A stretch of DNA of 18,475 bases from a virus (taxonomy: Duplodnaviria; Heunggongvirae; Uroviricota; Caudoviricetes): the IMG/VR virus record IMGVR_UViG_3300022916_000894, one strand, 5' to 3'. Position 1 is the stretch's first letter, and every line of letters starts with the position of its first letter. The position numbers were made by a program, and so were the translations under genes. The notes beneath the pieces are model-generated. The model had not been told where the DNA came from and ran no database searches. It saw nothing but the letters and a program-made list of their open reading frames with translations. Of the stretch, positions 1 to 18,475 are shown one piece after another.

Positions 1-1382
1 TCAATATACGTTTTCAATGTCCCATCGTATCCTTCTAATGCACCCGCTGGTGTCCTCAACACCATCTTTTCCAAATCTTCTTTTCCGCCCACATAATCTT
101 CTACTTTGCCAGTCAATATATTGTAATACAATGAGTTGATTGTCAAATCACGACGGAGTACATCGTCTTCTACATTGTTAGTTAAAACTATAGTTGGCTT
201 TCTGCTTTCTGAATCATATATTTCTTTTCTCATTGGCACAAATTCAATCTTTTGCCCAAAGATATTTATGCCGCCGACTTTTAATGTCTCTTCGCCTTCA
301 TCACCATCTTTATCTACTAGTTTTTCAAGACTGACTTCATGGGCATTCCCCACGCCGTCTATATTATGATCACGAGCATATTTCGACATATAGTTTGCCA
401 ACTGTATACCAGATATATTGGTAGCGATATCAATATCGTCACTCTCATATCCCATTAGCTTATCACGGACCCATCCGCCAGCAACTCTACATTCTGCATC
501 CATTCCTTTTTGTTTCAAATCTGCTATAACCATCTTTATGAAATTAAATATCTTTTGTTCTATTTCTGACAGTTGGATATTATCATTCAATTGAGCCATT
601 TTAATTGATTTGACAGTATGAGCATGTCTAACCATATTGCTCCAAAATTCCGTATTACGAAGTTTGAGCCATGTTTGCGGTCTATACTTATGTTCTCTGT
701 ATCTAAGATTTTTAGCTTGTTGTACACGATCCCATTTACGGTTAATAGCATCGGCAACTGCTTCCTCTTCAGTGTCGGCGTGTATAGTTTCGTCTTCAAT
801 GCCTAGCTGAGATATATTGACTATATACGCATTTAAAGCAGCAGCCAATTTGGGATTAGACAAACCTGGAACTTTAGTATCAACTATCATATCGCACTTA
901 ATATCTTCTTCCTTTAAAATGTTTTGTACATCTTCGATTGTTTTCTTGCTCAATTTAGATGAAATATAGATTCTTTTTAAAGAGTTATGCAATGAAGAAT
1001 AATATTCTCCTATAGCCAATCCGCCAAAGCAGCTATAATCATCTTTAGAAATATCTATACATAGAAGCAAGGGGTAATCTTGTAAATACTTTTGTGTAAA
1101 CTTATAAGAAAATAGCATTGGCTTAATAGACGGAATTCTGTCTTGTGACAACGCCAACCGCAATTCTACCACATCCAATGGGTAATATCCCTTGTTCGAT
1201 TCTATTTTGTTCTGAATCAAATCCTCTAATAGCATCTGAGGATTTTGAATCAATTCATATGATAAATAACGAAATGAATTAAGTAAATCGCACAAGCAGG
1301 CAGACTGATCATATTTAAATGAAGTATCACATAGAATTTCATTTATCTTTTCGTGAACAGATTTTGCTTGTGCGTCTCCCAT
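1..1382 (-). CDS. cca: Class II tRNA nucleotidyltransferase (CCA-adding enzyme / PolA superfamily) with a 261-aa N-terminal extension; 3' end runs off the window
   Basis: Manual translation: ATG at 1382 (GGAGG SD at 1389-1393) is open to base 1, which is why it is absent from the ORF track. The catalytic head starts near the in-frame Met at 599 and has RVAGGWVRDKLMGYESDDIDIA (motif A, DxD), IEFVPMRKEIY, DDVLRRDLTINSLYYN and VEDYVGGKEDL. No bacterial poly(A)-polymerase G[RK][RK]F signature was seen, so CCA is favoured, but specificity is not proven. Confidence 0.85.
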   Translation of the reverse strand, partial: MGDAQAKSVHEKINEILCDTSFKYDQSACLCDLLNSFRYLSYELIQNPQMLLEDLIQNKIESNKGYYPLDVVELRLALSQDRIPSIKPMLFSYKFTQKYLQDYPLLLCIDISKDDYSCFGGLAIGEYYSSLHNSLKRIYISSKLSKKTIEDVQNILKEEDIKCDMIVDTKVPGLSNPKLAAALNAYIVNISQLGIEDETIHADTEEEAVADAINRKWDRVQQAKNLRYREHKYRPQTWLKLRNTEFWSNMVRHAHTVKSIKMAQLNDNIQLSEIEQKIFNFIKMVIADLKQKGMDAECRVAGGWVRDKLMGYESDDIDIATNISGIQLANYMSKYARDHNIDGVGNAHEVSLEKLVDKDGDEGEETLKVGGINIFGQKIEFVPMRKEIYDSESRKPTIVLTNNVEDDVLRRDLTINSLYYNILTGKVEDYVGGKEDLEKMVLRTPAGALEGYDGTLKTYI

Positions 1383-1384
1383 TT

Positions 1385-1534
1385 TTAACCTCCGCAACCA
1401 CATCCGCCTCGTTTCTTACGCAGAGAAGGGAATGCATTTGCTGTCTTTTTAGTTGGCTTCCTTTGATCAATTCTTCTCTTTAAAGCCTGTTTCTTTATAT
1501 CTTTTTTTAACTGTTTCAAATTGAATTTAGCCAT
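1385..1534 (-). CDS. Small basic protein (49 aa) ending in GGCGCGG
   Basis: Manual translation MAKFNLKQLKKDIKKQALKRRIDQRKPTKKTANAFPSLRKKRGGCGCGG*. It exactly fills the gap between neighbouring minus-strand genes (3-nt and 2-nt gaps). It is below the ORF-track length cut-off. Confidence 0.7.
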   Translation of the reverse strand: MAKFNLKQLKKDIKKQALKRRIDQRKPTKKTANAFPSLRKKRGGCGCGG

Positions 1535-1537
1535 AAT

Positions 1538-2182
1538 TTATCCCTTTGGAACAATTTCCTCTTCTACACTATGAATTAACTTATTCCATATAGTCTTAAT
1601 AACCTCTTTGACATCATCGCTATTAGTTTTCTTCAACTCTTCTTGAATGATATTTTTGAAATTATTAATCAATATTTGTACAGGCTGCATAGTCTGATCA
1701 ATCGCTTGCAAATCTTTTTCTGCACTAGCGATTGTGTCCACTAATTTCTTTATGGCATCAGCACTACGTCGCATTTCATCTAGAGTCTGTCCTTCGGTCA
1801 TGGCTTCGATAACATACATCTTTCGATTCATGATCTTGATACGTTCTAGTATCTGCGTCCTTATATTATAATGCTCCTTCAAAATACTTGAAATCTGAGA
1901 AGCATATTCTTTTACAGCCATCTGCTGTTGCTGAACAATCAAATGGTTCATCAAATGTCGTCTAACAGAAGAATAATCTATATCTTCTCCATTTTTCTCC
2001 AAAATTCTGGAAGCAGCAGTAAAGCTATTTGTTACCAAAAACTTTTCTTCCACTTCCACCCTAGATGGAGACTGACATAGCTTACAATTCTTTTTTGAAA
2101 TAGTTCCGTCGCTTATTCCATCTGCGTAATTGACCAGCAAAGCCGGAACAACATCCGACTTTTTCTGAATTTCTTTACCCAT
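1538..2182 (-). CDS. Hypothetical protein with CxxC...H..H Zn-finger/HTH-like N-terminus and helical C-terminus (possible DNA-binding or small-terminase-like protein)
   Basis: ORF track 214 aa with CKLCQSPSRVEVE...YSSVRRHLMNHL pattern and operon-like packing. The function is a guess. Confidence 0.55.
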   Translation of the reverse strand: MGKEIQKKSDVVPALLVNYADGISDGTISKKNCKLCQSPSRVEVEEKFLVTNSFTAASRILEKNGEDIDYSSVRRHLMNHLIVQQQQMAVKEYASQISSILKEHYNIRTQILERIKIMNRKMYVIEAMTEGQTLDEMRRSADAIKKLVDTIASAEKDLQAIDQTMQPVQILINNFKNIIQEELKKTNSDDVKEVIKTIWNKLIHSVEEEIVPKG

Positions 2183-2837
2183 TCCTATTGGCCCTTTCTC
2201 TCACTTTTTTGGGGAAAACATTATTGGTAAAATCCTTACGTATGCTTTCCATCTCCGAAACTTCTGCTGTTATTTTCTCTAAAACGGTATCACAAATCTC
2301 TGAAAATTTGTCATAGTTATCTCTTGCCGTTGGATAGTATGCTACTTTCAACATCTCTTGATATTCAGGATAAGAAGAAAGTAATTTACTATCAATGATC
2401 TCTTTTAATATTTTTTGTGCTTCAGGTGGATTTTGAGCAATAGCCTTTCTCAAAAATGCCAACTTTTCGGCAGCGGTTTGAAACCGTCTGATTTTCTCAT
2501 TCAAATGATTTCTATCTGTCAGAGTAGACAAAGAAGAAGAATCAAAAGCAACTGCTTCTTTCTCTAGCTTTTTTTCCATTTTTTCTAACTCATCATAATA
2601 CTTGGGATGCTCTACCAAATGATCCATCGCTATTTCTCTAGCTAACTCTTTATTGTTGGTATGTTCCATTTCGACTCGCATACCTTTACGAAGCTGTTCT
2701 TCGTCAAAATCTTCAGTACACTTATCGTCAGCTAGGCCACCCGGCACTTTATCTTTTCGTCTTTTTTGCTGCTTTATTAGCATTCGATGCCAATATTGGC
2801 TCTGTTTCTTCATTCTCGTTTGTTGGTACCAGTTCAT
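2175..2837 (-). CDS. DUF5661-like domain protein
   Basis: KVPGGLADDK...FDEEQLRKGMRVEMEHTNNKELAREIAMDHLVEHPKYYDEL matches the recalled DUF5661 pattern (G..VE.EHT.....A..IA.DHL.E.P.YY), which is common in large viruses. Confidence 0.7.
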   Translation of the reverse strand: MNWYQQTRMKKQSQYWHRMLIKQQKRRKDKVPGGLADDKCTEDFDEEQLRKGMRVEMEHTNNKELAREIAMDHLVEHPKYYDELEKMEKKLEKEAVAFDSSSLSTLTDRNHLNEKIRRFQTAAEKLAFLRKAIAQNPPEAQKILKEIIDSKLLSSYPEYQEMLKVAYYPTARDNYDKFSEICDTVLEKITAEVSEMESIRKDFTNNVFPKKVRERANRNG

Positions 2838-3447
2838 TGATATTATCCCTCACATATAAGCCCATTAGTAAAGCATCAGATTTTCCATCGTCTTTGACTA
2901 ATTTTAATTCATTCTTTAGTCTAGAGTATTTCTTCTGACATAATAGCCTTGATTGCTTCTTGGCTTCATATTTTAATTTACGATTAGCTCTAGCTATATC
3001 TGTTTTATACTGTTTTTTTAGGGCTTTATCCTTTGTTACCTTGCTCTTTTGTTTAATGTCTTTAATTTCTTTTCGTAACTCAAGAAACAATTCAGTATCT
3101 AGCTCTTTATGGTGCCTTTTCCAAACAGCAGGAACAATTGTTAATAGTTTAAAGCCTAAAGCAACGGCTATTCCTTTTAATGATCCATAGCCCACACCAG
3201 TCGTAAAACCTGATACATTACCCTCGCCAGGTCTTACACTTTGTCTTTCAACCGCGCAGACTACATCCTTATCAATATATTCCTTACAAATCTCAACAAT
3301 TTTCTCTAAATTGTATTCGTTCTTTTTTTTCTTATTTCTCATCACTGAAACAACAGGCATTCTCGTTATCTTTGGACGTTTCCTTCCATCAATAATAGCA
3401 ATACCACCGGTCAGTCCTGGGTCAATAGATATTATTACGTAGGGCAT
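2749..3447 (-). CDS. RuvC-like Holliday junction resolvase (phage type) with Lys-rich insertion
   Basis: IISIDPGLTGGIAII (first catalytic Asp), AVERQ (Glu), GVGYG, P..WK and DGKSDALLM (C-terminal acidic residues). AAGGAG SD upstream. Confidence 0.85.
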   Translation of the reverse strand: MPYVIISIDPGLTGGIAIIDGRKRPKITRMPVVSVMRNKKKKNEYNLEKIVEICKEYIDKDVVCAVERQSVRPGEGNVSGFTTGVGYGSLKGIAVALGFKLLTIVPAVWKRHHKELDTELFLELRKEIKDIKQKSKVTKDKALKKQYKTDIARANRKLKYEAKKQSRLLCQKKYSRLKNELKLVKDDGKSDALLMGLYVRDNINELVPTNENEETEPILASNANKAAKKTKR

Positions 3448-3597
3448 ACTAATCTCCTTCCATTTATAATTATCGGAGGGACAATCAATCTACGGCAGTT
3501 TATAGTCGTTGAAGAAGTGATTTGTGTCTTTCCAATATATTTTGCATACTCATAATTATACATTTAATCAAAGCCACCAAAAACCTTTTATATAAAA

Positions 3598-3624
3598 GGG
3601 CGACAACTCAAACAGTTGCCGCCC
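3598..3624 (-). terminator. Stem-loop, possible intrinsic terminator on the minus strand
   Basis: Minus strand GGGCGGCAACT-5 nt-AGTTGTCGCCC (11 bp with one G.U, which is an A.C mismatch on plus) followed by TTTTAT. It lies in the divergent intergenic region. Confidence 0.45.
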
Positions 3625-3703
3625 TAGCAGAAAGAGAGAAAGGAGATCATTTATTTTATTTTAGTTTTTATAAGTTTTTCCTTTTTACAAATAAAAATTT
3701 TTC

Positions 3704-3709
3704 TATAAT
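3704..3709 (+). promoter_or_regulatory. Putative -10 box for the nif3-like gene
   Basis: Perfect TATAAT 17 nt before the ATG at 3727; no well-spaced -35. Confidence 0.5.
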
Positions 3710-3726
3710 TGTTTGAAGGAAGAACA

Positions 3727-4605
3727 ATGATGACACAGAATATGAGATTTCCACAAAGTCCACACTCTACTCAATATAAGGGGAATCCCCTTGTAAGAAC
3801 TCCAAAAGAGGGATTACCCTCTCAAATAGAGATTACTAATTACTTGGCAAAGATATATCCAGAAGAGTCGCCTGAGTGGAAACTTTTTTGTGACAGATGG
3901 GGATTATTTAGTGATACTCCTAATAAAATAGTTAAAAAAATTCTATTAGCTACCACACCTACTGGCCAAGTAAGGAATTACTTCATTGAAAACGATTACG
4001 ATCTCTTGGTGGGCCATCACGATTTCCTAGTAGATGTGCCACAAGTTATTATGCATATCGCAATGGATATCGAACCCAAAGGACATAATGGCTTCTTCGC
4101 CAAAAGATTTGGATTTACTCATACCAAACAAATTGCTGGAATATATTACCATGGTTTTTTGCCTAAACCCTTGTTGTTTAACGAGTTATCCGATTTATTG
4201 GAAAGAAGAGGTTTTAAAGTAGACGGTTGCATATGGAGTAAAGACCTAAACAATAAACCAATTCACGACGTTCTGTATTGTTCTGGAATGGGAGGATTGG
4301 CCTTGACTCATGCTGGTTGGGAGAATACTCCACTGCGTGTGAACGAATTTAAAGCTGATGTTTTTATTACAGGAGAATTAACATCAAATATCGATAATAC
4401 TCCTCATAGATTTGACCATATTATTGAACTTGGACATACTAATAGTGAAAAACCTTTGTTTCAATGGATAAGGAATTATCTCAAAAATAGATGGGAAAAT
4501 CTAGAAATTGATTTAGCAGATAACTCGATAGACTTTTTTGGCAGAGAGACATATAAAGCGAAGGAAAAGTTTATGTCTAGATTTAACTATGTCAACCGTT
4601 CATAA
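3727..4605 (+). CDS. NIF3/YbgI (DUF34) family metal-binding protein
   Basis: D.WGL...VKKILLA, LLVGHHD, HIAMD...GHN..FAKRFG, ADVFITGE and IELGHTNSE match NIF3 metal-binding motifs. Start placed at ATG 3727 (GAAGG SD) rather than the track's 3709. Confidence 0.8.
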   Translation: MMTQNMRFPQSPHSTQYKGNPLVRTPKEGLPSQIEITNYLAKIYPEESPEWKLFCDRWGLFSDTPNKIVKKILLATTPTGQVRNYFIENDYDLLVGHHDFLVDVPQVIMHIAMDIEPKGHNGFFAKRFGFTHTKQIAGIYYHGFLPKPLLFNELSDLLERRGFKVDGCIWSKDLNNKPIHDVLYCSGMGGLALTHAGWENTPLRVNEFKADVFITGELTSNIDNTPHRFDHIIELGHTNSEKPLFQWIRNYLKNRWENLEIDLADNSIDFFGRETYKAKEKFMSRFNYVNRS

Positions 4606-4645
4606 AAAAATTTTCACCGGCTACTTAAAAAAACGCACTTGGCGC

Positions 4646-4651
4646 TATAAT
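4646..4651 (+). promoter_or_regulatory. Putative -10 box driving the ncRNA cluster
   Basis: TATAAT ends 6 nt before G4657, the first paired base of Y-like RNA 1, which is a typical start-site spacing. Confidence 0.6.
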
Positions 4652-4656
4652 ATACT

Positions 4657-4727
4657 GAGGTCTGAAGTTTGATACCTTAACTTACATTAAATAAGGCCAA
4701 AAACGGTATTGACAACAGCTTGACTTC
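4657..4727 (+). ncRNA. Y-RNA-like RNA 1 (minimal, about 71 nt)
   Basis: GAGGTC/GACTTC terminal stem, bulged T4663, GA/TT, GTT/AAC and GATACC/GGTATT, then a loop starting TTAAC. Same architecture as the Ro60-binding helix of Y RNAs (GGUC[C]GA / UUGAC). It lies upstream of ro60, and G.U pairs indicate the plus strand. Confidence 0.8.
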
Positions 4728-4766
4728 ATTATTGAAAATAAAATACAGTTTTATATAGTCTTATCC

Positions 4767-4870
4767 GCTGGGAAATCGCTGAAAGGCGTATTTGCTACTT
4801 CGGATACGTTCGTCCCCCCGAAGGTCTTTCGAAAAGATAGCAAAAGTTGGTGCAAATCCAACCCCCAGCA
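4767..4870 (+). ncRNA. Non-canonical tRNA-like RNA with a 33-nt insert in a CU-UCG-GA (Arg-type) anticodon loop
   Basis: Acceptor GCTGGG(A)/(C)CCCAGC plus discriminator A4870. D-position hairpin CGCT-GAAA-GGCG. Stem TTTGCTA/TAGCAAA. T-arm GTTGG-TGCAAAT-CCAAC. No encoded CCA. Confidence 0.65.
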
Positions 4871-4874
4871 TTAA

Positions 4875-4936
4875 TGGTCTGAAGTTGATAGCTTAACCTA
4901 ACCTGATAACGATTGCTATCGACAACTACTCGACCA
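4875..4936 (+). ncRNA. Y-RNA-like RNA 2 (minimal, about 62 nt)
   Basis: TGGTC/GACCA, bulged T4880, GA/TC, AGTTG/CAACT, ATAGC/GCTAT; loop starts TTAAC. Confidence 0.8.
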
Positions 4937-4950
4937 AATTAGAATTAAAT

Positions 4951-5031
4951 ATGGGCTGAAGTTTATAGGTTAACTCTGATCGCGGCCTTCGCGGGCCGCA
5001 CCACCAATCCTATTTACAACAACTTGCCTAT
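4951..5031 (+). ncRNA. Y-RNA-like RNA 3 (about 81 nt) with a GC-rich internal hairpin
   Basis: ATGGGC/GCCTAT, bulged T4957, GA/TT, GTT/AAC, ATAGG/CCTAT. The loop has TTAAC, hairpin GCGGCC-TTCGCG-GGCCGC (4982-4999) and ACCACCA. Confidence 0.8.
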
Positions 5032-5071
5032 TTTTATTATATTATTTGAAAACTTCATAACGAGCATGTAT

Positions 5072-5213
5072 ACGGGCTGAAGCCAATAGGTTAACGATAT
5101 CATAAATCCGAGAACTGGGTTCGACTCCTAGCGGCCATATTTCAAGTTTTACCCTTTTATGGCTGTGGTGCAACGGTAGCACACGTAAAACGCCTATAGC
5201 AATCCTTGCCTGT
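5072..5213 (+). ncRNA. yrlA: YrlA-type Y RNA with a circularly permuted tRNA-like domain (about 142 nt)
   Basis: Ro stem ACGGGC/GCCTGT, bulged T5078, GA/TT, ATAGG/CCTAT. T-arm CTGGG-TTCGACT-CCTAG (5115-5131). Acceptor-like stem CGGCCATA/TATGGCTG (5132-5139/5158-5165) closed by a loop. D-arm GTGC-AACGGTA-GCAC (5168-5182). The T-arm, acceptor, D-arm order is the YrlA topology. Confidence 0.9.
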
Positions 5214-5221
5214 TACAATAT

Positions 5222-5374
5222 ATGCGACCAGAAACCCCTAAAGGCTATATTATTAATTATAAAATTGCTGACCACAACTGTAGGCAAATTAAAATGAAAG
5301 TTGGGAACAGGTGACAACCTGATCTGATTTATTGGATAAAAAGTGTATTAACGGCCCTGAACTTCTGGTCGTAT
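5222..5374 (+). ncRNA. Unclassified structured element (about 150 nt) closed by a 12-bp terminal stem
   Basis: ATGCGACCAGAA (5222-5233) pairs with TTCTGGTCGTAT (5363-5374). Inner pairings GGC/GCC, TATATT/AGTGTA and hairpin CAGGT-GACA-ACCTG (5308-5321). Followed by a T-run to 5382. Confidence 0.55.
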
Positions 5375-5411
5375 TTTTTTTTGCCACATCACGAAAATTT
5401 CCACTATCTCT

Positions 5412-5420
5412 TGCTATAAT
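5412..5420 (+). promoter_or_regulatory. Extended -10 promoter (TGnTATAAT) for ro60
   Basis: TGCTATAAT at 5412-5420, 53 nt before the ATG. Confidence 0.65.
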
Positions 5421-5433
5421 ACAATTGTGAGAA

Positions 5434-5452
5434 TTGACCCGAATGGGTCTGA
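5434..5452 (+). promoter_or_regulatory. Leader hairpin reproducing the Ro-binding bulged helix in permuted order (candidate autoregulatory site)
   Basis: TT-GACCC-GAAT-GGGTC-T-GA gives GACC/GGTC, a bulged T and GA/TT, 8 nt upstream of the SD. Confidence 0.55.
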
Positions 5453-5473
5453 GAAAAAGAAAGGGAGAAAATC

Positions 5474-7123
5474 ATGGCTAAGAACATCGCTCAAATTTCT
5501 GGAAAGTCAGTTAGAGGGAACGCACATCAAATGGTTCAGGACGAACCGAATCAGGTAAAGAATAACGCTGGTGGATTCGTCTACCAAGTAAGTGATATCA
5601 ATCGTCTTCGTAGGTTCCTGACACTTGGAACTACAAACGGAAGTTACTACGTTACGGAGCGTAAGCTTTCTCGTAATAACGCCGATTTCCTTATCAGCTT
5701 CTTAGGTAAGGATCATGTGGCAGTTATTGACGAAGTTGTTAAGATGAGTCACGAAGGTCGTATCGCCAAGAACGACACTGCTATTTTTGTATTGGCTCTT
5801 GCAGCAGTTCATGAAAATGAAGCTGTTCGTAAGTATGCTTTGGCACATCTGAATGCTGTATGTCGTATCGGTACTCATTTGTTCACTTTCGCTTCCTTCG
5901 TTAAGGAAATGAAGGTAGGTACTGGTTGGGGCCGTGGTCTGCGTAAGGCTTTCGCAAATTGGTATAACGACAAGAGCGCGAGTTCTGTTGCTTATCAGAT
6001 TTGCAAGTACCAGTCTCGTTCCGTAGAAGGCGAATTGCCTTGGAGTCACCGTGATATTCTGCGTAAGGCTCATGTAACTCCTGCAACGAAGGCGCACGAC
6101 TTGGCTTTCTGTTATGCCACAAAGGGAGTTGAAGGGTTTGATAAGAGTTTCGACAACCTAAACGATTATGAGGACTTGCGTTACATCTATGGTCACGAAT
6201 TGATTAAGGGTGCAGAAAATGCTAAGATCGCTATTAGCATCATCAAGGAATATAAGCTTTCTCGTGAAAGTATTCCTACGCAGTTCATGAAGGAAAAGGC
6301 AGTATTGGATGAACTAGTAAATCATATGCCTATGACTGCTACGATTCGTAGTCTTGGTCCTTTGACCGCTGCTGGTACTCTGGTTTCTATGGGTGACAAG
6401 ACTCGTTTAGTGGTTGACAGACTTACAGACGAGGAAAATCTAAAGACTGCTCGTGTGCATCCTATCGCACTGCTTGCGGCTTTGCGTACCTACGAAAAGG
6501 GACATGGTTTCCGTGGTAATTTGTCTTGGAATCCTATCTCTCAAGTTAAGGACGCTTTGGAAGATGCTTTCTACAAGAGTTTCAACTATGTTGAATCTAC
6601 TGGTGCTAACTACATGCTTGGTATTGATGTAAGTGGTTCTATGACTTGGAGTGACATCTGTGGAATTCCTAACTTGCTACCAAGCGAAGGTGCGGCAGCA
6701 ATGGCTATGACGATTGCTCGTTCTGAAAAGAACTATGAGATTCGTGGTTTCTGTCATGAACTAGTAGATTTGAAGATTACTGCAAGAGACAGTTTGAACA
6801 GCGCTCTTAACAAGACTAGAAACTTGAGTTTCGGTGGAACCGACTGTGCGTTGCCTATGATTTGGGCACAGAAGAATAAGGTTCCTGTAGACGCTTTCGT
6901 TGTTATCACTGATAACGAAACTTGGCGTGGTGATGTTAAGCCTGCTAAGGCGTTGCGGAACTATCGTCAGGCTATGGGTATTGGTTCTAAGTTGATCGTG
7001 ATCGGAATGACTGCTACTGAGTTCACGGTTGCAGACCCGAATGATGGCGGAATGGTCGACATTGCCGGGTTCGATGCCAACTGCCCACGAATCATTAGCG
7101 ACTTTGTTCAGGGAAACCTCTAA
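5474..7123 (+). CDS. rsr: Ro60 / TROVE-domain RNA-binding protein (Rsr) with C-terminal vWA domain
   Basis: NQVKNNAGGFVYQVSDINRLRRFLTLGT (TROVE start), RIGTHLFTF, GWGRGLRKA..WY, KYQSR...WSHRDILR.AH, vWA MIDAS GIDVSGSM, GGTDCALPM and FVVITDNETW. 549 aa; AAGGGAG SD. Confidence 0.97.
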   Translation: MAKNIAQISGKSVRGNAHQMVQDEPNQVKNNAGGFVYQVSDINRLRRFLTLGTTNGSYYVTERKLSRNNADFLISFLGKDHVAVIDEVVKMSHEGRIAKNDTAIFVLALAAVHENEAVRKYALAHLNAVCRIGTHLFTFASFVKEMKVGTGWGRGLRKAFANWYNDKSASSVAYQICKYQSRSVEGELPWSHRDILRKAHVTPATKAHDLAFCYATKGVEGFDKSFDNLNDYEDLRYIYGHELIKGAENAKIAISIIKEYKLSRESIPTQFMKEKAVLDELVNHMPMTATIRSLGPLTAAGTLVSMGDKTRLVVDRLTDEENLKTARVHPIALLAALRTYEKGHGFRGNLSWNPISQVKDALEDAFYKSFNYVESTGANYMLGIDVSGSMTWSDICGIPNLLPSEGAAAMAMTIARSEKNYEIRGFCHELVDLKITARDSLNSALNKTRNLSFGGTDCALPMIWAQKNKVPVDAFVVITDNETWRGDVKPAKALRNYRQAMGIGSKLIVIGMTATEFTVADPNDGGMVDIAGFDANCPRIISDFVQGNL

Positions 7124-7172
7124 TATTCCGATAGATAAATACGACAAGTGTTGTCAGTCGTTATATTCATGC

Positions 7173-7208
7173 AAAAGAAAAGGTGACTATGTTGCCTTTT
7201 CTTTTTTT
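7173..7208 (+). terminator. Intrinsic terminator after ro60
   Basis: AAAAGAAAAGGTGAC-TAT-GTTGCCTTTTCTTTT stem with plus-strand G.U pairs, ending in a T-run. It may be bidirectional. Confidence 0.7.
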
Positions 7209-7218
7209 ATCTACGCTC

Positions 7219-7224
7219 TATAAT
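7219..7224 (+). promoter_or_regulatory. Putative -10 box for the downstream small-gene cluster
   Basis: TATAAT immediately after the terminator and 17 nt before ATG 7242. Confidence 0.5.
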
Positions 7225-7241
7225 GTACAGAGGACAAAGGC

Positions 7242-7454
7242 ATGAAGAAAAAGAAAAGCGATAAAACATACATTGTAATTGAAGGCGGATTCGAGTATGA
7301 TGAACATTGGGACATTCCATCACCACACATCCTTCATTTAACAGCAGAAGAAATCAAAAAAAAATATAAAGGATATGAATTAGAGAATATGGTCATTATT
7401 GATGGTGAAGTTATGAAAGGCTATGGTTTGACTTCTTTACCCAAATTGAAATAA
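7242..7454 (+). CDS. Hypothetical protein (70 aa)
   Basis: ORF track; AGAGGA SD; follows the promoter. Confidence 0.7.
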   Translation: MKKKKSDKTYIVIEGGFEYDEHWDIPSPHILHLTAEEIKKKYKGYELENMVIIDGEVMKGYGLTSLPKLK

Positions 7455-7464
7455 AGGAAATAAT

Positions 7465-7677
7465 ATGGAAGATACAATACGAGTACGAATAGCGGTAGGA
7501 ATAAACAGGAACGGAGAATGGGCTGCGTATGGAAGTAGCTCATCTGATGACGACGACGCGGCATTCACCGTCGTTGAAGGATGGGGATATAACACTCCTC
7601 GTTTCGTCGAGGCCGACATTCCCCTTCCCGTCGCAGAGACAGTAGAAGGCGAGATAATACAATCTGAGGAAAAATAA
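7465..7677 (+). CDS. Hypothetical acidic protein (70 aa)
   Basis: ORF track; AAGGA SD; tight packing. Confidence 0.7.
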   Translation: MEDTIRVRIAVGINRNGEWAAYGSSSSDDDDAAFTVVEGWGYNTPRFVEADIPLPVAETVEGEIIQSEEK

Positions 7678-7678
7678 C

Positions 7679-7858
7679 ATGCATAAAAATATTGGAAATG
7701 ATGAACGAAACATTTCGTTTGATATATCTCAATCAGGAGAAATGGTTACAACGATGTACGTGAAACAATTCGGTAGAAATAAATATGATCATTTATCGAT
7801 TCGTTTAACTAAAGACGAAGTAAAAGAGTTTAAGAAATTCTTTGTTGAAACTAAATAA
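7679..7858 (+). CDS. Hypothetical protein (59 aa)
   Basis: Manual translation MHKNIGNDERNISFDISQSGEMVTTMYVKQFGRNKYDHLSIRLTKDEVKEFKKFFVETK*. Starts 1 nt after the previous stop, with GAGGA upstream. Confidence 0.65.
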   Translation: MHKNIGNDERNISFDISQSGEMVTTMYVKQFGRNKYDHLSIRLTKDEVKEFKKFFVETK

Positions 7859-7868
7859 GGAAACAATC

Positions 7869-8330
7869 TTGGTAGAACTAAAAGACTTTTTGGAATTAAT
7901 CAGTAATAATTTGGACGAAAAAGAATATTCACCAGAAAAGAAAGAACGCATCCTTTCTGTAATCAAAAATATGTATGAAAAAGATATTCTATTCAAAGAA
8001 CCTGAACCCCCGGATTATACAAAACAAAAACCATTGTCACGAGAAGATCGTGTCAGTAATTGGATGGAATACTATCGCGGAGTTGAAGCATCTACTGGTG
8101 AGTATGTTTTTGAACAAACAGGCACAACAGAAGAACGTCATGAATTTGGTAGGACAGAGTTGCATAGAGCAGTTTATGTGTGCGATTTGGAGAAAATAAA
8201 AGAATTGGTTAAAAAAGGAATAGATACAACCGTAAAAGATAACAGCGGTTTCACCGCATATATGCAAGCATTACTTGATGACAAACAAGAAGCAATTAAT
8301 CTGTTCCAAGAACTAGGTGTTAATTCATAA
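7869..8330 (+). CDS. Ankyrin-repeat-containing protein
   Basis: C-terminal GRTELHRAV...DLEKIKELVKKGIDTTVKDNSGFTAYMQA fits the ankyrin consensus (about 2 repeats). TTG start chosen at 7869 (AAGGA SD); the track gives 7842. Confidence 0.75.
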   Translation: MVELKDFLELISNNLDEKEYSPEKKERILSVIKNMYEKDILFKEPEPPDYTKQKPLSREDRVSNWMEYYRGVEASTGEYVFEQTGTTEERHEFGRTELHRAVYVCDLEKIKELVKKGIDTTVKDNSGFTAYMQALLDDKQEAINLFQELGVNS

Positions 8331-8340
8331 GGAGAAATTG

Positions 8341-9240
8341 ATGGCAGAAAAGAAGTTAATAGGAGTCTATCTAGCAGAGGCTAACAAAGATAATAAATGG
8401 CATCCGACTCTCAAGAAATCATTTTGTTCATTAGACTCAACGAAAAAATGTCCATATTTGGCCAGGGGCGAATGCATCCGTCCTTTGATCCTAGTATTTG
8501 GAGCGAAATGCCCATATATTAGTTCTTCAGATTTAAGAGGGCCAAGTCGAAGAGCAAAATCATATTATAATTTTTTATCAGATGCACGAGACGAAGTAAA
8601 TGCCGGTCCGAAAATGCCAAATGCATATGGCAAAAAACATGTTTCAGAAATCGGAGATTACATCTTTTTCCCATATTCCTATGCAACTGTATGTAAAGAA
8701 GTACCATTTCTTAGCCACTCAGGTTTTATGGTAAGCGGTACTCCGTTTTTGAAAAAAGAACATTTTACACCAGAAGCCATTGTGACACTAACAAAATTCG
8801 TCCCACGTACCCAACTTACATTCGAAGAAATTAGAGGATATCAGAGAGACATAGTTCCGTTATTCTTATTCCATCTGAAATACATGATGCCCGGTCTGTA
8901 CAACAAGGCAACTAAACTTGATAACACCATAAAAGAAAAAACTCCATCATTGGATACGGTAAAAAAGGTAAATGTCACATTGACGATCATCCCAAAAGAT
9001 ATAATTGATGGATATACTGTGGGTAAATCATTTGTGCCGCTTTCTTGGGACGGAGAATGGATAGAAATAGCTGGTGATCCTGGGTTTACTGTTTTATCTG
9101 GTTATAAAGGAACTGACTTCCGTACCAAATTCAAACCAGATAAAAAAGGGACAAAAGTAGTCATTACTGACACAGCGTTAATCAAGAAAATTATCAAAAA
9201 ATGTGTAAGATTTATAGATAAAGAATCTTTTGAAAATTAA
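8341..9240 (+). CDS. Hypothetical protein (299 aa) with Cys-containing N-terminus
   Basis: ORF track 8317..9240; ATG 8341 follows AAGGAG. No family recognised. Confidence 0.75.
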   Translation: MAEKKLIGVYLAEANKDNKWHPTLKKSFCSLDSTKKCPYLARGECIRPLILVFGAKCPYISSSDLRGPSRRAKSYYNFLSDARDEVNAGPKMPNAYGKKHVSEIGDYIFFPYSYATVCKEVPFLSHSGFMVSGTPFLKKEHFTPEAIVTLTKFVPRTQLTFEEIRGYQRDIVPLFLFHLKYMMPGLYNKATKLDNTIKEKTPSLDTVKKVNVTLTIIPKDIIDGYTVGKSFVPLSWDGEWIEIAGDPGFTVLSGYKGTDFRTKFKPDKKGTKVVITDTALIKKIIKKCVRFIDKESFEN

Positions 9241-9434
9241 CCACACCAATAATCTTCACCAACAATCGGTGTGATTTTCTCAGAACCGTTCAAGAATGTG
9301 TCTAACTCCTGTAGGGCGACAGTATCGCTGGTCGCTCCTAAAATAATCTCTTTAATGTGTTTGTTAAGATGTGGAGCGTGTCTACGAAATGAAATGCCAT
9401 CTGAATCAATGATTAATTTGATTTTACCATCCAT
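9237..9434 (-). CDS. Hypothetical protein (65 aa)
   Basis: ORF track; stop/start overlap with the upstream gene at 9434; last gene of the minus-strand block. Confidence 0.6.
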   Translation of the reverse strand: MDGKIKLIIDSDGISFRRHAPHLNKHIKEIILGATSDTVALQELDTFLNGSEKITPIVGEDYWCG

Positions 9435-9667
9435 TATATAAATTCGATACTACCTGATTCTAAATCTTTCTTTAATGTTTCAATTTCAAGTAATTCTTCA
9501 TCGCCGCAATCGGTTGAAATTACTCTACGCCATTCACAAGAACTGTCTACTACTTCTTCTACAACTTTCCAGATATGACCATCACAGTTATACTGAGTGC
9601 CTTTAGGAAACTCCGACTTCGGCCTCGTCTCTTTCACTTGTCCCGTTACTATTCTTTTCTTGAACAT
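9434..9667 (-). CDS. Hypothetical protein (77 aa)
   Basis: ORF track 9434..9694; ATG 9667 with GAGAGGG upstream is preferred. It overlaps the dnaJ tail. Confidence 0.65.
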   Translation of the reverse strand: MFKKRIVTGQVKETRPKSEFPKGTQYNCDGHIWKVVEEVVDSSCEWRRVISTDCGDEELLEIETLKKDLESGSIEFI

Positions 9668-10748
9668 TTCTAACCCTCTCAATGTATTCTTCAATCTTTT
9701 CTATTCTTTTATCGGCCTTTTTGTCCTCTATATTTCTAATTTTTTCAAATAAAGCTTTTTCTTTATCCGTCAAATTTTCTGGGACAATGATATTTAAACC
9801 CACTACCATATTGCCTTTTGCTGTTGCATGTCCTCGTATTGGCATACCATAATCAGATTTTTTAACCATAGTGCCAGCAACTGATCCGGCTGGTATTTCT
9901 ACCTTGATAATATTATCATAGACAGTTGGCAATTCTACTTCGCTGCCTAATACCGCTTGAGATATTGTGATTGGCAATTTAAGGAAAACATCGTCTCCAT
10001 ATCTTTCAAATATTTCATGAGGTTGCTCTACAGCTATAACATAGATATCCCCATTCGGTCCACCATTTTTTCCGCAATTTCCCTCGCCTTGCATAGCGAT
10101 AACTTGATTTTGATGGATACCTCTTGGTATCTTTACAGAGAACGTGCGTTCCTTTTCGACACTTGCGGTTCCTTTACATTCAGGACACACATCATCTTTA
10201 TCGATATATTTACCAGTCCCATTACATTTATAACAAATAGTCTCTCGTATCATCTGCATACCGTCCTTATGCGTAGATACTTCCCTTATTCGACCTTGAC
10301 CCCTGCAATCATTACATTCGTGCTTAGAAGCCCCTTCCTTAAGCCCAGGATGCTCTTTACAGACGGCACATTCCTCTTGACGAGTGACTGTAATATCTTT
10401 GATTAAATCCTTAGTGATTATCTCTTTATAAGTAAGAGGCATAGGGAATTTGATATGATTACCCTGCTGTGGAAAATCCATTGTACCTCCACCATATGCT
10501 CCTCGATGGAAATTCATGAATATATCATTAAGATTTACTCCGTTGGCATCACCAAGGTCATAATTGCGTCTTTTATCAGAATCAGATAAGACTTCGTATG
10601 CCTCTGTAATTTCTTTGAATTTTTCTTCTGAGCCATCTTCTTTTGATACATCAGGATGATATTGTTTAGCCAATTTTCTATAGGCCGACTTAATTTCGTC
10701 TCCTTCAGCATCTTTCTCAACACCTAAAATTGAATAATAGTCTTTCAT
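9603..10748 (-). CDS. dnaJ: DnaJ (Hsp40) type I co-chaperone
   Basis: J domain MKDYYSILGV...YRKLAKQYHPD...EAYEVLSD. Four CxxC repeats (CAVC, CNDCRGQG, CYKCNGTG, CPECKGT). C-terminal GGPNGDIYV...F.R.GDD..L...AVLG domain. Confidence 0.97.
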   Translation of the reverse strand: MKDYYSILGVEKDAEGDEIKSAYRKLAKQYHPDVSKEDGSEEKFKEITEAYEVLSDSDKRRNYDLGDANGVNLNDIFMNFHRGAYGGGTMDFPQQGNHIKFPMPLTYKEIITKDLIKDITVTRQEECAVCKEHPGLKEGASKHECNDCRGQGRIREVSTHKDGMQMIRETICYKCNGTGKYIDKDDVCPECKGTASVEKERTFSVKIPRGIHQNQVIAMQGEGNCGKNGGPNGDIYVIAVEQPHEIFERYGDDVFLKLPITISQAVLGSEVELPTVYDNIIKVEIPAGSVAGTMVKKSDYGMPIRGHATAKGNMVVGLNIIVPENLTDKEKALFEKIRNIEDKKADKRIEKIEEYIERVRNVQEKNSNGTSERDEAEVGVS

Positions 10749-10966
10749 CTTGTTTCCCTATCAATTGTTTTCTTTATTTTCTTTTTAACTGACTTTTTAT
10801 GCCAACCTGATTTCTTTTTAACTTTTATTTCTTTTCCATAGGCTTTAATGAGATCATCAATAGCCCCTGAACAGTCGCCCCCGTCCCACCCGATTTGTTC
10901 TATTTCAACTATGCCTGTTTTGGGGTCCAAAACTACCTTTAATTTCTTTCGTTGCTTAGACATCAA
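10745..10966 (-). CDS. DUF2997-like small protein
   Basis: LKVVLDPKTGIVEIEQIGWDGGDCSGAIDDLIKAYG resembles the recalled DUF2997 pattern (I..DG.V...V.G..G..C...T..LE..LG). Confidence 0.55.
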   Translation of the reverse strand: MMSKQRKKLKVVLDPKTGIVEIEQIGWDGGDCSGAIDDLIKAYGKEIKVKKKSGWHKKSVKKKIKKTIDRETR

Positions 10967-11229
10967 ATCATGAAGTCCTCTCCCATAGTTTCAGGCCATA
11001 CTGTTTCTTCTTTCCCAGTAATAATATCAATTAATTTAACTAAATGCTTTTTAGTGTTTTCCCAATCAGTGTCAACAGACTCAGCGTGTTCGGCAATAGC
11101 ATCCAATTGCGGTTGTGTGCCTTCTGCGATAAATTCTTCGATGGAATTACTTACGCTTAATAAATCTTGTATACAAATCAAGATTTCTCTGTTTATTTTA
11201 TCGAATTGATAATCTTTCTCTCCCATCAA
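10963..11229 (-). CDS. Hypothetical acidic protein (88 aa)
   Basis: ORF track; 4-nt ATGA overlaps on both sides. Confidence 0.75.
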   Translation of the reverse strand: MMGEKDYQFDKINREILICIQDLLSVSNSIEEFIAEGTQPQLDAIAEHAESVDTDWENTKKHLVKLIDIITGKEETVWPETMGEDFMI

Positions 11230-12362
11230 TCCATTCTCCTCAATTGAGCCAATTCATTATAGCTAAAAGGACTCTTTGTTAATGTCATGAAAAAATTATC
11301 TAAAAGCAACAGTATTTCTGCGTCGTCTTGGCTGAATCTCATCTTAATCATACATTCTTCAAGAGTTTTTATAGCTTTGAATATATCTTCTCTCTTATAT
11401 TTTCGGATAGATGGCGTATTCCCATAAAATCCATTTACACATGCATTTAATACGAAACTAGAATAAGGCGATTTTGTTTTACCGTCCGCAGTCAAATCAG
11501 GTGTGAAATTCATAAATGGGCCTTTGCCTTTTCTGGTCAATTTCGGCAATTCATTTTGAATCTCAGTCGTTATATCATTTAGTGTCTTTTTTCTTGCTAT
11601 CGATTCTTTGACAAACCACAACATCCTAAATCTCCAAGAACATAAAGCGAAAATGGTTTCAGCTACATTCTTGATCTTATCAGTACAACAGGCTGAATAC
11701 AACATCGAAGAACACGCCACAAAATCCTTATCATCCAATGCGTTGAAAATCCCCTGCACAAACAATCTATTGTACTTGTCAGAAGCCTTAATAACAGATT
11801 CCTTAGTCACCTTCTTGCTTTTGCCAAGATAATCACATATCTTCTTGACACAGACGTACATCTTATCTACATTTACTCCCTTGTCCTCTTGACCGATAGA
11901 CTCAACTATAAACATGATATCTTCACTAGATATTTCTTTGTCTTGTTCTTTGAAACGATTGCCAACCCAATTCGATGCGTCACGAGGCTTAAGAAACTGA
12001 TCGAACTCTTTTACCTTTCCTATCTTCTTTACTGCTTTGCATAATGCTGGTGTTTTCTTTGTAGACACCCCATCAATAATGACAAAACAATTCTCAGGAA
12101 TTTCATTAAACATCGCCAATAATCTCTTTTTGTTCGCAGCATGAGATTTGCCGAAATCAGGAATTGCTTTTAAGATGATGATCTTATTGTCATCGAATAA
12201 AGAAGGCTCTGTAATTTGTGAATAGATATATTCTGCCGAATCAGATTCGTCGTATATACTCAAAGCATAGTCGTTTACACTTTCTTTGATCTTAGCAACG
12301 ATATTCTGACGCATGTAGTAACTACCACTCAGCCAAAACAATCTATTAGTTTTTTCAGACAT
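11226..12362 (-). CDS. holA: DNA polymerase III delta subunit-like clamp-loader protein
   Basis: LFWLSGSYY..., EPSLFDDNKIIILK, W+..RFKEQDKEIS..DI.FIVESIG and +FVQGIFNAL...D match the HolA layout. It is adjacent to the dnaN-like gene. Confidence 0.8.
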   Translation of the reverse strand: MSEKTNRLFWLSGSYYMRQNIVAKIKESVNDYALSIYDESDSAEYIYSQITEPSLFDDNKIIILKAIPDFGKSHAANKKRLLAMFNEIPENCFVIIDGVSTKKTPALCKAVKKIGKVKEFDQFLKPRDASNWVGNRFKEQDKEISSEDIMFIVESIGQEDKGVNVDKMYVCVKKICDYLGKSKKVTKESVIKASDKYNRLFVQGIFNALDDKDFVACSSMLYSACCTDKIKNVAETIFALCSWRFRMLWFVKESIARKKTLNDITTEIQNELPKLTRKGKGPFMNFTPDLTADGKTKSPYSSFVLNACVNGFYGNTPSIRKYKREDIFKAIKTLEECMIKMRFSQDDAEILLLLDNFFMTLTKSPFSYNELAQLRRMD

Positions 12363-12365
12363 AAA

Positions 12366-13655
12366 TTAAGCCGAATACGTAGCAAAGAAAATGGCCATTT
12401 TTTCAGTCAAACCTGTGGCCGTATCTTTCTTCTCAATAGTATCCCTTTCTGCAACGTTCTTATTCGCATGATAGTGGAATACTACAGGCTTTTTGGGGCC
12501 AATCATTTCCATCTGAACATAACTACCCTCTTCTCCAACTGTAGGTATTTCTCTTAGATAAGATGAAACACAGTTAAAGGAAGGTAGAGTAGATTCTTTC
12601 GTATCCAATTCTACGACAGGAACCTTACGATTAGAACGCATCATTTCATTTGTCTTGATATCGATTTCTTTTTTGGCGACATCTACATCAATAACAGCCT
12701 TGTGTGCCCGTCTTTCTTTCTTGACTTGATCATTGAAAGTGGCCGTAGTTCCTTTTGCTGCATACGCCCAATCATCAATCCTAGTCACCATCTTTGTAGT
12801 ATAATCCATATCAAGGATTACGTTTTCATCTATCCACTTAATAGTAGGATCAGAACCTATCAATATAATCTCGTGGGGACTACATTCGATAACAACTTGG
12901 AAAGCCGAAGAAGTAGCGTCTTTCGATTCTTTGATAGTCACAGTTTGTGATTTCAGTGCATGTAAAATCTTAGAAAACACTGCGATATGAGACTTATGAA
13001 GAAGAACTGACGATTCCTTCGGTGTAGACTTCACAACATCCTTGCCGCTGATATCAAGCACGATATGCCTTGTGCCTGTGCCTGCTGCGAATTTAATATT
13101 ATCTTCAGCAGTTCTCAAAGAGGCATACAAATATGTTTGCTTTGTACCCTCAAAGCCAATGGCAAAAGCGACTTTTTCAAGACCATATAACAATAGTTCC
13201 CTATTGAGTTCTAATGTCTTAGAAAAAGCATCCGACTTTGCTGGTAAATTCACAGAGTTGTCATAACAAGGAAGGGTCTGGAACTGGTCAGTATCAGAAG
13301 CCATTGTTATTGACAATTCTTTTGTCGCCTTACCATCTTTCGATCCGTCTTTCAATTCGAAAATGACTTCTTCATCTATAGCAAAAGAGTTCAACACGGT
13401 CATCAGGTCTTTTGCATTAACTGTAGCTATTCCTTCTTCTTCAAACTTATATCCAAGAGAATCTACAACCAGATCAGAGAATGTTGTTTTGACACTCATC
13501 AAACCGCCAAAGGCAGACGCTTCTATTTCATCTACACACGATTTGATATTGATCTTGTCGGCACCAGAGAAATTCTTTTCTGCACCACGAGTTGCCGCTT
13601 CTACTGCTGCTGATACTCCATGAATAAAACCTTCTACTATTACGTTAAATTTCAT
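12366..13655 (-). CDS. dnaN: DNA polymerase III beta sliding-clamp-like protein (429 aa)
   Basis: MKFNV..., EEGIATVNAKDLMTVLNS, FQTLP, RELLLYGLEKVAFAIG, AAGTGTRH (cf. ATDGHRL) and C-terminal VQMEMIGPKKPVVF fit the beta-clamp three-domain pattern. Context with holA and dnaX supports this. Confidence 0.75.
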   Translation of the reverse strand: MKFNVIVEGFIHGVSAAVEAATRGAEKNFSGADKINIKSCVDEIEASAFGGLMSVKTTFSDLVVDSLGYKFEEEGIATVNAKDLMTVLNSFAIDEEVIFELKDGSKDGKATKELSITMASDTDQFQTLPCYDNSVNLPAKSDAFSKTLELNRELLLYGLEKVAFAIGFEGTKQTYLYASLRTAEDNIKFAAGTGTRHIVLDISGKDVVKSTPKESSVLLHKSHIAVFSKILHALKSQTVTIKESKDATSSAFQVVIECSPHEIILIGSDPTIKWIDENVILDMDYTTKMVTRIDDWAYAAKGTTATFNDQVKKERRAHKAVIDVDVAKKEIDIKTNEMMRSNRKVPVVELDTKESTLPSFNCVSSYLREIPTVGEEGSYVQMEMIGPKKPVVFHYHANKNVAERDTIEKKDTATGLTEKMAIFFATYSA

Positions 13656-13657
13656 TT

Positions 13658-14314
13658 TTAGTTCCTCTCTAAACTTTCTAAAATTGTCTTACCATTACAT
13701 TTGAATATGTAATTAACATCAACTTTCAATATGCATTCTGGCAACCCAATTACATCAACTAATTTGTGTTTTCTAGCTTCATTAGGTGTTAGATACCATT
13801 CAGCATGTCCTTTTTTATGTATAATATCAAGAAAATAATTTTGGTCTTTATGTCCACACGCCTTAGAAATCATTCTGAATATTTTCTTATTAAGTCTATC
13901 AGCTTCTTTAGTGTCTGATTTCATTTCTTCGATTTTACCAAAAGCCCAAGAACTCACATCATGTAACATAAGAGTAGCATGTTGTGCCATAAATCTATAT
14001 CCTGGAGTTCCCATTGCAAACAATATAGCACCAGCACTCATTGCTTTTCCTTCAACAATTGTCGCTACTGGTTTTGATGCATTTTCTAAAATAGAGATCA
14101 TTGCGTTAAGCCCGTAAACCGCGCCACCATACGAATCTATAACAATTGGAATGATAGGCTGTGAGGTTTGATGTGCTTTAGACATATTTTCTGCAAAATC
14201 TTTTACAGAATCTTCTTTGAATTCCTTTACACGTACCACAATAGGCATTTCAAGGGATTCGAGTACGCTTTTTTTAGTGAACAATACAGGGTCTAACTCA
14301 TAACAACTCTTCAT
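13658..14314 (-). CDS. clpP: ClpP-family protease subunit
   Basis: IVIDSYGGAV (cf. INSPGG), GKAMSAGAILF (catalytic Ser), LMLHD (His) and WYLTPNEA...LVD. ATG 14314 follows AAAGGAG. Confidence 0.9.
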   Translation of the reverse strand: MKSCYELDPVLFTKKSVLESLEMPIVVRVKEFKEDSVKDFAENMSKAHQTSQPIIPIVIDSYGGAVYGLNAMISILENASKPVATIVEGKAMSAGAILFAMGTPGYRFMAQHATLMLHDVSSWAFGKIEEMKSDTKEADRLNKKIFRMISKACGHKDQNYFLDIIHKKGHAEWYLTPNEARKHKLVDVIGLPECILKVDVNYIFKCNGKTILESLERN

Positions 14315-14369
14315 GGCCACTCCTTTCAAAAGTATTTTCTACCATGTTAACGACCATTACTAGCACCAT

Positions 14370-15152
14370 CTACTTACTTTTGTTTCTGCGTTTAAATTTC
14401 TTTCTGTCTATTTCATCACCATATTTTTCCAGCACTTCTTTGCCTTTATTTTTGATACGCGAAAGTGCGTTATCTACAGATTTAACAAGGCTTTTTACTG
14501 GTCTTTTTTTCTTGCTTCTGCTATTCATTATGTCTGCTATTTCATTATATGAATATTTTAGACTATATAGTTTTAATACTTCCTGTTCAAATGGAGAAAG
14601 ACGTTTGTACAGTTGATTCATAAACAATACAAAGTATTCTCTTTTTTTAAGTGCTTCCACTACATCCCCATCCGTAGTGGAAATAATATCTGAAAGAAAT
14701 AAATTCTCTTCAGACTTTGCGGCACAACTGCGATCTCTATCAAGGCTTGCGGCTGTATTCAGTGTATAACTTTTATTTTGATAACTTGCCTTTAGCTGTG
14801 TGGCAAGATGCCTTCGCATACACAACATTGCGAATTTATCAAATGGTGACAGTTCATGTCTTTCACTTCTGGAAGAATCGTAATCTTTAATTGCTTTATA
14901 TCGTAATGCAAATAAAGCCTCCTGCTCTATATCTTGTTTTGTACATCCTGGTATATGAAACTTATATACTAACTGATTTATTTTTTTCTGCATTATTTCG
15001 ACAATCTGGTTAAAAGCGATATTAATTCTTTCTTTTTTCCTAGATCGTCTTACTGTATTAACTAACTTAATAAGAAGTAAAACTTGCTTTTTCTTCTTTT
15101 CTTCTTCTTTAGCCGTAGTCGCCTTGACCAGAAACTTTCTTAATCTGGCCAT
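14370..15152 (-). CDS. Sigma-70 family sigma factor, SigH (Spo0H)-like
   Basis: PG...QDIEQEA...KAIKDYD, F..FA.LC+.R.+.T.+K, LN...SLD, LSPFEQEVL.LY..K.SY.EIA and VKSVDNALSRIK track B. subtilis sigma-H motifs. The start is ATG 15152 or TTG 15158. Confidence 0.85.
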   Translation of the reverse strand: MARLRKFLVKATTAKEEEKKKKQVLLLIKLVNTVRRSRKKERINIAFNQIVEIMQKKINQLVYKFHIPGCTKQDIEQEALFALRYKAIKDYDSSRSERHELSPFDKFAMLCMRRHLATQLKASYQNKSYTLNTAASLDRDRSCAAKSEENLFLSDIISTTDGDVVEALKKREYFVLFMNQLYKRLSPFEQEVLKLYSLKYSYNEIADIMNSRSKKKRPVKSLVKSVDNALSRIKNKGKEVLEKYGDEIDRKKFKRRNKSK

Positions 15153-15174
15153 TTTCAATAACCCCTTTCGTATC

Positions 15175-15211
15175 TAAGAGTTAGATTTACGGTTAATATT
15201 CCTAACTCTTA
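15175..15211. repeat. Perfect 10-bp inverted repeat with 17-nt spacer upstream of the sigma gene
   Basis: TAAGAGTTAG (15175-15184) and CTAACTCTTA (15202-15211). Confidence 0.8.
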
Positions 15212-15228
15212 TTTCGGATTATTGATAT

Positions 15229-15717
15229 TTATTCGCTAGATTTTTTAGAGTATTTTCGTACTAAATATTGCACACCTGGATTTTCCAATACATCTAAAAC
15301 CTCTCTTTTATCAAGTCCAACACCAAAAGCTACAGAAAATCCACTTTTCAAGAGTTGTTTACGATATTCAAGAGTATCTTCATCAGCGGCTTCAAAATTC
15401 TTTTGTGCAAACTTATCAAATTTCTTTAAATAATCTTCTAGAGAGTCATCTTCATCATATAACGCTTTATACTCTTTTATTACTGCGTCTGCTTCTGATT
15501 GAGAAGGGACATCGAGATTAAACTCTCTTCCTCCAGCGTCCTTGCAACGTTTTTTGTATGTCTCTTCGCAGAATTTTCCACCAGTGAAAATGACTTCTAC
15601 AGTTCCATCTTCCTTCTCAATCAATACTCTCGTGTGGTTAGCATCAGATTTGATTGTTGTAGAAGGACTCATTTCTGCTGGTCCCATATACTGTTCAATA
15701 ATATTTATTGCCTTCAT
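15229..15717 (-). CDS. Hypothetical protein (162 aa)
   Basis: ORF track; AGGGAG SD. Confidence 0.8.
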   Translation of the reverse strand: MKAINIIEQYMGPAEMSPSTTIKSDANHTRVLIEKEDGTVEVIFTGGKFCEETYKKRCKDAGGREFNLDVPSQSEADAVIKEYKALYDEDDSLEDYLKKFDKFAQKNFEAADEDTLEYRKQLLKSGFSVAFGVGLDKREVLDVLENPGVQYLVRKYSKKSSE

Positions 15718-15727
15718 GATTTCTCCC

Positions 15728-16837
15728 TTATTTCTTACTTTTAACTACTTCCATCATTGCACCCACAGAGAAACTTTCCAACAACGCTTGGGCACTTATA
15801 TTGACTTCCAAACCTTTTCTCATTTCTACTATCAATTTAAGAAAATTGTATATCAATGTAGGTTTAGCCTTTTGTGCATGACTTTGCATTTTCTTTAACT
15901 CTTCGTCAGTCAGCCATCCACTCACCGACTCTTCCCCGCCCACAAGATACAACTGTAAATTTCTCAAATAGTTAGTTAGCCCTTGTATCACCTTGCCAGC
16001 GTTGGAACCTTGCACAAGCAATTGATTTGCACCCTTCATAACTTCTGGTGCGTTAACTGACAGAATGTTATGCACAAACTGATAGTACAATGTATTATCA
16101 ATCGCCCCTAAAGCATCACGAGCCATTTCTGTAGTGATTTTTTCTGTACCAGCATAACTTAGAATAGTCTGCAAGTTCTGTAATGCATTTCTACAACTTC
16201 CGTCTGCGAATTGAGCAGCGACTTTAATTGCCCCTTCCTCATAATCCATCTTTTCTTGATTCGCTATATTGATCAGATGCTGATATAGTATGTCCCATTT
16301 TATTTTTCTGAAATTCAATGTGATGCATCTACTAGGAATTGTAGATTTGAATGATTCAGGCTCTGTAGTGCAAAGAAGAAATCTTGCATGATCTGGTGGC
16401 TCTTCAATCATTTTCAATGCAGCATCCGCAGCATAGCCGGTCAACCCATGAGCCTCGTCAATGATAATGTATTTGATCTTGCCATGGATAGGACAGAAAC
16501 CTATTTCATCGTGTAAAGAACGTATATTGTCGACACCACCATTTGATGCGGCATCTAACTCTTTTACGTCAATAAATTTACCTTCGAAGATAGCCTTACA
16601 TGGTTCACACTCTCCACATGGTTCTGTAGTCGGGGCGTTAACACAGTTCTCCATTGCTGCCATGATTCTAGCAATTGAGGTTTTTCCGCAACCGAATAAT
16701 CCTTCGAGAATGTAGGCTCTATGCCAGTTTTTCTCTTTAAACGAATTGATCAAGATGCGTACAACTACATCTTGACCAACGATATCAGACAATTTTTTGG
16801 GACGATACTTAATCGAAAGGGGAACTTTAGATTGCAT
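15728..16837 (-). CDS. dnaX: DNA polymerase III gamma/tau subunit (clamp-loader AAA+ ATPase), gamma-length
   Basis: LSIKYRPKKLSDIVGQ, Walker A GLFGCGKT, Zn site C..PCGECEPC, ELDAASNGGVD, Walker B IIDEAH and SRC motif. Confidence 0.95.
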   Translation of the reverse strand: MQSKVPLSIKYRPKKLSDIVGQDVVVRILINSFKEKNWHRAYILEGLFGCGKTSIARIMAAMENCVNAPTTEPCGECEPCKAIFEGKFIDVKELDAASNGGVDNIRSLHDEIGFCPIHGKIKYIIIDEAHGLTGYAADAALKMIEEPPDHARFLLCTTEPESFKSTIPSRCITLNFRKIKWDILYQHLINIANQEKMDYEEGAIKVAAQFADGSCRNALQNLQTILSYAGTEKITTEMARDALGAIDNTLYYQFVHNILSVNAPEVMKGANQLLVQGSNAGKVIQGLTNYLRNLQLYLVGGEESVSGWLTDEELKKMQSHAQKAKPTLIYNFLKLIVEMRKGLEVNISAQALLESFSVGAMMEVVKSKK

Positions 16838-16848
16838 TATTACTCCAT

Positions 16849-17286
16849 TTATTTCTTCTTATTAATCGTTTTTTCTACTCTTTTTAAAAAAGCCTTCAGA
16901 GAACTTCGTCTAGCACCAGGATTATCAAAATCTGAAGCGTGATCGCCCAATAAATATTGTGTGGCTTTAATTCCATTATCTGCAATTATCTTTGGTGGTT
17001 TTACCAGGTTATCTACGAATAAAGATAAAAGCATTTGCCATTCCAGCATATCATCTTCATTAACTCGTTTACCGAAGCAAAATTTCATTTTAGGCATTTT
17101 GTCTACGGCAAGCTTATAATTTTTTCTCAGTAGATGCCTTCTATCTTTTGGCACCGTTGTTCTGCTCATGCTCATCCACTCGAATACCTCATCATAATCA
17201 TCAGAAATTCCCATCTGTTCTAAAAAATCGCAATGGCAACTCTGCGTTCCATCACCAGCGTAAAGTCCATGTCCACACCATCCCAT
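16849..17286 (-). CDS. Hypothetical protein (145 aa), N-terminus weakly DUF4259-like
   Basis: ORF track. MGWCGHGLYAGD loosely resembles MGAWG.G.F.ND; the family assignment is weak. Confidence 0.65.
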   Translation of the reverse strand: MGWCGHGLYAGDGTQSCHCDFLEQMGISDDYDEVFEWMSMSRTTVPKDRRHLLRKNYKLAVDKMPKMKFCFGKRVNEDDMLEWQMLLSLFVDNLVKPPKIIADNGIKATQYLLGDHASDFDNPGARRSSLKAFLKRVEKTINKKK

Positions 17287-17309
17287 TTTATTTCCCTTTC
17301 TTAGACGCT

Positions 17310-17714
17310 CTACAAAACAGATGCTTTTCCTTCATTAAGATGGTTTGGCAAATCATTTAATTCTTCCGGAAGAAGACCCCTCTCGATCATAGTAGCGGTA
17401 TGAATATAAGCCAATATGTTCCACGCAGCTTGAGCCATGTGTGGTTCATCTCTATAACCTTCTAAATGCTTAAAGATATGTCTAAGCCCGCTATCAATAA
17501 AACGACTTAAAGGGATGCCTTTTTCGAAATTTCGGGCTTTGTATTTGATAGCCCCTTCTTCGAAAACTCTGGCAATAGCGAAAATAGCAGATGCGGGCAA
17601 TAAATCATATCGCCCTTTACCGCCTTGTGTATCTCTCACTGCTCCTGTAGAAAACTCTTGACGTTCCCCCGAATCTTTTAGATTCCTCTCTGCATACGGA
17701 TCATTATCAGCCAT
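17310..17714 (-). CDS. dATP/dGTP diphosphohydrolase-like (DUF5664) protein
   Basis: F.TGAVRD...GKGRYDLLP, A.VFEEGAIKY..RNFEKG, DSGLRH and HMAQAAWN match this phage-common family. Confidence 0.8.
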   Translation of the reverse strand: MADNDPYAERNLKDSGERQEFSTGAVRDTQGGKGRYDLLPASAIFAIARVFEEGAIKYKARNFEKGIPLSRFIDSGLRHIFKHLEGYRDEPHMAQAAWNILAYIHTATMIERGLLPEELNDLPNHLNEGKASVL

Positions 17715-17748
17715 ATTTCATCTCCCACTATGTTAACCTCGATATGTA

Positions 17749-18201
17749 TTACTTGAGAACTTTAACGTAATAGACACCCTTGGTTTGCAATGCTTCGCTT
17801 CCAAGGCTATCTACAGTATCATATTGTCCAACACGCTTCTTGGAAGGAACACTGGCGAAGAAATCTTCACCGTTGTCAGTTCCAACATAGAAACGCATAG
17901 GGGCTGTAACTTCATCAAGAAATACCTTCTTGACACCATCATCGGTGAAGTAATATAGGAAATGCTTCTGTCTTTCCATACCACCATATACAGCCTCATT
18001 GGTTGGGTTGCCATCTTCGTCAAGAACTTCAACGTAGAAAGTTTCCCAATCATTTAGCTTCTCATCCATAGTAAAAGCATTTGCCATATTGTCTTCTGTG
18101 ACTTTTTCACGAGCCAATTTTACAATGCTTTCTATTTCTGTTGTAGTCGATATAATAGATGTCTCGTTATACTCATTTTTTTCAATTAATTGAAATTTCA
18201 T
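17749..18201 (-). CDS. Hypothetical acidic protein (150 aa)
   Basis: ORF track to 18270; ATG 18201 after CAGGAG is preferred. Confidence 0.75.
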   Translation of the reverse strand: MKFQLIEKNEYNETSIISTTTEIESIVKLAREKVTEDNMANAFTMDEKLNDWETFYVEVLDEDGNPTNEAVYGGMERQKHFLYYFTDDGVKKVFLDEVTAPMRFYVGTDNGEDFFASVPSKKRVGQYDTVDSLGSEALQTKGVYYVKVLK

Positions 18202-18214
18202 TTTACACTCCTGT

Positions 18215-18475
18215 TTATAGCGCCCATTCCACATCGTCAGCGAGTGGGTCTGGGCCTTCCTCGTCCTCAAGATAATCTACGCCTAGAGTTCTAATCATGG
18301 GACCAAAACTCTTAAAGTCGAACGGTCTTACTTTGCCTTCTTCATCAGGTATCGCATACAAAATAGTAGCGATAAGCCTATTGCGAATCTTTTCTGGCAT
18401 TTCAGACCAATCTACCAAATATATAATGACGTAGTACGCATAAGGGCAATCTGGTAGAGCATACTCTGGCAACGC
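18215..18475 (-). CDS. C-terminal fragment of a protein resembling putative phage metallopeptidase domains; 5' end outside the window
   Basis: Frame is open to the right edge. YIIYL...W..+...IATILYAI...G.VRPFDFKSF..+I..LG recalls the I.+...W...AL+.HEL.H...HD+EEF..I+.R.G family. Confidence 0.45.
   Translation of the reverse strand, partial: ALPEYALPDCPYAYYVIIYLVDWSEMPEKIRNRLIATILYAIPDEEGKVRPFDFKSFGPMIRTLGVDYLEDEEGPDPLADDVEWAL

What the first reader, a model, noticed from the sequence alone, without database searches (positions are those of the whole stretch)
4646..7123. Ro60 locus with a tandem array of four Y-RNA paralogues plus two other structured RNAs in a large-phage-like genome
Seen in sequence: GG(T/G)CTGAAG at 4659, 4876, 4953 and 5074 each pairs with a downstream partner. 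There are compensatory changes between copies (GGTC/GAC(T/C) vs GGGC/GCCT; GTT/AAC vs GC/GC; ATACC/GGTAT, ATAGC/GCTAT, ATAGG/CCTAT). All share a bulged U, a GA/UY pair and an invariant TTAAC after the upper stem. AU-rich spacers separate the units, with one -10 box at the start and a T-run at the end. Established: Ro60 binds a bulged helix in Y RNAs, and bacterial rsr loci typically have one or two Y RNAs (YrlA/YrlB, Yrn1/Yrn2) that tether Ro to partners such as PNPase. Inference: this is a polycistronic, processed set of modular adaptors, with one conserved Ro handle and different effector loops, encoded by a virus. It may serve RNA quality control or counter host tRNA-targeting defence. I do not know of a described array of this size, but cannot check novelty here.
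Basis: partly seen in the sequence, partly recalled or inferred. Interest (0 to 1): 0.9.

Follow-up and report, generated by a model that had tools for sequence, protein, structure and literature searches.

The report
Phage Ro60 gene with Y-RNA array
A large marine phage carries a Ro60 RNA-binding protein gene preceded by four small "Y RNA" partner genes in a row; the locus is real, but such multi-copy arrays turn out to be common next to Ro60 genes in viruses and bacteria, so it extends a known system.

Summary
The motif GGKCTGAAG occurs exactly four times, at 4659, 4876, 4953 and 5074. All four are on the + strand, inside an 869-nt ORF-free gap, and the motif occurs nowhere else in the 188-kb virus record.

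Each copy begins a stem with a bulged U, a GA/UY step, an asymmetric loop and an upper stem capped by TTAAC. ORF 5474-7123 is a Ro60 protein (TROVE + vWA_Ro60).

A covariance model built from these units and their close relatives behaved as follows:
- 176 matches (175 on the Ro60 strand) in 85 mostly viral Ro60 loci.
- 131 matches, all on the Ro60 strand, in 80 bacterial Ro60 loci.
- No matches in 696 kb of control viral DNA.
- Strong covariation.

Unit 4 has the YrlA layout (T arm, acceptor-like hairpin, D arm). The other two RNAs are a tRNA-like cloverleaf that is not a callable tRNA, and a terminal element conserved with compensatory changes in two relatives. The ro60 leader carries a permuted copy of the Ro helix, which recurs in other loci.

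Novelty is moderate. Phage Ro60/Y RNA loci are published. Arrays of 3-8 units occur in about a third of the loci with a match. Expression and Ro60 binding remain untested.

The parts
4646..4651 (+). -10 box (TATAAT) in front of the RNA cluster; the predicted start falls at the 5' end of unit 1
   Evidence: Read directly. The -35 region is weak, so one search did not list the site. The close relatives L003, L004 and L005 have a TATAAT at the same place before their first unit.
4656..4728 (+). Y-like RNA 1 (73 nt), minimal stem-bulge type
   Evidence: Covariance model R1 gives 61.8 bits and R2 gives 48.0 bits, E 3e-10.
4767..4870 (+). tRNA-like cloverleaf RNA with a 53-nt anticodon-type arm; its 3' end lies 3 nt before unit 2
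   Evidence: The fold gives -37.7 kcal/mol, z = -3.6. ARAGORN does not call it and no Rfam tRNA match appeared. Real tRNAs or tRNA-like elements sit between units in L130, L159, L180, L192 and L005, and a tRNA follows a unit in L127.
4873..4938 (+). Y-like RNA 2 (66 nt)
   Evidence: R1 63.9 bits and R2 57.1 bits. Rfam RF01656 scores 29.3 bits, E 0.0013, below the gathering score. Fold z = -4.4.
4951..5031 (+). Y-like RNA 3 (81 nt) with a GC-rich hairpin in its loop
   Evidence: R1 63.5 bits and R2 53.6 bits. Rfam RF01656 scores 33.0 bits, E 0.00013, below the gathering score.
5072..5213 (+). Y RNA 4 (142 nt), YrlA layout: Ro stem enclosing a T arm, an acceptor-like hairpin and a D arm
   Evidence: R1 29.5 bits and R2 35.3 bits, E 1e-6. 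The T arm is CUGGG-UUCGACU-CCUAG and the D arm is GUGC-AACGGUA-GCAC. The Rfam YrlA model RF02553 gave no match at E up to 10.
5224..5372 (+). Terminal structured RNA: an 11-bp closing stem, conserved internal loops CCCCUAAA and CUGAAC, a 4-bp inner stem and a variable apical part
   Evidence: RNAalifold with L003 and L004 predicts 15 pairs, 7 with both sides changed. No Rfam match.
5374..5382 (+). Run of nine T directly after the closing stem: likely end of the RNA cluster transcript
   Evidence: The same arrangement is seen in L003 and L004.
5415..5420 (+). -10 box of a separate ro60 promoter (CTTGCTATAAT)
   Evidence: CTTGCTATAAT also precedes the first unit in L004, and TTGCTATAAT does so in L003.
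5434..5452 (+). Leader hairpin that carries both strands of the Ro helix in swapped order (UU-GACCC-GAAU-GGGUC-U-GA); candidate site for Ro60 control of its own mRNA
   Evidence: The same design lies within 90 nt upstream of the Ro60 start in 11 of 75 mostly viral loci (shuffles 1.3%) and in 10 of 78 bacterial loci (shuffles 2.8%). The stems differ by compensatory changes.
5474..7123 (+). Ro60 protein gene (549 aa)
   Evidence: Pfam vWA_Ro60 E 1.2e-63 and TROVE E 1.3e-33. PDB matches: Xenopus Ro60 1YVP E 8.8e-126, human RO60 4e-125, D. radiodurans Rsr 4.5e-107.
7173..7205 (+). Intrinsic terminator after ro60 (15-bp stem followed by T-rich tail)

Best explanation
Region 4646-5382 is a cluster of non-coding RNA genes that serves the phage's own Ro60 protein.

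Four RNAs share one Ro60-binding handle. The handle consists of a lower stem, a single bulged U, a G-U (G-C in unit 2) and an A-U pair, a 1-nt versus 6-nt asymmetric loop, and an upper stem of about 9 bp capped by UUAAC. Their loops differ. Three are minimal hairpin-type Y RNAs. The fourth carries a tRNA-like domain of the YrlA type.

Inferred mechanism: Ro60 binds each handle on its outer surface. This stabilises the RNA. The different loops recruit or exclude different partners or substrates, following the 'gate and tether' model established for D. radiodurans Ro60, Y RNA and PNPase.

The cluster probably starts at the TATAAT at 4646 and ends at the T-run after the terminal structured RNA. 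The units are probably released by host RNases. The tRNA-like RNA, whose 3' end lies 3 nt before unit 2, may act as an RNase P/Z punctuation mark. ro60 has its own promoter. Its leader mimics the Ro handle, so excess free Ro60 may repress its own translation.

Shown here: the sequence family, its structure and covariation, its exclusive association with Ro60 genes and their strand, the YrlA layout, and the recurrence of the leader mimic. Inferred: binding, processing, partner choice and autoregulation.
For: - The motif occurs four times in 420 nt and nowhere else in 188 kb. The model finds no place in the record outside the array, though the fourth unit matched only weakly in that pre-filtered search (E 0.29).
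- The ORF is Ro60.
- The eleven seed units have 12 of 19 pairs with double changes.
- Model R1 gave 80 matches, all on the Ro60 strand.
- Model R2 gave 176 matches, 175 on the Ro60 strand, in 540 kb of Ro60 loci. It gave none at E up to 1 in 696 kb of control viral contigs.
- In 80 bacterial loci that were not used to build the model, R2 gave 131 matches, all on the Ro60 strand, with 95.3% paired against 76.0%.
- The model also finds 2 units in Streptomyces phage Genie2 and 3 in mycobacteriophage Bxz1. Mycobacteriophages are a group with published YrlA RNAs (PMC4201824).
- Rfam's nematode stem-bulge RNA model (a Y RNA homologue) matches units 2 and 3 at E 1e-3 to 1e-4. It matches a related viral unit at its gathering score.
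- Published work: Ro60 of Thermus phage phiLo binds two Y-like RNAs encoded upstream of its gene (PMC12135203). M. smegmatis YrlA and YrlB are processed from one precursor upstream of rsr (PMC4201824).
Against: - No RNA data exist. No listed RNA run holds the region, so discrete products and processing are unproven.
- The bulged nucleotide is U, not the C found in 119 of 134 viral and 128 of 131 bacterial units and in animal Y RNAs. The literal GNCGAA motif is therefore not met.
- The Rfam YrlA model does not match unit 4.
- Promoter-like sites inside the cluster mean it may not be one transcript.
- Alignments made by the model lean towards its structure.
- No RtcB, and only a weak RNA-ligase match, was found in the 188-kb fragment. 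A repair or counter-defence role has no local support beyond a nearby CCA-adding-type enzyme.
Confidence: 0.85

Rival explanations
1. The units are not separate small RNAs. They are repeated Ro60-binding sites within one long regulatory transcript, acting as a sponge or a long leader that titrates Ro60 and controls read-through into ro60.
For: In many related loci the last unit ends 25-130 nt before the Ro60 start, and no separate terminator or promoter was looked for there. The ro60 leader itself carries a Ro-site mimic. Expression data are lacking.
Against: In this window a closing stem plus nine T, followed by a new -10 box, separates the cluster from ro60. In M. smegmatis two such RNAs are cut from one precursor and bound as separate RNAs (PMC4201824). 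True tRNA genes are interleaved with units in relatives, which implies processing.
Confidence: 0.08
2. The cluster is chiefly a set of tRNA mimics or decoys aimed at host tRNA-cleaving defences or tRNA enzymes, and Ro60 is only a stabilising chaperone.
For: Unit 4 has T and D arms. 4767-4870 is cloverleaf-like. A CCA-adding-type nucleotidyltransferase lies 3 kb away. Ro60 loci in relatives sit inside tRNA gene clusters.
Against: Three of the four units have no tRNA-like part. 91 of the 134 distinct units among the best matches in the mostly viral Ro60 loci are 90 nt or shorter. The conserved and covarying part is the Ro handle, not the tRNA-like part. No RtcB was found in the fragment.
Confidence: 0.05
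3. The four copies are recent local duplications without function, or chance repeats.
For: The units are tandem and share long identical stretches. Units 3 and 4 have nearly the same handle.
Against: The stems differ by compensatory changes. The family is conserved across viral and bacterial phyla and is always on the Ro60 strand. Control DNA gave no match. The sequence is identical in at least four other seawater metagenome studies.
Confidence: 0.02

Closest known systems
Bacterial and phage YrlA/YrlB Y RNAs (Chen et al. 2014, PMC4201824; Rfam RF02553)
   Same: They are encoded within a few kb of Ro60 on the same strand. They have a 5'/3' stem carrying the Ro handle. One RNA per locus has a T arm, an acceptor-like hairpin and a D arm, and at least one other is a plain hairpin. 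In M. smegmatis both are cut from one precursor upstream of rsr.
   Different: This locus has four units rather than the 'at least two' shown experimentally. Both strands of the handle and a UUAUC-type cap are conserved, whereas only the 5' strand is recognisable in the Salmonella and M. smegmatis RNAs. The bulge is U, so GNCGAA is not literally present. The Rfam YrlA model does not match unit 4. The cluster has its own promoter and terminator and holds two extra structured RNAs.
Thermus phage phiLo Ro60 with Yrl1 and Yrl2 (PMC12135203)
   Same: A phage Ro60 gene has Y-like RNAs directly upstream. Binding to the phage Ro60 and a complex with host PNPase were shown there.
   Different: phiLo has two RNAs, identified by a CGAA motif. 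Our protein search of the phage collection did not list phiLo, so the proteins are distant. phiLo was not examined with our model.
Animal Y RNAs and nematode stem-bulge RNAs (Rfam RF01656; review PMC4726728)
   Same: They share the same module: lower stem, single bulged pyrimidine, GA step, asymmetric loop, upper stem and a UUAUC-type motif. Units 2 and 3 score 29-33 bits against RF01656, and a related viral unit scores 38.1 bits against a gathering score of 38. The phage Ro60 scores higher against Xenopus and human Ro60 than against D. radiodurans Rsr.
   Different: The animal RNAs are dispersed RNA polymerase III genes, not a cluster beside the Ro60 gene. Their UUAUC motif is tied to DNA replication activity. 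Most C. elegans stem-bulge RNAs were not found bound to the worm Ro protein. The review calls bacterial Y RNAs not homologous with vertebrate Y RNAs.
Deinococcus radiodurans Yrn1/Yrn2 with Rsr and PNPase
   Same: Several small RNAs are encoded upstream of rsr. Both strands of the Ro helix are retained. This is the best-studied 'gate and tether' mechanism.
   Different: The arrangement of the tRNA-like arms differs. No PNPase link could be tested here.

Membership tests
Y RNA (Ro60-associated non-coding RNA, bacterial/phage class) | Encoded within about 4 kb of a Ro60 gene, on the same strand | tested here: met
   The units lie 260-820 nt upstream of ro60 on the + strand. 175 of 176 family matches in mostly viral Ro60 loci and 131 of 131 bacterial matches are on the Ro60 strand.
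Y RNA (Ro60-associated non-coding RNA, bacterial/phage class) | 5' and 3' ends pair into a long stem with a conserved bulged helix, supported by covariation | tested here: met
   Cells paired are 90-95%, against 67-76% in shuffles. 13-15 of 17 pairs show double changes.
Y RNA (Ro60-associated non-coding RNA, bacterial/phage class) | Literal handle motif GNCGAAN0-1G (bacteria) or GGUCCGA (animals), that is, a bulged C before GAA | tested here: not met
   The window has GKC-U-GAAG, with a U bulge in all four units. Only 15 of 134 viral units have U, and the rest have C. Bacterial units have C in 128 of 131.
Y RNA (Ro60-associated non-coding RNA, bacterial/phage class) | Physically bound and stabilised by Ro60; exists as a discrete RNA of about 60-150 nt | not testable with these tools
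   No listed RNA run holds the region.
YrlA (Rfam RF02553) | Score at or above the family's gathering score (69 bits) | tested here: not met
   No RF02553 match at E up to 10 in 4400-5600. A related viral unit reaches 40 bits.
YrlA (Rfam RF02553) | Loop holds a T arm, then an acceptor-like hairpin, then a D arm (permuted tRNA body) | tested here: met
   Unit 4 has CUGGG-UUCGACU-CCUAG, then an 8-bp hairpin, then GUGC-AACGGUA-GCAC, in that order.
Nematode stem-bulge RNA (Rfam RF01656) | Score at or above the gathering score (38 bits) | tested here: not met
   Unit 3 scores 33.0 bits and unit 2 scores 29.3 bits. The resemblance is in the module, not in membership.
tRNA (for 4767-4870) | Recognised by ARAGORN or the Rfam tRNA model; canonical D and T loops | tested here: not met
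   No call by ARAGORN, with or without intron search, and no Rfam tRNA match. With 4804-4836 removed, it is called tRNA-Arg(tcg) only at a lowered threshold. The D loop lacks GG and the T loop reads UGCAAAU.
Ro60 protein | TROVE (HEAT-repeat ring) domain followed by the Ro60-type vWA domain | tested here: met
   Both are above the Pfam cut-offs. Full-length matches to solved Ro60 structures.

The most novel reading that the evidence does not exclude
Three linked ideas make up the most novel reading.
1. The handle found here (bulged helix plus UUAUC-type cap, both strands conserved) is one homologous module shared by phage, bacterial and animal Y RNAs and nematode stem-bulge RNAs. This runs against the published view that bacterial Y RNAs are unrelated to the animal ones.
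2. Genomes expand the module into arrays of up to eight adaptors that aim one Ro60 at different partners.
3. Ro60 measures its own free pool through a permuted copy of the handle in its mRNA leader.

Natural circular permutations of the module also exist. Examples are the leader hairpin and the tRNA bodies in L180 and L192, which carry the handle in place of the anticodon arm.
Probability: 0.3. Interest if true: 0.7.

Novelty: new variant of a known kind. Interest (0 to 1): 0.55.

Why it matters
Ro60 and Y RNAs are conserved from bacteria to humans and are a major lupus and Sjogren autoantigen system, yet the function of Y RNAs is still poorly defined.

This locus and its relatives give three useful things:
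- A specific model of the Ro handle. It finds 1-8 units per locus in viruses and bacteria and none in control DNA, so Y RNA genes can now be annotated widely.
- Sets of natural paralogues with one handle and different loops. These suit tests of the idea that loops choose partners.
- A testable candidate for autogenous control of Ro60 synthesis.

The sequence-level likeness of these phage and bacterial units to animal Y RNAs, including the UUAUC motif, bears on the origin of the animal RNAs. For this window alone the result is an extension of a published system, not a new one.

Tried and rejected
- Rfam at gathering thresholds gave no match in the window.
- ARAGORN found no tRNA in the window and only one tRNA in the 188-kb record.
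- Two pattern scans of IMG/VR returned mostly chance hits. One used CTGAAG..TTAAC..ACAAC. The other used the terminal-element loops CCCCTAAAG..TGAACT. None of the second set had a convincing element in context. The first set of loci was reused as a negative control.
- The closest Ro60 relative (81% identity) has the same NIF3, 887-nt gap, Ro60 order, but its DNA could not be fetched. Another relative also had no DNA.
- Contigs from four seawater runs were laid on the region and showed no differences at all, so there was no population-level covariation to use.
- Two searches for RNA runs found none that hold the region.
- Reading 4767-4870 as an interrupted tRNA-Arg was considered but not adopted. 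Even the shortened form is called only at a lowered ARAGORN threshold.
- No permuted Ro handle could be recognised in the long arm of that RNA by eye.
- CTTGCTATAAT as a genome-wide promoter motif was rejected. TTGCTATAAT occurs only three times in 188 kb.
- RtcB and T4-type RNA ligase searches in the record were negative, and RNA_ligase (PF09414) gave only a match below its cut-off. The control for PF09511 also failed, so that answer is void.
- The Annual Review on bacterial Ro60 (PMC10870794) and the supplementary tables of Chen et al. 2014 were not available. I could therefore not check how many multi-copy loci they list.
Full report
**What is there**

The window comes from an IMG/VR virus record of 188,075 bases with 36% G+C. 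CheckV rates it 38% complete. It carries phage genes such as a head maturation protease, a clamp loader and a Holliday junction resolvase.

ORF 5474-7123 (+) encodes a 549-aa Ro60. It matches vWA_Ro60 at E 1.2e-63 and TROVE at E 1.3e-33. It gives full-length matches to Xenopus Ro60 (E 8.8e-126), human RO60 (E 4e-125) and D. radiodurans Rsr (E 4.5e-107).

Between the NIF3-family gene that ends at 4605 and ro60 lies an 869-nt gap with no ORF of 50 aa or more on either strand.

**The repeated units**

GGKCTGAAG occurs exactly at 4659, 4876, 4953 and 5074, all on the + strand. It occurs nowhere else in the 188-kb record.

Each copy opens a stem whose partner lies 60-140 nt downstream. The units are 4656-4728, 4873-4938, 4951-5031 and 5072-5213.

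The common design, from the base upward:
- a lower stem of 5-7 bp;
- one bulged U;
- a G-U or G-C pair plus an A-U pair;
- one unpaired A opposite about six unpaired bases (AACNNC type);
- an upper stem of about 9 bp;
- the cap UUAAC.

The lower stems read GGUC/GACY against GGGC/GCCU. The upper-stem tips read AUACC/GGUAU, AUAGC/GCUAU and AUAGG/CCUAU.

Unit 4 encloses a T arm (loop UUCGACU), an 8-bp hairpin and a D arm (loop AACGGUA), in that order. This is the published YrlA layout (PMC4201824).

**Is it a real family?**

Close relatives of the Ro60 protein were fetched with their flanks: L003 (58% identity), L004 (55%) and L005 (53%). They have 4, 3 and 2 such units upstream of ro60. A GC-rich virus with a 40%-identical Ro60 (L002) has six units by eye.

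From eleven short units I built a covariance model, R1. On 85 Ro60 loci (the window, four fetched relatives and 80 IMG/VR viral loci; 540 kb) it gave 80 matches at E up to 1, every one on the Ro60 strand.

A second-round model, R2, gave 176 matches at E up to 0.1, with 175 on the Ro60 strand. It gave no match at E up to 1 in 696 kb of unrelated viral contigs. In the window's own record it matched only in this array, the fourth unit only weakly and in part in that pre-filtered search (E 0.29).

Covariation is strong:
15 of 17 pairs show double changes.
- In 80 bacterial Ro60 loci that played no part in building the model, R2 found 131 matches, all on the Ro60 strand. There 95.3% of cells pair, against 76.0% in shuffles.

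Because these alignments are fitted to the model, the percentages lean upward. The strand bias and the empty control do not depend on that.

**Link to known Y RNAs**

- The same model finds two units upstream of Ro60 in Streptomyces phage Genie2 and three in mycobacteriophage Bxz1. Mycobacteriophages are among the phages in which YrlA RNAs were reported (PMC4201824).
- The Rfam model of nematode stem-bulge RNAs, which are Y RNA homologues, matches units 3 and 2 at 33.0 and 29.3 bits (gathering score 38; E 1e-4 and 1e-3).
- That model matches a related viral unit at 38.1 bits. The Rfam YrlA model matches another viral unit at 40 bits, against a gathering score of 69.
- The family consensus (GGGC-C-GAAG ... 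GG-UUAUC ... CAAnAACUUGCCC) is close to the vertebrate handle GGUCCGA/UUGACC.
- UUA is invariant, and UUAUC is the majority form. UUAAC, as in the window, accounts for 19 of 134 units.
- The window's U bulge is a minority state. It occurs in 15 of 134 viral units and in none of the bacterial units.

A review states that bacterial Y RNAs are not homologous with vertebrate Y RNAs, and that UUAUC is a motif of vertebrate and nematode RNAs (PMC4726728). Chen et al. note that only the 5' strand of the handle is recognisable in the Salmonella and M. smegmatis RNAs (PMC4201824). This family is therefore closer to the animal RNAs than what those papers describe.

**How unusual are four units?**

Not very.

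| Set | Loci counted | Units per locus (units: number of loci) |
|---|---|---|
| Best 150 matches, 58 non-redundant loci (54 IMG/VR viral plus the window, L003, L004 and L005) | 58 | 1: 12, 2: 26, 3: 10, 4: 8, 5: 1, 8: 1 |
| Bacterial loci with a match | 62 of 80 | 1: 22, 2: 21, 3: 12, 4: 4, 5: 3 |

The eight-unit locus is L186, where the spacers are 10-26 nt.

The literature shows at least two Y RNAs in each of three bacteria, 355 predicted YrlA RNAs in 276 genomes, and two in phage phiLo (PMC4201824, PMC12135203). I could not read the supplementary tables or the 2020 Annual Review. I found no description of arrays of this kind in the searchable library.

**The two other RNAs**

*The tRNA-like RNA, 4767-4870.* It folds as a cloverleaf (z = -3.6) with these parts:
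- a 6-bp acceptor-type stem;
- a small D-type arm without GG;
- a 53-nt anticodon-type arm;
- a T-type arm with loop UGCAAAU.

ARAGORN and Rfam do not call it a tRNA. With 33 nt removed it is called tRNA-Arg(tcg), but only at a lowered threshold.

Its 3' end lies 3 nt before unit 2. In relatives, true tRNA genes lie in or beside the arrays. L130 and L159 each have a tRNA-Pro between two units, 1-8 nt from its neighbours. L127 has a tRNA-Ile 6 nt after a unit.

L180 and L192 have, in a gap of 143-146 nt between two units, about the size of the window's gap, a tRNA body with an encoded CCA. Its anticodon arm is replaced by a permuted Ro handle.

I read the window's element as a tRNA-derived punctuation or partner RNA. 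Its function is open.

*The terminal RNA, 5224-5372.* It is conserved in L003 and L004 only. It has an 11-bp closing stem and a 4-bp inner stem, with 7 pairs changed on both sides. The internal loops CCCCUAAA and (C/A)UGAAC are conserved. A T-run follows the closing stem directly. It has no Rfam match, and I found no further members.

**The leader**

After a separate -10 box (5415-5420), the ro60 leader forms UU-GACCC-GAAU-GGGUC-U-GA (5434-5452). This is the lower stem, the bulge and the GA/UU step of the handle, with the two strands in swapped order and closed by a tetraloop. It lies about 10 nt before the ribosome-binding site.

The same design lies within 90 nt upstream of the Ro60 start in:
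- 11 of 75 mostly viral loci (shuffles 1.3%; reverse complement 2 of 75);
- 10 of 78 bacterial loci (shuffles 2.8%; reverse complement 5 of 78).

The stems differ by compensatory changes. Examples are UUGCUCAUG..CAUGAGC-C-GAA and UUGCCCC..GGGGC-C-GAAAG. It is not shown.

**What could not be shown**

- The sequence is present in seawater metagenomes of 14 studies at a word share of 0.2 or more (10 beyond the four runs that may be the window's own source). In the four runs I laid, from four of those ten studies, the contigs were 100% identical. No listed RNA run holds it.
- Expression, processing, Ro60 binding and partners are therefore inferred from the family and from published systems.
- A role against tRNA-targeting defence has little local support. 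A CCA-adding-type enzyme lies nearby. There is no RtcB and only a weak ligase match in the fragment.

**Verdict**

The interpretation as a Ro60 locus with several Y RNA paralogues is well supported. The claim of exceptional array size is not supported, because such arrays are common though little described.

This is a new variant of a known kind. The comparative results have some wider value:
- a specific model of the handle;
- arrays of up to eight units;
- the conserved UUAUC cap;
- the permuted handle in mRNA leaders and in tRNA bodies.

Noticed in passing
L186:1634-2437: Eight tandem Y-like units with 10-26 nt spacers directly upstream of a viral Ro60 gene. This is the largest array seen. 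L188 has five units and L182 up to seven at looser thresholds.
   Followed up: partly
L180:2034-2179 and L192:2115-2257: A tRNA body (7-bp acceptor stem, D arm, T arm, encoded CCA) whose anticodon arm is replaced by a Ro handle in swapped strand order (UU-ACCCG-CUUG-CGGGU-C-GA ... GGGUUAUCC). It looks like a natural circular permutation of YrlA.
   Followed up: partly
L130:1190-6558; L159:2242-2316; L127:2322-2394: Viral Ro60 genes sit inside same-strand tRNA gene clusters; L130 has 15 tRNAs. True tRNAs are interleaved with Y-like units at spacings of 1-8 nt, which suggests co-transcription and tRNA-type processing.
   Followed up: partly
L333:2436, L345:2445, L346:2470, L360:2439, L375:2403, L397:2206: Bacterial Ro60 leaders (Armatimonadota, Chloroflexia, Gemmatimonadaceae) carry UUGCCC(C)-loop-(G)GGGC-C-GAAAG. 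This is the permuted Ro handle just upstream of the start codon.
   Followed up: partly
L141:2154-2227: A viral Y-like unit scores 38.1 bits against Rfam's nematode stem-bulge RNA family RF01656, reaching its gathering score of 38.
   Followed up: no
window 3-1403 (-): A CCA-adding/poly(A)-polymerase head domain occupies only residues 305-450 of a protein of at least 466 aa. About 300 N-terminal residues have no Pfam match.
   Followed up: no
window 9603-10748 (-): A full-length DnaJ (J domain, zinc-finger domain and C-terminal domain) is encoded by the phage.
   Followed up: no
window 3709-4605 (+): A NIF3/DUF34-family gene lies directly upstream of the RNA cluster. The same NIF3, gap of about 887 nt, Ro60 order is kept in the contig of the 81%-identical Ro60 relative.
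   Followed up: no
I saw it in the sequence but did not test it.
   Followed up: no
L332:2005-3123: A gene with a faint LAGLIDADG homing-endonuclease hit lies directly downstream of a related Ro60 gene.
   Followed up: no

What the first reader, a model, noticed from the sequence alone, without database searches (positions are those of the whole stretch)
5427..5473. Permuted Ro-binding helix in the ro60 mRNA leader: candidate autogenous control
Seen in sequence: TTGACCC-GAAT-GGGTCTGA (5434-5452) contains both Y-RNA consensus strands (TTGACC and GGTCTGA) in swapped order. It forms the same GGUC/GACC, bulged U, GA/UU helix closed by a tetraloop. It lies just after the predicted start site (about 5427) and 8 nt before the SD. 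Inference: free Ro60 could bind its own leader and repress translation, with the Y RNAs titrating it, like ribosomal-protein operator mimicry. I do not recall this being described for Ro60.
Basis: partly seen in the sequence, partly recalled or inferred. Interest (0 to 1): 0.72.

Follow-up and report, generated by a model that had tools for sequence, protein, structure and literature searches.

The report
Y-RNA-like hairpin in Ro60 leader
Just before the ribosome-binding site of a marine giant-phage gene for the RNA-binding protein Ro60 lies a small hairpin that copies, with its two strands swapped, the site where Ro60 grips its partner Y RNAs. The same hairpin recurs at this position in many phage and bacterial Ro60 genes, so Ro60 probably limits its own synthesis, although nobody has tested this.

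Summary
TTGACCC-GAAT-GGGTCTGA lies at 5434-5452. It follows a TGcTATAAT promoter-like box, lies 8 nt before the SD (5461-5467), and ends 21 nt before the ATG (5474) of a TROVE+vWA Ro60 gene. Four Y-like RNAs upstream carry GG(U/G)C-U-GAAG handles.

It is not chance. In 198 dereplicated rsr leaders from phage, metagenome and bacterial contigs, 29 carry the strict permuted motif U[U/C]-G..stem-loop-stem..C-[C/U]-GA within 45 nt of the start. About 0.9 are expected. The motif's 3' end peaks at -20..-11, at 10.4 per kb against 0.06-0.16 per kb elsewhere.

The closest accessible relatives (51-58% identity) have it with different stems: GACCA/UGGUC, GAUUA/UAAUC and GUCC/GGAC. The hairpin's bulged base matches the local Y RNAs in 12 of 12 loci.

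The best reading is an operator that mimics the Y-RNA handle and gives Ro60 feedback control over its own translation, with Y RNAs as competitors. Binding and repression are inferred, not shown.

Three points weaken the case. The window's copy reads UGAG where 18 of 19 others read YGAA. Its outer UU/GA pairs are not stable on their own. Some close relatives lack the hairpin.

Eight literature searches found no description of this. Earlier agents of this scan noted similar rsr-leader hairpins on other DNA.

The parts
5412..5420 (+). Extended -10-like promoter box TGcTATAAT. It would start the rsr mRNA near 5427.
   Evidence: Read directly. The consensus scan lists TTTCCA-16-TACAAT at 5398-5425. 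No transcript data exist, so this is a prediction only. L003 has the same layout of U-run, TTGCAA-17-TATAAT, hairpin, SD.
5434..5452 (+). Permuted Ro-handle hairpin. UU 5434-5435, 5' arm GACCC 5436-5440, loop GAAU 5441-5444, 3' arm GGGUC 5445-5449, bulged U 5450, GA 5451-5452.
   Evidence: It is the only one of 12 strict motif hits in the 188-kb phage record that has the Y-RNA stem GGUC-U and precedes an SD and ATG.
5461..5467 (+). Shine-Dalgarno AAGGGAG of rsr, 8 nt after the hairpin and 6 nt before the ATG.
5474..7123 (+). rsr/Ro60 gene, 549 aa, TROVE plus vWA_Ro60. It is the proposed regulator and the regulated gene.
   Evidence: Best PDB match is Xenopus Ro60 1yvp at E 8.8e-126, with Deinococcus Rsr 2nvo at 4.5e-107. 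The N-terminal M1 and K3 are invariant in 25 homologues.
4657..4728 (+). Y-like RNA 1, handle GGUC-U-GAAG / CUUGACU. Proposed competitor ligand.
4875..4937 (+). Y-like RNA 2, handle GGUC-U-GAAG / CUCGACC.
   Evidence: sub-threshold match to the nematode stem-bulge RNA family RF01656, 29.3 bits; z -4.4.
4951..5031 (+). Y-like RNA 3, handle GGGC-U-GAAG / CUUGCCU.
   Evidence: (RF01656, 33 bits, below the gathering score).
5071..5213 (+). Y-like RNA 4, YrlA-type with a tRNA-like T arm, handle GGGC-U-GAAG / CUUGCCU.
5226..5382 (+). Structured RNA closed by a 12-bp long-range helix and followed by a U-run (5374-5382). It separates the Y-RNA cluster from the rsr promoter.
   Evidence: This shows that the hairpin is not the junction of two tandem Y RNAs.

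Best explanation
The hairpin is a cis-acting copy of the Ro60-binding handle of the phage's own Y RNAs, placed in the translation-initiation region of the Ro60 mRNA. Ro60 that is not occupied by a Y RNA would bind it through the same outer-surface site. In this window the 60-kDa ring would then sit 8 nt from the SD; in most relatives it would sit directly on the SD. There it would block 30S binding and perhaps expose the mRNA to decay.

The four Y RNAs carry the complete site (YGAAG plus upper stem) and would out-compete the weaker operator. Ro60 synthesis would therefore track the supply of free Y RNA.

Shown: the motif, its position, its recurrence in distant rsr genes with different stem sequences, and its match to the local Y RNAs. 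Inferred: binding, repression and titration.
For: (1) The sequence is as described and the core stem has pair probability 0.94-1.0.

(2) In phage and metagenome loci, 21-22 of 131 dereplicated leaders carry the strict motif. Dinucleotide shuffles give 0.7-2.1 (maximum 3-6 in 200), and 0.96% of other 90-nt windows carry it.

(3) The replicate set of bacterial genomes gives 12 of 77, against 0.4 in shuffles and 0.7 from other windows.

(4) The two sets combined give 29 of 198, against 0.9 expected.

(5) The motif's 3' end occurs at 10.4 per kb at -20..-11 and at 0.06-0.16 per kb elsewhere. Motif variants with other flanks or bulge sizes are not enriched, apart from AA with a 2-nt bulge, which re-reads the same sites.

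(6) The nearest accessible relatives keep the architecture with changed stems: L005:2970-2987 (53% identity), L003:2959-2978 (58%, also behind its own promoter) and L169:1456-1473 (51%). At least 15 distinct stem and loop combinations occur across phyla.

(7) The outer pair covaries: UU..GA becomes CU..GG in Myxococcota loci L208, L211 and L240.

(8) The bulged base equals that of the local Y RNAs in 12 of 12 loci (permutation p 0.0014). The 4 nt before the bulge equal those of a local Y RNA in 8 of 12 (p 0.003). L156 has GAGC-U in both the leader and five Y RNAs, whereas its homologous hairpins in L034, L046, L069 and L077 have GAGC-C in both.

(9) From the literature: Ro60 contacts mainly the 5' strand GGUCCGA (PMC4201824). 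A minimal stem-bulge-stem CGAA RNA binds a phage Ro60 with KD about 17 nM (PMC12135203).

(10) No other mRNA leader in the 188-kb record carries the motif.
Against: No binding, expression or transcript data exist. No RNA run holds the sequence.

The window's copy reads UGAG where 18 of 19 other hairpins and all four local Y RNAs read YGAA.

The bulged UU/GA extension is not stable in the free RNA.

The hairpin lacks the second bulge and upper stem. In vertebrate Y RNAs, removing either bulge abolishes Ro60 binding (PMC4726728).

Only about 15% of leaders have the strict hairpin. Relatives L004 (55%), L170 (51%) and L092 (45%) lack it.

The bulge and stem matches could partly reflect recent duplication from a local Y RNA, and the loci are not phylogenetically independent. 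The U bulge marks essentially one clade plus L156.
Confidence: 0.52

Rival explanations
1. Ro60 does bind the leader hairpin, but not to repress translation. The binding could instead protect the mRNA from exonucleases, load newly made Ro60 next to its Y RNAs, or recruit PNPase to degrade the message.
For: All the evidence for a Ro-handle mimic applies equally. [quoted passage not shown] Ro60 and Y RNA tether PNPase (PMC4201824, PMC12135203).
Against: The tight spacing to the SD, with a peak at -20..-11, is what a translational operator needs. A stabiliser or loading site has no reason to keep that spacing. In many loci the GAA of the motif runs straight into the SD.
Confidence: 0.2
2. The hairpin is an evolutionary by-product of the neighbouring Y-RNA genes. 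It could be a left-over junction or partial duplicate, or a processing signal that separates Y RNAs from the rsr mRNA. In this reading it has no role for Ro60 at the leader.
For: The stem and bulge match the local Y RNAs, as a recent duplicate would. Many rsr genes have a full Y RNA ending just before the SD: 39 of 198 against 16 expected. In M. smegmatis, Y RNAs are processed from a precursor upstream of rsr (PMC4201824). Motif density is slightly raised in the Y-RNA region, at 0.16-0.27 per kb.
Against: In this window the hairpin lies 220 nt from the last Y RNA, behind another RNA, a U-run and a promoter-like box. L169 has the hairpin with no Y RNA found upstream. Density at -20..-11 is 40-60 times that in the Y-RNA region. 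The flanks UU..YGA are kept while stems and loops change. The hairpin persists across phyla.
Confidence: 0.15
3. The hairpin is a generic 5' stabilising stem-loop, or a chance hairpin, and its resemblance to the Ro handle is coincidental.
For: The leader fold is thermodynamically ordinary (z -0.72). In the window the hairpin would lie about 7 nt from the predicted 5' end. The window's motif departs from YGAA.
Against: A chance strict motif within 45 nt of a start occurs at 0.45% of control positions. The stem GGUC-U is identical to two local Y RNAs. In relatives the hairpin keeps its distance to the SD, not to a 5' end. For example, in Streptomyces phage Genie2 it lies between the upstream gene (which ends at L252:517) and the rsr SD. 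A stabiliser would not conserve the single-stranded flanks.
Confidence: 0.08

Closest known systems
Ro60-binding lower stem ('handle') of Y RNAs: vertebrate Y RNAs, D. radiodurans Yrn1/Yrn2, bacterial and phage YrlA/YrlB, Thermus phage phiLo Yrl1/Yrl2
   Same: It has the same two strands (GGUC-Y-GA and UUGACC), the same single bulged pyrimidine and the same GA/UY pair. Its stem and bulge are identical to the Y-like RNAs 500-800 nt upstream in this window.
   Different: The strand order is swapped, so a tetraloop closes the end that carries the 5' and 3' termini in a Y RNA. The side that leads to the upper stem and loops is open. There is no upper stem, no second bulge and no effector-binding loop. 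It lies inside an mRNA leader, not in a stand-alone small RNA. The window's copy has UGAG instead of UGAA.
Autogenous translational operators that mimic the protein's main RNA ligand (E. coli ribosomal proteins L1, S8, L20 and S15; threonyl-tRNA synthetase; phage T4 RegA and gp32; MS2 coat protein hairpin). Named from general knowledge, not tested here.
   Same: A small copy of the primary RNA target sits in or beside the ribosome-binding site of the protein's own mRNA. It would be a weaker site than the primary ligand, so it would fill only when the protein is in excess.
   Different: The protein is Ro60, for which I found no report of such control. The mimic is a circular permutation of the ligand's helix. 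The competitors are several Y RNAs encoded next to the gene. Regulation has not been shown.
Canonical Y RNAs or mini-Y hairpins placed directly before the rsr SD. Examples are L033:1442-1484, L168:253-269 and many bacterial loci; Y RNAs upstream of rsr are described in PMC4201824 and PMC12135203.
   Same: The same Ro handle lies within 15-45 nt of the rsr start, in 39 of 198 leaders against 16 expected.
   Different: Those keep the normal strand order, and most are complete Y RNAs that may be processed off. The window's element is a 19-nt permuted hairpin with its own promoter upstream.

Membership tests
Ro60-binding helix of Y RNAs | 5' strand motif GGUC-(C/U)-GA, extended to YGAA (the 'CGAA' motif) | tested here: inconclusive
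   GGUCUGA is present at 5446-5452 and is identical to Y-like RNAs 1 and 2. The fourth base of YGAA is G here, whereas 18 of 19 other leader hairpins and all local Y RNAs have A.
Ro60-binding helix of Y RNAs | A complementary 3' strand U(U/C)GACC that forms the helix | tested here: met
   UUGACC lies at 5434-5439. The five core pairs have probability 0.94-1.0.
Ro60-binding helix of Y RNAs | A single bulged pyrimidine between the core helix and the GA/UY pairs | tested here: inconclusive
   The register allows a bulged U at 5450, the same base as in all four local Y RNAs. The two outer pairs have probability 0.004 in the free RNA.
Ro60-binding helix of Y RNAs | A helix made by the RNA's 5' and 3' ends, continued by an asymmetric internal loop or second bulge and an upper stem | tested here: not met
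   The strand order is permuted and the 'upper' side is open, A/G-rich single strand. So the element is not a Y RNA. It may still work like its handle.
Ro60-binding helix of Y RNAs | Physical binding by Ro60 | not testable with these tools
   No RNA-protein prediction or assay is available. A minimal stem-bulge-stem RNA binds phiLo Ro60 at about 17 nM (PMC12135203), but that RNA has the canonical strand order.
Autogenous translational operator by ligand mimicry | The site lies in the leader or translation-initiation region of the regulator's own mRNA | tested here: met
   The site is 8 nt before the SD and ends 21 nt before the ATG of rsr.
Autogenous translational operator by ligand mimicry | The site resembles the protein's primary RNA ligand and co-varies with it | tested here: met
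   The bulge matches in 12 of 12 loci and the stem tetranucleotide in 8 of 12. The L156 versus L046-group switch is seen. The loci are partly non-independent.
Autogenous translational operator by ligand mimicry | The site is conserved at the same position in orthologous genes | tested here: met
   29 of 198 leaders carry it against 0.9 expected, with a peak at -20..-11. It is not universal.
Autogenous translational operator by ligand mimicry | Protein-dependent repression of translation | not testable with these tools
   This needs reporter, toeprint or binding assays.
Curated RNA families (Rfam 15) | A match of the leader to any family model | tested here: not met
   There is no match at the gathering threshold in the window. 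None overlaps 5427-5473 even at E up to 10.

The most novel reading that the evidence does not exclude
A widespread, so far undescribed class of cis-regulatory element: a strand-swapped copy of the Y-RNA handle in the translation-initiation region of rsr. Through it, Ro60 of phages and bacteria from several phyla would set its own level according to the supply of free Y RNA. It would be the first known regulatory input to Ro60 synthesis that comes from Ro60 itself. It would also show that the handle alone, in either strand order, suffices for recognition.
Probability: 0.5. Interest if true: 0.75.

Novelty: new member of a known kind. Interest (0 to 1): 0.62.

Why it matters
Ro60 and Y RNAs are conserved from bacteria to humans, and Ro60 is a major autoantigen. 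How cells or phages balance the protein against its RNAs is not known.

A conserved operator in the rsr leader would give a simple homeostatic circuit and a compact 19-25 nt natural Ro60 ligand for structural work. It would also offer a direct test of whether the handle's 5' strand plus bulge is sufficient for recognition.

The idea is readily testable, because the hairpin is present in cultured phages of Streptomyces, Sinorhizobium and Microbacterium. It also tells annotators that a Ro-handle-like hairpin next to the rsr SD should not be called a Y RNA gene.

Tried and rejected
- **Rfam.** No family covers the leader.
- **TTGACC as a -35 box.** Rejected, because no -10-like hexamer lies 16-18 nt downstream.
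- **Intrinsic terminator.** Rejected, because the stem is followed by a GA-rich tract, not U-rich, and the scan lists none there.
- **Junction of two tandem Y RNAs.** Rejected for this window. The last Y RNA ends at about 5213, and another RNA, a U-run and a promoter-like box intervene.
- **Other targets in the phage.** The 188-kb record has 12 strict motif hits, which is background. The only other one followed by an ATG (C1:5231) lies inside a continuous ORF.
- **Closest relative (P0002, 81% identity, same NIF3-gap-Ro60-Ank synteny).** Its DNA could not be fetched, nor could that of P0010 and P0012.
- **Natural variants.** Contigs of four seawater runs laid on 4600-5800 were identical to the window, so they gave no covariation data.
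- **Expression.** No RNA holder is listed.
- **Stein et al. 2005.** The paper could not be opened under the id I tried.
- **Relaxed motif.** 'Any hairpin followed by YGA' is too common to be informative, at 3.3 per kb background.
- **Permissive Y-RNA detector.** My first version gave many false hits and was tightened.
- **Covariance model.** None was built. Stems of 4-9 bp and loops of 3-10 nt align poorly, and the rule-based counts with controls answered the question.

Full report
**What is there.** The window is part of a 188-kb IMG/VR virus record that CheckV rates 38% complete, so it comes from a very large phage. Identical contigs occur in many seawater metagenomes.

ORF 5474-7123 is a full Ro60: TROVE 1.3e-33 and vWA_Ro60 1.2e-63. 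Its best solved relative is Xenopus Ro60, at E 8.8e-126.

The 870-nt gap upstream holds four Y-like RNAs. Their handles are GGUC-U-GAAG/CUUGACU, GGUC-U-GAAG/CUCGACC, and twice GGGC-U-GAAG/CUUGCCU. Two of them give sub-threshold matches to the nematode stem-bulge (Y-like) RNA family. The gap also holds two further structured RNAs, and the last ends in a U-run at 5374-5382.

After the U-run come, in order:
- TGCTATAAT at 5412-5420;
- the motif TTGACCC-GAAT-GGGTCTGA at 5434-5452;
- the SD AAGGGAG at 5461-5467;
- the ATG at 5474.

**How the hairpin folds.** The 5-bp core GACCC/GGGUC with a GAAU loop is essentially always formed, with pair probabilities 0.94-1.0. The outer part that completes the Y-RNA-like helix (bulged U 5450, GA 5451-5452 with UU 5434-5435) costs 2 kcal/mol and has probability 0.004 in the free RNA. 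The leader as a whole is thermodynamically ordinary (z -0.72). The argument therefore cannot rest on folding energy. It rests on comparison.

**Comparison with relatives.** I collected rsr loci from four sources:
- the closest protein relatives;
- IMG/VR;
- JGI metagenomes;
- as a replicate, bacterial genomes.

In each locus I chose the rsr start from the reading frame, the SD and the alignment to the query.

The closest accessible relatives show the same architecture with different stems:

| Locus | Protein identity | Leader element | Note |
|---|---|---|---|
| L005:2970-2987 | 53% | UU-GACCA-aaa-UGGUC-u-GA | Runs straight into the SD |
| L003:2959-2978 | 58% | UC-GAUUA-augcc-UAAUC-u-GA | Follows a U-run and a TTGCAA-17-TATAAT promoter, the same layout as the window |
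| L169:1456-1473 | 51% | UU-GUCC-aguaa-GGAC-u-GA | Behind its own promoter |
| L167 | 57% | GGUCUGA kept | Imperfect 5' flank |
| L168 | 52% | Handle as a mini hairpin | Normal strand order |
| L033 | 47% | Handle as a mini hairpin | Normal strand order |
| L004, L170, L092 | 55%, 51%, 45% | Nothing comparable | |

**Statistics.** I defined a strict motif: U[U/C], a stem of at least 4-5 pairs that starts G and ends C (G-U pairs allowed), a loop of 3-10 nt, one bulged C or U, then GA.

- Phage and metagenome set: 21-22 of 131 dereplicated leaders carry it. Dinucleotide shuffles give 0.7-2.1, and 0.96% of other 90-nt windows carry it. Of 24 variant motifs with other flanks or bulge sizes, only the true one is enriched, together with AA plus a 2-nt bulge, which re-reads the same sites.
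- Position: the motif's 3' end occurs at 10.4 per kb at -20..-11, against 0.06-0.16 per kb in coding and distal regions.
- Bacterial replicate set (Armatimonadota, Chloroflexota, Myxococcota and others): 12 of 77, against 0.4-0.7 expected.
- Both sets pooled: 29 of 198, against 0.9 expected from 9415 pseudo-starts.

At least 15 different stem and loop combinations are involved. In Myxococcota the outer pair changes from UU..GA to CU..GG, which is compensatory.

**Link to the local Y RNAs.** Where both a leader hairpin and credible Y RNAs were detected, the bulged base is the same in 12 of 12 loci (permutation p 0.0014). The four bases before the bulge equal those of a local Y RNA in 8 of 12 (p 0.003).

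The clearest case is L156. Its hairpin is homologous to those of L034, L046, L069 and L077 but has a U bulge, and all five of its Y RNAs have GAGC-U where the others have GAGC-C.

These p-values are inflated by shared ancestry. The U bulge marks essentially the window's clade plus L156.

**Specificity within the phage.** The whole 188-kb record has 12 strict hits on both strands, which is background. Only the rsr-leader hit carries the Y-RNA stem and precedes an SD and ATG. The one other hit followed by an ATG lies inside an ORF.

**Mechanism.** Three points come from the literature.
- Removing a bulge or changing the conserved sequence abolishes binding in vertebrates (PMC4726728).
- A minimal stem-bulge-stem RNA with the CGAA motif binds a phage Ro60 with KD about 17 nM (PMC12135203).

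A strand-swapped hairpin presents the same helix, bulge and 5'-strand sequence. In most relatives its GAA runs into the SD, and in this window 8 nt intervene. A 60-kDa ring bound there would hinder 30S binding.

I therefore commit to an autogenous translational operator, with the neighbouring Y RNAs as stronger competing ligands (confidence about 0.5).

The rivals are:
- Ro60 binds the hairpin for another purpose, such as stability, loading or decay (0.2);
- the hairpin is a by-product or processing signal of the Y-RNA cluster (0.15);
- it is a generic stabilising hairpin or chance (0.08).

The constant spacing to the SD and the conserved single-stranded flanks argue against the last two.

**Weak points.**
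- There are no binding or expression data.
- The window's copy reads UGAG, where 18 of 19 other hairpins and all local Y RNAs read YGAA. It may be a weak site.
- The second bulge and upper stem of a full Y-RNA site are missing.
- The strict hairpin is present in only about 15% of leaders. A further share has a canonical Y RNA ending within 45 nt of the start (39 of 198 against 16 expected).

**Novelty.** Eight full-text searches and the two most relevant papers gave no mention of rsr autoregulation or of a Ro site in the rsr leader. Operator mimicry as such is classical.

Earlier agents of this scan noted similar rsr-leader hairpins on other DNA. I saw those notes only after forming my reading, and I tested the claim independently here.

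**Test systems.** Cultured phages that carry the hairpin give ready test systems:
- Streptomyces phage Genie2, L252:524-541;
- Sinorhizobium phage Phosso, L256:545-562;
- Microbacterium phage Cece, L258:506-529, whose 5' flank is AU rather than UU.

Noticed in passing
L168:253-269 and L033:1442-1484: Two relatively close relatives (52% and 47% identity) carry the Ro handle in the rsr leader in normal strand order: GGAC-U-G..UUGUCC, and CAGGGC-C-G..UUUGCCCUG. Each forms a mini-Y hairpin after a terminator or promoter. Both strand orders therefore occur at the same place.
   Followed up: partly
L011, L018, L020, L096, L135 and L137, about -50..-20 before the rsr start: This group of phage rsr leaders has a different conserved element: a hairpin followed by GGUUGA (GGUUGG in L020, GGUCG in L135) and then the SD, often behind a TATAAT box. 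One example is 'aucugaccauucgggucagguugg' in L020. It does not fit the Y-handle motif and remains unexplained.
   Followed up: no
L208, L211, L240 (also L203, L215, L219), about -35..-10: Myxococcota rsr leaders have the hairpin with the outer pair changed to CU..GG. The GG is the start of the SD GGAG, so the operator and the SD overlap.
   Followed up: partly
window 5474-7123: This phage Ro60 matches vertebrate Ro60 (1yvp, E 8.8e-126; human 9nen, 4e-125) better than it matches Deinococcus Rsr (2nvo, 4.5e-107).
   Followed up: no
L005:2880-2960: Between the two Y RNAs and the leader hairpin lies a tRNA-like element with a T-arm-like GGTTCAATTCC and a closing stem TCTGTC/GACAGA. It is reminiscent of the tRNA-like RNA at window 4767-4870.
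   Followed up: no
window 3709-4605 and 7842-8330: A NIF3/DUF34 gene lies upstream and a weak ankyrin-repeat gene downstream of the Ro60 locus. The same NIF3 - 0.9-kb gap - Ro60 - Ank order is recorded for the 81%-identical relative P0002, so the whole module is conserved.
   Followed up: no
window 3-1403, 9603-10748, 11226-12362 and 15728-16837 (all on the - strand): The neighbourhood encodes a CCA-adding/poly(A) polymerase-family protein, a full DnaJ, and DNA polymerase III delta-like and clamp-loader subunits. This content is typical of very large phages.
   Followed up: no
L251 (Mycobacterium phage Bxz1), last 60 nt before rsr: The widely studied Bxz1-type mycobacteriophages have a Y RNA upstream and a single-stranded AACCGAAUAAC about 35 nt before the start, but no permuted hairpin.
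   Followed up: partly
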